64,000 nucleotides of DNA from positions 26,923 through 90,922 of the forward strand of contig CAZVGS010000002.1 in NCBI GenBank assembly GCA_964627245.1, read 5' to 3'. Positions 1 through 64,000 of the stretch are shown here, piece by piece. A program made the position numbers and the translations under genes. A model generated the notes under the pieces. That model ran no database searches, had not been told where the DNA came from, and worked only from the letters and a program-made list of their open reading frames with translations. This DNA is from an uncultured Gammaproteobacteria bacterium (GTDB taxonomy: Bacteria > Patescibacteriota > Microgenomatia > Levybacterales > GWA1-39-11). The first letter of the stretch is position 1. Every line of letters starts with the position of its first letter.

Positions 1-63
1 CTCCGGAGTCAAAAACGCCAATCGGTTGGTTATTCATATAAGTATTACAGACACAAGTGTGAG

Positions 64-138
64 TAGCTGGAGTGGGACTTGAACCCACGACCGCCGCGTT
101 ATGAATGCGGTGCTACGAACCAACCGAGCTCTCCAGCC
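64..138 (-). tRNA. tRNA-Met/Ile2 (anticodon CAU)
   Basis: Reverse complement folds as a cloverleaf: acceptor GGCUGGA/UCCAGCU, T-arm GUGGG-UUCAAGU-CCCAC, anticodon loop UUCAUAA (CAU). CCA not encoded. Confidence 0.7.
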
Positions 139-190
139 AAAAATTTAATGGTGTTAATTGTACCATTTTGAGGTTAGAAAAACAAAATTT

Positions 191-245
191 TGGCGGAGCA
201 TGCGGGTCTGGAACCCCACGTCCTTATAACACCCACCAGCTCCTT
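191..245 (-). other. tRNA-like minihelix (5-bp acceptor + T-arm, encoded GCCA 3' end), function unknown
   Basis: Reverse complement GGAGCUGGUGGGUGUUAUAAGGACGUGGGGUUCCAGACCCGCAUGCUCCGCCA: GGAGC/GCUCC stem, T-arm-like GUGGG..CCCGC, terminal GCCA. No D or anticodon arms. Confidence 0.3.
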
Positions 246-508
246 ACCCACATATTGTATCAATCTCCAGGCTATAAAATCCACCCGAGGCGAAATGAGA
301 CAAATGAGACAGTAGTTAAAAAGGGTGTCTTTTTTGTCACCTACTCCTACCACAAAGTAATCAATGCAGATTTTTTGATCTATTCAAACAATACTGGCTG
401 GTAGTTTTAACTTTTAAGACAAACTTGATAAGAGATAGTATGCTTTTGTTTAAAAATTGCTATACTGATAGTAGGGAATATTTTTGAAATTTGACTCAAT
501 AAACATGT

Positions 509-3500
509 ATGAATATGAAACAAAGAGTGAGTATAAAAAAACCACTCACACAAAAACTTAAAGGATTTTTCAGCGGAATTAGAAAACCTTTACTAGCCCT
601 ATTTTTCTTATTTACTTTCTCCTCTCTTTTTTTGACATCTCAAGTTTTTGCTTCTCAATCATTCTTATCACAAACTGGCTTAGTTAATAGTAACAACACT
701 ATCTTGGAAATTATTTTGTCCGTAGTCTTGGTTTTATCATTAGGATTAAGCTTGGCCTGGATTTTAATTTATTTAAAACATCGCCACAGGGAACATGAAT
801 ACACAGGTGCAGCGGGCAGTCATAAAGCGCATGATAATTTCTCAGATATAAAATACCACCTTTGGCTATTAAAGCATCTTCCCTTCAAACTTCAGCCCAC
901 GAAGGTGAAGAATCACGCCCACCAACCATATACCCTGAAAGATAATTTTCTGTTTCTACTCTTTCACCCATATTTCGGAGCCTTAAGAAAAGCAATTGCG
1001 TTCTGGCTTATCATCTCTATTTCATTTTCAAGTTCTGGAATTTACTTTCTTGCGAATGCTAGTCCGACACAAGCAGCTGGCGATTTTTCTATAAAGACAG
1101 GATATTTTCTTGGATCGGGGGTAACAAGGTCTATTACCGGTCTTGGTTTTCAACCGGAATTAGTAATTATCAAATCAGACACAGCGGCAGGGCAGTTGGT
1201 GTGGAAGTCGTCGGCAATGCCCGCTAATGTAAGCACTTACCTTGGTGTCGCTACCGCAGACAACACGGAGACTGAAATTACGCTTGATGCCGACGGTTTT
1301 ACGGTTTCAGCCGCCCTGGAGGTCAATACCGCCAACGTCAATTACACCTATGTAGCTTTGGCAGGTTCTGATTGCACCTCAGCGGGTGTATTTTGTGTTG
1401 GTTCTTATACCGGAGATGGCGCCAGCACAAAGAGCATTACAACTGGTTTCCAGCCAGATTTAGTGTGGGCCAAGCGTACGACGGCCTTGGCCGGAGTATT
1501 CAGAACCTCATCAATGAGCACTAACCATGCAGGCTATTTTTCCGCAACCGCAAATAATACAACCGGGACCTTTTTTACGACGCTGGACGGTACCGGCTTT
1601 ACCGCAGGACTAACCAATAACACTAACGGGGGCAAGTACTATTATGTAGCTTTCAAAAATATTGCCGGAAAGACAACGGTTGGTCAATTTACGGGCAATG
1701 GAGTGGATAACCGGGATATTTCTGGCGTGGGATTTGAGCCGGACTTTGTTTTCGTAAAGCAAGATAGCGCCGTCACACCGGTTTTTAACACAACAGATAT
1801 GTACGGGGACTACTCTGCCTTTACTACGGCTGCTGCCAATGCCGTTAACAATATCCAATCACTGGATTCTGACGGATTCCAGGTCGGTAACAGTACCAGT
1901 GTCAATGCTGCAGGTATAGTGAGTCACTATTTTGCCATCGGCGGATCGCCGGACCCGTCACCGGCGGGAAGCTTCCTGATGGAACGGGGTAATTACACCG
2001 GCACGGGTGTAAGCCATGTTATAAGTACCTCTTTTGTTCCGAATCTCGTCATAGTCAAGGGCGACACCATCCAGTACGCAGTATGGAGTACCAGCCTGGA
2101 AGGAGACGCAACCGAGTATTTCGCCGCTGCGGGTGCTGCTTTTACTTCCGGAATAAATATAATAACCGACACGAGCGGATTTACCGTCGGCACAAACGCG
2201 ACTGTAAACTCAAATGGTATTACGTATGAATACATCGCGTTTGGTAACGCGACTTCACCCCGGCTGGGAAATGGAGCGGCAGATTTCTATATAGGATCTT
2301 ACACCGGAAACGGCCTTGACGGGAGAAAGATTGATCACCTTGGTATTGGCGCGGATATGGTCGTAATCAAAAGGACTAACGGCACTGCAAACCAGTCCTT
2401 CTGGAAGACGACTAGCCCGGTTATGACCGATAACACAACGGCATATTTTTCTGCAACAACTGATGACACGACGGGAGTATTGGTTAAGACACTTGATTCC
2501 GGCGGTTTTACGCTTGGAAGTAACGCGGGTACGAATGCCGCCGGCGCCACATATAACTGGTTTGCTTTTAAAGAAGGTGCCAATTTTGATATCGGCTCTT
2601 ATGCGGGCGATGGGGTGGCAGATAAAGAAATTACCGGCGTGGGTTTCCAGCCTGATTTTGTCTGGACCAAAAGAAATTCGGCAATTGCCGCAGTTCATAA
2701 ATCAAGCGACAGCGGGATTGCCAGTAATTATTCCCAGCATTTTATGAACCTGGCAAACGACACCAATGACATAAAAACTTTTACATCCGACGGCTTTACG
2801 CTTGGTAACTCTGCTGAAGTAAATACTTCGGGCGGGACCTACAGGTACGCAGCTTGGGATAGTTCAACCTCCAGCAACCCGCCGAGTACGCCAACCAATT
2901 CATCCCCCGCTGGTGGTGCGACAGCGCAAAACTTAAACGCCACACTTACCGGCTCGGCATATTCTGATCCCGATTCCAACGCTCAAACGGATTCGCAGTG
3001 GCAGGTGGATGATGATTCTGACTTTGCGACACCTGTTTGGACCAGAACAGCAGGTGCAAGCGGCGTAACAACATCTGTAACTTCCGCAAATGGGACGTTT
3101 GCCAATGAGCTGAGCGGCAAGACAGAGCTGGATCATGCAACTACCTATTACTGGCGGGTAAGGTACTCAGACGGTACATATTCTTCGTGGTCCACCGGAA
3201 CAAGTTTTACAACAAATACTATTTCTACACCAACACATTCATCTCCGGCAGACCAGGCAACCGTCACCACACTTACACCCACACTAACAACCTCAGCATT
3301 TTCGGATACCCAAAGCGGACATACATCTGCCAATGCCCAATGGCAGATAAGTGCATCCAGTTCTTTTTCAAGTCCTATTTATGACTCGGGAACTGTAAGC
3401 TACGGTGCTTCCTTGGTTGTTCCCTCCGCAACGCTTTCAAATGGGAATGTTTATTATTGGAGAGTCCGATATCAGGATTCAACTAGCCAATGGTCATCAT

Positions 3501-5728
3501 ATTCTACCGCTACGCGTTTTCTTGTCCAGCAATCGACTTCAAGTTCGATAGCAAAGTTGACACCTTTGTTTGGGAGCACAGTCGTAGACCAGGGAGATGC
3601 TGTAAAAATTGACGCGCAATTCTTGTCCTCTGCAGGCGCACCTATAAATGACGCAACTGCGACTATAAATATTTATAACCCAAGCGGAACCCTGGTTGTA
3701 ACTGCGCAGACAATGAGTTATATCGCAAGTTCAAACGGTATATACAGATATTCATATACCATCCCTTCAACCAGCGGAAGTTATCTGTATGATGTGACGG
3801 CAACTTCGGGAAGCACCACAGGATACGGAGCCGAAAACTTTGAGGTAAGGACAATCGTTTCTGATATCAGTTCTGCCAAATCGGCAGCCGAATCCGCTCA
3901 ATCAGCAGCTGTGTCAAATCAATCGACCCTTTCTACCATCAACACAAATCTCAATACTGCCAACACCAATATTAATACTATCAATACGAATGTTTCTGCC
4001 ATAAAAAACGCTACAGTAAGTGTGACAGGAGTAATCTCTGACTCTTCTCCGTCTGATTCATCTTTCAAAACCAATTTGACTGCCGGGAAAGATGATTTTT
4101 ATAAAAATATGGTAATTACTTTTACATCTGGTGACAATTCCGGCCAATCCAGAAGAATATCCAGCTATTCCCAGTCTGACAAGAAAATAAGCGTCGATCC
4201 GTCATTCTCTTATACCCCTGCCGATGGAGATACTTTTGTTATTAATGTAGGCTCTGTCCGAGCAGAGGAACTTTCTGGCTCGGCCAAGTCAACGATCGAA
4301 TCAGTCCAAACAAAACTCAACTCCCTATCGGGGACTCTGCCGTCAAACTTCTCGGGTGTTTATGACCAGCTTGTAACTATAACCAATCAGCTCTCATCAC
4401 TCGGGGCTATCAAAGGCAACGGAGCCGAGGCACTTTATGATCTTTCTCCTGCCAATAAAGACGATATCAAATATTTAAAAAATAAAATTCTTGATCTGCA
4501 AGCAGCTATGGAAATCACCAAGGCCATGCTTTCGGGTGATCAAAATTCTGTATTTTCCACCTGGTATACATTTAATTCCGTGGTATTGAATATGCTGATT
4601 GCCAATCCGACAGATCGTGACGCGACAATTCCCTTTAAAGCCTATCTGCCAAAAGAGGCCAAACCCGAGCACATCATCTCCTCCGGCGGGATGAAGGTGG
4701 AATATGATGAGGGTGCAAATGCGTATTATGTCAGCGGTGAGTTTGATTTAGATGCAGGCGATTCTATTACTAAACAGGTTGAAATCAAGGACATTTGGTT
4801 GATAGATGAAAGCGAATTGAATGGATATAAAACTCAGGCAAATGATTTATACAATGAAGCCAAGTCTACTGCTTACTCGGCTCAAGCGTTGGTTTTGAAA
4901 AATGATACGAATAACCGGATTGATAAAATTCTACGCTCTCAAAAAGAAAATAACGCCGATCCCACCGAACATATCCAAACCTTCCGCAATAATCAGGATG
5001 ATCTGATATCTATAAAGGATAATCTGAAAAAAATGACAGATCTTGTCACTTCTGCTGGAGCAGGAAGAGGGATGTTGGCATCAGTCGGAGGGATACAGAC
5101 TGTCGCCTCGTGGGGAATTATTGTCATGCTTATAGCCGGTTTTGTAATTTTAGGAGTTTTCTCTTACACAATGTGGAAGCACCAGATGATGGTAACAGCT
5201 CTGGCTTCCGGTAAGCTTCAGGATGGCAAAAGAAGATTGTCGCCTGAATTAGTTGGTAGTAATGTCTTGGATGAGATAAAAAAGCCGATGGTAGCATTAA
5301 GTATACCTCGACTGAATCTTCATTTCTTGACGGCAATTTACAAGTTAAAATGGCTGGCGTTGTTGGGTTTGGTAATAATAATTATTTTTGCTTTTTATAA
5401 AGGGTTTGTTTCCAACCCATGGCAAGCATTAATAACCAATCCAACTTCTATTCCAACAGTCTCACCAACATCTATTCCATCTCCAATACCTAGCCCAACG
5501 CCTGTTGAGAAAAAAGTAACAGTGCTGGAAACCGAAACAGGATGGTTAAACGTCAGGGAAGAACCGACTATAAAAAGTGAAGTTCTAGGCAAGGCAGACG
5601 TTGATAAAACGTATACAGAACTTGACAGAGAAGAAAACGATTTACAGGAAGAGTGGATAAAAATCAGATTAAATAATGAGATCGAAGGTTGGGTTTTGGG
5701 AAAGTATGTAGAAAAAGCTTCAAACTAG
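509..5728 (+). CDS. giant membrane-anchored surface protein (repeat modules, Fn3-like modules, C-terminal SH3b-like domain)
   Basis: 1739-aa ORF. N-terminal hydrophobic anchor. Six ~95-aa repeats carry a G(F/I)(Q/E)PD(L/F)V motif. Two modules end in YYWRVRY (Fn3-like). N/T-rich coiled-coil-like segment, two TM helices near aa 1530-1600, PT-rich linker, C-terminal GW..W..V SH3b-like domain. Confidence 0.75.
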   Translation: MNMKQRVSIKKPLTQKLKGFFSGIRKPLLALFFLFTFSSLFLTSQVFASQSFLSQTGLVNSNNTILEIILSVVLVLSLGLSLAWILIYLKHRHREHEYTGAAGSHKAHDNFSDIKYHLWLLKHLPFKLQPTKVKNHAHQPYTLKDNFLFLLFHPYFGALRKAIAFWLIISISFSSSGIYFLANASPTQAAGDFSIKTGYFLGSGVTRSITGLGFQPELVIIKSDTAAGQLVWKSSAMPANVSTYLGVATADNTETEITLDADGFTVSAALEVNTANVNYTYVALAGSDCTSAGVFCVGSYTGDGASTKSITTGFQPDLVWAKRTTALAGVFRTSSMSTNHAGYFSATANNTTGTFFTTLDGTGFTAGLTNNTNGGKYYYVAFKNIAGKTTVGQFTGNGVDNRDISGVGFEPDFVFVKQDSAVTPVFNTTDMYGDYSAFTTAAANAVNNIQSLDSDGFQVGNSTSVNAAGIVSHYFAIGGSPDPSPAGSFLMERGNYTGTGVSHVISTSFVPNLVIVKGDTIQYAVWSTSLEGDATEYFAAAGAAFTSGINIITDTSGFTVGTNATVNSNGITYEYIAFGNATSPRLGNGAADFYIGSYTGNGLDGRKIDHLGIGADMVVIKRTNGTANQSFWKTTSPVMTDNTTAYFSATTDDTTGVLVKTLDSGGFTLGSNAGTNAAGATYNWFAFKEGANFDIGSYAGDGVADKEITGVGFQPDFVWTKRNSAIAAVHKSSDSGIASNYSQHFMNLANDTNDIKTFTSDGFTLGNSAEVNTSGGTYRYAAWDSSTSSNPPSTPTNSSPAGGATAQNLNATLTGSAYSDPDSNAQTDSQWQVDDDSDFATPVWTRTAGASGVTTSVTSANGTFANELSGKTELDHATTYYWRVRYSDGTYSSWSTGTSFTTNTISTPTHSSPADQATVTTLTPTLTTSAFSDTQSGHTSANAQWQISASSSFSSPIYDSGTVSYGASLVVPSATLSNGNVYYWRVRYQDSTSQWSSYSTATRFLVQQSTSSSIAKLTPLFGSTVVDQGDAVKIDAQFLSSAGAPINDATATINIYNPSGTLVVTAQTMSYIASSNGIYRYSYTIPSTSGSYLYDVTATSGSTTGYGAENFEVRTIVSDISSAKSAAESAQSAAVSNQSTLSTINTNLNTANTNINTINTNVSAIKNATVSVTGVISDSSPSDSSFKTNLTAGKDDFYKNMVITFTSGDNSGQSRRISSYSQSDKKISVDPSFSYTPADGDTFVINVGSVRAEELSGSAKSTIESVQTKLNSLSGTLPSNFSGVYDQLVTITNQLSSLGAIKGNGAEALYDLSPANKDDIKYLKNKILDLQAAMEITKAMLSGDQNSVFSTWYTFNSVVLNMLIANPTDRDATIPFKAYLPKEAKPEHIISSGGMKVEYDEGANAYYVSGEFDLDAGDSITKQVEIKDIWLIDESELNGYKTQANDLYNEAKSTAYSAQALVLKNDTNNRIDKILRSQKENNADPTEHIQTFRNNQDDLISIKDNLKKMTDLVTSAGAGRGMLASVGGIQTVASWGIIVMLIAGFVILGVFSYTMWKHQMMVTALASGKLQDGKRRLSPELVGSNVLDEIKKPMVALSIPRLNLHFLTAIYKLKWLALLGLVIIIIFAFYKGFVSNPWQALITNPTSIPTVSPTSIPSPIPSPTPVEKKVTVLETETGWLNVREEPTIKSEVLGKADVDKTYTELDREENDLQEEWIKIRLNNEIEGWVLGKYVEKASN

Positions 5729-5729
5729 T

Positions 5730-6152
5730 ATGAAAATTGTTTTTGCTTTGCTTTTGTCTTTTATTGCTCCGATTATCTTGTTGCCTGTAGAGCAAATATT
5801 GAATTATCCCCATATTATAGAAGAAGCAGTTAAGCTTCTCGCGGTAACACTAATAATCTTTCAATCAAAACAAGGCAAGAAAAATTATTTAATGGTGGCT
5901 GTTTTAGTAGGCGTACTTTTTACCATTTCAGAAAGCGTGCTCTATTTGGTTAATTCTTTCCAAATGGATAATTTTTCACTTATTCCACAAAGAATTATTG
6001 TAACCGGAATTCTTCATAGCGCCACCTGCGTCCTAATCTATATCCTGGGAAGAAAAAGCTGGTGGCTATTGGGTGCTGGATTTGTTCTTGCTGTGCTTAT
6101 TCACTATTACTTTAATATATTCATAACAAGTTACGTCCCCGTCCGCTTTTAA
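5730..6152 (+). CDS. small polytopic membrane protein, PrsW/CPBP-like motifs (EExxK ... HxxxN)
   Basis: 140 aa, 4 predicted TM helices. Contains EEAVK and HYYFN motifs reminiscent of the PrsW protease family. Weak. Confidence 0.4.
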   Translation: MKIVFALLLSFIAPIILLPVEQILNYPHIIEEAVKLLAVTLIIFQSKQGKKNYLMVAVLVGVLFTISESVLYLVNSFQMDNFSLIPQRIIVTGILHSATCVLIYILGRKSWWLLGAGFVLAVLIHYYFNIFITSYVPVRF

Positions 6153-6190
6153 ATATTTTGCAATAATTGTGGGGTTAGTATAATTGCGCT

Positions 6191-6952
6191 ATGGGAAAGC
6201 AAAAATACTTTGAAGAGCGTGAATTAAGGGTCAATCAGAAGCTGAAAATTCTACTTGAAAGAAAAGATTTTCAAACTGATATTGCAGTTTTTCGAAAGAA
6301 GTGGAACATTTCGAAAGGTGGTTTTAAAACGGAAGATGGGTATCGGGAGTGGATGGGATGGCTAGAAACACAGACTGATAAATACATTGATGAAAACTGG
6401 AGTAAATGCCGAGCGGAACTTCAAGAACTGTCAAAACAAGGCAAACTAAGCGAACGAGAGGAGTTAAATAGGAAATTTAATCATCAGTCACCTAGAAACG
6501 CTTTTCATTATGAAATCCACAATTTATTGTTTAAACATAAGATTCCAACTTCCTGGTATAGCGGAATGCGACTTTACTTGTTAAGTAATGATTTAGGTTC
6601 AGCTCGAGTACCGTTAAATAATGTTACGGTACAAATAACTTGGAATGAGCAAACAGGTGAACGCCAACTCTCCCTTCTGCTAACAGCAGATTCAACGATG
6701 GATGATGTTAAAGCTGTTTGGAAACCACTAGTTATGCCCGAGCTTAGAAAACTGCACGATTATTCTGTAGTTAAAGGCAGATACAAACCTAACCTGGAAC
6801 TTGATAAACGAGTGCATGAATTATGGAAAGCTGGTGACAATACCTATGAGCAAATTGCTGAGGTAATTAAAAGCGAATTCCCTATAAGTTCTAATTTTAT
6901 GTATACGGATGTATCTAACGCCCTTAAAAGGTATAAGAAACGCTTCGGTTAA
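6191..6952 (+). CDS. hypothetical protein
   Basis: 253-aa ORF with no recognisable motif. Sits just upstream of the MTase/terminase island. Confidence 0.45.
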   Translation: MGKQKYFEERELRVNQKLKILLERKDFQTDIAVFRKKWNISKGGFKTEDGYREWMGWLETQTDKYIDENWSKCRAELQELSKQGKLSEREELNRKFNHQSPRNAFHYEIHNLLFKHKIPTSWYSGMRLYLLSNDLGSARVPLNNVTVQITWNEQTGERQLSLLLTADSTMDDVKAVWKPLVMPELRKLHDYSVVKGRYKPNLELDKRVHELWKAGDNTYEQIAEVIKSEFPISSNFMYTDVSNALKRYKKRFG

Positions 6953-7081
6953 GAATCACGCTTAATTCGTAACGTATCGCTTCTTTTCCCCCTCCCCTAC
7001 AATTTCCTTAAACTACTGAATTCTGAAAATGTATAAGTTTTCAGTGGTTTATCCATACAATTTGAGTAGAGGTACAAAACT

Positions 7082-8368
7082 ATGATTAAACAGCCACAAC
7101 ACAATCTAAAAATTGAATATGTTGACGTAGAGAAACTGATTCCAGCTGTATATAACCCTCGCACTTGGGATGAAGCGGCAATTAAAAATCTCACATCAAG
7201 TATTAAAGGTTTTGATATTGTCGATCCGTTAATCGTTAATAATGTCAAAGGTCGGGGAAATATTGTCATCGGTGGTCACTTTAGGTTGGAGATAGCCAAA
7301 CGCTTGGGATATAAACAGGTACCTGTCGTTTACGTCACCATTCCTGACATTGATAAAGAAAAAGAATTAAACCTCAGGCTTAACCGCAATACCGGAGCCT
7401 GGGATTTTGAGCTTCTGAAAGAATTTGACGTTAATCTTCTTCTTAATGTTGGCTTTGATGATACGGACCTTTCCCATATCTGGGATGATGCGCTATCAAT
7501 TGAAGATGACAATTTCGATACTGAAAAAGCCATTGAAGAAATCGGTACTCCAAAAACAAAACTTGGGGATTTGATTAAACTCGGCAACAATTTCTTGATT
7601 TGCGGTGCTGCAACTGATCCGACAGCTGTAAAAAGACTAGTTGGAGCAAATAAGATCCATATTTTAAATTACGACCCTCCGTATAACATTTTACTTGATT
7701 ACCATAAAGGGATTGGCACAAATGGTAAATATGGAGGAAAACAGACAAATGACAATAAAACGGATGAAGACTATCGAAGTTTTCTTTTAAAAACACTTCA
7801 GAATGGGCTAATAGTTGCTAACGATGTCTGTCATGTCTTTTGCTGGTGTGATGAAACGTATATCGGATTAGTTCAGGGAATATACCAAGAACTTGATATT
7901 GAAAATAAGCGGGTGTGTTTATGGATCAAGAATAATCAAAACGCCACCCCTCAGATTGCTTTCAATAAAGCCTACGAACCATGCGTGTATGGAATTAAAG
8001 GTAAACCACATCTCGCACCAACGCCTACTAACCTGAACGAGATACTCAATAAAGAGGTCGGAACAGGTAATCGACTCCCAGATGACATTCTTGATCTCTT
8101 TAACATTTGGTTGGCAAAAAGGTTGCCCACAAGCGAGTATGAACACCCGACACAAAAGCCACCAACGGTATATGAGAAGTCATTACGTCGTTGTACGAAA
8201 CCTGGAGATTCAGTTTTGGATGTATTTGGCGGTTCAGGTACCACATTAATAGCCTGTGAGCAATTGAAACGGCGAGCATTCTTGTGCGAGTTAGAGCCGA
8301 TTTTCTGCGATGTAATCATTAAGCGATTCCAGGAATTAACCGGGAAGGAGGCAGAATATGTCATTTAA
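7082..8368 (+). CDS. ParB-like nuclease domain fused to DNA methyltransferase (beta-class N6A/N4C)
   Basis: N-terminal ParB/Srx-like region. DPPY motif (LNYDPPYN) followed by C-terminal FGGSGTT (motif I after motif IV, the beta-class order). Confidence 0.8.
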   Translation: MIKQPQHNLKIEYVDVEKLIPAVYNPRTWDEAAIKNLTSSIKGFDIVDPLIVNNVKGRGNIVIGGHFRLEIAKRLGYKQVPVVYVTIPDIDKEKELNLRLNRNTGAWDFELLKEFDVNLLLNVGFDDTDLSHIWDDALSIEDDNFDTEKAIEEIGTPKTKLGDLIKLGNNFLICGAATDPTAVKRLVGANKIHILNYDPPYNILLDYHKGIGTNGKYGGKQTNDNKTDEDYRSFLLKTLQNGLIVANDVCHVFCWCDETYIGLVQGIYQELDIENKRVCLWIKNNQNATPQIAFNKAYEPCVYGIKGKPHLAPTPTNLNEILNKEVGTGNRLPDDILDLFNIWLAKRLPTSEYEHPTQKPPTVYEKSLRRCTKPGDSVLDVFGGSGTTLIACEQLKRRAFLCELEPIFCDVIIKRFQELTGKEAEYVI

Positions 8369-9119
8369 ATTAGGTGAAATTCGCCAGCTTGGAGAGCATT
8401 ACCTCCTTTGTGGGGATAGTACTGATGAATATACAGTGAAAATGTTTATTAAAGACCTGAAGATAAAATCTGTCATCTTCGACCCACCCTATGGTGTTCA
8501 CTATACCGAAAGCAAAGAATTTCTCCAAACCGGAACTGTCAAACACAGACCAATTATCAATGACTGGATAACTTCAGAACCAGAATATTACAAGTTTTCC
8601 TACTCATGGTTATCTTCAGTTATTCCACATCTAACCAAAAAGAATTCACTGTATATTTTTAGCTCTGACATCATGCTCTTTCCGGTACGGGAAGCGATGG
8701 CTCATGCTGGTATCAGCTTCGGGCAACTTCTTGTGTGGGTAAAAAATCACAACGTTCTTGGGAGACTTGATTACTTGCCCCAGCACGAAATGGTTCTCTA
8801 TGGTTGGTATGGTACCCATGAATTTATGAAATCAAAAGACAAAAGTGTCTTACTCTGTCCAAAACCCAATAAGAGCAAATTGCACCCAACCATGAAGCCA
8901 GTACCGCTTCTGAGACGACTTATATTAAACAGTACTCAAGTTGGAGATATTGTTTTTGATGGATTTGGAGGATCGGGATCGACTTTAATTGCTTGTGAAC
9001 AAACCAAACGGAAGTGTTTGATGATTGAACTGGATCCTGAGTATTGCCAAGTCATTTGTGATCGGTTTGAAATGATGACAAAAATTAAACCTAAAGAGGT
9101 GGAAACATTAAACGTATGA
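8358..9119 (+). CDS. DNA methyltransferase (beta-class N6A/N4C)
   Basis: DPPYG motif and C-terminal DGFGGSGST. Overlaps the upstream MTase stop by 11 nt (operon). Confidence 0.8.
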   Translation: MSFKLGEIRQLGEHYLLCGDSTDEYTVKMFIKDLKIKSVIFDPPYGVHYTESKEFLQTGTVKHRPIINDWITSEPEYYKFSYSWLSSVIPHLTKKNSLYIFSSDIMLFPVREAMAHAGISFGQLLVWVKNHNVLGRLDYLPQHEMVLYGWYGTHEFMKSKDKSVLLCPKPNKSKLHPTMKPVPLLRRLILNSTQVGDIVFDGFGGSGSTLIACEQTKRKCLMIELDPEYCQVICDRFEMMTKIKPKEVETLNV

Positions 9120-9595
9120 CAGATAATACGCCTGAAACCAGTATTCAAAAACGGATGGACATCAACAAAGAGTTGTTGATTGATCAGCTCAAGAAAACGC
9201 CCATTGTTCAAATAGCCTGCGAAAAGACGGGTGTTGGTCGGGCTACCTATTATCGCTGGCGGAAAGAGGACAGTGAATTTGCTGGCTTAGCAGATGAAGC
9301 GATTGCTGAAGGCAACGAACTGGTAAACGACATGGCAGAATCACAATTAATGGCAGCAATTCGGGATGGTAATTTAGGCGGAATCATCTTCTGGCTCAAG
9401 CACCATCACCCTCGATATGCCACCAGAGTTGAGGTAACGGCTAAATTAAAACATGATGATGAAACCTTAACTCCTGACCAGGAAGCGTTGGTTATGAAAG
9501 CACTTAAATTGGCAGCTCTTCTTCCCGATCCTAATATTACAAGTGATGCCACACAAGAAGCGGTTCAACCAAAAACAAAGGAGGGGCAATCATGA
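9116..9595 (+). CDS. phage terminase small subunit (HTH)
   Basis: 159 aa with an N-terminal HTH-like GRATYYRWRKED, immediately upstream of and overlapping the TerL gene. Confidence 0.55.
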   Translation: MTDNTPETSIQKRMDINKELLIDQLKKTPIVQIACEKTGVGRATYYRWRKEDSEFAGLADEAIAEGNELVNDMAESQLMAAIRDGNLGGIIFWLKHHHPRYATRVEVTAKLKHDDETLTPDQEALVMKALKLAALLPDPNITSDATQEAVQPKTKEGQS

Positions 9596-11130
9596 TAATC
9601 CATACATTAACCACTGAAGAGCTTAATGAGTTAAAGAAAAACCGCAAAGTCAGACGCACACTGGCAAAAAAGAGCCACTACTGGTTCTTTGCCATTTACT
9701 TGGGAGACTATATGGATTATTCATTTGCACCATTTCATCACGAAATGTTTTCGGTGAGTGAAGATCCAGGTTTATCGCTTGCCGTGATAGTTGCCTTCAG
9801 GGGATCAGGCAAATCAACGCTGTTCAGTTCGTCATATCCCATCTGGTCGATAATTGGAGCACAACAAAAGAAGTTCGTCTTGATTTTAGGTCAGACACAT
9901 AACCAAGCCCGACAACATTTAACCAATATTAAGCGGGAACTTGAAACAAACGACCTACTCAAAGCGGACATTGGACCATTTCAGGAATACAGTGATGAAT
10001 GGGGAGCAACCTCGATTGTTCTATCAAACTACGATGCCAAAATTGCTATTGCCTCAACTGAGCAAAGTATCCGAGGTATCAGACATGGTAAGTATAGGCC
10101 TGATCTGGTTATTTGTGACGATGTTGAAGACTTAAACAGCGTTAAGACAAAAGAAGGCAGAGACAAGATATTTAACTGGTTGACAGGTGAAGTAATGCCG
10201 ATTGGTGACCGGTACACCAAAACCATTATTATTGGAAACCTCCTTCATGAAGATTGTTTACTCATGAGGTTAAAAAACACTATTGATCAGGAACGGCTTG
10301 CTGGCAAATTTTTCGCCTACCCTCTCTTGACTGAAGATAATCAAATTACGTGGCTGGGGAAATTTCCTGATATGGTATCTATTGAAAAGCAAAAAGCATC
10401 CATTGCTTCGGATACTGCGTGGTACCGAGAATATTTGTTAAAAATTATCTCCGATGAAGATAGGCTGGTTAAACCCGAATGGATCCAGTATTATGACGAG
10501 CTACCTCAAGATTCTTCTAACAAGTTACGCTTTACGGCAACTGGCATTGATTTAGCCATTACTTTAAACGAATGGTCTGATTTTACTGCTATGGTATCAG
10601 CACACGTGTACGGCTACCGGGAGAAGCTTCGTGTATACATTCTTCCTAATCCGGTAAACGCAAAAATGGACTTTCCGATGACAGTGACAAAAGCGAAGGA
10701 TATATCTAAATCGCTGGGAAACGGTACCTATACCAAACTATATATTGAAGAAGTCGGTTATCAAAAAGCTCTTATCGATCAGCTTGTTGCACAAAATGTC
10801 CCAGCTGAACCGTTTAAAACCATGGGGCAAGATAAAAGAGCCAGACTTACTCTTGTTACCCATTTAATTCAGCAAGGAAAAGTATTATTTCCTCGACGTG
10901 GAGCAGAATCGTTAATCATGCAGCTAACGGGTTTTGGGATTGAAAAACAGGATGACCTGGCAGATGCGTTTTCTTTACTTTTATTGAAGATAATTGAGGA
11001 GGACAATAAATCAGGACCCAGTGTTACTATAATTTGTACCGGAAGTATTTATGATCAATACGACCCCATGAGAGGACTTTATCACGATTCCCTGGATAGA
11101 GATCCACTGACACTTAACTCGAGGTTTTAG
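9592..11130 (+). CDS. phage terminase large subunit
   Basis: Walker A FRGSGKST. C-terminal nuclease-like region with acidic DDLADAF. About 510 aa, typical of the Terminase_6 family. Confidence 0.8.
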   Translation: MIIHTLTTEELNELKKNRKVRRTLAKKSHYWFFAIYLGDYMDYSFAPFHHEMFSVSEDPGLSLAVIVAFRGSGKSTLFSSSYPIWSIIGAQQKKFVLILGQTHNQARQHLTNIKRELETNDLLKADIGPFQEYSDEWGATSIVLSNYDAKIAIASTEQSIRGIRHGKYRPDLVICDDVEDLNSVKTKEGRDKIFNWLTGEVMPIGDRYTKTIIIGNLLHEDCLLMRLKNTIDQERLAGKFFAYPLLTEDNQITWLGKFPDMVSIEKQKASIASDTAWYREYLLKIISDEDRLVKPEWIQYYDELPQDSSNKLRFTATGIDLAITLNEWSDFTAMVSAHVYGYREKLRVYILPNPVNAKMDFPMTVTKAKDISKSLGNGTYTKLYIEEVGYQKALIDQLVAQNVPAEPFKTMGQDKRARLTLVTHLIQQGKVLFPRRGAESLIMQLTGFGIEKQDDLADAFSLLLLKIIEEDNKSGPSVTIICTGSIYDQYDPMRGLYHDSLDRDPLTLNSRF

Positions 11131-11156
11131 TCCATCTCCTTGACTTCACAAAGCCT

Positions 11157-12494
11157 TTGCGTCATTCCTTGTGTTGTATGAAAAGGATGACAACCAAAGG
11201 AAAAACGAACGTAATCGAGTACTGCCTGTATGCGAGGAAATCTAGTGAATCAGACGAGCGTCAGGCAATGTCAATCGACTCGCAAATTAAGGAGATGCAG
11301 ATCGTTGCCAAACGGGAAGAACTAGAAGTCAAGGAAATTCGGGAAGAAAGCCACTCAGCTAAACTATCAGGGCAACGGCCGGTATTTAATCAACTTTTGA
11401 TAGACATTGAACAAGGAGAATTTGGAGGCATCTTAACTTGGGCACCAGACAGGCTAAGTAGAAACGCAGGTGATTTAGGAAAACTGGTTGATTTAATGGA
11501 TCAGGAAAAGCTCAAACAGATCAAAACCTACTCACAAACATTTTCCAATAATCCTAATGAGAAGTTTCTACTGATGATTCTCTGCTCTCAAGCTAAGCTG
11601 GAAAATGATAACCGAGGCTTAAATGTAAAGAGAGGGCTTCGAGCAAAATGCGAAATGGGATGGCGACCAGGAGTTGCACCAATCGGTTACAAAAACGTGA
11701 TGGCAAATAATCGAATAAGTGAAATAGTTTTAGATGAAGAACGAGCCTCAATTATTAGGCAGATATTTGAACGAGTTGCCGAAAAAGGACACTCAGGTCG
11801 AACAATCAAACAATGGTTAGATCGAATCGGATTTAGGACAAAAAATGATAAACCGCTGGCATTAAGCAAGATTTACTCTACTCTTAACAATCCCTTTTAC
11901 TGCGGCTCATTTGAATTTAACGGGGTGAAATATAAAGGAAATCATCCGGCAATTGTTACTAAAGCGATATTTGATAAAGCACAACAACAACTAGCCGTAC
12001 CACCCAAGGAATGGCACAAGAAAGTATTTCCTTTCAAAACTTTGTGCACTTGCGGCTCCTGCGGAGGAGGAGTAACAGCTGAAGAGAAATACAAAAAACT
12101 CAAATACGGTGGATTTACCAAACACGTTTATTATCACTGCGGAAGATCGGTTGATTACGAATGTGACGAACCATATATCACTGAGGAGGATTTAATCCAA
12201 CAATTAATCGGCCATATCAACAACATTAAAATCAACGAAAAATTAATCACTACCAGATTAAAATCCGAGATTGAACGCTTCCATGCTTTACGATCCCAAG
12301 TACTTCATCAGGAATACCTTGATGGGAACTTAAACCAATTTGACTACCCAGAAAAAGATCCTATTCCATCAGATACTGCAAAAGCATACCTGCTGCATGT
12401 ACTAAAAGCTGGGACTTCAGAAGAACGGCAATTAATACTCTCCGCAATCAAGACCAAATTCATCCTCACCCATAGGGAATTGAGAATAAAGTAA
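11157..12494 (+). CDS. large serine recombinase (integrase)
   Basis: N-terminal resolvase catalytic region YARKSS..R, recombinase domain, zinc ribbon CxxC..YHCGR, C-terminal coiled coil. About 50 bp from tRNA-Ser. Confidence 0.85.
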   Translation: MRHSLCCMKRMTTKGKTNVIEYCLYARKSSESDERQAMSIDSQIKEMQIVAKREELEVKEIREESHSAKLSGQRPVFNQLLIDIEQGEFGGILTWAPDRLSRNAGDLGKLVDLMDQEKLKQIKTYSQTFSNNPNEKFLLMILCSQAKLENDNRGLNVKRGLRAKCEMGWRPGVAPIGYKNVMANNRISEIVLDEERASIIRQIFERVAEKGHSGRTIKQWLDRIGFRTKNDKPLALSKIYSTLNNPFYCGSFEFNGVKYKGNHPAIVTKAIFDKAQQQLAVPPKEWHKKVFPFKTLCTCGSCGGGVTAEEKYKKLKYGGFTKHVYYHCGRSVDYECDEPYITEEDLIQQLIGHINNIKINEKLITTRLKSEIERFHALRSQVLHQEYLDGNLNQFDYPEKDPIPSDTAKAYLLHVLKAGTSEERQLILSAIKTKFILTHRELRIK

Positions 12495-12714
12495 TCCTCT
12501 TAACACTTCTTACAGGATATATAAAATAAAACTGGTTCAAGGTAGTTTTTAGTGGTTTTAGAAGAAAAACAGGAGCAAATCGAGGTTTTGCAGGTTTAAC
12601 AGTTTTTCTCTTCTCCAGGCTGCAAAACTGAAAAATGTCCAAAACGAGCTAAATTAGCAAGCCCCATTGGGCAATTCTCGCATAGCCTATGGGTCTACTA
12701 GAACTATAGGAATT

Positions 12715-12806
12715 TGGCGGAGGAGGGGGGATTCGAACCCCCGATACCCTTACGGGCATACACACTTTCCAAGCGTGCGCACTAGACCAACTATGCGACC
12801 CCTCCA
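12715..12806 (-). tRNA. tRNA-Ser (anticodon GGA), CCA encoded
   Basis: Reverse complement GGAGGGG... anticodon loop UUGGAAA, long variable arm, T-arm GGGGG-UUCGAAU-CCCCC, terminal GCCA. Confidence 0.8.
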
Positions 12807-12810
12807 TTCA

Positions 12811-12843
12811 TTAGCCATTAGACATTAGCCATTAGACATTAGC
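12811..12843. repeat. tandem 14-bp repeat (ttagccattagaca x2.4)
   Basis: Direct tandem copies read in the sequence, between tRNA-Ser and the 3' end of the NUDIX gene. Confidence 0.6.
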
Positions 12844-13262
12844 TTCATAATTATCGGTAAGGCTTTCTCGTAAACTTTTTTATCGGCATTGAAAGTGAGT
12901 CTTTCAATGACCTTATCTTTCTTAACCCACTCGACATTCTCCATTTCAAAATCGTGTTTCGTAATATCCCCGCCTATAAATTTCATTAAGTAATAATACA
13001 CTGTTTTTTTAACCTTTTCTCCTTCAAAAACGTACCAATAAGTAACGGGCTCTAGTTCTTCCAATATTTTTCCTCTCGCGCCCGTTTCTTCCTCAACCTC
13101 TCTTAAGGCTGTCTCTTCCTTTGTTTCTTTTTCCTTCTTGTCTCCTATAAGACCTTTAGGAAATCCCCAGCCATGGTGCTGGGAATGCTGGCACAACAGA
13201 ATATCAATTCCGTTACTTGTTTTATTAAAAACAACCCCGCCTGCTGAAAATTCAAATCTCAT
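12825..13262 (-). CDS. NUDIX hydrolase
   Basis: Nudix box GX5EX7REVEEETG present. Start trimmed to the internal Met (MRFEF), because the upstream part of the ORF overlaps two tRNA genes. Confidence 0.75.
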   Translation of the reverse strand: MRFEFSAGGVVFNKTSNGIDILLCQHSQHHGWGFPKGLIGDKKEKETKEETALREVEEETGARGKILEELEPVTYWYVFEGEKVKKTVYYYLMKFIGGDITKHDFEMENVEWVKKDKVIERLTFNADKKVYEKALPIIMKLMSNG

Positions 13263-13283
13263 AATTTTTACACTCTTACCCTG

Positions 13284-13368
13284 CGGAGGGTACAGGATTT
13301 GAACCTGTGAATCCGCGAACGGATCGAGTTTTCGAAACTCGTGCAATTGGCCACTATGCGAACCCTCC
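13284..13368 (-). tRNA. tRNA-Ser (anticodon CGA)
   Basis: Acceptor GGAGGGU/ACCCUCC, anticodon stem-loop CGAGU-UUCGAAA-ACUCG, long variable arm, T-arm GGUUCAAAUCC. Confidence 0.8.
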
Positions 13369-13381
13369 AATATACTTTTTG

Positions 13382-13454
13382 CGCACCCGAATGGGGTCGA
13401 ACCATCAACCTCTGGATCCGCAATCCAGTGCTCTATCCATTGAGCTACGGGTGC
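13382..13454 (-). tRNA. tRNA-Arg (anticodon GCG)
   Basis: Acceptor GCACCCG/CGGGUGC, D-arm AGCUCAAUGGAUAGAGC, anticodon stem CUGGA/UCCAG with loop UUGCGGA, T-arm GGUUCGACC. Confidence 0.7.
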
Positions 13455-13517
13455 AAACACGCAAGCTATGCTATTGAAGCCTAGGGTAGTATTATATCAG
13501 TTTTTGAGGCAAAAAAA

Positions 13518-14045
13518 TTATCTCTCCAGAGGAAAAGTCTTTGCTAGCCAATCACTGCTTTTTTCCATAAAGGTTGGCTTCATAACTTCACGGTATGGTA
13601 TATATCCTGCCATTACTCTTCTAACATGGTCTGATGGTACATCTCCAAGCGTAATTTTGAGCTCACCCGGAATAATACTTTTCGTTCTTATAATAAGAAC
13701 TTCCATTCCGTCCATCTTCTTGAAATAAAAGTCATAAAGTTCTTTCCAAATAAAAAAATGGTCCTCTATTTTTACTCCCTGATTGCTTATTCTATAGTGA
13801 AAATTTTGAGGAGGGGTTGAGCCTAGCGCAACTGAAAAAAAATAAAGCGCCAAAACAACAAACATTAAAAGATATTCAGAAAATACAAACAAGATTATAT
13901 CTATTAAAAAAACCAACATAAGACCTGTTACATAAAACTCTCTGCTTTTTTTCCTGTAGGGTCTGCCCGGCGCTGACCAGGAAATTAGTGTTTTTATATC
14001 TGAATAATGGTGTTTATATGATTGATTGTCGTTGGAATGTTCCAT
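13518..14045 (-). CDS. hypothetical membrane protein
   Basis: 175 aa with two central TM helices and no recognisable motif. Confidence 0.5.
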   Translation of the reverse strand: MEHSNDNQSYKHHYSDIKTLISWSAPGRPYRKKSREFYVTGLMLVFLIDIILFVFSEYLLMFVVLALYFFSVALGSTPPQNFHYRISNQGVKIEDHFFIWKELYDFYFKKMDGMEVLIIRTKSIIPGELKITLGDVPSDHVRRVMAGYIPYREVMKPTFMEKSSDWLAKTFPLER

Positions 14046-14086
14046 AGTTACACTATGGCAAAATTGAGGCGGAAAATCAACTCAAA

Positions 14087-14953
14087 TTAAAGCTCTTGAA
14101 GAGATGTGCCTTCACCAGACTTGTAGTCCCGGACATACTGAAGATAGCGCTCTGTTGAAGATAATCTTTTGTGTCCCAATACTTTCGAAAGAAAAACCAA
14201 AGAAATTCCATTTTTGAGGTGGTGCGCTACAAAAGTATGTCTTAGGTCATTGATCTTAACTTTTTCTATTCCTGCCTTTTTGAAATATCTCTCAACAGCA
14301 TCTCTTATGTTCCTGACTAAAAATGGCCTTCCCGTCTTGGTCACAAACACGTGTTGGTCTTCAGAATTAACTCTGCTTTCCATATATCTTTTTAATGCTT
14401 CCTTTGCGCGTCTATTAAGAGGCACTTCGCGTGCTTCATGGCCCTCATACGGCCTTATGTGAAGTGTGTTGTCGTTGATATCATCAACCCGAAGATTTGC
14501 AAGCTCACCAATTCTAATTCCTGTTTGAAGCAAAACTTCAATTATGGCGTAAATTCTAGGATCAACTGAAGCCGCATCTCTTAATGCTCTGTATTCTAGA
14601 GGCGACAACATCCTTGGTGGATTCAATTCATACTTGGGATGCTCTACTAAAAGTGATGGATCATCAGTGATTAATTCATTTACCTTAAGATATCTGTAAA
14701 AAGTTCTTGTTGAGTTGAGCTTTCTTGAGAGGGATTTAGGCGTATAACCTTCATCTTTGAGTTTGGTTAAAAAAGCCTGAATATCATCTCCACCGATTTC
14801 ATGAACATGGTTTTTCTCCAGCGACTCGAGGAATTCAATCAATTGCTGAATATCTTTACCATATGCTAATATGGTCGCAGATGCCCTATTCTTTGATTTT
14901 AGAAAGTCCTGGAACTTTCCGTGCGCATCTCGTAGCTTTAATTCTGTTGCCAT
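14087..14953 (-). CDS. tyrosine recombinase XerC/XerD family
   Basis: Catalytic residues R..K..HxxR..H..Y (GIRIGEL, LRHTF, LGH, ERYLQY). 288 aa, typical Xer size. Confidence 0.8.
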   Translation of the reverse strand: MATELKLRDAHGKFQDFLKSKNRASATILAYGKDIQQLIEFLESLEKNHVHEIGGDDIQAFLTKLKDEGYTPKSLSRKLNSTRTFYRYLKVNELITDDPSLLVEHPKYELNPPRMLSPLEYRALRDAASVDPRIYAIIEVLLQTGIRIGELANLRVDDINDNTLHIRPYEGHEAREVPLNRRAKEALKRYMESRVNSEDQHVFVTKTGRPFLVRNIRDAVERYFKKAGIEKVKINDLRHTFVAHHLKNGISLVFLSKVLGHKRLSSTERYLQYVRDYKSGEGTSLQEL

Positions 14954-15048
14954 AAAAAGTTTATAATAAGCTATAACAAAACAATAAATCTATAATTTGG
15001 AAGTTTTAGCTTATCTTAAATTAATTTGAGCCTATAATATCAGTAAAA

Positions 15049-15408
15049 ATGCGCTTTGTCAACACAAAAACATTTATTCTTCTGGGAATTATAATAATAC
15101 TTCTCCTCCTTATCAAGAATATTGTGAGTTCAATCCTCTCTTTGAGGCAAAACAGTCATATAGTAACAACTCTGCGTCAACAGGAAGTAGCGGAAAAGCA
15201 AAAAAGGGAATTCTTAAAACAACAGTTATATTTTTCTAATACACCCGAATTTATTGAAAATCAGGCAAGGGAAAAATTGGGAATGGTAAAACCGGGTGAA
15301 TACGTTGTACTTGCCCCTCCTCCAAAGATTGAGGAAAAAAAGAAAGTTGCACTTGCCTCTCCTCCAAATTGGAAAAAATGGTGGAACCTCTTTTTCCAAG
15401 ACAAATAA
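15049..15408 (+). CDS. septum formation initiator FtsB/DivIC-like
   Basis: N-terminal TM, coiled coil, then the conserved AREKLGMVKPGEYV motif. Confidence 0.55.
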   Translation: MRFVNTKTFILLGIIIILLLLIKNIVSSILSLRQNSHIVTTLRQQEVAEKQKREFLKQQLYFSNTPEFIENQAREKLGMVKPGEYVVLAPPPKIEEKKKVALASPPNWKKWWNLFFQDK

Positions 15409-15471
15409 GCTTTTTCAAATCCTTGCTGAGAGGTAAACGAAACTTGCCCCCCACACTAAGCCTAAACGTGT

Positions 15472-15539
15472 TGCGGGGTAAGGAGTTGAACCTTATCTGC
15501 AAGATTATGAGCCTCGCGTGCAGCCGTACACTACCCCGC
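15472..15539 (-). tRNA. tRNA (anticodon CAU; Met/Ile2), atypically short D-arm
   Basis: Acceptor GCGGGGU/ACCCCGC, T-arm UAAGG-UUCAACU-CCUUA, anticodon loop CUCAUAA. Only 68 nt, with a 4-nt D-loop and two GU pairs in the anticodon stem. Confidence 0.55.
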
Positions 15540-15631
15540 GGTGTGTAAGGTATTTATTATAACTTTTTCCAGCCTCAATTACAAGCTGCGCTGCTTGTTT
15601 TCTACGTCTCTTTCTAGTAAAATATCTTGTT

Positions 15632-16351
15632 ATGAAAAGAGAGTCACTAAAAGTTGAGAAAAGAGAAGTTGTCGGAAAAAAAGTTAAACATTTGAGGCGG
15701 AATGGCATTCTTCCTGCAAATATGTTTGGTAAGGGGGTTAAATCACAGTCTCTGCAACTTGCCCTAAAAGATTTTGAAGAAATCTACAAAAAAGTTCACG
15801 AAACAGGTCTTGTTGATCTATCTATAGGAAGTGAAGTGCATCCTATTTTGATACAAAATGTACAAATTCACCCGATTACCCATACTCCAATTCATGCCGA
15901 CTTTTTTAAGGTAAATCTAAAAGAAAAGGTGAGGGCATCCATTCCGATAATTGCTGTTGGGGAACCCAAGGCTGTTAGTGAGAAAATCGGAGTTCTTCTT
16001 CAACCCCTTTCTGAAGTAGAGGTTGAAGCTCTACCTGCCGACTTGCCTGAGAATTTGGAAATCAATGTAGAAAAGCTTGTAGCAATTGATGACAACCTTA
16101 CAATTGCCGACCTCAAGGCACCTAACGGCGTTGAAATATTGGCAGAACCTCACGAAATGATCTTTAGAATCGATGAACTCGTATCTGAAGCGGCGGAAGA
16201 GCTTGCAGCCGAAGAAGAAGCGGAAGCTCAAGCAGCATCAGAGGAAAGTGAGAGTGAAGGAAAAGAGGGCGCGTCAAATGAGTCCAGCGGAGAAGGTGGA
16301 GAAAAAGGAGAAAGCAACACTTCGGAAGACAAAGATAAAGCTTCCGAATAA
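15632..16351 (+). CDS. rplY: 50S ribosomal protein L25 / general stress protein Ctc
   Basis: N-terminal L25 region (VGKKVKHLRRNGILPANMFG...), beta-barrel region, and an acidic E/A/S-rich C-terminal tail. Confidence 0.85.
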   Translation: MKRESLKVEKREVVGKKVKHLRRNGILPANMFGKGVKSQSLQLALKDFEEIYKKVHETGLVDLSIGSEVHPILIQNVQIHPITHTPIHADFFKVNLKEKVRASIPIIAVGEPKAVSEKIGVLLQPLSEVEVEALPADLPENLEINVEKLVAIDDNLTIADLKAPNGVEILAEPHEMIFRIDELVSEAAEELAAEEEAEAQAASEESESEGKEGASNESSGEGGEKGESNTSEDKDKASE

Positions 16352-16741
16352 TCAACCCTTAAGCATTTCATTCTTTAATTTAACGGCATCTTCAAATAAT
16401 GGATCTATTCTTAAAGCTTTTTCAACGTAATCCAGTGCTTCCAATTTATATCCGGCGTTAAATGCACTCAATGATGTATTGTATAAGATGTCAGGGACAT
16501 TGGGGAATTGACTGATGACACTTTTCCAGTACTCATACTTCTTAGCTTTGTTTTCATGAATTGCTAGCGCATTACCGTATCCATTTGTCAGAATGACTAA
16601 TAATTGAAGCTGAAAAAGCGCAAAAAGTATCAAAACAGCTAGTAAAAAATTCCTCAAGTGATAGGCAAGAGACGAGGCCTTTATATATTTTTTATATTTC
16701 TTCGGAAATATCGCGGTAATAATTCGGGAATTAATTTTCAT
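16352..16741 (-). CDS. TPR-like membrane protein (hypothetical)
   Basis: N-terminal TM helix and a C-terminal TPR-like helical repeat (YVEKALRIDPLFEDA). Confidence 0.4.
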   Translation of the reverse strand: MKINSRIITAIFPKKYKKYIKASSLAYHLRNFLLAVLILFALFQLQLLVILTNGYGNALAIHENKAKKYEYWKSVISQFPNVPDILYNTSLSAFNAGYKLEALDYVEKALRIDPLFEDAVKLKNEMLKG

Positions 16742-17003
16742 ACTAAATTTTATGGCTTTACCCGCTAAAGTTCAAGTCCTCATTACTTAGAAGAAGAAAA
16801 GAAGAATTGTTGAAACAAACAGAAAGGCGACTGAAAGAAGCATTTGAAGCGACATTGCAAGATTTACGCTTCCAGGAAAACTTATACTTAACTTTCTTTC
16901 CATTTTTCTCGCCTCTTTAGTATGAAAATAATTGACTGCAACAATTGCGCAAGCCCCGATTAGCACTATTGCCTTAAATGAGGTTGTTATCATCGGTATT
17001 ATG

Positions 17004-17663
17004 TTAGTTGGCAGTATATCCATAGCCTACATCTCCTAAAAATTTGTATTTGTTAGGCTTTAGTTCTTTTTCTTTTAACCAAAGCTGTTGTGAGTATTTC
17101 TGCACTGTCTGCGGGCTCTGATGAATTTGCGCTGAAAGAAGATTTGCAATTTTTCTTGGAGATCTTATGTCTTTAATTATAAATTCTTCCTTGTGTGTTG
17201 GTCTATCAAAGGTCAACTCAACATTGCCTATCCCTATTAGCTCAGGGATTAATCCATACATCTCAACGTCAATTTCAGTGCATCTTATCTGATCCAGTAA
17301 CACGGAATTAATTGCTTCTGAGACCAACGGGCTGTAATGCACCTCAATAATCTGCTTGTTTGTTGCAATATATAGATGGAAACTCCAATGGATTAAATCC
17401 CTAAGCGAAGCTATGCTTCCAATTAAAACAACGAGAAAAAAAGTGCTAAATGCGAGACTAATGCTGTTAAGTGCCAGTAGGAGTGCCGAAGAAATAATTA
17501 CCGCAATAAGAAGTGAGACGAAAGTTTTTTGAATGAGCCGCACAACAAGAGGCAGCCAATGTTCGCGGGTTGCAAATATCAACTCTTCATCTTCGAAAAG
17601 CTTGAACTTTTCAATTTGCGAGTCGTTAAGTCTGTCTCTTAGAAAAAATTCCTTAAATTTCAT
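17004..17663 (-). CDS. membrane protein with bacterial PH-like domain (YdbS/YdbT-like)
   Basis: Two adjacent TM helices followed by a soluble domain. Architecture resembles membrane-flanked bPH proteins. Weak. Confidence 0.35.
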   Translation of the reverse strand: MKFKEFFLRDRLNDSQIEKFKLFEDEELIFATREHWLPLVVRLIQKTFVSLLIAVIISSALLLALNSISLAFSTFFLVVLIGSIASLRDLIHWSFHLYIATNKQIIEVHYSPLVSEAINSVLLDQIRCTEIDVEMYGLIPELIGIGNVELTFDRPTHKEEFIIKDIRSPRKIANLLSAQIHQSPQTVQKYSQQLWLKEKELKPNKYKFLGDVGYGYTAN

Positions 17664-17722
17664 GTTAGCTTATACTAGCTGTATATGATTGTTGGTTCAG
17701 TAAGTATTCTTACAGCAAAACT

Positions 17723-18421
17723 GTGAGCTTGCTAACACTTTTTACAACTGCTATACTCCTTTCAAGGAGAATGGAGCAATTCCCAAGCCAAAAACTCAAA
17801 AGGTTTTTTGCTACCTCAAGACCAATTTTTTATAAAAAGGGTCAAATTGTGCTCAGAATCGGTGAAACGGGATCTGCTTTTTACGTAAAAAACGGCTATA
17901 TTAAAGACTCAAGCGTATCATCAGATGGCAGGGAGTTTACTCTTTTTATTTTCAAGCCCGGTGATCTTTTTTCATACAACTGGATTTATAACAAAATTCC
18001 GAATGTACATTCTTTTAAGGCAATGACCGATTGCGTAGTATACGAAAAAACACGAGAAAACCTGCTTCTTTTTCTTGAAGAAAATCCCGATGTTCAATTT
18101 ATGATTTCTCAAAATATTGTCATAAGACTAAGGGGTCTAATGCAAAGAATAGAACACATGGCATTCGGTACCGCTTCTCAAAAAGTTAGTTCAATTTTTG
18201 CAATACTTGCTGAAAGATTTGGAAAAATTGGCCCAAAAGGAATAAGCATTTCACTAACCCTAACCCAACAGGATATTTCTGAATTGATAGGCATAAGCCG
18301 CGAAACAACAAGCATTGAGATAAAAAAACTCATGAATGAAGGGCTTGTCAAAAGAGCATCAAGAAACTATATTGTTAAAAGCATTGAAAAGCTTCAGGAC
18401 AGAGCTAATTTAATGTCTTAA
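17723..18421 (+). CDS. Crp/Fnr family transcriptional regulator
   Basis: cNMP-binding beta-roll region and a C-terminal HTH (ISELIGISRETTSIEIKKL). Confidence 0.75.
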   Translation: MSLLTLFTTAILLSRRMEQFPSQKLKRFFATSRPIFYKKGQIVLRIGETGSAFYVKNGYIKDSSVSSDGREFTLFIFKPGDLFSYNWIYNKIPNVHSFKAMTDCVVYEKTRENLLLFLEENPDVQFMISQNIVIRLRGLMQRIEHMAFGTASQKVSSIFAILAERFGKIGPKGISISLTLTQQDISELIGISRETTSIEIKKLMNEGLVKRASRNYIVKSIEKLQDRANLMS

Positions 18422-18423
18422 TT

Positions 18424-20184
18424 ATGTGCGGAATATTCGGATTCGTATCAAGAATACCAAAAAATACCTCAACAATACTTGATGGACTTAAGGAACTCGA
18501 ATACCGCGGATATGACTCCTGGGGCGTTAGCGTAAAAGTTGGAACAAAAATTGAAGTGAATAAGCATACTGGCAAAATAGGAGATGCCAAGGTCAAACTC
18601 CCAAAAAGTAATTTAGGGATAGGACACACCAGATGGGCCACACATGGCGGTGTTACAACAAAAAATTCCCATCCTCATTTAGACTGTACAAAATCTATAT
18701 CCGTAGTTCATAATGGTATTGTTGAGAATTATCAAGATTTAAAGAAAAAACTCATAAAAAAAGGCCACAAATTTATTTCCGAAACTGACACAGAAGTTAT
18801 AGCTCATCTAATTGAGGACTATCTAAAAATTAATGGATTTGCGACTTCTGTTAAAAAAGCTTTTAACAGTCTCCGAGGTCTTAATGCAATTGTTGTTCTG
18901 AACGCAGTGTCTAAAGAAATAGTCGCTGCCAAGAATGGCTCTCCTCTTATAGTCGGAATCGAAAAGAATGGATATGTGGTAGCTTCAGATCTGTCACCCA
19001 TCCTTCAAACAACACAAAAAATTGTAATTTTAAAAGATTATGAAATGGCAATAATCGGAGATTCACTAAAACTTTTCACTCTGCCGTCAGGTAAAAGTAT
19101 TAAACCGGCAGTAGAAACAATTGATTGGAATATCGAAACAAGCACAAAAGGAAAGTTTGACCATTTCATGCTCAAAGAAATAAATGAACAATCAGCGGTT
19201 ATAAAAAACATTACCAACAACTGTTCCGAACAAATAGTTCAACTCTCAGGTCTTATCAAAAACGCGCGGGGTACTTTTTTTATTGCAGCAGGTACTGCAT
19301 ATAATGCAACATTGGGTGGTGTTTACCTTTTCTCAAGGGTAGCACGTAGGCATGTAAATACTGCTCTAGCTTCAGAGTTTAATTACCTTCTTGATTTTTT
19401 GACTCCCCAAAGTCTTATTATAGCCCTTTCTCAAAGCGGAGAAACAATTGATGTTATAGAACCTCTTAATGCGGCTAGGGGAAAAAGTGTATTTATTGCA
19501 AGCATTATCAATACTCTTGGTTCAACTCTATATAGAATGTCAGATTTCAAACTTCTGCTTGGCGCAGGACCCGAAAAAGCAGTTGCATCAACGAAAGCTT
19601 ATACTGCAAAGCTTACCGTATTGTTATTAACTGCATACAAACTCACAAATAAGCTTTCAGTTATTGAACCTTTAATTCTTAATGCTACAGACGAAATGAA
19701 AAAAATGACCGAAAAGAAATTTACTGAAAAGATAAAAAAAATTGCCAATACACTTTCAAAAAAAAGTCACATCTATACTCTTGGGAGAGGTGCCTCCTAC
19801 CCCACCGCTCTTGAAGCAGCGCTTAAGATTAAGGAAGTCAGCTATATCCCAACCGAGGGATTAGCGGGCGGGGAGCTTAAACACGGTACCATTGCGCTTA
19901 TCGAAAAAGAGGTACCGGTTATCATTTTTGCACCAAATGATGAAACATATGAAGCTATGATTTCAAATGCAACCGAAATAAAAGCAAGAGGCGGGATGAT
20001 AATAGGAGTAAGTTTTAAGAACTCTGAAATTTTTGATGAATATATTGAGGTAAAAGACTATGGTGATGCAACATTGCTTTTGCAAATAGTTCCAATGCAG
20101 CTTCTTGCTTATTTTTTAGCGATCAAATTAAAACTGGACCCTGATAAACCGAGGAATTTGGCAAAATCAGTCACTGTAAAGTAA
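18424..20184 (+). CDS. glmS: glutamine--fructose-6-phosphate aminotransferase
   Basis: N-terminal MCGIFG (Cys2 nucleophile), GATase-2 domain, two SIS domains, 586 aa. Confidence 0.9.
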   Translation: MCGIFGFVSRIPKNTSTILDGLKELEYRGYDSWGVSVKVGTKIEVNKHTGKIGDAKVKLPKSNLGIGHTRWATHGGVTTKNSHPHLDCTKSISVVHNGIVENYQDLKKKLIKKGHKFISETDTEVIAHLIEDYLKINGFATSVKKAFNSLRGLNAIVVLNAVSKEIVAAKNGSPLIVGIEKNGYVVASDLSPILQTTQKIVILKDYEMAIIGDSLKLFTLPSGKSIKPAVETIDWNIETSTKGKFDHFMLKEINEQSAVIKNITNNCSEQIVQLSGLIKNARGTFFIAAGTAYNATLGGVYLFSRVARRHVNTALASEFNYLLDFLTPQSLIIALSQSGETIDVIEPLNAARGKSVFIASIINTLGSTLYRMSDFKLLLGAGPEKAVASTKAYTAKLTVLLLTAYKLTNKLSVIEPLILNATDEMKKMTEKKFTEKIKKIANTLSKKSHIYTLGRGASYPTALEAALKIKEVSYIPTEGLAGGELKHGTIALIEKEVPVIIFAPNDETYEAMISNATEIKARGGMIIGVSFKNSEIFDEYIEVKDYGDATLLLQIVPMQLLAYFLAIKLKLDPDKPRNLAKSVTVK

Positions 20185-20190
20185 TTATTG

Positions 20191-20478
20191 CTAGACAAGA
20201 AAAGGATTTGTACCTGATGTCAACCTATCCTGACTTTTCCTTTCAAGAATAAGAACTTGCTGGCCTGTTTGAGGAGCTATTTCATGCCATATCTGCATTG
20301 CTTCATCAAATGTTTCGCCTTCGTACATAACAATTAAGTGTGAAGCGTAACGCTCGTTAATATCCCAAGCCGTAACCAAACCTATACTAAATCCGTTATT
20401 TTTACAACTCATTATATCCTGGACGGTCCTGGTTTGGGGTAGTTCGTCTTGGTGCTCCAATCTTACTTCTACCGACAT
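20191..20478 (-). CDS. hypothetical protein
   Basis: 95-aa ORF downstream of valS on the same strand. No motif recognised. Confidence 0.35.
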   Translation of the reverse strand: MSVEVRLEHQDELPQTRTVQDIMSCKNNGFSIGLVTAWDINERYASHLIVMYEGETFDEAMQIWHEIAPQTGQQVLILERKSQDRLTSGTNPFLV

Positions 20479-20514
20479 GAATTCCTAACTCTATTATAAA
20501 CCCTGCACGCAACC

Positions 20515-22644
20515 TTAGGATTTTCTCTGCAACGGCCAAGGAGCAATCATCAAGCTATCGTTAGAATCGGTAAGCTTTTTATAAATCTCATCAGTAACAT
20601 ATGGCATTATTGGATGCAGTAAGGAATCTAGAATTAAGAATAATGAATTAAGAACTACGAAACTGTTTTCATCAATTCTTCCTTTTACATCCTCAATATA
20701 TTTATCGGCAAACTCGTGCCAAACAAAATCATACAACCTTTCTGATGCTAAATTGAATTGATAATTATCCAAATGCTTTGATACCTCTGAGACCAACTCT
20801 GAGACCTTCTCAACCCACTCCCTATCGGTTTTATTTTTTGCAAAACTCTCCAATTCTTTGATTCCCAAACTTTTTTCTTTTTGCTCTTTAATTTTTTCTT
20901 TTTGTAGTTCTATAAATCTTGCCATATTCCATAATTTATTTGTAAATCTCCTTGCGGCTTCCAATTTTGTATAAGAAAGGCTCTGATCGTTTCCCGTAGA
21001 ATTACCATAAACCAATGCAAAGCGCACTGCATCAGCACCATACTGCTCGACCAACTCCAATGGATTTACAACATTTCCTTTTGACTTACTCATCTTTTTT
21101 CCAAGCGGATCATTTACAAGACCATGTAACACGACATTTTCGAATGGAACCCTGCCGGTTGCGTAAATACCCATCATCACCATTCTGGCAACCCACCATC
21201 TTAAAATGTCATATCCTGTTTCCATAACAGATGTCGGATAGAATGATTCAAAATCTGCTTCATTTGTTGTTTTAAGAGTTGCAAAAGGCCATTGACTTGA
21301 GGAGAACCACGTATCAAATGTGTCAGGGTCTTGAACCAACTCTTTTGAATCACAATTCGAACATTTTTCAGGACTTAAACCCGTAGTTACCGTCCAGTTC
21401 GAGCATTTTTCACAACTAAATGCAGGTATGCGAATTCCCCATACAACCTGTCTTGAGATATTCCAGTCACGGATATTTTCTAAAAACTGGAAATACACTT
21501 TTTCAAAGCTACTTGGAAAAATCTTGATATCTCCATTCTTAACCGCATAAATTGCTGGCTTTGCAAGCGGTTCCATTTTCAGAAACCACTGCTCTTTAGG
21601 AAGCGGTTCTAAAATATTTTTACATTTATAACAAAGAGAAACTCTATTCTGGTACTCCTCGTCAATTTTCTCAAGGAGCCCTTTTTCCTGCATCCGCTCA
21701 ACTATTGCGCGTCTTGCCTGCTTCACATAAAGTCCAGCAAACTCCCCAGCATGCTCATTCATTTTTCCGTCAAATCCGATAACTTGCTTTAGGGGAAGCC
21801 CGTGTCTTTTTGCAACCTCGAAATCATTGAAATCATGAGCAGGTGTTATTTTTACAACTCCGGTTCCAAATTCCATATCAACCATTTCATCAGCAACAAC
21901 TTTTATCGTTGCTTTTCCAAGTACTGTTTCAATTTCTAAATCTTTTCCAATGTATTCTTTGTATCGGTGATCATTCGGGTTAACAGCAACTGCAGTGTCT
22001 CCGAATTTTGTCTCAGGACGTGTCGTTGCCAAAACCAACGTCCCGTATTTTATATAATACAAAGGACTTTTTCTTTCTTCATGTATAACCTCCAAATCTG
22101 AAAAGGAGGTTCCGTCAAATGTACAATAGTTAACCAATCTCTCTGCTCTGTAAGCCAATCCATCATCGAAAAGTCTCTTGAAATTAGCATGAACAATTTC
22201 AACAATTTCAGGATCTATGGTCATTTTCTTCCGAGACCAGTCAAGAGAAAATCCCATTTTTCGCAACTGCCCCTCCATAATCGGCCTATTGCCCTTCACA
22301 AACTCCAGAATCATCTCATACAGCTCATCGCGCTTAAAATCAAACCTGGTCTTTCCTTCCGCTGCTAGCTTTTTCTCAAAAACAAATTGGGTTTCAAAAC
22401 CAGCATGATCCGCTCCTGGTAGCCAAAGAGTCCTATCTCCTTTCATGCGGTGGTAGCGGGCCAGAATGTCTTCAACCACATACATTGCATGCCCAAAATG
22501 AAGAGGCGCATTTGCATTCGGAGGAGGCAAAATAATTGAAAATGGCTTACCGTTTGGATTTACTTCAGGCTTGAAATACCCCTTCTCTTCCCACTCTTTA
22601 TAGAGATCCTCTTCTACATTTTTATGTTCATAGACTTTGTCCAT
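20515..22644 (-). CDS. valS: valyl-tRNA synthetase (short form)
   Basis: Class I aaRS. PPPNANAPLHFGHA (HIGH region in a ValRS-type context) and KMSKS. 709 aa. Confidence 0.7.
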   Translation of the reverse strand: MDKVYEHKNVEEDLYKEWEEKGYFKPEVNPNGKPFSIILPPPNANAPLHFGHAMYVVEDILARYHRMKGDRTLWLPGADHAGFETQFVFEKKLAAEGKTRFDFKRDELYEMILEFVKGNRPIMEGQLRKMGFSLDWSRKKMTIDPEIVEIVHANFKRLFDDGLAYRAERLVNYCTFDGTSFSDLEVIHEERKSPLYYIKYGTLVLATTRPETKFGDTAVAVNPNDHRYKEYIGKDLEIETVLGKATIKVVADEMVDMEFGTGVVKITPAHDFNDFEVAKRHGLPLKQVIGFDGKMNEHAGEFAGLYVKQARRAIVERMQEKGLLEKIDEEYQNRVSLCYKCKNILEPLPKEQWFLKMEPLAKPAIYAVKNGDIKIFPSSFEKVYFQFLENIRDWNISRQVVWGIRIPAFSCEKCSNWTVTTGLSPEKCSNCDSKELVQDPDTFDTWFSSSQWPFATLKTTNEADFESFYPTSVMETGYDILRWWVARMVMMGIYATGRVPFENVVLHGLVNDPLGKKMSKSKGNVVNPLELVEQYGADAVRFALVYGNSTGNDQSLSYTKLEAARRFTNKLWNMARFIELQKEKIKEQKEKSLGIKELESFAKNKTDREWVEKVSELVSEVSKHLDNYQFNLASERLYDFVWHEFADKYIEDVKGRIDENSFVVLNSLFLILDSLLHPIMPYVTDEIYKKLTDSNDSLMIAPWPLQRKS

Positions 22645-22755
22645 TGAGCATTGATTGTATCATGAGCCTCATTTGAGTTCAATTATATTGAACTATTATG
22701 ACACGTTGCACCGCTTTCTCAATTTTGTTACATTAAATAAAGAAGTTATTTTTAG

Positions 22756-23409
22756 ATGTCACAAGCTGAACTACCCTCATCAGTTTTGTTAGAATATAAG
22801 CCTTCTTCTCATGGAATAGGAACTCTCAAAATGTCGGCTGGAAATAAACCTGAAGTTATTGAATTGAAAACAAATAAAAGCAGGGCAGATACTAAAACTA
22901 CCAGAGTGCTTCACGTTAGAAAAAAACAAAATAACGAAAATCCTATAACAACAATAGCAATCACACCAGGAGAACGCCATGATCAATTTGTTATAAAGGA
23001 CAATGGAACTAACATTGCGCGCGTTGCACAAATTAACAATACTCATCTTTTATTTGGATTTGCTAACTTGGGAAATCGCGGTGGAAAAATATCGGGAAAG
23101 TTTGGATTTAATGGAGAAAGAATAGAAACCGAATCAAACCACTCGCAATTGCCTCTTGGTTTTTATGAAGACATCGCACCAGAACCCTGCCCAATAACAC
23201 CGCTTACCCCAGAACAAGCAGTCTGGCTTCCCGAACTGCCCGTATCACTTTCAACAGCCGACATAAATCAACTTAAAAAAACTATCGAACTGGCAAGTCA
23301 ATCAAAACCAATTCCGTATGAAGAAGCATTACGGCTGGCCCAGGTTTTTCACACTCTCTCACCAGCTACTGAATGTTTTGTGCAGGAGAGTTTGATCTTA
23401 GCCATTTAA
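22756..23409 (+). CDS. hypothetical protein
   Basis: 217-aa ORF with no motif recognised. Confidence 0.45.
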   Translation: MSQAELPSSVLLEYKPSSHGIGTLKMSAGNKPEVIELKTNKSRADTKTTRVLHVRKKQNNENPITTIAITPGERHDQFVIKDNGTNIARVAQINNTHLLFGFANLGNRGGKISGKFGFNGERIETESNHSQLPLGFYEDIAPEPCPITPLTPEQAVWLPELPVSLSTADINQLKKTIELASQSKPIPYEEALRLAQVFHTLSPATECFVQESLILAI

Positions 23410-23452
23410 GGCTTTTCTTGTAGAATTTCTTTTTCAACTATATACTTTCCTT

Positions 23453-24715
23453 ATGCAGCGTTTTTCAGGGCTTGAGCTTCGAAAAATTTCCATAAATACC
23501 CTAATGCAATTTATTGTAAGACTTGTCGGGAGCATTTCTACTCTGCTTACTACTCTTTTGATAACCTACTTTTTAGGCCTTGATGCGGTTGGAAGTTTTA
23601 CGAAGGTAATTGCGTTTGTTAGCATATTTTATCTCCTAATAGATTTTGGCCTGAATTCAATAGTAATAAAACACTTTTACAAAACAGTTGAGGAGCAGCT
23701 CGGCAATCTTATTGTGCTGCGTCTTTTGATTACCGCTATCCTTCTACCGGTAATACTCGTCTTTTCCTTTTTGCTACCGCATAATGAGATCGCCGGCACC
23801 GGCTTTTCAGACGTTGAAAAAGGTGCAATATTGATCTATTCATTAACCCTGATTGCCCTTGCAATAAACAACACTCTTCAAGCGTTTTTGCAAAGAAAAT
23901 TAAATTATTCTCTGCTTGTTCTCCCAAGCTTGGCATCAAATGCAATTTTAATCGCTGTTGTTTTGTATGCCGTTTTTGTTGGTAACTTTTATCTTCTTGT
24001 GAGTGCTTATATTTTTTCCGGTACCCTAATGGCAATACTCTCCTATTTTCAAATTAAGAGTAAATTCAAAACCAAGTTAAAGCTCTCTAAATTTAGTTCA
24101 TTCTCAAAGCTTATACTTCTTTCTTCGTGGCCTCTTGGAGTAATGCTATTTATCAACTTACTCTATTCCCGAGCGGATATATTTATCCTGACATTTTTGA
24201 AATCCTCTTCTGATGTCGGCACTTATGGAATTTCTTACAGATTTTTTGAAATAGCACTTGCACTTCCAGCCTTTCTTGCAAACAGCACGTATCCGCTTTT
24301 GTTAAGAGCCTCCGAAAATAAAAAAGAATATTTGTCACTTTTTTTGAAATACCTGAAACTTTATATTTTACTTTCGATAGCTACTATGCTTTTAGTTTTG
24401 ATCTTTTCTCCACTTATAAAAACCTTAGGCATTCAATTCATTCACTCTATTCTGCCGTTACAGATTTTGGCAATCTCATTACCCTTCTTTTTTGGGACAA
24501 GTCTTTTGCAGTGGCACTTTTTGATAAAAGGCAAACTGACTTTTTTGCTTCCCCTTTATGCGTTTGCATTCTTAGTAAGCATTTTGCTTAATATTAAATT
24601 TATTCCAGATTTCTCATACATCGCCTCCGCATCTATTACTGTCTTCTCAGAAGCCCTGGTTTTTATTTTGATGCTGTGGTATTTTTATAAAAGTAAAAAA
24701 ACGCTAAGTAGTTAG
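23453..24715 (+). CDS. polysaccharide/lipid-linked oligosaccharide flippase (Wzx/MurJ-like MOP family)
   Basis: About 12 to 14 predicted TM helices. Size and composition typical of MOP flippases. Confidence 0.5.
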   Translation: MQRFSGLELRKISINTLMQFIVRLVGSISTLLTTLLITYFLGLDAVGSFTKVIAFVSIFYLLIDFGLNSIVIKHFYKTVEEQLGNLIVLRLLITAILLPVILVFSFLLPHNEIAGTGFSDVEKGAILIYSLTLIALAINNTLQAFLQRKLNYSLLVLPSLASNAILIAVVLYAVFVGNFYLLVSAYIFSGTLMAILSYFQIKSKFKTKLKLSKFSSFSKLILLSSWPLGVMLFINLLYSRADIFILTFLKSSSDVGTYGISYRFFEIALALPAFLANSTYPLLLRASENKKEYLSLFLKYLKLYILLSIATMLLVLIFSPLIKTLGIQFIHSILPLQILAISLPFFFGTSLLQWHFLIKGKLTFLLPLYAFAFLVSILLNIKFIPDFSYIASASITVFSEALVFILMLWYFYKSKKTLSS

Positions 24716-24804
24716 TTGAATTATCACAAGGGTTTTGAAAGTTAAACTGGCTTGAATTGACAATGTTTACTACTACAAGCATCGAAAAAAACTACAATCA
24801 TTAA

Positions 24805-25227
24805 ATGAAAAAGACTCTAAAATTGACTGTTCATGGAGATGGCGGATCGAGGGGAAACCCGGGCGAAGCAGCTTATGGCTTTGCTATCTTCGATGAAGAT
24901 AAAAACCTTGTTTACAAGGAAGGCAAGAGGCTTGGAATAGCAACAAATAATGTTGCTGAATACTCTGCTGTTGTGGAGTCCCTTAAATGGATTGCAAGAA
25001 ATGCCGGGGAAGTGAATACCATTGAGTTTTACCTTGACTCGATGCTTGTAGCTAGCCAAATGTCTGGCGAGTTCAAGGTTAAACACCCATCCATGAGAAA
25101 GCTTTATCTTGAAGCCAAGGGCATTGAAAAAAACATAGGTGCAAAAGTAGAATATTTCCAGGTTCCCAGAGCACAAAACAAAATTGCCGACAAGCTGGTT
25201 AATGAAGCTTTAGACTATCTCATCTAA
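24805..25227 (+). CDS. rnhA: ribonuclease HI
   Basis: DEDD pattern (HGDGGSRGNPG, AEY, LDSML, NKIADKLVNEA), 140 aa. Confidence 0.7.
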   Translation: MKKTLKLTVHGDGGSRGNPGEAAYGFAIFDEDKNLVYKEGKRLGIATNNVAEYSAVVESLKWIARNAGEVNTIEFYLDSMLVASQMSGEFKVKHPSMRKLYLEAKGIEKNIGAKVEYFQVPRAQNKIADKLVNEALDYLI

Positions 25228-25285
25228 ATTCTTCAGCCTCAAACGATCTCGACAAATCATCCTCATTTCTACTACAATTAAGGGA

Positions 25286-27961
25286 ATGCCAAATATTTTA
25301 AGTATTGAAAAAGGAGAGAAACTGCTTCCTGTAATGTTGATCTTCGGATATGCACCTAACTTACGTGAAGAATTAGTGAAGCTAAATTCTAATAAATTTC
25401 GAATAATAATAGTCGGCACTAGAAAGCCCGGCTTTCTCGAAGAATACCCCGAGGTTTACTTTTTAACCTACAAAAATGCCAGAGTTCTATCAAAGCTTGA
25501 AGAAAAAGTGGACTACGCAATACTTTTTCTTTCCGACACCGATAGTGTAAAAAACATTGCACTTTTTACTGAAAAAGTAAGTAAGGATGGGTCTCAAACC
25601 TTGGCCGTTTTAGAACCAGCCTCCCTCTCTCAGGACCTTGACAACCTACAACTTGTGAAAAGTGTTTCGAATTTACGAGTGTGCGCTATTGGTGAAATAT
25701 TAACACCAAAAAGAAGACGTGAGTCTGATCTTTCGAAAATTATTGAGAATGCGATTTTAAACCAGGAAATAAAACTTTCTGAGAATACAAGTGATGAGGT
25801 TTTTTGTATAACTTTGGATGATGCCGCGACGGCGATCCAAAGACTTTTGTTTGGAAATTTTAGAAAGGATGTTTTTTACTACCTTTTCTACAGACATCCC
25901 GAAACTATTTTGGAAGCAACTCATCTGATTGCAAAAGCGGAGCCGGAAACTAAAATACTTTTTTCAGACGGAATTTCGGCAAAAGAAAAAAATGGAAGAG
26001 AAAACTTCCAAAAAATTATTCAGGAAAAAATCGGTATGGATGTTTCATACATTGACTCACTCGCCGGCTTTGAAAAAGAGATTGAACGTTTTTTTTCAGA
26101 GAAGAATAATTTTGAAGAAGCGGTAATCCAAAGAGGCAAAAGAAAAAAGAAAAGAGGAACAAACAACCCCGCTTATAAAGCTGTTAGACTTTCAGTAATA
26201 ATTTTTACTGCCGGTGCTTTTCTTTTTGTCTTTCTTAATTTTCTTTTCTTGGGACTTGGAATGCTTTATCTGAAACAATCAATTTCAAGTATCCAAAACG
26301 GAAAATTTGCCGAAGCAGCAGTAAGCGCTAAAAGATCAAACTTTTTCTTAACTGCTATTAAGCCAACTATCGAACTTACCTTTGACGCCATCTCATCAAT
26401 TGATAAGCAGGGTCAGACACAACAGACATACCGTCTGCTGAGAAAAGCAGGTGAACTCTCAGAGATAGGAGGAAGTACAATTTCAAACATCTTAAAATCA
26501 ACTTCAATTTCAGAATCACAATTATTATCTTCCATTGCAAACTTTACTTTTATCTACCAGGAAGGGGAGAGGATAAACTCAAAAACTCAAAATGCCTCTT
26601 TGTCTAAGGAACTTAAGATGACATATTCAAATTTCCTAAGTCTTTCGCAAGTTTTGCCTTTTGCCTTGGGCTTTGAAGGTGACAAAAATTACCTGATCCT
26701 TTTTCAAAACAATGAAGAATTAAGACCGACGGGAGGCTTCATCGGCTCGGTGGGGGATCTTACCATCAAGGAAGGTAAGGTCATGGAGTTTAAGATATTT
26801 GATGTTTATGATCTTGACGGTCAGCTCAAGAATCACGTTGAGCCCCCTTTTGCAGTAAGAAGATATCTTCAGCCTCATTTATATTTAAGAGACAGCAACT
26901 TTGGCCTAGACTTTCAGGAAACTGCGAGCAAATCGGCATTCATCTACAATCTTGAGACAGGCAAGGAACCTGTCGCTGTTATTGCAGTTAATCTCAATGT
27001 TCTAAAAGAAATTCTTAAAATTTCGGGCCCAATAAATATTCCGTCATATAACGTCACTGTAGACAATAATACAGTTTCCCAGTTTTTACAAAGTACTATT
27101 AAAGAGAACTTCTTTCCGGGATCGACTCAGAAGAAGGATGTCCTAAACAGCGTTTTTTCAAAACTTCTAGAAAAAGTCGAGCAGGACCCAAAATTTAACG
27201 TTTCACTCGCAAAGATTTTGCCCGAACTCTTGGAGAAGAAAGATATACTTGTCGCTTTTAGCGATAATTCCATTCAAAAAGTTTTTTCTGCTAACGGATA
27301 TGCGGGCTCCTACAATGACACAAGAATAATAAATAACAAGCAGATAAACGATTATTTGTATATAAATGAAGCAAATATCGGAGTTAATAAAGTTAATTCC
27401 TTAGTCTCAAGAACTATTCTTTACAGAGCTACAGTCGGGCAGGATAGCTTAGTAAGTGAAGCGACCTTGGTATTAACGAATGCCTCAAAGGCGGATGACT
27501 ATGTTTCATATCTGACATTTGTTTTGCCCGGGGGAAGTACTGTTAAAAAGATATTCATTGATGGAGCAGAGCAACCGTTATCAGCTGCCGTAACAGACCC
27601 TCAGATTTTTGACCTGGATAATTTTGTAGCACCTACTGGATTTGAAGTAGAGCAGTACTCAAAAGACGGACTTACTCATGTTTCATTTAAAGCAACAGCA
27701 GTAAAAAATAAAAAAACAGAAATAAAAATCCAGTACGAAAATGGCGCTGAAAAAAATCTTTCTAATATTTCAAAATACTCACTGCTTCTAATGAAGCAGC
27801 CGGGAATTGAACCCTTTAGTTTTCTGACTTCATTTGAGTATCCTGAAGGTTATTCACCGGTAGGGATTAGTGCGGACTCGTACGGAACCAACTTCCTGGA
27901 AAAGGGCTATACTATCAGTGATGACCTCCTTGAAGAATTTGAACTTCAAAAAAAACTATAA
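25286..27961 (+). CDS. DUF4012-like large membrane-anchored protein
   Basis: 891 aa with a TM near aa 300 and the conserved RPTGGFIGS segment, recalled as characteristic of DUF4012 proteins in cell-envelope gene clusters. Confidence 0.5.
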   Translation: MPNILSIEKGEKLLPVMLIFGYAPNLREELVKLNSNKFRIIIVGTRKPGFLEEYPEVYFLTYKNARVLSKLEEKVDYAILFLSDTDSVKNIALFTEKVSKDGSQTLAVLEPASLSQDLDNLQLVKSVSNLRVCAIGEILTPKRRRESDLSKIIENAILNQEIKLSENTSDEVFCITLDDAATAIQRLLFGNFRKDVFYYLFYRHPETILEATHLIAKAEPETKILFSDGISAKEKNGRENFQKIIQEKIGMDVSYIDSLAGFEKEIERFFSEKNNFEEAVIQRGKRKKKRGTNNPAYKAVRLSVIIFTAGAFLFVFLNFLFLGLGMLYLKQSISSIQNGKFAEAAVSAKRSNFFLTAIKPTIELTFDAISSIDKQGQTQQTYRLLRKAGELSEIGGSTISNILKSTSISESQLLSSIANFTFIYQEGERINSKTQNASLSKELKMTYSNFLSLSQVLPFALGFEGDKNYLILFQNNEELRPTGGFIGSVGDLTIKEGKVMEFKIFDVYDLDGQLKNHVEPPFAVRRYLQPHLYLRDSNFGLDFQETASKSAFIYNLETGKEPVAVIAVNLNVLKEILKISGPINIPSYNVTVDNNTVSQFLQSTIKENFFPGSTQKKDVLNSVFSKLLEKVEQDPKFNVSLAKILPELLEKKDILVAFSDNSIQKVFSANGYAGSYNDTRIINNKQINDYLYINEANIGVNKVNSLVSRTILYRATVGQDSLVSEATLVLTNASKADDYVSYLTFVLPGGSTVKKIFIDGAEQPLSAAVTDPQIFDLDNFVAPTGFEVEQYSKDGLTHVSFKATAVKNKKTEIKIQYENGAEKNLSNISKYSLLLMKQPGIEPFSFLTSFEYPEGYSPVGISADSYGTNFLEKGYTISDDLLEEFELQKKL

Positions 27962-27979
27962 GAAAAGTATAATACAATA

Positions 27980-30220
27980 ATGTTCACAAAAAAGAAGTAC
28001 TCAAAAGCTCAGCGTCAAGCTCATAAAATCCTTTATCCATTCAGGATGTTTGGTAAAGTAGTAAAGCATCCTTCAATTTTGTTTAGAAGTAAATTACTGC
28101 TTTTGAGCTATTTTATTCTCGCAGTCCCCGTTATTTTAATTGCATCAGCAATTATTCTTGTTTTGAAAGATATTCCAAAGGCAACTGTTATCGGAAGCAA
28201 TAATTTCCCGCAATCAAGCAAGATATACGCAAAAGACGGAACATTGCTTTACACAATCTATGCCGGGAGAAACCAATCCTTCGTGCCACTTTCTAAGATA
28301 CCTAAAGACTTGCAGGAAGCAACCATTGCTATTGAAGATAAAAATTTCTATAAGCATGGGGCAATTGACCTAAGAGGAATTGCAAGAGCAGCTTATGTTA
28401 CGCTCTCGGGTGAGTCATTGCAGGGTGGGTCGACCATAACCCAACAGCTTGTTAGAAACTCTCTTCTTACCCTTGAAAGGACTATCATAAGAAAAGTGAA
28501 AGAGGTGATTTTGTCATTCGTAGTTGAATTCATTTACTCAAAAGATAGAATTCTTGAGATGTATCTTAATCAGGTCTCTTATGGGGGAACAGCTTGGGGA
28601 GTAGAAGCGGCAAGCCAGATATATTTCGGAAAAGACGTTTCGGAGCTGACACTTTCAGAAAGCTCATTTTTAGCGGGTCTTCCGCAGGCGCCAAGCGTAT
28701 ATTCACCATTTGGATCTCATCCTGAGGAAGGAAAGAAAAGACAGCTAAGGGTACTTGCGGCGATGCAGGAGTCGGGGTATATAACTTCAGAAGAAAGAGA
28801 AAAAACCGCAAAAGAGAACTTGAAATTTAACCAAATTCAAACAAATATAATATCCCCTCATTTTGTCTTTTATGTCAAGGATCTTTTAGTACAGGAGTAC
28901 GGAGAAAAGATGGTAGAGCAGGGGGGATTATCGGTAATCACTTCTCTTGATCTTGACGTACAAAAAATTGCAGAAGACGCCATCGCATCAGAAGAGGCTA
29001 CAATCCGCGGTGATAACTGGTACAACGCAGCGGCAATGGTAACAAAACCCGGGACTGGAGAGATATTGGCGATGGTCGGAAGTAGAAATTATTTCGATAG
29101 TGAAAGGGATGGAAATGTAAATGTAACAATTGCCAACAGGCAGCCCGGTTCATCAATAAAGCCAATAAATTATGCAACAGGGCTTATAAAAGGGTATACT
29201 GCTGCAACTCCTTTCGTAGATGAGAAGAAGTGCTTTCCTAACCCTTCAGGAGCACCATATTGCCCTCAAAATTATGACCGGACCTACCACGGCGTACAGC
29301 AAATGAGGTATGCTTTGGCAAACTCATTTAATATTCCAGCTGTCAAAATGCTAAAGCTCAATGGTCTTGAGGCAATGATTGCAACGGCATCGGCAATGGG
29401 AATTACTTCATTCACTGATCCTGACAGATACGGTCTCTCTCTGACCCTTGGCGGTGGGGAAGTAACGATGGTTGAGATGGTGCAAGCTTACGGTGTTTTT
29501 GCAAATTCAGGGTATAAAATAAACCTACACCCCATACTTAAGGTTTCTGATGCCAAAGGTAAAGTATTGAGCCAATACAAACCGGTAGAAAGCCCGCTTT
29601 TGGGAGAAAAGGTTTTACCCGAAGGAGTTGCCTATATCATCTCAAATATTCTGTCTGATAACGGGGCCAGAACACCGTCATTTGGCAGTAATTCTCCGCT
29701 TTTCATAAGAGGATACAATGTGGCGGTCAAGACAGGAACTACAAATGATTACCGTGATAATTGGACAATAGGATATACTCCATCTTACGTTGTTGCCACT
29801 TGGGTTGGGAACAATGACAACACTCCCCTCCAAGGGGTAGTTTCAGGTGTAACAGGTGCGGCTCCAATTTGGAATCAGGTAATGGAAAAGCTTATCACAG
29901 ATAAGCCTGCTGAGAGCTTTTCAAGACCTGATAGTGTTGTCGGAGCAAATGTATGTGCCACTTCCGGACTCTTACCTCAACCGGCAGGATCACCCTATGT
30001 TTGTCCGACAAGGTATGAATACTTTATAAAAGGGACAGTCCCTAACAAGGTAGACCCGCCTACCAGAAAAATATTTATTGATAAAGCGACAGGACAAATA
30101 GCCCCTGAAGGGAAAACAGACAATGTTGAAGAGCGGGACGTGGCTATAACAACCGACCCATTGGGTGATTCTTACTGCACAACATGCCCGAGACAAGAAA
30201 CACCCACCCCTACGCCTTAA
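27980..30220 (+). CDS. class A penicillin-binding protein (transglycosylase/transpeptidase)
   Basis: GT51 motifs EDKNFYKHGAID and GGSTITQQL. Transpeptidase motifs SIKP (SxxK), SFN and KTGT. Confidence 0.85.
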   Translation: MFTKKKYSKAQRQAHKILYPFRMFGKVVKHPSILFRSKLLLLSYFILAVPVILIASAIILVLKDIPKATVIGSNNFPQSSKIYAKDGTLLYTIYAGRNQSFVPLSKIPKDLQEATIAIEDKNFYKHGAIDLRGIARAAYVTLSGESLQGGSTITQQLVRNSLLTLERTIIRKVKEVILSFVVEFIYSKDRILEMYLNQVSYGGTAWGVEAASQIYFGKDVSELTLSESSFLAGLPQAPSVYSPFGSHPEEGKKRQLRVLAAMQESGYITSEEREKTAKENLKFNQIQTNIISPHFVFYVKDLLVQEYGEKMVEQGGLSVITSLDLDVQKIAEDAIASEEATIRGDNWYNAAAMVTKPGTGEILAMVGSRNYFDSERDGNVNVTIANRQPGSSIKPINYATGLIKGYTAATPFVDEKKCFPNPSGAPYCPQNYDRTYHGVQQMRYALANSFNIPAVKMLKLNGLEAMIATASAMGITSFTDPDRYGLSLTLGGGEVTMVEMVQAYGVFANSGYKINLHPILKVSDAKGKVLSQYKPVESPLLGEKVLPEGVAYIISNILSDNGARTPSFGSNSPLFIRGYNVAVKTGTTNDYRDNWTIGYTPSYVVATWVGNNDNTPLQGVVSGVTGAAPIWNQVMEKLITDKPAESFSRPDSVVGANVCATSGLLPQPAGSPYVCPTRYEYFIKGTVPNKVDPPTRKIFIDKATGQIAPEGKTDNVEERDVAITTDPLGDSYCTTCPRQETPTPTP

Positions 30221-31445
30221 AGCTCGCTATCTTCGAATAGCAAAGACCCAACACTATTCCAAGCAATAACTGACCCTGCTGAAGGGTCAGCAGGTAATGA
30301 TCAAAAACTCCAACTGTAAATACACTCAAGAAAAAAACTAAGAGAAGTAAATTGTGTCTTACTTCAACAATAATGTTTTTTATAAACGCCAGTGCGATAA
30401 TAAAACCGGCAATTCCAAGTTGAACTAATACCAGTAGATAAATGTTATGAACAGGCTGAAGAAGGGTGGGGGAAACATTTTTTTGAAATTCTATTTCGTA
30501 ATAGAAGAAGTTATTCAAACCAACGCCAATGATGGGATTTATTAGAAATATTTCCCAAGATATTTTTATAAGATCCATCCTCAGCAAAAGATCAGTTACG
30601 TAACCTGGTCCAAATCTAATAAGCGAAAAAAATATAAATACAATAATAATGATTAACCAAGCAAAGGCTCTTTTCATACTTAATCCAAAATTTTTAATAA
30701 CATAATTTGACCAAATAAAAATAGTAAGAATAAGAAGAATAGAAACAACTCTTGAAAAGGTTATTAATACTCCCAAGAAAAGAATTGCAAGAATACAAAA
30801 TCTAAAATACAACTGATAGTGCTTCTTAAAATCTAAGGAGAAAAGAATGACACTAAATCCGAATAAGAGATAAAAAGATGCTACGTTAGGGTGGGGAAAA
30901 GTGCCATAAGGTCTTAAAAGTAAAGTTTCGTTGAAAGGAAAAAGTGCAATTCCGGGAGTAGATACACTAAAAGTCCGCTCTCCCAAATAATAAAAAGGCC
31001 CGCCAAGGGATGCTTGCGATAGGAATTGAAATAGTAAGATAACGCTTTCGCATATTCCTCCCAGCGTTAGCGCGACAATTAAAAAATACTTATCATCCTT
31101 TATATTTTGGGCAACGTAAAACGCAAAGTAGATTATTTTTAGAAAAGTCAGTATCCCATAAAACGCTGCAATCGGAGACATGGCTTGTATGGCAGAGACA
31201 ATAGATACTAGAAGAAGAATAATAGTAATTCGTTTTTTTAGTACCTGAAATAGCTTTTTATACAACCTTTTCAAGGAAATAATCAAAAGCAAAAACAGAA
31301 ATATATCACTTAAGTAGAGGGTTGGAGAAAGATAATCTACCCTTATACCTTGTACATATGCAAAATTCGGCCAGAAGTGCTTGCCTAATTGTATTGGAAT
31401 TGCTGTGAGCAGGAGGAAAAAAATTATCCGCTCTAGTTGTCTCAC
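30210..31445 (-). CDS. O-antigen ligase/polymerase family membrane protein
   Basis: Polytopic membrane protein with a Wzy_C-like segment PVHNIYLLVLVQLGIAG. Confidence 0.55.
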   Translation of the reverse strand: MRQLERIIFFLLLTAIPIQLGKHFWPNFAYVQGIRVDYLSPTLYLSDIFLFLLLIISLKRLYKKLFQVLKKRITIILLLVSIVSAIQAMSPIAAFYGILTFLKIIYFAFYVAQNIKDDKYFLIVALTLGGICESVILLFQFLSQASLGGPFYYLGERTFSVSTPGIALFPFNETLLLRPYGTFPHPNVASFYLLFGFSVILFSLDFKKHYQLYFRFCILAILFLGVLITFSRVVSILLILTIFIWSNYVIKNFGLSMKRAFAWLIIIIVFIFFSLIRFGPGYVTDLLLRMDLIKISWEIFLINPIIGVGLNNFFYYEIEFQKNVSPTLLQPVHNIYLLVLVQLGIAGFIIALAFIKNIIVEVRHNLLLLVFFLSVFTVGVFDHYLLTLQQGQLLLGIVLGLCYSKIASFKA

Positions 31446-31936
31446 TTACGCTTAATTATAAGAGTCCTGTCGCGATCTTCGCCTATCGATTCTGTCGTAA
31501 CCATGTCATCCTTTTCAAGATACAAATGGACATAGCGTCGTTCCCATGGCTTTAACCCTCTTACCTGCTTTTCATATCCGGCCGTTACAACCTCTTCTTT
31601 TAATTTATCGGCTAAATTTTCAAGATATTTTTCACGTTCTGCTCTATAACTTCCCACTTCAACAGTTACTCTTCTAAATTCACCCAATTTATTCGAAATG
31701 ATTAGGGTTAAAATCAACTCAAATGAAGAAAGCGTATTTCCGTGTTTTCCTATAAGAAGAGCGTTATCTTCCCCTGCATCAAAAGTCGCTGTAAACCCCT
31801 CGTCGGTTGTATCAACATTGACATCCGCTTTTATCCCTATTTTTAGAAGTAGTGCTTCTGCTTCTTCTTTTATTACCTTACTTTCTTTTTCCATAGTTTT
31901 TTTCATAATAGGCTTGCCATTGCTTAAGTCCTCCAA
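31442..31936 (-). CDS. jag: Jag/KhpB RNA-binding protein (KH + R3H)
   Basis: KH-like region and a C-terminal R3H-like LKPWERRYVHLYL. Located downstream of yidC, as is typical. Confidence 0.7.
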   Translation of the reverse strand: MEDLSNGKPIMKKTMEKESKVIKEEAEALLLKIGIKADVNVDTTDEGFTATFDAGEDNALLIGKHGNTLSSFELILTLIISNKLGEFRRVTVEVGSYRAEREKYLENLADKLKEEVVTAGYEKQVRGLKPWERRYVHLYLEKDDMVTTESIGEDRDRTLIIKRK

Positions 31937-32693
31937 GACCTACTAAAAAGTACTGCTGAAGTATACCAAATACTGTGAATGCATTCCAGTACAAAGACAG
32001 TCCAAAAGGAAGCTGGAAGGAAAAGACTCCAATCATAACGGGGAAAATAAATAATGACTGCTTAGCAAAGGTCGCCTGGAAATCGTCTTGTTTTGCCTTA
32101 TGTGCCCTTTCAGGAGCCATCATCTTGGAAAAAATTAGCTGTAGAACGCCTGTCAAAACAGGAACAAGTATTATCAAAGGATTTTGCTGCATAAGGGATG
32201 CAGGAGATTGAGCAAGCGGAATGCCAAAAAATGTAGTTTCCCAAAGCCTGTTGAGTTTTAGTCCTTCAAAATAAATAAGATGGTTTATTTCCTTAAGCTT
32301 CTCTAGGGAATTGGCCGAGACTGCGGTGCTCAAAACGTGATATAATCCCCATATTATCGGAATTTGAGCGATCACGGGGAGACATCCTGCAGCAGGATTT
32401 ACACCAAACTTAGCATACAGCTTCATCATTTCTTCCTGTTGTTTTTTCTTATCATCCTTGTGCTTTTCCTTAAGATTTGAGATGTGAGGAGCCATGTCCA
32501 GCATTTTTTTACTCATCTTAATTTGTGAAGCGGTTAATGGGAAAAGAATAACTCTTATTGCAAATGTCAGAATAATAATTGAAAAACCCAATGCATAAGG
32601 GATATGCAATAAACTCAACAACTGATAAAAACCTACCAAAAGGTTTGTTATTGGCTGATTGATAATAAGGTTGAATATGTCAAAAATGTTCAT
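31878..32693 (-). CDS. yidC: membrane protein insertase YidC (short form)
   Basis: Polytopic 271-aa protein at the conserved position after rnpA. 60 kDa_IMP core. Confidence 0.8.
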   Translation of the reverse strand: MNIFDIFNLIINQPITNLLVGFYQLLSLLHIPYALGFSIIILTFAIRVILFPLTASQIKMSKKMLDMAPHISNLKEKHKDDKKKQQEEMMKLYAKFGVNPAAGCLPVIAQIPIIWGLYHVLSTAVSANSLEKLKEINHLIYFEGLKLNRLWETTFFGIPLAQSPASLMQQNPLIILVPVLTGVLQLIFSKMMAPERAHKAKQDDFQATFAKQSLFIFPVMIGVFSFQLPFGLSLYWNAFTVFGILQQYFLVGLGGLKQWQAYYEKNYGKRK

Positions 32694-33013
32694 TATTTTA
32701 TATTTAGCTTGTCAAATACCTGCTGCAAATCCTTATATACTGATTCAGACTCTTCGGTCTTGACTTGTTTTTTTGCGTAAATAACTAACCTAAAATTCGC
32801 GTCGGTTGAAACAGACTTTTTTACAAAAGCTACAATTTTTCTTTTTATCTTGTTTCTAAGGGTTGCCCTTTTATCTACTTTCTTGCCGACGACTACTGCA
32901 ACCTCCAATCCGTTTTCCGCATTATTATCGTATCTAATAGCAAAAAATGGCGTCTGGAAATATTTTTTTGGAACGCCTTTTCTAAAAGAGAATCTATTTT
33001 GTCTTCCAAACAT
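32693..33013 (-). CDS. rnpA: ribonuclease P protein component
   Basis: 106-aa basic protein (FSFRKG, KRATLRNKIKR) immediately downstream of rpmH. Confidence 0.8.
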   Translation of the reverse strand: MFGRQNRFSFRKGVPKKYFQTPFFAIRYDNNAENGLEVAVVVGKKVDKRATLRNKIKRKIVAFVKKSVSTDANFRLVIYAKKQVKTEESESVYKDLQQVFDKLNIK

Positions 33014-33144
33014 TAAACCGACTTTCTTCCCTTTTTAACTCTTCGCTTTATAACTTTTTTACCAGACGCGGTTTTTAGTCTACCCAAAAAACCGTGCTTT
33101 TTAGCCCCCTTCTTTTTATTGTTTTTGGTAAGCAATTCTGTCAT
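33013..33144 (-). CDS. rpmH: 50S ribosomal protein L34
   Basis: Translates to MTELLTKNNKKKGAKKHGFLGRLKTASGKKVIKRRVKKGRKSV, matching the L34 consensus pattern. The stop overlaps the rnpA start (TAATG). Absent from the ORF track because it is under 60 aa. Confidence 0.75.
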   Translation of the reverse strand: MTELLTKNNKKKGAKKHGFLGRLKTASGKKVIKRRVKKGRKSV

Positions 33145-33156
33145 AAGGTCTAATTA

Positions 33157-33201
33157 TAGCTGATAAGCTTCAAAAAGGAAACACTCAAAGCTTATCAGCT
33201 A
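33157..33201. promoter_or_regulatory. 14-bp perfect inverted repeat in the rpmH/gap divergent intergenic region
   Basis: tagctgataagctt-N17-aagcttatcagcta read directly from the sequence. Upstream of both divergent genes, so operator-like rather than a terminator. Confidence 0.45.
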
Positions 33202-33280
33202 AATGTGTATTTTTAGCAAAATATAGTTGCGCGGCTATTTGTGTATTGAATTCCCTCTGATTTTCTTCTACGATTAGTAC

Positions 33281-34366
33281 ATGGTGCGTGTTGCAATTAA
33301 TGGGTATGGCAGAATCGGCCGTATTGCTCATAGGATAATTATTGAAAAATTTTCAGATCAAATCGAGGTAGTTGCTGTCAATGCTGGCTCTTCAACCGAC
33401 ATGGAAGGATGGAAACTTCTTCTACAATACGATACGAATTACGGACCGCTCAAGCATCACTCACTATTCGTTCAAAAACCTGAGGAAGCAGAGAATGATA
33501 CGGCACTTGCAACAATTGGAAGCCTTATAATTGATGATAAAGTAATTCCATTTTATTCTGAAAAGGATCCTACAAAACTTCCCTGGGGAGAATTGAACGT
33601 TGATGTTGTTATAGAGTCCACAGGGGCTTTCACAACACAGGAAAAAATTCAGCCTCACTTGGACAGCGGAGCAAAATCAGTTATTTTATCTGCACCCTTC
33701 AAGGATGAGAATAGCAGTTCGACTTATGTTCTTGGAGTCAATCTTAATGAAGATGAGGGAGATAAACTTGAAAATATAATCAGTAACGCCTCATGTACAA
33801 CAAATTGCATAGCGCCGGTTGCAGCAATTTTACAAAATACATTCGGTATAGAAAAAGCTATGATGACAACGATACATTCATACACTTCAGACCAAAGCAT
33901 TCAGGATGGCGGCCACAAAGATTATAGAAGGGCTCGCGCAGCCGCTCAAAACATCATTCCCACATCCTCAGGAGCCACTATTGCTGCTGCAAAGGCTATC
34001 CCCGAGCTTCAAGGTATATTTAATGGACTTGCTATACGTGTTCCAACAGCAGTCGGATCTCTATCGGATTTTACATTTTTACTTAAGAGAGAGACTACCG
34101 TTGAAGAAGTAAATAATGTTCTAAAACAGGCATCGGAAGACGTAAGGTGGAAGGGAATTTTTACCGTTACAAATGACCCTATTGTCTCATCAGACATAAT
34201 AGGCGACCCTCATTCCTCTATAGCCGATCTCTCTCTTACCCAAGTTGTTGGAGGAAATATGGTAAAAGTGATTGCATGGTATGATAATGAGTACGGCTAT
34301 TCCAATAGACTGATTGAAGAAACTCTCATTCTTGGAAGAAAAGCTCAATCTGCTCCACAACAATAA
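33281..34366 (+). CDS. gap: glyceraldehyde-3-phosphate dehydrogenase
   Basis: INGYGRIGR NAD-binding motif and active site SNASCTTNCIAP. Confidence 0.9.
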   Translation: MVRVAINGYGRIGRIAHRIIIEKFSDQIEVVAVNAGSSTDMEGWKLLLQYDTNYGPLKHHSLFVQKPEEAENDTALATIGSLIIDDKVIPFYSEKDPTKLPWGELNVDVVIESTGAFTTQEKIQPHLDSGAKSVILSAPFKDENSSSTYVLGVNLNEDEGDKLENIISNASCTTNCIAPVAAILQNTFGIEKAMMTTIHSYTSDQSIQDGGHKDYRRARAAAQNIIPTSSGATIAAAKAIPELQGIFNGLAIRVPTAVGSLSDFTFLLKRETTVEEVNNVLKQASEDVRWKGIFTVTNDPIVSSDIIGDPHSSIADLSLTQVVGGNMVKVIAWYDNEYGYSNRLIEETLILGRKAQSAPQQ

Positions 34367-34368
34367 AA

Positions 34369-34938
34369 ATGGATCCCAGAGACCTAGGCAATATTCGCAA
34401 TATTACCGTTTCAGGAAGAATAGGAAGCGGTGCAACTACATTGGCGCAAAACCTGGCTGATTTTTTGTACTGGGACGTTTTAGATGGAGGCAAAATATTT
34501 AGACAATTGACAAACGACCATGGATTTGCCGGAAATAGGGATGACAAATTTGATCTTGAATATGAGGAAAAGGTTAAAAAAATTCTAAGAGAAGAGTCTC
34601 ACCATGTAATCCAGAGCCATCTGGCAGGATTTGATGCACAAGAAATTAGTGGAATTTTTAAGATATTTGTTGTGTGTGAAGATAAGAATGGGAAAGACAA
34701 GGCTGATGTCAGAATCGATAGGCTGGTCAACAGGGATGAAGTGACTGTTGATCAAGCAAAACACGAGCTAAAAGAGCGGGATAGGCAAAATCTTGACAAA
34801 TGGAGGAGGCTATACGCTAATAATGATCCCAATTGGGTTTATTGGGATAAGAAATACTACGACCTTATTATTAACACTTTTCAACTCAACAAGATTGACG
34901 CATTTGAAGCAGTACTAAAGAAACTCGGCCTAAAATGA
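34369..34938 (+). CDS. P-loop NMP kinase, cytidylate kinase-like
   Basis: P-loop GRIGSGATTLAQNLA and LDGGKIFR, resembling the Cmk LDSGAxYR motif. Confidence 0.5.
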   Translation: MDPRDLGNIRNITVSGRIGSGATTLAQNLADFLYWDVLDGGKIFRQLTNDHGFAGNRDDKFDLEYEEKVKKILREESHHVIQSHLAGFDAQEISGIFKIFVVCEDKNGKDKADVRIDRLVNRDEVTVDQAKHELKERDRQNLDKWRRLYANNDPNWVYWDKKYYDLIINTFQLNKIDAFEAVLKKLGLK

Positions 34939-35295
34939 ACTGACATTTTCTATTTGTTCGATAGAAATAATTTCATCCCCCTTAACCATTATCCCAATAG
35001 CGTCAATTCTAAGGTCGTCAGGAAGCTCGGGATGCAATATATACTTATAATACTTTGCGCCTGCTAACAGTTTTTTTAACTTCCTGGAAGAAATTGCTTC
35101 AAATGGAGTACCAAATCTTTCGGATGACCTAGTCTTTACCTCGACAAAAACCAGAGTGTTTTCTTGGATTGCAACAATATCTATTTCTCCATAACCCTTC
35201 CTGAAATTACGCTCTATAATCTCGTATCCTTTCTTTTCAAGATATCTGCATGCTGCATTTTCTCCCAAAACAGCCGTTGGATTTACTATCCTCAT
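34930..35295 (-). CDS. yraN: YraN family (UPF0102) endonuclease
   Basis: GE(I/V)D..VFVEVK.R motif typical of the UPF0102 family, 121 aa. Confidence 0.75.
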   Translation of the reverse strand: MRIVNPTAVLGENAACRYLEKKGYEIIERNFRKGYGEIDIVAIQENTLVFVEVKTRSSERFGTPFEAISSRKLKKLLAGAKYYKYILHPELPDDLRIDAIGIMVKGDEIISIEQIENVSSF

Positions 35296-35337
35296 ATTTA
35301 ATTCTACAAACTAAAAGCTAAAAACCTCAAGCTTAAT

Positions 35338-37662
35338 TTATTGTTGTTGAAATGTAGGGGTCGGAATTCTGTATCGGCAAAATTCTTTAGTCTCAGTACC
35401 GGATATAAAAAATGCAGTGTACCCGTAACAAGGCTTTGAAACTATATTCAAAGGAACGTATTCTTCAGCAGGTTCTGTCGTTGCAATAAGGTTGTTCATA
35501 ATTCTGCTCCACACAGGAGCTGCCCCTGTTATTCCGGAAGATAAGGCTTGTGAGAGGGGAGTATTGTCATTATTACCAACCCACGTCGCAACTAGTAAAT
35601 TTGGGGTGTATCCGATCGTCCAGTTGTCTCTTTTGTTATCCGTCGTTCCTGTCTTAACAGAGACTTTGCGCTCAGGAATTGACAATGGCGAATTTGGTCC
35701 GAAGCTTAGACTTCTAGCCTTATTATCTGCCAGAATATCAGAGACTATATAAGCAACACCTTCATCCAAAACTTCTTCTTCCTTTGGGTTTTTTTCATAA
35801 AGTATTTTACCCTCAGAATCTGTAACCTTGAGAATAGGATCTATCTCAACTCTTACTCCTCTGTTGGCAACCGTTCCATAAACCGTTGCCAGGTCGGTCA
35901 TACTAACCTCTGCTGCACCCAATGTGATTGAAACTCCATATCTTTCAGTTTCATTCCATGATGTTATTCCCATCTTCTTTCCAAAATCTACAATTTGCTC
36001 AACACCGAATTTCTGCGCCACACGCACTGCTGGCACATTATATGAATTAGCAAATGCAATTCTTAATGGAACTTTCCCATGATACTTCCCGTCATAATTA
36101 ACAGGTGAGTACGAAGGCGCTCCAGGATTTCTAATTGTTAACGGCGTATCATCAAGCATGGTTGCTTCAGTCATGCCGCTTGAGAGAGCCAGTGAGTAGG
36201 TAATAATTTTTATTGTTGACCCTGGCTGCCTAAGACTGGTTACAACGTTAACGTTCCCGTCGTGTTCCAGATCAAAGTAATCACGGCTTCCAACCATTGC
36301 TAAAATGTCACCATTTTGAGGATTTGTGACAAGAGCAGCACCATTCCCGACACCAAGATTTCCAGCTTTATCCACCTCATCAGAAACTATCTCTTCAGAA
36401 ATCTTCTGTGTATTTGCATCAAGGCTTGTTGTAACCTGCAGACCACCCCTTTCAACCTCTAAAAGACCGTACTTTTTTATCAAGAGATCTTTTATATACA
36501 TTACAAAATGAGGTGCTTGAATCGGAACCTGAGGAGAATCAAACTTAAGCTCTTCAAGATATGCCTGATTTGCTACATTTTGAGATATAAAACCTTGGGT
36601 AACCATAGCATTCAAAACATCTCTTTGCCTTGCTTTGCCTTTATCTCCACCATTCATGAAAGGCGAGTATCTTGAGGGTGCTTGCGGAAGGCCGGCAAGG
36701 TATGCACTTTCGGAAAGACTTAGTTCTGAAACGCTTTTTCCAAAATATATTTGACTCGCGGCTTCAATTCCCCAGGCTGTTCCACCATAAGGAACGTAAT
36801 TAAAGTAAAGCTCAAGTATTTCATTTTTTGTGTATTTTTGCTCTGCCCAAAATGCCAGAACAATTTCCTTTGCCTTCCTTGAAATTGTAGGCTCAGGCGT
36901 TAAAAGAGCTGATTTTACTAGCTGCTGGGTAATCGTTGATCCTCCCTGAAAGTCTTTTCCAGTAACATCAACATAAATTGCTCTTGCAATACCTTTTATA
37001 TCAAATCCGCTATGTCTATAAAAATCTTTATCTTCAATTGCAATCGTTGCCTCTACAAGATATCTTGGGATTTTATCAAGAGCAACAATCGTTCTGTTTT
37101 GATTGGCATATATCTCAAATAGTAAGGTTCCGTTTCTATCAAAAATTTTTGTAGTTTTAGCAATATAATTCAACGAGAGGCTCGATAGCTTCGGCAGGTC
37201 TGAAATAAAAATTAGGAGCGTCGCAGGTATAAAAAAGAAAACAAGAGCAAAAATCATTCCGATAAAGATATACTTAACTTTGTAAAAAATTGTGGTGTTT
37301 ACTGGTTTCTCCTCCTTTTTCTTTTTCTTATTTTTATTATTTCGGAAAATTGATAGAAAAAATGCAACTGGGGAAAATATAACTAGGGTAATTTTCAATA
37401 TTATCCTGCTTGTGTGTCTAACAATACCTAAGATAATACTGCCTAACTTTATCGTTATGTTCGAAAATAAATCGAAGAAACTTAAGTTATTTCGTCTTAT
37501 AGTTTTTGCGCTACTTTTGCTTTTTTCCTTTTTTAGATTTGCCCAAGTTCTACTCAACAACTGCAATAAAAAGGGCGGGAATATCAAAACGCGGTACGCA
37601 ACATCGCCTAATTTGATGAGGGCAAATATAAATAGATAGAATAAAAAGATCAGAAAAGACAT
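35338..37662 (-). CDS. class A penicillin-binding protein (second copy)
   Basis: N-terminal TM. GT51 motifs EDKDFYRHSGFD and GGSTITQQL. Transpeptidase motifs STIK and KTGT. Confidence 0.85.
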   Translation of the reverse strand: MSFLIFLFYLFIFALIKLGDVAYRVLIFPPFLLQLLSRTWANLKKEKSKSSAKTIRRNNLSFFDLFSNITIKLGSIILGIVRHTSRIILKITLVIFSPVAFFLSIFRNNKNKKKKKEEKPVNTTIFYKVKYIFIGMIFALVFFFIPATLLIFISDLPKLSSLSLNYIAKTTKIFDRNGTLLFEIYANQNRTIVALDKIPRYLVEATIAIEDKDFYRHSGFDIKGIARAIYVDVTGKDFQGGSTITQQLVKSALLTPEPTISRKAKEIVLAFWAEQKYTKNEILELYFNYVPYGGTAWGIEAASQIYFGKSVSELSLSESAYLAGLPQAPSRYSPFMNGGDKGKARQRDVLNAMVTQGFISQNVANQAYLEELKFDSPQVPIQAPHFVMYIKDLLIKKYGLLEVERGGLQVTTSLDANTQKISEEIVSDEVDKAGNLGVGNGAALVTNPQNGDILAMVGSRDYFDLEHDGNVNVVTSLRQPGSTIKIITYSLALSSGMTEATMLDDTPLTIRNPGAPSYSPVNYDGKYHGKVPLRIAFANSYNVPAVRVAQKFGVEQIVDFGKKMGITSWNETERYGVSITLGAAEVSMTDLATVYGTVANRGVRVEIDPILKVTDSEGKILYEKNPKEEEVLDEGVAYIVSDILADNKARSLSFGPNSPLSIPERKVSVKTGTTDNKRDNWTIGYTPNLLVATWVGNNDNTPLSQALSSGITGAAPVWSRIMNNLIATTEPAEEYVPLNIVSKPCYGYTAFFISGTETKEFCRYRIPTPTFQQQ

Positions 37663-37796
37663 AGAGCCTCCTAGATTTTGTGATAAATTCTAACAGAGGG
37701 CAGTAAAATCTGTTTGTCTAATAGTAGTATAGTAATTTAGTCCCCAGTTATCAACAGGTAATTTGCTTTAGTCTTAATATGTAATACAATGATTTT

Positions 37797-38774
37797 ATGC
37801 ACGCTTTAGTGGTTGGATCTTCTCTTTTTGACGCTATTATCTCGCTTGAAAATAATCCCCACTTAAAAATAGAGAATAATACCGCAAGCTTTTCTCTTGG
37901 AGATAAAATTCCGGTCGATATCAAATCTTTTTCAATAGGCGGCAACGGCGCTAATGTCGTGTCTGCCCTCAAAAGGCTTGAGATACCAAGTGCATTTTAT
38001 ACATACATTGGACAGGATGCCTTGTCCCAATTCATAGCGAAAAAACTAGCTGATGAGGGCATAACCGTTTATCAAGAAGCCGTAGACTCGAAAGACGGTC
38101 CTTTGTCGTTAATATTTGATTTTGAACAAGACAGAACTATTTTTTCCCATCACCCTGAATTTGATCACGTTTTTGATGAAACAAAAGTATCTCAACAACC
38201 CGACATGATCTTCTTAACTTCTATAGGCAAACGGTGGGAAGGTGCTTACGAACAACTGCTTGGATATGCATCAACTAACTCGATTCCAGTTGCTTTTTCA
38301 CCAGGTTCTGCTCAGATGAAAGATATAAATGAAACATTTATAAAAGCGGTCCACCAGTCAAAGATGCTTTTTTGCAACATGGAAGAGGCAAGAATTATCG
38401 GAGAAAAGCTTTCAGGAGAAGAGATTGAAGATGTAAAAGACTTTTTATTAAACCTCAAGACTTATGGATTTGACCTTCTCTCAATAACAGACGGCGCAAA
38501 CGGCTCGTATGCAGTCGACAAAGAAGACAAGGTTTATAAAATTGGCACCCTTACACCAGACGGTCATGAAAAAACAGGTGCAGGAGACGCATATGCAGGA
38601 GCTTTTTTTGCATCCATAATGCAAGGCTATGATGTATATGAGTGCATGAAAAGAGGAGTATTAAATTCCGTTGGGGTAATGTCTCGCGTTGGAGCCCATA
38701 CCGGACAACTAACGCTTGAGGAGATGGAGAGAAAATCAGCCGAAACAGAGCTTCGCGCAGAAATTATTGAATGA
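37797..38774 (+). CDS. PfkB family carbohydrate kinase
   Basis: C-terminal TGAGDAYAGAF motif and ribokinase-like fold signatures. Confidence 0.7.
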   Translation: MHALVVGSSLFDAIISLENNPHLKIENNTASFSLGDKIPVDIKSFSIGGNGANVVSALKRLEIPSAFYTYIGQDALSQFIAKKLADEGITVYQEAVDSKDGPLSLIFDFEQDRTIFSHHPEFDHVFDETKVSQQPDMIFLTSIGKRWEGAYEQLLGYASTNSIPVAFSPGSAQMKDINETFIKAVHQSKMLFCNMEEARIIGEKLSGEEIEDVKDFLLNLKTYGFDLLSITDGANGSYAVDKEDKVYKIGTLTPDGHEKTGAGDAYAGAFFASIMQGYDVYECMKRGVLNSVGVMSRVGAHTGQLTLEEMERKSAETELRAEIIE

Positions 38775-39217
38775 AAATATTTATTGCAACAGATCACGCA
38801 GCTTACGAATTAAAAGAGTACATTAAAAAACGCCTGCAAGAAGGCGGGTATGAAGTTGAGGATTGCGGAGCACATGCATTTGACCCTAATGATGATTACC
38901 CTGATTTTATAAAAATTGCGGCTAAAAAAACCGTTGAGACTTCAGAATCAGTTGGCGTTGTCCTTGGAAAATCAGGTGCGGGTGAGGCAATTGTTGCAAA
39001 TAAAATTAAGGGAGTAAGAGCTGTTCTTGCTGTAAATGAGGAGAATGTAAGACTTTCACGTCAGCATAATAACGCGAATGTATTATCAATTGGCTCGATA
39101 CTCATGTCTAATGAAGAGGCGGTTTCATTAATAAGACTTTTTATAAATACTCCCTTTTCAAATGAAGAAAGGCACCAGAGAAGGATTGACAAGATCTCTC
39201 AAATAGAAAATGAATGA
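38771..39217 (+). CDS. rpiB: ribose-5-phosphate isomerase B
   Basis: MKIFIATDHAAYELK start and RpiB/LacAB family pattern, 148 aa. Confidence 0.8.
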   Translation: MKIFIATDHAAYELKEYIKKRLQEGGYEVEDCGAHAFDPNDDYPDFIKIAAKKTVETSESVGVVLGKSGAGEAIVANKIKGVRAVLAVNEENVRLSRQHNNANVLSIGSILMSNEEAVSLIRLFINTPFSNEERHQRRIDKISQIENE

Positions 39218-39845
39218 GATTATCCCCGGAATCAATGAAACAGAGTGGAGCGAAATCGAAAAAAAAATAGAGATTGTAATTCCTTTTGCAAAAACTATTC
39301 ATATAGATTTTATGGATGGAGTCTTTGTTGAAAGACAGACATTCTCAGACCCACAACCCTTCGTGAAATACACGGATAAAGCTCTTTTTGAACTTCATAT
39401 GATGGTAGAAAACCCCATCCAATACCTAAAACCTTTTGCCGAAGCAGGTTTTGAGCGGTTTTTAGGCCACGTTGAGAAAATGCCTGATCCGGTTGAATTT
39501 ATTGCGCAAGCCCAACTCCTAGGGTCTGCCGGGCTTGCAATTGATGGACCGACCGAACTTGAAAGAATAAAAGATTTGAACTTGAACAATCTAGACGCAT
39601 TACTTATCATGACGATACAAGCAGGAGAGTCGGGGAGACCATTTCAGCCGGAATTGTTGGAAAAACTAAAAAAAATTAAAGAAAATTATTCTTTTTTACC
39701 TATTGAAGTTGATGGAGGAATAAACAGAGAGACTATTTTGCTGGCTAAAGAAGCCGGGGCAAGTAGATTTGTAACAACCAGCCATCTGTTTGGTTGTCAA
39801 GATATTGAAGAAGAATTTGCTAGACTAACCTCATCAGTAATGTGA
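39210..39845 (+). CDS. rpe: ribulose-phosphate 3-epimerase
   Basis: HIDFMDG motif and typical Rpe length. Confidence 0.85.
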   Translation: MNEIIPGINETEWSEIEKKIEIVIPFAKTIHIDFMDGVFVERQTFSDPQPFVKYTDKALFELHMMVENPIQYLKPFAEAGFERFLGHVEKMPDPVEFIAQAQLLGSAGLAIDGPTELERIKDLNLNNLDALLIMTIQAGESGRPFQPELLEKLKKIKENYSFLPIEVDGGINRETILLAKEAGASRFVTTSHLFGCQDIEEEFARLTSSVM

Positions 39846-39890
39846 TGGGGCCGGGGGAACAAGTCCCCCGGCGCCGGTTGCGAGAACCTC

Positions 39891-40817
39891 CTACTTGAAA
39901 GGTACAGAGTCCAGGTGTGGTCCGGATCCATCGACATAAACAAAGTTTATGTCGAGGTTGATGAGGGACGTGTCCGGAACATTTGGCGCACCCTGAGAAC
40001 ACCCTAGCTGGCACGGAGCAGATGCCCTTGCCACAAAACTGTACGTCCAGGTGTCGCCTTCCAAGACCATCTCGTCCTCAAACTCCCCAGGCATCAGAGT
40101 CTTATCCATCAGGATTTGGATACCAACAGACGTTGACTGGCTTGGGGGCTTATACCAAACCTTTACAAGAACCCCGGGACAAATTGTCCTGTGGTTAACC
40201 AGTGCGACAAAGTTGTTGGGCGGGCTTTCATACCCGTATGATCCTTGCGCATCAGGTGTACAGGAAACCTGGGTCGGAGTGGGTGATACCGGTGTGTTGG
40301 TAGCCGTTGGACTTGGGGTTACGGGCGTATTCGTCGCCGTAAGCCCGGGTGTGGCCGTTTTTGTCGGTGTTGGCGATGGTGAAACGGTACCCGTCGGAGT
40401 GCTTGTTGCAGTCTGCAACGGCGTTACCGATGGTGTGGCCGTTTTTGTCGGTGTTGGCGATGGTGAAACGGTACCCGTCGGAGTGCTTGTTGCAGTCTGC
40501 AACGGCATTACCGATGGTGTGGCCGTTTTTGTCGGTGTTGGCGATGGTGTAGGTGTTCCTGCCAGTGGGCAGTAATACGTAATTCCACCAACAGACTTTG
40601 TTATCCCAACGCTCTGTTGGGGTTGGGGCTGAGACATAGTCCCACCCCCATTTGTCACGTCAATTGCAATACTTTTATAAGGCAAAGCAATGCAACCAAC
40701 TGTCGAGTCGGCAGTAGCTTCAACACTGCCGTCATCTGTCATGATGCTGGCCGTTACAACCATCATCACAACAAAAACCAATGCCGCAGGTGCGGCAACC
40801 CTCAGCAAAGACCTCAC
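39891..40817 (-). CDS. secreted protein with PT-rich tandem repeats (GC-rich gene)
   Basis: Signal-peptide-like N-terminus. 28-aa repeats ([28 protein letters not shown]) followed by a Cys-containing C-terminal domain. Local GC is far above the window background. Confidence 0.6.
40351..40548. repeat. 84-bp tandem direct repeat x2.4, near-perfect
   Basis: Copies start at 40351, 40435 and 40519 and differ by one nt. In-frame coding repeat of the PT-rich protein. Confidence 0.85.
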
Positions 40818-40941
40818 CTCAAACTCCTGTTAGTGTTATAGGTGCTCTCGCAATTTCAAGGAGCGTTCCCACCCCTGGAAAGCTTTTATCCATTGCGGGA
40901 ACACAACTTACTGAGGGTATTATATATGTTTTGCTTGGAAT

Positions 40942-41838
40942 TTACTTGATGCCGCGGTTTTTGTAGATAATTTCAGCTATTTTTGAAATTGTATCCTTTG
41001 CAGACTTTTCATCAACTACATTACTCGACAAAACTACTAGCGTAAATGGAGCAGTTCCTCCGGTGATTATTCCGCCATCGTGAATAAAATTTACTTCATC
41101 CCCTGTTTTGTGATAAATATGAAGCTTTTCAGGCAATAAAACGGGAATCCTATCTTCAAATTCCGTATCTTCCATATGATCCAGTAACTCAAGAGTTAAT
41201 GGCTTTGAGGTGATTTTATTTTGATAAAGCATCTGAAAGAATTTACCAATATCTCTTGCCGTTGTTTCGTTGTCAACCATGCTCGTAGAACCCATTCCTA
41301 TTTGGTAGACATATGCCTGTATATTCTCCTCACCGAGTCTAACCGTCAAAACATGTGCTGCCGTATTGTCGGATTCTTTCAACGAAAGCCTTGCTAAAGA
41401 CTGAAGCGTATACTGTCCGCCGGGCTCTTCATATCTCAAGCTCCCCGTCCCATAATCCTGAATATCTGAGGCTTGAATAATGACAGACTCCTGAAGGTCG
41501 ATTTCATCAATCGATGCTAAATAATATAAATATGCAACAATTGGAAGCTTGTTTATCGAGGCCGCAGTGACAACCGCATTAGAATTAATACTAAAATTCT
41601 CCTCAGTACTCAAATCTTCATAGTAAATACTAAAGTCACCTTTTCTGTCTTTCAAAAAATTTATTATCTCGTCTCTTATTTCTTGAGGCTCTTTTATTTC
41701 CTGCTTACCGCTTATTTTGATTGTTGGTATAAAAAGCAGATTTCTACCTAATATAAGCAGAAAGAAAGAATAAAAAAGAAGAATGAAAAATTTACGCATA
41801 TTACTCAATTGTTCTTGGCCTATACTGCAACGCTTCAA
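40942..41838 (-). CDS. class A beta-lactamase-like serine hydrolase
   Basis: N-terminal TM/signal, then SxxK-like, SDN (KESDNTA) and KTG (HKTGDE) motifs. Confidence 0.5.
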   Translation of the reverse strand: MKRCSIGQEQLSNMRKFFILLFYSFFLLILGRNLLFIPTIKISGKQEIKEPQEIRDEIINFLKDRKGDFSIYYEDLSTEENFSINSNAVVTAASINKLPIVAYLYYLASIDEIDLQESVIIQASDIQDYGTGSLRYEEPGGQYTLQSLARLSLKESDNTAAHVLTVRLGEENIQAYVYQIGMGSTSMVDNETTARDIGKFFQMLYQNKITSKPLTLELLDHMEDTEFEDRIPVLLPEKLHIYHKTGDEVNFIHDGGIITGGTAPFTLVVLSSNVVDEKSAKDTISKIAEIIYKNRGIK

Positions 41839-43330
41839 GTATATGACTTTCCTTTACACGTGTGCTTGCATTAAGATCCGCTATTGTTCTTGCAACTTTC
41901 AGTACTTTGTTAAATGACCTTGCGGATAAAGAGAGTGTTTTCATTGCCCCTTTCATTATATCCCGTGCTTTTTCATCAATTAACAGTAATTCTTTCAGAT
42001 CTCTTGTCGACATCTCACTATTCATTATGATTTTCTTGCCTAAAAATCTTTTCTTCTGCAAAGATAGCGCCTTAACGACTCTTTTTCTGATTTCTGACGA
42101 ATTTTCAGATTCTTCATTGTCATCAACCAGTTTTTCCACTTTTACCGCAGGGACATCTATATGAATGTCTATTCTATCAAGCAATGGGCCCGATAGCTTT
42201 TTTTGGTATTTCAAAACTTGCCCCGCCGAGCATGTACACACTTTTGTAGTATCTCCAAAGTATCCACATGGGCATGGATTTGCAGCCGCAACCAACATAA
42301 AACGGGAGGGGAAGTTGACCCTTTCGCGTGCCCTTGAAATACTTACTATCCCGTCTTCAAGGGGTTGGCGCAAAGCCTCAAGAACGTATCTTGAAAATTC
42401 AGGAAGCTCATCTAAAAATAAAACTCCTCTGTGTGCGAGTGATATTTCTCCCGGTTTTGGATTGGCGCTCCCGCCTACAAGACCAACGTGTGAGGTTGTG
42501 TGGTGGGGATTTCTAAATGGACGCCTTCTTAAAATTGATTTTCCCTGTAAAAGTCCCGAGATACTATATATTTTTGTAACCTCCAATGCTTCTTCAAAAG
42601 AGAGTGGAGGCAGAATAGATGGAATCGTTTTTGCAATCAATGTTTTTCCAGCCCCCGGTGGTCCTTTCAAGAGAATGTTGTGTCCTCCCGCAACGGCCAC
42701 CTCAATGGCTCTTTTAACAAAGGCTTGTCCCTTAACGTCCCTCATATCAAAATCGTATCCCTCTGCTTCTTCTTCTGCTTTCTCAAGCTCAAATTCAACC
42801 GGCTTTACCATATCAATTTTTTTCGTTCCGCTTAGATGATTGAATATTTCCTTGAGACTTTCCGGGGCGTAAATATCTACCCCATGAACAATTTCGGCTT
42901 CTTTTTGGTTGGCTTTTGGTATAAAAATGCTTTCAATTCCTCTGTCTCTTGCTTCAAGAACCATGGGCAAAACCCCTTTTGAAAGTCTGATTCTGCCATT
43001 TAAGGACAGCTCTCCAATAAATAATGCCTTATCACTATCAAATGACAACTGGCCTGATGATAATAATATTGAAATTGCTATTGGGAGATCGAATGTAGGA
43101 CCTTCTTTCGGAAGATCTCCCGGAGCAAGATTGACTGTTATTTTTTTTGCAGGAAATTCCACTCCGCTGTTTTTAATTGCTGAACGAACTCTTTCTTTTG
43201 ATTCTTCAACCGCCTTATCAGGAAGACCGACTATGGTAAAAGAGGGAAGACCATTAAGTATATCTGTCTCAACTTCTATCAAAACTCCATCAAGACCAAC
43301 CACGGTTGATGAGAGAACTTTTGACACCAT
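41801..43330 (-). CDS. comM: YifB/ComM family Mg-chelatase-like ATPase
   Basis: N-terminal Lon-like ChlI N domain, AAA+ Walker A GPPGAGKT, C-terminal Mg_chelatase_C region. Confidence 0.85.
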   Translation of the reverse strand: MVSKVLSSTVVGLDGVLIEVETDILNGLPSFTIVGLPDKAVEESKERVRSAIKNSGVEFPAKKITVNLAPGDLPKEGPTFDLPIAISILLSSGQLSFDSDKALFIGELSLNGRIRLSKGVLPMVLEARDRGIESIFIPKANQKEAEIVHGVDIYAPESLKEIFNHLSGTKKIDMVKPVEFELEKAEEEAEGYDFDMRDVKGQAFVKRAIEVAVAGGHNILLKGPPGAGKTLIAKTIPSILPPLSFEEALEVTKIYSISGLLQGKSILRRRPFRNPHHTTSHVGLVGGSANPKPGEISLAHRGVLFLDELPEFSRYVLEALRQPLEDGIVSISRARERVNFPSRFMLVAAANPCPCGYFGDTTKVCTCSAGQVLKYQKKLSGPLLDRIDIHIDVPAVKVEKLVDDNEESENSSEIRKRVVKALSLQKKRFLGKKIIMNSEMSTRDLKELLLIDEKARDIMKGAMKTLSLSARSFNKVLKVARTIADLNASTRVKESHILEALQYRPRTIE

Positions 43331-43475
43331 AAAAATAGTATATGGTATATAGTATTTGGTATCTAGTAAGCAGTGTCTTGCAAGCTTGAATTAAAAACTA
43401 TATGTTTCACGTTGTATAATACATCAAACGTGTTATCCATCAATACATATCACAGGATCCTGACTTCAAATTATT

Positions 43476-45230
43476 ATGGATGATGTTGATTTGATAAAAC
43501 AAAAAGTAGATGTTGCTGATCTAATCGGAAGCTACATTCCCATAAAAAAGGCCGGTAGAAATTTCAAGGCAAATTGTCCTTTCCATAATGAAAAATCCCC
43601 TTCATTTGTCATTTCTCCTGAAAGACAAATATGGCATTGCTTTGGATGTGCAAAGGGTGGAGATATTTTTACTTTTGTTGAGGAATATGAGAGGGTCGGT
43701 TTTACGGAAAGCCTAAAAATTCTAGCCGATAGGGCGAATGTAAAACTTAAAAATAATGTTTTCAGGACAAAGCAGGATGAAAAAAAGAACAGAATTTATG
43801 AGATCAATCATCTTTCTTCGCAATTTTATCATTATCTTCTAACAGAGCATAGATCGGGAAAAAAAGCGTTGGATTATGTTATGGGAAGAGGGCTTACAAA
43901 AGCCATTATTTCCACGTACGTTCTTGGTTATGCCCCTGCGGGAAACTCCCTAGTCAACTACCTTATTAAGAAAAAGGGCTATATGAGGGATGAACTGCTT
44001 GAGGCGGGAGTAGCAACTCTTAGAGGAGGAGGGATGATTGATTTTTTTCAAAACAGACTGATTTTCCCTATTCAGGATTCTAGAGGAAATTTTATTGCAT
44101 TTTCAGGAAGGGCTCTTGCCGATGAGACCATGCCTAAATACATTAACACCAAAGAAACTCCTGTTTATATCAAGGGGGACACCGTCTTTGGCCTTTTCCA
44201 GGCAAAAGAGTCCATCAAAAAAGAAGGCAGAGTCCTTGTTATGGAAGGGGAGTTTGACGCTATAACCTCCTTCAAAGAAGGCATTACCAATGCCATCGCA
44301 GTCAAAGGAACGGCCTTAACAGAAAATCAGATTCATCTCTTAAAGAGATTTGCTAAAAAATTAGTTTTCAGTTTTGATACTGACCCCGCAGGAACCGAAG
44401 CACAAAGGCGGTCAATTGCTCTTATTTCAAAAGAGGGTATTGATGCAGGCGTTGTTATTCCGCCTCAAGGGAAAGATCCCGATGAATTATTGAGAGAGAA
44501 TCCGCTTCTTTTTAAGAAAGCTTTAAAAAATGAAGTCAATATTTACGATTTCATATTAGAAAGTTCCGTCCAAAATGAAAATCCTGAAACTGTTGATGGT
44601 AAAAAACATATACTCTCCCGTACTTTAACTTTCTTGAACGATATTGAAAACGAAATAGTCAAAGAGCATTATTTCAAAAAACTTGCAAAACTACTGGATA
44701 CTTCATACGAATCGGTAGTCAGAGAAGCGGAAAAAATAAAATTGCCCGAGAAAAAAATTGAATCCAAAACCGCTGCAAAGCTCACAAAAAACAGACAAGA
44801 ATTATTGGAAGATCATCTTCTAACACTTATATTGCAGTCGTCAAAGCCGAAAAATGCGATGGCAGCAGCCGTTAGCGTCCTTGATACAGTCGATCTTGTA
44901 ACCCCAAATGCCAAAAGCATCTTTGATACATTAAGGGAATACTTCATGACCTCAGATGATTTATCGGTCACCGAAGTCAACAAGCTTTTGCATGAAAGCG
45001 TTATACCGACTTTTGATATGTATTTTTTAAATCCAATTCATCAGTTTGAAACCGGTGAGCTACACCTTCTAGAAGTAGAAAAAACTGCCCGCGCAGTCAA
45101 GCAGTCAGCCGTTAAAGAAAAGCTCAGAGAGCTTTCAGACAAAATAAAAAAGGCGGAGCAGAAAGAAGATGAAAATGAGCTTGAAAAGTTAAGAAAAGAG
45201 TTTAATTCACTAGCCCTTCATTTTAAGTAG
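43476..45230 (+). CDS. dnaG: DNA primase
   Basis: Zinc finger CPFHNEKSPSF..WHCFGC and a Toprim domain (EGEFDA). Confidence 0.85.
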   Translation: MDDVDLIKQKVDVADLIGSYIPIKKAGRNFKANCPFHNEKSPSFVISPERQIWHCFGCAKGGDIFTFVEEYERVGFTESLKILADRANVKLKNNVFRTKQDEKKNRIYEINHLSSQFYHYLLTEHRSGKKALDYVMGRGLTKAIISTYVLGYAPAGNSLVNYLIKKKGYMRDELLEAGVATLRGGGMIDFFQNRLIFPIQDSRGNFIAFSGRALADETMPKYINTKETPVYIKGDTVFGLFQAKESIKKEGRVLVMEGEFDAITSFKEGITNAIAVKGTALTENQIHLLKRFAKKLVFSFDTDPAGTEAQRRSIALISKEGIDAGVVIPPQGKDPDELLRENPLLFKKALKNEVNIYDFILESSVQNENPETVDGKKHILSRTLTFLNDIENEIVKEHYFKKLAKLLDTSYESVVREAEKIKLPEKKIESKTAAKLTKNRQELLEDHLLTLILQSSKPKNAMAAAVSVLDTVDLVTPNAKSIFDTLREYFMTSDDLSVTEVNKLLHESVIPTFDMYFLNPIHQFETGELHLLEVEKTARAVKQSAVKEKLRELSDKIKKAEQKEDENELEKLRKEFNSLALHFK

Positions 45231-45308
45231 TCTTACTTGAAAAAAGCCCAAATTTAGGTTATAATATCCGTTAATCTTAAGACGCGGGGAAATCCTGCTG
45301 TTGAGTAC

Positions 45309-46403
45309 TTGACTATGCGTGTAGGTGCTGTAAAAAACGAACATATTGACGAACTCCTGGCAACTGCCAAGAAAAAGGGCTACATAACCCAAGAAGAAAT
45401 TCTCCAAAAATTCCCAAAACCAGAACATTTTCTAGTAGAACTTGATTATCTCTATGATCAGCTTATCAAAAAAGAGGTAGATATTTTTGAGACTGTCGAG
45501 CAGGAAAAAGAAAACCACAAATCAATTGAAGACTTGGAAAAAGAGCTTGAAGCGCTCAACCTTATTCAGGGAGGAACCGTCTCAGATCCTGTCAGGATGT
45601 ATTTGAAAGAAATAGGAAGAATTCCGCTTCTTACTTTTGATCAGGAGGTAGATCTTGCAAAAAGACTTGAGGCTGGAGACGAGTCGGCAAGGAAAAAATT
45701 GGTCGAATCTAACCTTCGGCTTGTGGTTAGTATCGCCAAAAAATACGTTGGACGCGGAATGACTCTTCTCGATCTTATTCAAGAAGGCAACCAAGGACTT
45801 ATCCGTGCCGTTGAGAAATACGATTGGAAAAAGGGCTTTAAGTTCTCAACGTATGCCACATGGTGGATAAGACAAGCAATAACAAGAGCAATCGCAGACC
45901 AAGCAAGAACAATTCGCATCCCAGTCCACATGGTTGAAAACATCAACCGTACCATGCGTGTTCAAAGAAGGCTCATGCAGGAAATTGGTAGACAGCCAAC
46001 CCCTGAGGAAATCGCAAAAGAACTGGAAACCGACCCTGAAAAGGTCAGAGAAATTCTTAAAATTTCTCAACAGCCGGCATCGCTTGATACTCCTGTTGGA
46101 GATGAGGAAGATTCATATCTAGGGGACTTTATCTATGACACTACGGCTCCAACTCTTTTTGACACCGCATCTCGAGGGCTTTTGAAAGAACAGCTAAACT
46201 CGGTGTTGGGAACCTTATCCGATAGAGAAAGAAGGGTGCTCGAAGAACGCTTCGGACTTAAAGACGGAAAGCCAAAGACACTTGAAGAAGTGGGACGCAT
46301 GTTTGCTGTTACTCGTGAGCGTATAAGACAAATTGAAGCAAAGGCGTTAAGAAAACTCCGCCACCCATCCAGAGGCAACAAGCTCCGGGATTATTTAGAA
46401 TAA
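45309..46403 (+). CDS. rpoD: RNA polymerase sigma factor RpoD
   Basis: Regions 1.2 to 4 present: [53 protein letters not shown]. Confidence 0.9.
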
Positions 46404-46408
46404 TCTTA

Positions 46409-47053
46409 TTGAATATTATGAGTGCTGAAATGCGTCGTTTTTCTCATGATCCGATTGTTGATAAGGCTCTCCTTGAAGAGGTGCCTTCTTCTCATGTCTA
46501 TCCCGTTGATATTATGAATTGGGCTTTTATGAGATATCTTGAAACTGGTAATGAAAACTATGCTCACTGGACATATTTAGGATCTCGTTCTGTATATTTC
46601 TTTGAAAAAGACGGTGAATACAGATTACCCAGAGACAAGGAAGAGGATCATATCAAAAACTGCGCCAAAAGAATCTTGGAAATTGAACCTAAAAGTTTTG
46701 GACACGCAATAAAACTTATTCAAGAAGGGGCGATGCTTGTTAATCCGCTCAGCCTTAATAAACCTAATGGAGAAGACGGGCAAACTCTTGAAGGAACAAT
46801 AGGAATTGTTACTGAAGAAGTAGAAGGGGGAATAATTCGAGAAAATGACCGGGAAGAAGCATTAAGGCTGCTTGCAAGATTGGGCGAAAGAAAACGAAAT
46901 GTTTTGGAAAAAAGATTTGGCATTGGGTATGAAAGGTCTTACACCCTTGATGAAATTGGACAAGAAATTGGAGTAACAAGAGAGCGTATAAGGCAAATCG
47001 AAGCCGAGGCACTAAAAGATTTACGCAATTTTCTCACAACAGAAAAATCTTAG
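46409..47053 (+). CDS. sigma-70 region 4-only protein with an unknown N-terminal domain
   Basis: C-terminal [47 protein letters not shown] is near-identical in pattern to rpoD region 4. No region 2 or 3 is present. Confidence 0.6.
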   Translation: MNIMSAEMRRFSHDPIVDKALLEEVPSSHVYPVDIMNWAFMRYLETGNENYAHWTYLGSRSVYFFEKDGEYRLPRDKEEDHIKNCAKRILEIEPKSFGHAIKLIQEGAMLVNPLSLNKPNGEDGQTLEGTIGIVTEEVEGGIIRENDREEALRLLARLGERKRNVLEKRFGIGYERSYTLDEIGQEIGVTRERIRQIEAEALKDLRNFLTTEKS

Positions 47054-47159
47054 TAACAACCAGCATTTCAACTAAGTTAAAGTTAAGAAGTCCAACAAGT
47101 CCCCAGTTAAGACCTCCAGCCCAGACTAAAATAATTGCAACTTTGTGTAACATTTTCAT
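47034..47159 (-). CDS. DUF378-like small membrane protein
   Basis: 41-aa ORF MKMLHKVAIILVWAGGLNWGLVGLLNF.. with a strong SD (GGAGGTG) 8 nt upstream. GGLNWGLVG is the DUF378 hallmark. Confidence 0.45.
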   Translation of the reverse strand: MKMLHKVAIILVWAGGLNWGLVGLLNFNLVEMLVVTKIFLL

Positions 47160-47325
47160 ATAAATTCACCTCCCTTCATCTCTTCTTAGTAAGACACGGG
47201 CAATATTTATTTACAAGATGTACAAATGATGCAAAAAGGGACTAAGCAGAACAGAGGCTTTGCAAGCTCAAAATAATTTTGTATAATTGGATACTTTCAA
47301 TATCTATTGAAAGTTTGAAAATTGA

Positions 47326-47613
47326 TCCGCGATAGCTCAATGGTAGAGCAGGAAGCTGTAAAAAATGCAGCCCTTGAGGGAAACTTCAAGGTGAATAATC
47401 GGGCTAATTCGGGGAAACCCTAAGCATGTCGAGGGGTAATCCCGAGCTAAATTCCTAAGCCAAACTAAGGACTTGTCCTGAGCGAAGCAGAAGGATAAAT
47501 GTGTAGAGACTATATACCCGACACCTCAAATGGTGATGAGATAGTCCAAGCCTTCTAGAAATAGAGGGGTTCTTGTAACTTCAAGGTTCTAGGTTCGAAT
47601 CCTAGTCGCGGAG
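47326..47613 (+). tRNA. tRNA-Asn (GUU) interrupted by a group I intron. Exons 47326-47359 and 47576-47613.
   Basis: Exons join to a 72-nt cloverleaf: U1-A72 and G73 (Asn identity), D-arm GCUCAAUGGUAGAGC, anticodon loop CUGUUAA, T-arm CUAGG-UUCGAAU-CCUAG. Confidence 0.7.
47360..47575 (+). ncRNA. group I self-splicing intron within the tRNA-Asn anticodon loop (between positions 35 and 36)
   Basis: P1 helix: exon GCUGU (U-1 wobble) pairs with IGS GCAGC across loop AAAAAAU. R- and S-like core elements GAGACUAUAUAC / GAGAUAGUCC form P7 (GACUA/UAGUC). P9 hairpin CCUUCUA-GAAA-UAGAGGG. Terminal G at 47575. Confidence 0.65.
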
Positions 47614-49182
47614 CAAAATGGGACGATGACGATACAATAAGTCACTTTCCGCTGTTATATCAATCTTTTTCTCTTGTTCGAAAATTTTAGCTGTTAAAAC
47701 TGCTTGTTTTTTAACTTTCGAACTTTTGACTTCAACTGCTAGTTCTGACAGAAGACTGAAAGGAGCTGTGAAATTAAAGACTAACTTACCTTCATCAAGT
47801 GCTAAGTTTTCAAATACTAAGGTTATTAGCTTTCTTCTTTCATCTCTATTTCCCTTCAAATATAGTTCTTGCGCTTTTTGAGACAACTCATATAAATTAG
47901 AGCCTAATTCTTGATATTTTGTGCTTGATTGTGAGTGCTGTTTAATCGATGTTACAAGTTGATTCTTTTCTTCTGAAAACTCAGTAAATAAAGTATCGTA
48001 TTTAGCTTTCGATATAACTTCATCTAGTCTGTCTTTGTATAAATTGTCCATTCTCTTTTGTATGCGCTCTAAATTTCTATTAAGCTCTGTAATCGCTGTA
48101 TTGTTGTAATTAATCTCTTCCTTGTGAGCTTCTTTTAATGATTTTCTTATCCAGTCGATTAGCCTCACATTTTTAATTTGGAGTCCATCTAGAGCATCAA
48201 CAATCTGTTCTTCAACTTCTTTTTCTTTAGCCCATGCTTGCTGTTTGCAATCTCTATAATGATTACAGTGCCCATAGACAATTCCTTTCTGAATTTCCCA
48301 AGTGATTCGACCCTCACAGCCTACACATTTGACTATTCCTTGAAATAGAAAGTGGTGTTTTCGATATTTAGGAGTAGTTTTGCTCTTAAGAACACTATTA
48401 ACCTTAGTAAAGACCTCTTCGCTGAGAAGTGCTTCATGTTGTCCCTGATGTACATTCTTGTTCCATCTGATTTTACCAATATAGAAAGGGTCTGAAAGTA
48501 GTTGATGAATTCGACTCTTAACTAACTTATTGCCCGTATATCCACGAAGTCCTTCTTGTGACATCATCTCTGTTAGCTTGCTAAGTGAAATCTCGCCTGT
48601 TGCATAGAGTTCAAACATTCGTCTTACGAGAGGAGCTTTCTTCTCGTCTATTACATGTATCTTTCTCCCTTTTTCTCCTACACTGATGTATCCAGGAGGT
48701 GCTTTTGTTGGCATCCAACCTTGAGCTATTTTCTCTTTCTGTCCTTTCTTTACATTTTCTGATAAAAGCTTAACGTAATATTCAGCTGTAGCACATTTAA
48801 CTCTCCACATAAACCATTCGTGAGACCTTGAATCCCTGTGTAAAACACAGCCTTCTTTTGCAAGTCTTATTTGATGGTTTGAATCTTCATGAATCCATTT
48901 ATCAATAATTGGCACGTCAACAAAATTTCTTGTCAATCTATCAGTAGTCTCGACAATAACTCCAAAAATGTCTTTCTTCTTGATGTATGTAATCATTTCA
49001 TTGAATACTTTTCTTTGCATAACTCCAGAAGCTGATTCTGAAACAGCAAAGACCTTAACAACTTCAAGACCTTCTTTTTCAGCGTATTCTCGAAGATACT
49101 TCTCTTGTGCAGGAAGAGAGTAACCTGCTTCTTCCTGTTCTTTACTTGATACTCTACAAAAGATAACTGTTCTCATATACAC
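47602..49182 (-). CDS. large serine recombinase (integrase)
   Basis: N-terminal CRVSSKEQ catalytic Ser region, recombinase domain, zinc ribbon CVGCEGR..HCNHY, coiled coil. The 3' end overlaps the tRNA-Asn 3' end. Confidence 0.85.
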   Translation of the reverse strand: MYMRTVIFCRVSSKEQEEAGYSLPAQEKYLREYAEKEGLEVVKVFAVSESASGVMQRKVFNEMITYIKKKDIFGVIVETTDRLTRNFVDVPIIDKWIHEDSNHQIRLAKEGCVLHRDSRSHEWFMWRVKCATAEYYVKLLSENVKKGQKEKIAQGWMPTKAPPGYISVGEKGRKIHVIDEKKAPLVRRMFELYATGEISLSKLTEMMSQEGLRGYTGNKLVKSRIHQLLSDPFYIGKIRWNKNVHQGQHEALLSEEVFTKVNSVLKSKTTPKYRKHHFLFQGIVKCVGCEGRITWEIQKGIVYGHCNHYRDCKQQAWAKEKEVEEQIVDALDGLQIKNVRLIDWIRKSLKEAHKEEINYNNTAITELNRNLERIQKRMDNLYKDRLDEVISKAKYDTLFTEFSEEKNQLVTSIKQHSQSSTKYQELGSNLYELSQKAQELYLKGNRDERRKLITLVFENLALDEGKLVFNFTAPFSLLSELAVEVKSSKVKKQAVLTAKIFEQEKKIDITAESDLLYRHRPILLRD

Positions 49183-49369
49183 ATATCATTAAGGAGCCTA
49201 GAGTAAATGTCAACCCTCCTCATTGTTTATATTCTTAAACTTTCTTTCAATCATCTTAACCTTACTAAATCATTACTAAACTGTACTTATACTAAGACTG
49301 TACTTAAACCTAACTTCACATTACCTTACTAGAAGATTACTATGTAATATTACTAGTACTATATAGTAA

Positions 49370-49660
49370 CTATATATTTGTGAATTCCTTAGCTTTTTCA
49401 ATTATTTTCTTCTCTAGTTTTTCCCATAACGCAGAATCCTTAATTCTTGCAACCCAAAAATATGCTTTGTTTCTTCCTTTAACAGATGGCGGAGACACAA
49501 ACCATACAGGCGATACAGGTGAATATTTCGTTGTTCCATATCTAACTACAAATCCGCGTATTTCAACTACTTCTTTAATTAATATGTTTGCTATTACAAC
49601 ATTATCCTTTTTGTCTCTAGATTTTATCTCGACTTCTATTTCATCAATTGTTATTTTCAT
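49370..49660 (-). CDS. SpoVG-like small protein
   Basis: 96 aa. The hydrophobic pattern aligns by eye to SpoVG (ITxD.I.V...A.I.I..E.V.IRGF.V..G...W...P). Unverified. Confidence 0.4.
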   Translation of the reverse strand: MKITIDEIEVEIKSRDKKDNVVIANILIKEVVEIRGFVVRYGTTKYSPVSPVWFVSPPSVKGRNKAYFWVARIKDSALWEKLEKKIIEKAKEFTNI

Positions 49661-49797
49661 TTAACCTCCTTTCTTCAATTTTTCTTAGACTTTCAAAAAA
49701 GGTTACGAGTGAATTGCCAGCTATTTCTGCTTCTTCTTCAGAAAGGTGCGCACCATATTCTTCTAGAAAGATGGTTTTTAGCTCTTGGATAGCCTCA

Positions 49798-50109
49798 TTA
49801 CTCATCTTTTTGCCCTCCCTTGTTTGAACCTGTATCAGATTGCGAAAATAAGCGGGTTTTTAGCCATCTTTGTGCATTAAGTAGTATTATGGGCTCAATT
49901 AGCTCTTGCCTCGCCCAAAACGCATTTACCAAGCGCTCAGCCTCATTTGTGTGTTCGAAGATAAAGATTTTTCTATTTGAGTTTATAGAGTCTTTGATTT
50001 CAAGAAGGTGAACGTCTTTTGCCAGAAGGAAAGATGCGAGATAAAAATCAGCAGTCTCTATAGTTTTACGATTCATATTCATACGATTTATTCGTATGAA
50101 GTATCTCAA
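49798..50109 (-). CDS. hypothetical protein
   Basis: 103-aa ORF in the island with no motif recognised. Confidence 0.4.
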   Translation of the reverse strand: MRYFIRINRMNMNRKTIETADFYLASFLLAKDVHLLEIKDSINSNRKIFIFEHTNEAERLVNAFWARQELIEPIILLNAQRWLKTRLFSQSDTGSNKGGQKDE

Positions 50110-50145
50110 AAGAGGGTGCTCGTGAAAGTTGTCAGTTGTAAATCT

Positions 50146-50877
50146 CTAACTGGCAATTTCGTTGAGAAGTTTTAAATACTGAGGCAATTCTCGCATCGTA
50201 GGGATATCATACCTCTCACAAACTCGATAATACGCTTCTTTATGTTGTTTTTTGAGTTCATTCAGCTTCTTATCATCTTCTAAATTCTTTTTTACTAGTA
50301 TTTCCTCGAGCGCTCTATCAACCATTGATGCTCCATCCTCTTCTGCATATAGTATGTCGTTGGGCTTGCCTTTCTTCCAATATTTAAGAAGCTTTTTTTC
50401 TATTTCGAAGTAAAGATTGAGCCCTAGCTTAATATCATCACTCCCTAGCTGGTATCTTTCTTTCTTCTTTTTGAAATCTTTTGGATTAGCATTTTTGAAT
50501 AGCTTCATTTTCTCTACTAAAAGTGACGCTTCATCATACAGCTCTAACCATTGTTCTCTTGTAATAAATGGGTTGTATCGGACATAAACGCCTTCCTCCT
50601 CAACTTTTACAGGGTGGCCACTGACAACAACCTTATCGTTTTTATACTTATATAACTTTTTCCCTCCTAGATATGCTAACTGGTAGAAAAGGCTAGTAAT
50701 GAGCTGTAATTTTTCAAGCTTCTCAATGTCTTTTGCTGTCTGTTTTTTAAGTTTTAGTTTATTGGTTTTCTTTTTTAACTCTCCCCAAAGTACTTTTATT
50801 ACGAAATTGTTTCCAAGCATGTCTTGTTTAATTTCCTTGAAAAGAGCTTTATTTTCGTCTTCATTTTTCATTTTCAT
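50146..50877 (-). CDS. hypothetical lysine-rich protein
   Basis: ORF trimmed to an internal Met to avoid overlap with the divergent downstream gene. K/E-rich with no motif recognised. Confidence 0.4.
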   Translation of the reverse strand: MKMKNEDENKALFKEIKQDMLGNNFVIKVLWGELKKKTNKLKLKKQTAKDIEKLEKLQLITSLFYQLAYLGGKKLYKYKNDKVVVSGHPVKVEEEGVYVRYNPFITREQWLELYDEASLLVEKMKLFKNANPKDFKKKKERYQLGSDDIKLGLNLYFEIEKKLLKYWKKGKPNDILYAEEDGASMVDRALEEILVKKNLEDDKKLNELKKQHKEAYYRVCERYDIPTMRELPQYLKLLNEIAS

Positions 50878-50937
50878 AATTGTGTGTAATTTTATCATGA
50901 CTGCTGTATCTTGTGATAGAATAGCCCTGCAAATCAA

Positions 50938-52264
50938 TATGTATCACACACAACAAAATAAACTTACCATTTTAATAGACCCACTATATATTCACACAGA
51001 AGCATCGCAACAGCTAATCCACAACCAGGTAGCTATTCATACCGTCTTACACTACTTGAAGGGCATTGTTAACAACAAAGTATCAGTGGAGGTAGTTTTC
51101 CCTAAATTCCTTTGGAGTGGCGATTGGAAAGAAAGATATCAAGCATATGTTCCAGCTGATAATCCATTCTACGGAGATGAATTCTTTAAAGTACTTGAAA
51201 ATAAAGAACCTCTACCAGAGTGGGCAAAACAACGGGTGGAACAAACTAAAAGCTATCTTGAAACGAAAAAAGAACCCTACCTTAAGTTTGAAAAATTTCA
51301 ATCTACACCTGAAGGACTAAAGAAACTTTTAGATAGCATGAAAGATGGAACTCTCTTTATGTATCGAGATGCTGATTACCTTTACCATAAGGGGTTTATG
51401 GAACTTATTGATATATATTTTGCTTATGAATGCGACTTACTGCTAACCGCCAATAGAGTGTTGCATGCGGAGAAAAAGAAGCTAAACAGCGACTACCGAT
51501 TATTTCCCGTAAATTACCCAGAGATTTTTGAAGAAATCGAAACTTTTTTAAAGGGTCATCATATCTACATATCTCATGCAAACCCAATATACGGACTCCA
51601 AATGGCAGTTTTCTATCCTATGACTGATACAAAACTAATGGAATATCAAATTTCTATGAATAAAATTCTAGGACTTAAGAAAGATGCACAAGTATACCAG
51701 TATTTTAGAAGCATGTTTTATCACCGCTATTCATTTATTAGGTATGCGATTGACCAGATAAAATTTAACATGTTTCAAGCTGAAAGGCTCGAGGACAATG
51801 GGCTTAGGGCAAGCCATTATTTCCTTGCAAGCTATCACTTGAATAGTTTCTATCTTAATCTATGGGGTTTTATAGATAATCTTGCTTGGGTAATAAATCA
51901 TCTCTACGACTTAGGATTTAATATAGAAAAAACAGCAACAAAAGTAAGTTTTATTAGCAAAGACTATTTAAAGAAATTGAAAGAAAAAAAGCTAGATATT
52001 TATAACTTACTGAAAGAAAAAGAGAACAAAGATTGGCTTGCAAATCTTGCAGACAAACGGCATCCTGCGGCTCATAGAGAACCTTTGTTTATGTCTCCTG
52101 TGTATGACAAGAATGATATGAGCCTAATTGCAGAAGGCTTGATTGTAGTGAATACAAAAAAAGGACAAGAAATGTTTAAGGCAATCAATCACATGAATTA
52201 TGATTTTGAACAACTATTAAAATTTACTGATAATATATTAAAACTTCTTGAATCTAAAGCTTAG
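50938..52264 (+). CDS. hypothetical protein with C-terminal Rx4H (HEPN-like) motif; candidate abortive-infection/defense protein
   Basis: Start set at MYHTQQ (the upstream part of the track ORF overlaps the divergent gene). C-terminal LADKRHPAAHREPL fits the HEPN Rx4-6H signature. About 442 aa. Confidence 0.4.
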
Positions 52265-52304
52265 ATTTAATCTCCCAATTTCCATGAATGAAATAAAGGG
52301 ATTT

Positions 52305-53438
52305 TTATCCAGCTTGATAGAGGGCTTGAATGTTCTTCTTATTCTTGAATAAATCAGGTTGTTTTTTATTTAACCTTTTCAATGAAGTTTTAATCGCAAA
52401 TTCTGAATTATCAATACCTATCCAGTGTCGTTGAAGTGAATCTGCCGCAACAAGTGTGCCACCTGACCCACTGAAGCAATCAAAAACAATATCTCCTTCG
52501 TTAGAAGAGGTTGATATTATCGTTTTTAGTAATTCAAGATTTTTTTCTGTAGGGTAGACTGGTCTAGTTGGGTCCTTAAATTCCCAAATGTCTTGCAACT
52601 TCTTAAATGGCATTTCGTCAGCGTAAACTTTCTTTCTTGGATTACCTGTGCTTGACCACTCGATTAAACCCTTTGCCTCCAACTCATCTAATACCGTTGG
52701 GTCATATCTCCAATGTCTTCCTTTGGGAGGAAGCATTCCTTTCCATGGCTTACCAGTATTTCCATTGCTTGTTTCACCTGGAGCATGAAGCGGATTGGTA
52801 GTATAGTAGCGTCCATTTACATCTATTTTGTTAAATAACCTACTTATCTCGCCTTCTGACCTTTTATGTTTAGGCTCATTCCAAATATATTTGTCAGTTT
52901 TAGTATAAAAAAGTATTAGGTCTTTAATGTTTCCGTAAGCTTTTCTACTAAAATTTTTAGGATTACACTTTATTCTTGTTATGTCATTTCTAAAATTTTT
53001 TTGTCCAAAGACTTCATCCATTATGACTTTTATATAGTGCCCAATTTTATAATCAATATGCAGATAAATAGAGGCTTCATCTGACATTAATTCACGGATA
53101 AAAATGAGTCTTTCACGGATAAATTCCAGAAAGTCTGCCCCAACTAGAGTATCGCTATAAGCAATGCTGTCCTTAAGACTACTGCTTACATGCGATGTTC
53201 TTTCCTCGCTACCTCTAAAAACAGTGTTTGTTGAAAATGGAGGGTCAATATAGACCAAACTGATTTTGCTCTTCAAATTAAAGTCATTAAGAAGTGTTTT
53301 CATTACTCCTAAATTATCTCCTTTAATCAACATGTCTTTTCCATCTTTATAGGAAATGTTCTCGGCATCTAGCTTTACCTGCTTAGTGTTTGAAAGTATA
53401 GATTGTTTAGTTTTCTTACCTTTATAAGTTAATTCCAT
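52305..53438 (-). CDS. DNA methyltransferase (beta-class N6A/N4C) of an R-M system
   Basis: VYIDPPFS motif (IV) followed by C-terminal FDCFSGSGGT (I). Confidence 0.8.
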   Translation of the reverse strand: MELTYKGKKTKQSILSNTKQVKLDAENISYKDGKDMLIKGDNLGVMKTLLNDFNLKSKISLVYIDPPFSTNTVFRGSEERTSHVSSSLKDSIAYSDTLVGADFLEFIRERLIFIRELMSDEASIYLHIDYKIGHYIKVIMDEVFGQKNFRNDITRIKCNPKNFSRKAYGNIKDLILFYTKTDKYIWNEPKHKRSEGEISRLFNKIDVNGRYYTTNPLHAPGETSNGNTGKPWKGMLPPKGRHWRYDPTVLDELEAKGLIEWSSTGNPRKKVYADEMPFKKLQDIWEFKDPTRPVYPTEKNLELLKTIISTSSNEGDIVFDCFSGSGGTLVAADSLQRHWIGIDNSEFAIKTSLKRLNKKQPDLFKNKKNIQALYQAG

Positions 53439-53445
53439 AGTTTTC

Positions 53446-54228
53446 TTATAATGAGTGCAAAAAATCTCTCAGAAGCAAACTGCTCAAAATGTTGTATTCT
53501 TCCTCATGCGAAGTCAAAAAACGATGAAAATTACTTCTTCCTCTCAAATAAAGTACACCATCATATATTGCTACTTTGACCGCATTAACGTTATTATTTT
53601 TCAATAAAGTTAATCCATCAGCGAACTGCCTATCTTGATGTCCTCCAAAATCAGTTAAGAATTTGGCTTCACCAATTACATATTTACCATGCATACGAGC
53701 TATAAAATCCAACCCTTTTTGCTCTTCATAGCCTAAATTATTTTTGGCAAACTGTTTAAGCTGAGCATCGCCTCCATCTAAAATCGCATCTCTTTCTGTT
53801 GCTATAAACTCAAGTTCTGGTAATACCTCTAATCCTAAAGTTTTTTGATTAAGCCACCTTCTAAAAAGAGGACCTATTTGCCTATTCGTTTCCTTTGGCT
53901 CTGAAGTGCGAGCATATATTTTCTCCAGTCCCATTTCATATAATCTGCCACAAATTCGCTTAACTGTTTCTGGATTTCTGTCTATTGCAGATTTATCTCT
54001 TCTCAAGAAAGGAATATATGAGTCCTTAATCGGAAACAATTCTAAACTAAGCAAACTCTTCATAAGCTCTGAATCGTCTCTACTCTTAAATGCTACCTCT
54101 ACATTGCCCCAAGCGGTTTCATTTACTTCTCTTATCGTATCGGGTGCCAATGGATAAACAGTAAAAAGCTCATCAAGATAATTTTTTTGATTTGCAAATT
54201 GGATACTTAAGTCTGTCCAATAATTCAT
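53446..54228 (-). CDS. type II restriction endonuclease (PD-(D/E)xK) candidate
   Basis: Sits between the C-protein and the MTase on the same strand. Putative catalytic D..IGEAK motif. Confidence 0.5.
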   Translation of the reverse strand: MNYWTDLSIQFANQKNYLDELFTVYPLAPDTIREVNETAWGNVEVAFKSRDDSELMKSLLSLELFPIKDSYIPFLRRDKSAIDRNPETVKRICGRLYEMGLEKIYARTSEPKETNRQIGPLFRRWLNQKTLGLEVLPELEFIATERDAILDGGDAQLKQFAKNNLGYEEQKGLDFIARMHGKYVIGEAKFLTDFGGHQDRQFADGLTLLKNNNVNAVKVAIYDGVLYLRGRSNFHRFLTSHEEEYNILSSLLLRDFLHSL

Positions 54229-54388
54229 TTTAGTTATTAGTAAGCTATCTAAATCCTATTTTTCATTCTGTATTGTTTCTTTGCTGTCATAACTTATTTA
54301 ACATTATTTAACATTCTAATATTGTAGTCAACTGACTGAAGTTTGATTAGTATAGCAGAGTAGGCCAGAAAGAAGTCGATAGAAAATG

Positions 54389-54595
54389 TTATTTTAATAA
54401 ATCTGAAACTGGAATTTTTAAAGCTAGAGCAATAAGATTTATTGTTCTTAAAGTAGTATTCCTTTTGCCCGCTTCTATAGCAATTATTGTCCTAGGGTCG
54501 CATTTTGTCATTTCTGCAAGTTCTTCTTGAGTAAGTTTTCTTTGTCTTCGAAACCTTTTTACATTCTCTCCAAACTTTTGATAAATAGAAGCCAT
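54389..54595 (-). CDS. HTH XRE-family controller (C) protein of an R-M system
   Basis: 68-aa HTH_XRE (LTQEELAEMTKCDPRTIIAIEAGKR) immediately upstream of the R gene: classic C-R-M layout. Confidence 0.6.
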   Translation of the reverse strand: MASIYQKFGENVKRFRRQRKLTQEELAEMTKCDPRTIIAIEAGKRNTTLRTINLIALALKIPVSDLLK

Positions 54596-54681
54596 AGTAT
54601 ACCCTTGCTAATCTGACATATATGTCATATAAATAACAGGAAATATATTTCATATTTAGCCTGAAAGTTGAGCTTGAAAGC

Positions 54682-54912
54682 ATGATGAAGTTTTTGATTT
54701 ATTTATTCTTTTGGCCAATAATATTATTGTGGAAATCTCTTATGTGGGGTCTGGGAATAAAACGTACAACGAAATGCTTGAGATGTGGAAGTAAAAAGCT
54801 CAATAAGGATAAACCTAATTGGATACAGCATGCGAGTAGCGTATTGATTGGCTACAGGTCTAGACCTCTTAATGTTTGCAGAGATTGTGGATTTTCTTGG
54901 GAGGATAGATAA
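54682..54912 (+). CDS. small membrane protein with C-terminal zinc-ribbon
   Basis: N-terminal TM helix, CLRCGS ... CRDCG pairs. Divergent from the C-protein gene. Confidence 0.35.
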   Translation: MMKFLIYLFFWPIILLWKSLMWGLGIKRTTKCLRCGSKKLNKDKPNWIQHASSVLIGYRSRPLNVCRDCGFSWEDR

Positions 54913-55289
54913 ATACAAATATAAGTAACTATGCTTCACGACTTTTGTATTTTTATTCCGTAGGGCGAAGCGAGGAACGTTGTATCCAAAAGAGTTCAAA
55001 AATAGATTTTTCAACCTGGGGGTATTAAGTACGAGGAGTTTTAGAACTTAATGTACGCACAATGAAGAAGATAGTTGTTTCACTCTTAAACACATTCAGC
55101 TAAAGTCTTAAAACATCTTATAAACTCTATTCTTAGTATATATTTTATATACAGAAATAATTGATATACTTTTTCATGAGATTTAGTGATGCATTGCATC
55201 ATGAAGTGAGGATTTCACTTGATATCTTGTACATTAGTTCTGGAGACTGTACTTGATTTACCCACTGCATAGTTCGAAAATCGTCTAGC

Positions 55290-56594
55290 TTAGTGAGCAT
55301 TGACGTGCTGTGTTTTTTCCCAATGAGATTGACCTATGAGTAAACGCGTTAATGCTCTGAGGGAGCTAAAACCAATAAGCAATTGAAAGGGGTAAAAAGT
55401 ATATAAGATTTTCAGTGGCGACCACAAAGGATACTTCAGCTTGTAACTTTTCGTAAATTCGTAGAGCCCTACATTGTAGATGATTAACTGGAGAGTCATC
55501 AAAAGTAGTGGGAGAAATGCAAAAAGAGCTATGCCTACTGGTAACTTTAGGGTAAGCACAGTAATAATTGACAAAGGAATAAGCAAAAATAGCAACGCTT
55601 GGAGTTCAGGAAGTACCAAAATGTAGAATGCAAGAAGTTTCTGTGTAAGGCGTGGAAGTTTGAGCCAATCTCCCTTCGAAAGTACCTGCATAAAACCTTG
55701 ATTCCATCTTGTCCGTTGGCGAATGAAGCTCTTTACATCTGTTGGTGTTTCCTCTTGGGTGACATGTTGCTCGCTATATACAACTCTGACTTTTGCTCCA
55801 AGTGCACTAAGTCGAATACCAATATCTGCATCTTCCGTTAAGCAATTTTCATCCCAGCCTCCAGCCTGTTCAAGACGAGTTTTTTTGAAAAATACAGTGT
55901 TACCACCAAGTGGAATAATTCCTATTTTTGCAAAGAAATGAAGCGTAGATTTAAACCAAAAGAAATACTCCAATACATTCAAAGATGAGAACCAAGAAGA
56001 GCGAAAATTCATTAATTGTACTCCTGCTTGCACAACGTCTGCTTTTTCTCGTTCCAAGATTGTGTTGACAATATTATAGATATCTTTATGTGGTTGGTCT
56101 TCAGCATCGAAGATAACAACAATGTCTTTTGTTGCGTGTTTTAGTCCAATATTGAGACTATGTGGTTTGTTAATCGGAGTGTCATCAAATACGACAAGAC
56201 GTATGTTCTTTTTCCCGAGCAATTCAATAATCTCTTTGGCTTTCGAAATAGTAAGCACGTCATCATACCTACACACAATAATTATCTCTTTAAGTTCTTC
56301 AGGATAATTGATATTTGATACTGCCTTTATTGTATCCCCAACAACTTTTTCTTCGTGTCTTGCAGGGATAATTGCACTAAACGATTGTTTTGGTACTGCA
56401 TAATTTTTTGGGGGCGCATCTTTCTCCATTCGTTCCGCATCTTCCCATGCATACAACATCCAATAAATACTAAAAATACTTTGAAATGATAATAGTGTAG
56501 AAAGAAAAGCAACAGCAAATATAATTAATGTTTGCCCTGTAAAGACTCCAGCACTGAGCAAAGTATAAATTGCGATACCAACTCCTCCAAGCAA
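55290..56594 (-). CDS. family 2 glycosyltransferase, processive type (QxxRW)
   Basis: DxD (FDAEDQ) and QRTRWNQG motifs, with multiple TM helices flanking a GT-A domain. Confidence 0.8.
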   Translation of the reverse strand: MLGGVGIAIYTLLSAGVFTGQTLIIFAVAFLSTLLSFQSIFSIYWMLYAWEDAERMEKDAPPKNYAVPKQSFSAIIPARHEEKVVGDTIKAVSNINYPEELKEIIIVCRYDDVLTISKAKEIIELLGKKNIRLVVFDDTPINKPHSLNIGLKHATKDIVVIFDAEDQPHKDIYNIVNTILEREKADVVQAGVQLMNFRSSWFSSLNVLEYFFWFKSTLHFFAKIGIIPLGGNTVFFKKTRLEQAGGWDENCLTEDADIGIRLSALGAKVRVVYSEQHVTQEETPTDVKSFIRQRTRWNQGFMQVLSKGDWLKLPRLTQKLLAFYILVLPELQALLFLLIPLSIITVLTLKLPVGIALFAFLPLLLMTLQLIIYNVGLYEFTKSYKLKYPLWSPLKILYTFYPFQLLIGFSSLRALTRLLIGQSHWEKTQHVNAH

Positions 56595-57061
56595 AAGGCC
56601 GAGGAAAAACTATCCAATTATGGTATTCCCCAAGATACTATTTATACGTTCACGCTAACGGACAAGGCAGGTAATCCTGTTTATGGAAGCAATGAACCAG
56701 GCACTTCTGAATCGGCAACAGGAGCAAATGATTCCAGTAACTCTATTGCTAACGCAGTGGGAGATAAAGTAGACAATAACAGAACAATAGACGGACTTAT
56801 TGGCTTTATCGAGAAGGCGGTCATTGGTGGGATACTAGTTGTCGTGGTAATTGTTGCCGCTATTCTATTCTTCAGGAAGAAAAAGACTACCAAATAAACT
56901 CAGTAATTGCCGTTTGCACCTTTTCAATACCCTAACGAGTGAGTCGGATTCCCCACCACACGGACGGCGCGTGGTGATCATTAAGGCCTGCTGAAGAAAT
57001 GAACATTAGTTGCCCTGAGGTGGATAATCAAAAGTTGGCGTGTGAAGTCAGAACAGAGAGA

Positions 57062-57721
57062 TTAACATCCGAGAGCTTGGAGACACTGTTGGCGAGGTAT
57101 GCCTTCAGGTGCTTGGTTGCATACTTCTTTGTTACATTCTTGTTTCTTGACTGTCTCCAGATCTTTTATGGTGAGTCCGCTATCAGTATTTCCCGTCTGG
57201 ACATTGAACTCCATAAACTCAATATTTCCGGGGCGAGAGAAAACGCTTCCGTCAACTATCCATGGCTTACAATCAAACTTGGTGTCTTCGGCGATATCTC
57301 CATCTTTGGTCGAAAACAATTTGCCCTGCTCTTCCGGCGTAACAGCGGATTTCATGCCCTGAGGGAACATTGATCCCCAGAGGTAATTGTACCCACCATC
57401 ACGAATTACGTGCGCCTCCATGGGTACTGCGCCCTTCTGTTGTATAGTAAAATCTCCGCGGATTTGCTTGGCGCCATTGGCAAGGTACACTGTGCCTGAC
57501 GAAACATTTGTACCGTCATTATGTTCAAATGTGCATTCGAGATTCTGCCCGCGTGAAATAAAAGAAGCAAATGTGCCGCTCGTACTTTCTTCTGTCTTCA
57601 GGTTTTCTTCCATTGCCACATCCCCGTCAGGGTTCTGAGTACCAATATTGGTGTATGCAAAATATCCGCCACCGACGAGTACGACCGCTCCTATTACTGC
57701 AATTAAAATTGTCTTGTTCAT
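57062..57721 (-). CDS. hypothetical secreted/anchored protein
   Basis: N-terminal TM/signal and a Cys-containing soluble domain. No motif recognised. Confidence 0.45.
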   Translation of the reverse strand: MNKTILIAVIGAVVLVGGGYFAYTNIGTQNPDGDVAMEENLKTEESTSGTFASFISRGQNLECTFEHNDGTNVSSGTVYLANGAKQIRGDFTIQQKGAVPMEAHVIRDGGYNYLWGSMFPQGMKSAVTPEEQGKLFSTKDGDIAEDTKFDCKPWIVDGSVFSRPGNIEFMEFNVQTGNTDSGLTIKDLETVKKQECNKEVCNQAPEGIPRQQCLQALGC

Positions 57722-57792
57722 ATTCGAGTTAATTTTACTATAATTCTACTCATTTTATCAAGGCGCAAGTTAAGAGTTTAGCGAATTTACGA

Positions 57793-58326
57793 TTATTTTC
57801 TGTTGCTAAAAAGTTCATACGAGACCATTTCGACAAGCGGTCTGCGGTCTGACTCCTGATGAATTTTTTGCGTTTCTGCCTGGTACCCAAGTGCAAGACT
57901 ACCAAGAAGAATGTGATCGTCTGGGATGTTGAGCATTTTTTTTGTAGTTTTATCATCCAGCGTTACCCAACACCCACCAAGTCCCAAATCCCACGCAGCC
58001 AACCACATATTTTCGATGGCACAAGCTCCGCTAAGCACATGTTGTTCATGTTCGGATAACCACTCGTCAACTTTAGCATTTTTATCAACAGTCACAACAA
58101 TCACTATGTTTGCCTTTGTAAGAAAAGAGCCATGATGAGCATGTGGCATGAGTCTATCTATTGTTTCCTTATTTTTAATGACAATAAATGTCCACGGGTG
58201 GGAATTGAGAGGGCTTGGCGCCCATCGGCCACAGTCCAAGATCTGCTGAAGAATATCATCAGGAATATCTTGGGTAGTCCAGTTACGAGTTGCCCTTCTT
58301 GTTTTTATGGCATCAAGTGTATTCAT
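57793..58326 (-). CDS. nitroreductase family protein
   Basis: IKTRRATRNWT and PSPLNSHPW, typical of NAD(P)H nitroreductases. Confidence 0.75.
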   Translation of the reverse strand: MNTLDAIKTRRATRNWTTQDIPDDILQQILDCGRWAPSPLNSHPWTFIVIKNKETIDRLMPHAHHGSFLTKANIVIVVTVDKNAKVDEWLSEHEQHVLSGACAIENMWLAAWDLGLGGCWVTLDDKTTKKMLNIPDDHILLGSLALGYQAETQKIHQESDRRPLVEMVSYELFSNRK

Positions 58327-58570
58327 GGTTTGATAATATCATGCGACTTGGTCCTATTTCCAGAAGCTCAGAAACCTCCCCACTTCCTTCACGGTCCACT
58401 CCGGATATTCCAGCTCGCTGATCCAATCAATTCGTCCGAATTCATACCATTTCTCGAGCAAAATAAGCTAAAAATTACTTACCACTGCGCCAACTCTCTC
58501 TTTTTTCGTTTTTTTCCCTGAAAGAAAATTGTCACTTCTTTTGTATTAATAGTAGAAAGGAGGTGAAAAT

Positions 58571-58948
58571 ATGAAAAAATCAATATTAGCAATATCCGTA
58601 CTGGCATTAGGAGCGGGAGTATTGTTTGCTACGATACCAAGCGCCGATGCTTTCAGGGGTGATCCGAATACTACCGGCCCCAACTATACACACGAAAGGC
58701 ACGAGGCAATGGAAAAATCATTCGAGAACAAAGACTACAATGCTTGGAAAAAACTCGTGCAGGGAAAAGGTAGAGTTACCCAAGTAGTCAATGAAAAAAA
58801 CTTTAGCCGTTTTGCCGAAATGCACGAGCTTAGAGAGGAAGGCAAAATTGATGAAGCCAATAAAATAAGAGCCGAACTGGGGCTTGGGCTCCACAAAGGC
58901 AAAGGTGCCGGTCAAAAAATGGGAATGGGTCAATACCAAAATAAATAA
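58571..58948 (+). CDS. small secreted protein (YckD/DUF2680-like)
   Basis: Signal peptide, then ERHEAMEKSFENKDYNAWKK, resembling the YckD family. Confidence 0.4.
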   Translation: MKKSILAISVLALGAGVLFATIPSADAFRGDPNTTGPNYTHERHEAMEKSFENKDYNAWKKLVQGKGRVTQVVNEKNFSRFAEMHELREEGKIDEANKIRAELGLGLHKGKGAGQKMGMGQYQNK

Positions 58949-58960
58949 TTACCCTCTCCA

Positions 58961-58998
58961 TATACCAAGACCCCGACTTAAGATCGGGGTTTTGGTAT
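58961..58998 (+). terminator. rho-independent terminator hairpin
   Basis: tataccaa-ga-ccccga cttaaga tcgggg-tt-ttggtata followed by a T-run, directly after the 58571-58948 gene. Confidence 0.6.
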
Positions 58999-59033
58999 AT
59001 AAAAACTCTGTTAAAAGAAAATATGAGATTTAA

Positions 59034-59588
59034 TTGTATTACAATTGCGGTATGATGAATTCAAATCTTACAGATGAAAAATTGGTTGAACTGATTCGTA
59101 GCAAAGATAAAGAGCGGTATGCTGAAATTATCAATAGATATCAGGATAAGCTTATGAGATACACACGATATTTGATAAACGACAAAAATAAATCAGATGA
59201 TGTAGTCCAAAATACCTTCATCAAAGCCTACATTAATCTTTATGGGTTTGATACAAAAAAAAAGTTTTCAAGCTGGATTTATCGCATTGCCCATAATGAA
59301 GCCATTAATGAAGCGAAAAAGCATCACAAAGAACTACCTATGGATCACGACTTTGATGCGCCATCAAAAGAATCAATTGAAGAGGAGTTCGACAGAAAAG
59401 AAATTAATAAACAAGCACACAGCTGCTTGAGGCAGATGCCAACCATGTATTCCGAGCCGTTAGCTCTTTACTATTTGGATGAGAAGTCATATGAGGAAAT
59501 CAGTGATATTCTAAGAATACCAATGGGAACAGTCGCAACAAGAATTAATAGGGCAAAAATTTTAATGAAGAAAATATGTCAAAAATAA
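59034..59588 (+). CDS. ECF-type RNA polymerase sigma-70 factor
   Basis: Region 2 (DVVQNTFIKAYINLYGFD..SWIYRIAHNEAIN) and region 4 (YEEISDILRIPMGTVATRINRAK). Confidence 0.75.
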   Translation: MYYNCGMMNSNLTDEKLVELIRSKDKERYAEIINRYQDKLMRYTRYLINDKNKSDDVVQNTFIKAYINLYGFDTKKKFSSWIYRIAHNEAINEAKKHHKELPMDHDFDAPSKESIEEEFDRKEINKQAHSCLRQMPTMYSEPLALYYLDEKSYEEISDILRIPMGTVATRINRAKILMKKICQK

Positions 59589-60139
59589 ACTTAAAACTTA
59601 AAAATCAACAACTCAATAAGGGTCACTCCAAAATTAATTTGGAAGAAATTGTAATGAACAAAATAAAATCAGGTCAGGCGAAAATGAAACCCAAATGGTA
59701 TTTTGCAGCTGGTTCTCTGTTAATGATTATGGGTTTGGTCAGCTTAACGCTTTCTGCAATATTTTTATTTAACTTAACAGTATTTTTAGTAAGAAAGCAT
59801 GGACCGGGATATGGAAGACTAGAAATAATGCTCAACACCTTTCCTTATTGGATACCAATATTAGCTGTTTTGGGGGCGGTCTTGGGAATTTTGCTTCTAA
59901 AAAAGTATGATTTTTCCTATAATAAGAACTTTCCTCTTATATTAATGGTCTTTTTATCTTCAATAATCATTGCGGCACTTTCAATCGACTATCTAGGTCT
60001 TAATGACGTTTGGTCAAGACGCGGTCCGATGAAAAGATTTTATCAACACTTTGAAAATCAAAAACACCATTTTTTTGAAAGACGCAACAATATACAATAC
60101 AACCGCACGGAGACTATATTTCCGCAAATACGATTCTGA
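59576..60139 (+). CDS. membrane protein, putative anti-sigma factor partner of the ECF sigma
   Basis: Overlaps the end of the sigma gene and has 3 to 4 TM helices. Assigned by position only. Confidence 0.35.
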   Translation: MSKINLKLKNQQLNKGHSKINLEEIVMNKIKSGQAKMKPKWYFAAGSLLMIMGLVSLTLSAIFLFNLTVFLVRKHGPGYGRLEIMLNTFPYWIPILAVLGAVLGILLLKKYDFSYNKNFPLILMVFLSSIIIAALSIDYLGLNDVWSRRGPMKRFYQHFENQKHHFFERRNNIQYNRTETIFPQIRF

Positions 60140-60208
60140 ATAGTAAAAAGCTAATAAATTTGGCCAATTAATATTTGTGCGCATTTTTTTAGTTTGCTAA
60201 AATAACTT

Positions 60209-60373
60209 TATGCCAAGCACATTTATCTTATTAATGCTTTGTACATTGTCTATCGTGATAATTACAATAGGATTTTATAAAAAGATACTTTTGCTCAAAG
60301 TTGTGGGAACTTTCTTGTTTTTTCTTGCGCTTGTAACAACATTTTTGCTTATTGTCTCTTTGAGAAATACATA
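60209..60373 (+). CDS. small hydrophobic protein (54 aa), hypothetical
   Basis: Clean ATG..TAG ORF encoding two TM-like helices. Not in the track because it is under 60 aa. Alternative to the minus-strand ORFs at 60231-60549. Confidence 0.3.
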
Positions 60374-60702
60374 GTATTGAAGCTCTTAGTATCAACAGCA
60401 GAAGTGTAAAAATAAATCCAGTTGAAAAAGAAGGATATTCCGAGATCGAAGGGAAGTGTTCCAAAAAAGATTCCAACCAAACAACTACAAAACGTGCTTG
60501 TTATTATGAATGGTAGATTTAAAAAAATCATGCAATATGGGAAATGCACTTAGAAGGAACCCGCTTTCAACCTCTCAAATTCGTGAGATAACAAAAATAT
60601 AAATAATTAGTGCCAACACGCAGCACCTCTTTATTGTGTAATTGGCATATGCAAATACTTAATTCTCCTTGTCTCAAATATCAAAAAGTGTTATAAAAAA
60701 CT

Positions 60703-61194
60703 ATGCCTAACAAAGAAAAAAAGGAAAACATTTCTATCTTCACAAAACTGCGTTACAACAAGAAATTCCGCTTGTGGTTAATTGGAATACTTCTTATCAT
60801 AGTTGCGATTTTATTTATTTTCTTCGAAAAGTTGAGAATCTTCTTTGCGATTGCATTAATTGCACTCCTAACAGCTTTTGGGCTTGAAATCTTCGAAAAT
60901 GACTGGGATATCCAAAAATTGTGGGAAACCAAATCATTTGAAGAATCAAAGGTTGGAAGAGATGAAAAAGGAAATATCATGCTTGATGAAACAGGAAAAA
61001 TACTCTTTGATAAGTTGGGAAACGTAACCACTGACAAAACAGAGGGGAGAGGAGCAAATGAATATAATTGCGACGACTTTTCTACTAAACTTGAGGCACA
61101 AACATTTTTTGAAAAAGTCGGAGGAACTGGAAACGATGTTAACAGGCTTGATGGAGATAAAGACGGAGAGGCATGCGAGAGCCTCCCAAAATAA
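60703..61194 (+). CDS. membrane protein with C-terminal Excalibur calcium-binding domain
   Basis: Two N-terminal TM helices and a C-terminal NCDDF..DxDxDGxxCE (Excalibur) motif. Confidence 0.6.
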   Translation: MPNKEKKENISIFTKLRYNKKFRLWLIGILLIIVAILFIFFEKLRIFFAIALIALLTAFGLEIFENDWDIQKLWETKSFEESKVGRDEKGNIMLDETGKILFDKLGNVTTDKTEGRGANEYNCDDFSTKLEAQTFFEKVGGTGNDVNRLDGDKDGEACESLPK

Positions 61195-61269
61195 AACCCT
61201 GCGCTCTCCCTGAGTTTTCCAAAACACCAAATCCTTGCAATTCTTCTTTTTTGAGGTAAAATTGTATTT

Positions 61270-61416
61270 ATGGCAAAAAGAGATACGGGAGTCGGCAAAA
61301 GAAAAAAGGTCAGATCCCCCAAAACAGCAAAAAGACTTACTGCAAAAGCAGAGATGCTTGATGCTTTGGCAAAAAAGAGAGGCTACAAGGGTAAAAGAAA
61401 ACCTAAGGACCAATAA
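61270..61416 (+). CDS. small highly basic protein (48 aa), hypothetical
   Basis: MAKRDTGVGKRKKVRSPKTAKRLTAKAEMLDALAKKRGYKGKRKPKDQ. Nucleic-acid-binding-like composition. A different frame from the 61235-61459 track ORF. Confidence 0.3.
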   Translation: MAKRDTGVGKRKKVRSPKTAKRLTAKAEMLDALAKKRGYKGKRKPKDQ

Positions 61417-61738
61417 AGCACTCACAATTTTTAAGCTTCAATATTTCCCTTTGTTCTGAAATCGTATTCACAAATTTATCCTGTGATTTTCTTCCGATAG
61501 CAAGCTTCTTATCAAGAGGGGAGGCGTGATTGTACCCCCTCCTTTTCATTTCCTTAACCTCAGCCTCGTGCCTTTCGTGTAACGCCCCAAGATGCCCCAC
61601 CCATCTTTTTGTCTCGGGATGATTAATATATCCTTTCTTATTTTGAGTTAGTATCGTCCAGATAGCATGAAGCTCGCGGTGTTCTCCTAGAAGATGCACT
61701 CTACAAAGCTTGTTTGGCGATATATCCCAAACTCTCAT
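61403..61738 (-). CDS. pyrimidine dimer DNA glycosylase (T4 endonuclease V-like)
   Basis: CRVHLLGEHRELHAIW and GHLGALHERHEAE motifs. Start trimmed to the internal Met; the longer ORF N-terminus is low-complexity hydrophobic. Confidence 0.6.
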   Translation of the reverse strand: MRVWDISPNKLCRVHLLGEHRELHAIWTILTQNKKGYINHPETKRWVGHLGALHERHEAEVKEMKRRGYNHASPLDKKLAIGRKSQDKFVNTISEQREILKLKNCECFIGP

Positions 61739-62099
61739 GCTTGTATTATAGCCGGTATTTAAGGAGAAGCGTAGATACATGAGACACATAAAGATACTTA
61801 CCCCCGATGAAATAAACAATAAAGAAAACGCGGAGCCTCCTAAACCCATAAAGTAATATTGTTCATGGATGGTTTCAGGTAGCAAGAGGAAAAAGCATAG
61901 CCCCTGATCTTGAAGAGGGTATCTTTGCATGAAAGAATCTAAAGAAAATTGTGTTTTCCCTTAAGAAATCCGCGGTGATAGTGATAGGCGAAAAATAAAT
62001 CCATTTCGGTCAACCATGAGTAGGCTAAATTTTTACATAAACCGTGCAATAAAGATACTTAATCCCAAGCAAAAAAATTCTCGAAAAGGTAAAAACGAG

Positions 62100-62465
62100 T
62101 TAAGAATCGTTTTTGGAAAAGCGAAAAGTTATTTTTTTTGATGAAAGGATTAGTAGAATCCCCGCAATAAAAGGCGGTAAAAATAAGAACAACTCAACCA
62201 AAAGGACTGTTGCAACCTGAAACTTTGCGTCAAGTGCATAAAGCATACCCATTACAATGCTTGCCATTACCATCACAAGTCCTCCAATAAAAGGCTTTTT
62301 CCAAGCAACAAATGCCAAAACAAGAACTGGCAAAATTTGGATAAAATGTGAAATCCCGCTCAAATCTCCCGCGAATACTTCACCAAATAAAAATAGAGAC
62401 AAAAAACCTATGGGCAATAAAAGAATTGCCATTCCTAATTTTTTCATGAGTATTTTTGACATCAA
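62100..62465 (-). CDS. hypothetical membrane protein
   Basis: 121 aa with 4 TM helices. Confidence 0.4.
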   Translation of the reverse strand: MMSKILMKKLGMAILLLPIGFLSLFLFGEVFAGDLSGISHFIQILPVLVLAFVAWKKPFIGGLVMVMASIVMGMLYALDAKFQVATVLLVELFLFLPPFIAGILLILSSKKITFRFSKNDS

Positions 62466-63108
62466 TTATATAATACCACCAAAGCCTAATAGTGGTGCAT
62501 TGCATTATTTGCATTTTTTTGAGCTGCTGATACAAACCATTCGCAGTAGCGTTGCATTAGTTCCTAGAATACCGTCTTATTCAAACTCCTACATATTTCG
62601 TGTATAATATATCCACAAGGTGAAATCTTAAGAGCTAATACCCTTGAACCACTTCACCAAACACCGCACGGGCGGATTTTTTTTGGGTTTATGAACGACA
62701 AACAACTATTAATGTGGGTTGCTATTTCCATGCTTATGATGGCATTTATGGTGATGCTTTTTGTTGCCGCGATTATAGCTCTTCGCGCCTTCTAATTTTG
62801 ACCTTAGTCTCATTTTAATATAATGTTTTTATGGTTAAGAAAACGTAAACTTTTCAGATAAACAGAGAATAGCTTTTAAGAAAAGTACAAGAAGTTATTC
62901 ACGAAGGAAATTTAAAACAAAAAATAATTTAAGACAAAAAAAGGCAATAACCCTGTCAAATTTCTTCTGAAAATTTGCGCTATGAGAAGAGGAGTGGTGG
63001 TGCACATATCCTGATAGCATCTGGGAGCAATTGCGGCGCTTGTTACCGAATGCACTATAACCGTAGAACGCGAAGCTTGACCCAAGGCCTACTTGTTATA
63101 ATAAATCC

Positions 63109-63414
63109 ATGACAAAAAACCCCATTCTTAACGCGCTTGCGGCTTTTGCTTATATATTTAGCGTTTCATCATTCATTTTCTTTGGACAAAGAATTGAAGA
63201 TGACAATATCGGCATTCTTGCACCAGTGATGGCACTTTCACTATTTACATTGTCAGCAGCTGCCATGGGATACATTTTTCTTTCCCAACCTCTTCAGATG
63301 ATCACTGAAGGCAAGAAAAAGCAGGGTGTAAATTTATTCCTAACAACCCTTGGAATATTTGGGGGCATAACTATAGTAATTTTGCTCATCTTTTCTTTCC
63401 AAATTCATGGCTAA
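63109..63414 (+). CDS. hypothetical membrane protein
   Basis: 101 aa with 3 TM helices. Confidence 0.4.
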   Translation: MTKNPILNALAAFAYIFSVSSFIFFGQRIEDDNIGILAPVMALSLFTLSAAAMGYIFLSQPLQMITEGKKKQGVNLFLTTLGIFGGITIVILLIFSFQIHG

Positions 63415-63431
63415 CCCATTTGATCTAACTC

Positions 63432-63785
63432 ATGAAGATAGAAAAGTTTGACAATGTTGATGACTATATAAATTCTTTTTCGCAAGATAAGAAAAAAGTT
63501 CTTTTGGGGTTTCGCAAAAAGATAAGAAAGCTTGTCCCAGGTGCAAATGAGTCAATGAGCTACGGCATGCCCGGTTACAAACTGAACGGAAAACCCTTGG
63601 TCTATTTTGCGGCCTTCAAAAATCATATTGGTTTTTTCCCAACACCTTCAGAGATAGATGTTCTCGAAAAGGAAGAGGAGAGATACAAAACAGGCAAAGG
63701 CACGATGCGATTTGCGCTAGACAAACCCATCCCTTGGGATTTAATTGAAAAAATAGTAAAGTCTAGAATTAAAGAAGTAAGCTAG
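63432..63785 (+). CDS. DUF1801 (YdhG/YdeI-like) protein
   Basis: MKIEKFDNVDDYI ... MPGYKLNGKPLVYFAAFKNHIGFFP pattern typical of DUF1801. Confidence 0.6.
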   Translation: MKIEKFDNVDDYINSFSQDKKKVLLGFRKKIRKLVPGANESMSYGMPGYKLNGKPLVYFAAFKNHIGFFPTPSEIDVLEKEEERYKTGKGTMRFALDKPIPWDLIEKIVKSRIKEVS

Positions 63786-64000
63786 CCTTTTACACCAACG
63801 CTCACAAGCCTCTTGCTTGCAGTAATTAACATTGACCCAACAACACCCAAAAAAACCAAACCAATTATGCATGATGAAACTAAATGCGCAGGACTGAGAA
63901 TAACCAGATATCCGCCTGTTAAAAATGTTGTAATTATTAAACTATATGAAAAATAGAGTTTTGTTTTTGTTGGTTTTATTAACGTAATACCGGAAAAACC

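Follow-up and report, generated by a model that had tools for sequence, protein, structure and literature searches.

A Cthe_2314-like HEPN protein on a tRNA-associated mobile element: a candidate stand-alone defence RNase of a probable CPR bacterium

HEPN domains are classic toxins, the HepT/MntA pair being one example. HepT proteins are dimeric RNases with an Rx4-6H motif, consist of a minimal HEPN domain of ~130 aa and are paired with an MNT nucleotidyltransferase antitoxin. The Cthe_2314-like HEPN family (PF18730) was defined by Anantharaman et al. in 2013 (PMC3710099). [quoted passage not shown] Beyond the survey, the literature on PF18730 members holds one passing mention, and no biochemistry or genetics.

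We analysed a gene of this kind in a 64,000-nucleotide stretch of DNA (the window). It lies on the forward strand at 50939-52264, from an in-frame ATG at 50939 to a stop codon at 52262-52264, and encodes a 441-aa protein with two domains, an α/β domain at the N-terminus followed by a HEPN domain. The first-pass annotation had placed an open reading frame of about 442 aa at 50938-52264; the reading frame stands, with its start one base later and its length reduced by the stop codon that had been counted. A second in-frame ATG at 50897 yields a 455-aa form, the version chosen by gene callers, and this upstream ATG is kept in two related loci, L010 and L001. Most homologues use the start equivalent to 50939. 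The start codon may be either of the two, and the homologue majority points to 50939. The gene is under purifying selection: compared with its L010 counterpart, which is 85% identical, dN/dS is 0.04.

Sequence and predicted structure assign the last ~190 residues (250-441; 51686-52261, forward strand) to the Cthe_2314-like family as a canonical HEPN domain. In the Pfam search, PF18730 matches residues 292-438 with 33.0 bits (E 7.5e-8), above the gathering score of 27.1 bits for that model. The same model is matched by 54 of 110 relatives, and others, which are distant, cross-match further HEPN families (Apea, LA2681, Abi_2 and DUF4145). The RHPAAH string that had first drawn attention to the C-terminus is present as R374-H379 (52058-52075, forward strand), at the end of helix 3. 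An Rx4H string by itself is no proof of a HEPN domain, because chance yields it in 36% of shuffled copies of the protein (Rx4-6H in 75%), and the protein itself holds three R-x4-6-H strings. The motif is significant because it is conserved as the only invariant pair across 119 near-full-length relatives, whose identity to the target protein is mostly down to about 20%. None of the 20 close sequences and none of these 119 wider relatives departs from its arginine and histidine, and across the 119, R374 and H379 are the sole invariant columns. The helix-2 acid, D313-N314 in DNLAW (51875-51880, forward strand), corresponds to the acid that is conserved in HEPN active sites; position 313 is D in 106 of the 119 relatives and E in the other 13.

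The predicted structures are confident: the AF2 model of the full-length protein has a pLDDT of 85 and a pTM of 0.86, and that of the C-terminal domain alone has a pLDDT of 90. In these models, DSSP assigns H1 to residues 250-282, H2 to 287-322, a helical insert to 329-358 and H3 to 361-373, followed by the motif at 374-379, a β insert at 385-414 and H4 at 415-438. The predicted order, H1-H2-insert-H3-Rx4H-H4, agrees with the description of HEPN domains in PMC3710099. HepT-type HEPN toxins (6m6u, 7bxo, 6m6w, 5yep and 8yuf) recur among the Foldseek matches to the C-terminal domain and make up many of them; by their statistics (E 0.15-3, TM ≤ 0.53), the matches to solved HEPN proteins are weak. 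Profile searches of PDB sequences with the 20- and 119-sequence alignments returned no relative with a solved structure, and a Foldseek search of viral structures with the full model returned nothing meaningful. The first-pass reading of the protein as carrying a HEPN-type domain with a catalytic-signature Rx4H is borne out by the PF18730 score, by the invariance of R and H among homologues and by the four-helix HEPN topology of the predicted model, in which the motif ends helix 3. The guess from RHPAAH proved right, though the motif alone would have been insufficient. In the Pfam search, the protein matches none of the Abi models.

Residues 1-245 (50939-51673, forward strand) form an unannotated Rossmann/PIN-like α/β domain, in which the AF2 model (pLDDT 85) predicts an alternating β/α order. 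Its motifs are LxILID14P, CD166-LLL-T170-x-N172 and E201-xFLKG206-H. In the PDB, the full-length model finds its best match in HARP 7e8j (prob 0.99, E 0.016, TM 0.39-0.41), a weak one of 215 aligned columns at an rmsd of 8-10 Å that presumably arises via the N-terminal domain. The β/α order and the HARP match would fit a three-layer α/β/α fold with a parallel sheet. Other Rossmann-like folds in the Foldseek list include a macro domain and an isochorismatase-like amidase. The domain may be PIN-like, as suggested by this one weak Foldseek match. D14, D166 and N172 are invariant in the close family. Across the wider family, 65% of members keep D14, the candidate catalytic Asp, and ~35% have lost it; 90% keep D166, and position 172, after β4, varies among N, S, D and A. 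The full PIN-type set of conserved acidic active-site residues is absent family-wide in the wider-family alignment, and no Pfam family, PIN models included, is matched in the N-terminal region by any of 110 members. The family has a conserved second domain without annotation.

The HEPN gene lies between a recombinase and a restriction-modification (R-M) operon and is divergent from a lysine-rich open reading frame, the arrangement that the first-pass annotation had described. A large serine recombinase (47602-49182, reverse strand; Resolvase, Recombinase and Zn_ribbon_recom domains in Pfam) overlaps with its final 12 nt the 3' end of a tRNA gene (47326-47613, forward strand). This tRNA gene, detected by ARAGORN with the intron option, is interrupted by a group I intron (Rfam RF00028, 77.2 bits, 47349-47568) and probably serves the element as integration target and left boundary. 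Between the recombinase and the lysine-rich gene lies a DUF5659 gene (49798-50109, reverse strand; PF18903, 35.7 bits), a backbone gene that also occurs in the elements of L001, L010 and L015 and on which we found no literature. Convergent with the HEPN gene is a Tsp45I-type type II R-M operon (52305-54595, reverse strand), a co-cargo made up of an N6/N4 methylase (52305-53438), a Tsp45I-family endonuclease (53446-54228) and an HTH controller (54389-54595), all on the reverse strand. The same R-M block follows the HEPN gene in L010, and the homology between window and L010 (81% over 5.6 kb) ends at 55299. Clean direct-repeat boundaries were rejected: the repeat search found no exact pair bounding the element, and only a loose tRNA-3'-end-like sequence occurs at 55271-55299. 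The element is a ~7.7-kb, tRNA-associated, serine-recombinase-driven integrative element, with the HEPN gene and the R-M operon as cargo. The genome that carries it is low in GC and probably of CPR (Patescibacteria) origin.

The lysine-rich gene (50146-50877, reverse strand; 243 aa, 18.5% Lys, pI 9.3) is the first gene of the element backbone operon. It has no significant match in Pfam, NCBIfam, PADLOC or PHROGs, and only three homologues among 5.8 billion proteins. The gene order from the lysine-rich gene through DUF5659 to the recombinase recurs in L010 and L015, in the latter without a HEPN gene upstream. Conversely, the lysine-rich gene is mostly missing from the loci of HEPN homologues, and unrelated genes occupy its position in the L001 elements. 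The partnership between the two genes suggested at first pass does not hold, as each occurs without the other and the lysine-rich gene belongs to the backbone of the recombinase element. It was also rejected as a cognate antitoxin, given the lack of homology at the L001 position, its absence from most HEPN loci and its occurrence alone in L015.

The divergent spacer between the two genes (50878-50938) is 61 bp long, one more than first reported, and the proposed extended -10 sequence, tgtgatagaat, is indeed found at 50912-50922 on the forward strand, reading TGnTAGAAT at 50914-50922. As a promoter, this is a pattern match at chance level: a consensus scan gave 23 sites against 23.1 expected, making the spacer match indistinguishable from chance. 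A promoter-like site also occurs on the reverse strand, with a -35 at 50917-50912 and a -10 at 50894-50889. By sequence comparison with L010, the spacer is unusually conserved, with only 5 differences and the last 33 nt identical; synonymous sites of the genes flanking it are ~70% different.

Close homologues of the target protein form 19 clusters among 5.8 billion proteins, and a contig scan with the close alignment found only five loci in 185,579 species-representative genomes. The wider family is much larger, with at least 613 clusters at 50% identity sharing the α/β plus Cthe_2314 HEPN architecture; these proteins are mostly about 400-460 aa long, and the common profile positions are about 155-405. 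None of the clusters is characterised or in PADLOC. The target is a member of a known HEPN family that is experimentally untouched. Its subfamily comes from uncultured bacteria, some of them of CPR type.

Serine-recombinase elements carry the HEPN gene in the window, in L010 and in L001-L003. Elsewhere homologues are found among defence genes. The homologue in L008 adjoins a type IIG R-M system, PDC-S19/DUF3644 and a controller HTH, with a 67-aa HTH gene ending 18 bp upstream of it; that in L013 adjoins PDC-S02, a UG19 defence reverse transcriptase and an AbiV-type HEPN protein; and that in L019 adjoins a SUKH-HEAT protein and a GIY-YIG-like protein, the SUKH-domain gene overlapping the start of the homologue. 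Several homologues have plain housekeeping contexts, for example between dnaJ and lepB in L004 and between RRM proteins in L022. Solo homologues are also found, and the neighbours differ in every locus examined. Across these loci there is no conserved co-transcribed partner gene, and the gene thus appears self-contained. NCBIfam and PHROGs gave no significant match for the protein, nor did PADLOC-DB v2, in which the sole match was HEC-03A (E 0.019, 13 bits, over 50 residues of the N-terminal domain). No match was found by tblastn in phage and plasmid collections.

What, then, does the protein do? We consider it probable that it is a stand-alone, dimerising HEPN RNase carried by the mobile element as defence or abortive-infection cargo; its RNase activity, its dimerisation, the role of its N-terminal domain and its anti-phage function are what we infer. 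It would be a single-chain, two-domain effector of nuclease type. Two copies would dimerise, as in other HEPN RNases, and the R374-x4-H379 motifs of both, joined by D313, the acid of helix 2, would build a composite RNase site that works without metal. The N-terminal Rossmann/PIN-like domain may be a regulatory, sensing or oligomerisation module that restrains the RNase until a trigger such as phage infection; alternatively, in this subfamily, it may be a second nuclease. The result would be an RNA-targeting second line of defence, abortive-infection-like and with no dedicated partner gene. Several points count against this reading: the weakness of the structural matches to solved HEPN proteins, the lack of a significant PADLOC match and of any match in the phage and plasmid collections, the housekeeping surroundings of several homologues, and the weak PIN-like match of the N-terminal domain. 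A potent RNase without an antitoxin also needs tight self-inhibition, which is only postulated for this protein.

More tentatively, and as a conjecture that could well go the other way, we propose that the α/β plus Cthe_2314 HEPN architecture (~440 aa) is an uncatalogued stand-alone anti-phage system of the abortive-infection kind. Its N-terminal domain would sense infection or be a second nuclease, it would unleash the HEPN RNase, and the system would spread in CPR bacteria on tRNA-targeting serine-recombinase elements together with R-M systems. The genomes of CPR bacteria (Patescibacteria) are small and hold few recognised defence systems, so a single-gene, RNA-targeting module on a 7.7-kb element is a cheap and testable candidate for CPR defence. 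Specialists will hardly be surprised by a further predicted HEPN RNase in a setting of defence type.

Three other readings compete with that of a stand-alone defence RNase. The protein could be a toxin whose toxin-antitoxin or addiction module keeps the element stable, with an adjacent gene neutralising it, here the lysine-rich gene and elsewhere an HTH or SUKH protein. The recurrence of solved HepT chains among the structural matches, carriage by a mobile element, the 67-aa HTH 18 bp upstream of the L008 homologue, the overlap of the L019 homologue's start with a SUKH protein (a typical immunity domain) and the strong conservation of the divergent spacer, as expected of an autoregulated operator, would all fit. 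However, no partner is conserved across loci, solo homologues occur and no MNT-type nucleotidyltransferase is nearby. The local candidate, the lysine-rich gene, has three homologues, is divergent, heads the recombinase operon and occurs HEPN-less in L015, and the L001 elements have unrelated genes in its place. We regard such a toxin-antitoxin or addiction module as rather unlikely.

It is less likely still that the protein is a housekeeping or stress RNA-processing enzyme of CPR-type bacteria, such as a maturation nuclease that combines PIN-like and HEPN domains in the manner of Las1 or HARP. Strong purifying selection, a protein-only RNase P as the best PDB match for the N-terminal domain, and homologues flanked by dnaJ and lepB or by RRM RNA-binding proteins speak for such an enzyme, but the distribution is extremely patchy (five loci in 185,579 species genomes) and the genomic position is not conserved; the closest homologues lie in mobile elements whose GC content is below that of the window (34.2% against 38.6%), and defence-island contexts are repeated. 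The least probable of these readings is that the HEPN-like domain is a non-catalytic binding or scaffold module with an incidental RHPAAH, the N-terminal α/β domain being the active part. Chance alone does give Rx4H in 36% of shuffles, some HEPN families are inactive (Swt1, for example, according to PMC3710099), and D14, D166 and N172 are invariant in the close family. Yet R374 and H379 are the only invariants in 119 relatives and the helix-2 acid is kept, the pattern expected of catalytic residues, whereas D14 of the N-terminal domain is lost in ~35% of the family.

How does the protein compare with described HEPN systems? Csm6/Csx1 (CARF-HEPN) and Swt1 (PIN-HEPN) are alike in having an N-terminal Rossmann-like or PIN-like α/β domain before a C-terminal HEPN domain, and in size, and they offer precedents for a HEPN RNase gated, or accompanied, by an α/β domain. 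A CARF-HEPN reading was nevertheless rejected: neither Csm6 nor Csx1 structures are among the top 50 Foldseek PDB matches, and the open reading frames at 44-60 kb and the annotated neighbours include no CRISPR or cyclic-oligonucleotide signalling genes. Swt1 is a eukaryotic protein with a HEPN domain that PMC3710099 lists as inactive. HARP, the PIN-type protein-only RNase P (7e8j), shares an Asp after β1 (D14), as in PIN domains, but the match is weak, no PIN model of Pfam is matched in 110 family members and the acidic residues are not kept family-wide. The HepT/MntA type VII toxins (5yep, 6m6u, 7bxo) are recurrent structural neighbours of the C-terminal domain; here, there is no MNT protein, and there is an additional 245-aa N-terminal domain and a β-sheet insert between motif and helix 4.

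The single-protein Abi HEPN proteins (AbiD/AbiF/Abi_2, AbiJ, AbiU2, AbiV) are similar in carrying a C-terminal Rx4-6H HEPN domain after an unrelated N-terminal domain, in having no obligatory partner and in their mobile-element, R-M or defence settings. The L013 homologue shares its island with an AbiV-type HEPN protein, and four distant relatives match Abi_2 weakly. The target itself matches no Abi model and differs in its N-terminal domain. With the Cthe_2314-like family it shares a score above the gathering threshold, the Rx4H motif, the helix-2 acid and the helix order. The PF18730 model spans only the HEPN half, and the N-terminal α/β domain is undescribed. Whereas the 2013 survey reported no neighbourhood association, the closest members here lie on serine-recombinase elements by R-M systems or in defence islands. 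This is the first neighbourhood information for a HEPN family listed without detectable context in 2013, and the contexts now seen are R-M systems, defence reverse transcriptases, AbiV-type HEPN proteins and serine-recombinase elements.

The protein encoded at 50939-52264 (+) very probably belongs to the HEPN superfamily, an assignment based on a Pfam match, an invariant R/H pair and the HEPN matches of its relatives, not on the motif alone. The RHPAAH string that the first-pass annotation pointed out near the C-terminus is present (Rx4H; residues 374-379, nt 52058-52075, +). The protein holds three R-x4-6-H strings, and Rx4H turns up in 36%, Rx4-6H in 75%, of composition-preserving shuffles; by itself, RHPAAH is no more than chance. 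Searched against profiles of HEPN families, as had been proposed, residues 292-438 match PF18730 (HEPN_Cthe2314) in Pfam with 33.0 bits, against a gathering score of 27.1. Among 5.8 billion proteins there are 19 close homologues (31-100% identity), in which R374, P376, A378 and H379 are invariant; those with a named source are all from Candidatus Pacebacteria or Levybacteria. Among 1.84 billion cluster representatives, profile searching recovered 613 relatives at E ≤ 1e-3, most of them 400-460 aa long, with common profile positions ~155-405. R374 and H379 are the sole invariant columns among 119 near-full-length representatives (R 119/119 and H 119/119 in the HMM alignment), so the motif is indeed conserved among homologues, and the D313 position is D in 106 and E in 13 of them. 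When 110 relatives were scanned singly, 54 matched PF18730 and others matched Apea (7), LA2681 (5), Abi_2 (4) or DUF4145 (2); no model matched over the N-terminal half of any of the 110.

The protein has a two-domain architecture. An AlphaFold2 full-length model built from a 20-sequence alignment has a pLDDT of 85.2 and a pTM of 0.86, and the C-terminal 197 residues modelled alone reach a pLDDT of 90.4. The predicted C-terminal domain consists of H1 (residues 250-282), H2 (287-322, bearing D313-N314), a helical insert (329-358), H3 (361-373, with RHPAAH directly after it), a three-stranded β insert (385-414) and H4 (415-438). The same helix order is given for HEPN domains by Anantharaman et al. 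(PMC3710099), and the HEPN-like helical fold expected from the motif is thus present in the prediction. The HEPN domain carries the invariant R/H pair together with the helix-2 acid D313. No solved structure of any relative was detectable by sequence search.

Residues 1-245 are modelled as an alternating β/α domain with strands at residues 8-13, 49-55, 83-86 and 167-169 and a bridge at ~190. Motifs of the close family are LxILID14P, RDAxYLY, C-D166-LLL-T170-x-N172 and E201-xFLKG206-H. In the PDB the full model comes closest to HARP (7e8j), a PIN-type protein-only RNase P (prob 0.99), and the match is weak (E 0.016, TM 0.39-0.41, rmsd 8-10 Å). The domain is homologous family-wide, with the β1 hydrophobic pattern kept, D166 in 90% and G206 in 94%; only 65% of the wider family retain the PIN-like D14, and position 172 is variable. 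Given the weak HARP match, the D14 frequency and the variable position 172, we call this predicted, conserved and unannotated domain just Rossmann/PIN-like. A regulatory or structural role is likelier for it than that of a second nuclease active throughout the family.

The mechanical ORF runs from 50699 to a stop ending at 52264 (+), with plausible starts at ATG 50939 (441 aa) and ATG 50897 (455 aa). The database copy (P0001) has the latter, as chosen by gene callers. Most homologues in an alignment of 20 close sequences begin at the Met corresponding to 50939, and residues are numbered from it here; the upstream ATG is also kept in two related loci (L010 and L001), so the start is not fixed. 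Between the window and L010, dN/dS is 0.04, with near-saturated synonymous sites (pS 0.70); the gene is therefore functional and under purifying selection.

A 61-bp spacer (50878-50938) separates this gene from a divergent lysine-rich ORF. It contains the ‘tgtgatagaat’ reported earlier as a possible extended -10 (50912-50922): TGnTAGAAT at 50914-50922, 16 nt upstream of ATG 50939, is a good match, and a minus-strand promoter-like site (TG-extended -10 at 50894-50889) overlaps it back-to-back. The sequence match stands, but the number of sites that a promoter consensus scan gives for the region does not exceed that for shuffled sequence (23 vs 23.1). Compared with L010 (4160-4219), only 5/61 spacer positions differ and the last 33 nt are identical, whereas flanking-gene synonymous sites differ at ~70% (pS ~0.70). 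This much greater conservation indicates that the spacer is under constraint, which could come from promoters or operators, or from coding sequence if translation starts at 50897.

The HEPN gene sits within a small integrative element, as cargo beside an R-M system. The neighbours named in the first-pass annotation match the coordinates: a large serine recombinase on one side (47602-49182, -) and on the other a Tsp45I-type type II R-M operon (52305-54595) of methylase (52305-53438, -), endonuclease (53446-54228, -; PF06300, E 8e-112) and HTH controller (54389-54595, -). L010, whose homologue is 85% identical, shares this gene order: the recombinase comes first, then (AAA_25), small ORFs, DUF5659 and the lysine-rich ORF, and after these HEPN on the other strand, followed by the methylase, the Tsp45I endonuclease and the HTH gene. 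Identity between the two loci is 81% across 5.6 kb (window 49729-55299), and their flanks diverge beyond; the 47.6-55.3 kb block has 34.2% GC vs 38.6% for the whole window. Homology ends at a loosely tRNA-3'-end-like sequence (…GGTTCGAAAAT…GTGAGCA). There, the L010 stretch (8433-8533) forms the coding 3' end of another serine recombinase gene, and its window counterpart (55199-55299) abuts a glycosyltransferase stop codon (55290); the stretch may be a tandem-element remnant or a right attachment site.

Immediately left of the recombinase lies a tRNA gene interrupted by a group I intron of ~216-220 nt (47326-47613, +; Rfam RF00028, 77.2 bits, 47349-47568). ARAGORN overlooks it by default and calls tRNA-Asn(GUU) with the intron option, an identity that hinges on the precise splice position. 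The recombinase ORF and the tRNA 3' end share 12 nt (47602-47613). L001 has the same geometry (tRNA-Met 2497-2566, resolvase 2554-4272), the recombinase gene 3' end overlapping the tRNA 3' end by 12-13 nt in the two elements, and the T-arm/acceptor and sequence just beyond are alike. The overlap and these similarities suggest a putative tRNA-targeting serine-recombinase element family in CPR-type bacteria, with a common backbone of DUF5659 and small ORFs. Separately, ORFs of 96 aa (49370-49660, -; between recombinase and DUF5659) and 76 aa (54682-54912, +; two CxxC pairs, Zn-ribbon-like, beside the R-M controller gene) have no family assigned. Directly after rpoD, a 214-aa ORF (46409-47053, +) whose C-terminus repeats RpoD sigma-70 region-4 sequence appears to encode a truncated sigma-like protein or a second one.

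The lysine-rich ORF (243 aa, 50146-50877, -; 18.5% lysine, pI 9.3), its start set by the 86%-identical L010 homologue, exists as described earlier, but is a backbone gene and not the suggested partner. It has no match in Pfam, NCBIfam, PADLOC or PHROGs, and the entire protein collection contains just three homologues of it. In L010 and the L015 element it is first in an operon of lysine-rich ORF, DUF5659, ..., recombinase. The 150 nt preceding it in L015 and L016 contain no HEPN start and have stops in all frames, and in L001-type elements unrelated ORFs adjoin the HEPN gene in its place. The remaining HEPN homologues have wholly different neighbours. Co-occurrence is thus kept in neither direction, which speaks against a cognate partner.

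Elsewhere the contexts vary. Serine-recombinase elements carry the HEPN gene in the window, L010 and L001-L003. The L008/L018 defence island encodes an SNF2/PLD helicase, type IIG R-M and PDC-S19/DUF3644, with a controller-type HTH ending 18 bp upstream of the homologue; that of L013 encodes a PDC-S02 nuclease, a UG19 defence reverse transcriptase (382 bits) and an AbiV-type HEPN protein. In L019 (1191-5293, Elusimicrobia MAG) the gene of a 498-aa SUKH-1 and HEAT-repeat protein overlaps the start of the homologue, with a Zn-finger/GIY-YIG-like (MUG113) protein encoded downstream; the three genes may form one operon. SUKH is a typical immunity-protein domain. Three further settings are solo or housekeeping ones. 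The first is dnaJ-X-lepB (L004); the second is L011 (4088-7313), where homologue P0014 lies between separate ComEC-derived ORFs with ‘Competence’ and ‘Lactamase_B’ domains, which resembles an insertion into or next to a split comEC. In the third, L022 (5222-8627), P0020 (23 sequences in its 90% cluster, read on 19 contigs) has small bacterial RRM_1 RNA-binding proteins on both sides.

On balance, the protein is probably a stand-alone defence RNase. A HEPN homodimer would join two Rx4H motifs into a composite, metal-independent RNase site, which the N-terminal domain may gate; upon infection the enzyme would be activated, degrade RNA and abort the infection, as a backup to DNA restriction by the adjacent R-M system. 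The dimer, gating and infection-abort steps are drawn from established knowledge of HEPN RNases, including the HepT, Csm6 and RnlA literature. An addiction toxin whose antitoxin varies between loci is unlikely. A housekeeping RNA-processing enzyme appears still less probable: only 5 loci occur among 185,579 species-representative genomes. A non-catalytic HEPN domain is very improbable, with R and H invariant. Searches of phage and plasmid collections and of viral structures gave no homologue. The patchy distribution and mobility of the gene, its varying neighbours and its recurrence in defence islands form the usual picture for a self-contained conflict gene. Background on the HEPN RNase mechanism is in PMC3710099.

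The PF18730 family has carried a name since 2013 and is covered by a Pfam model, and we found no experimental study of any member in the literature; the 2013 survey recorded no gene context for the Cthe_2314-like family (PMC3710099). To this known family the window locus adds one more member and, modestly, neighbourhood evidence, a conserved N-terminal domain that lacks annotation, and an occurrence as cargo of CPR integrative elements.
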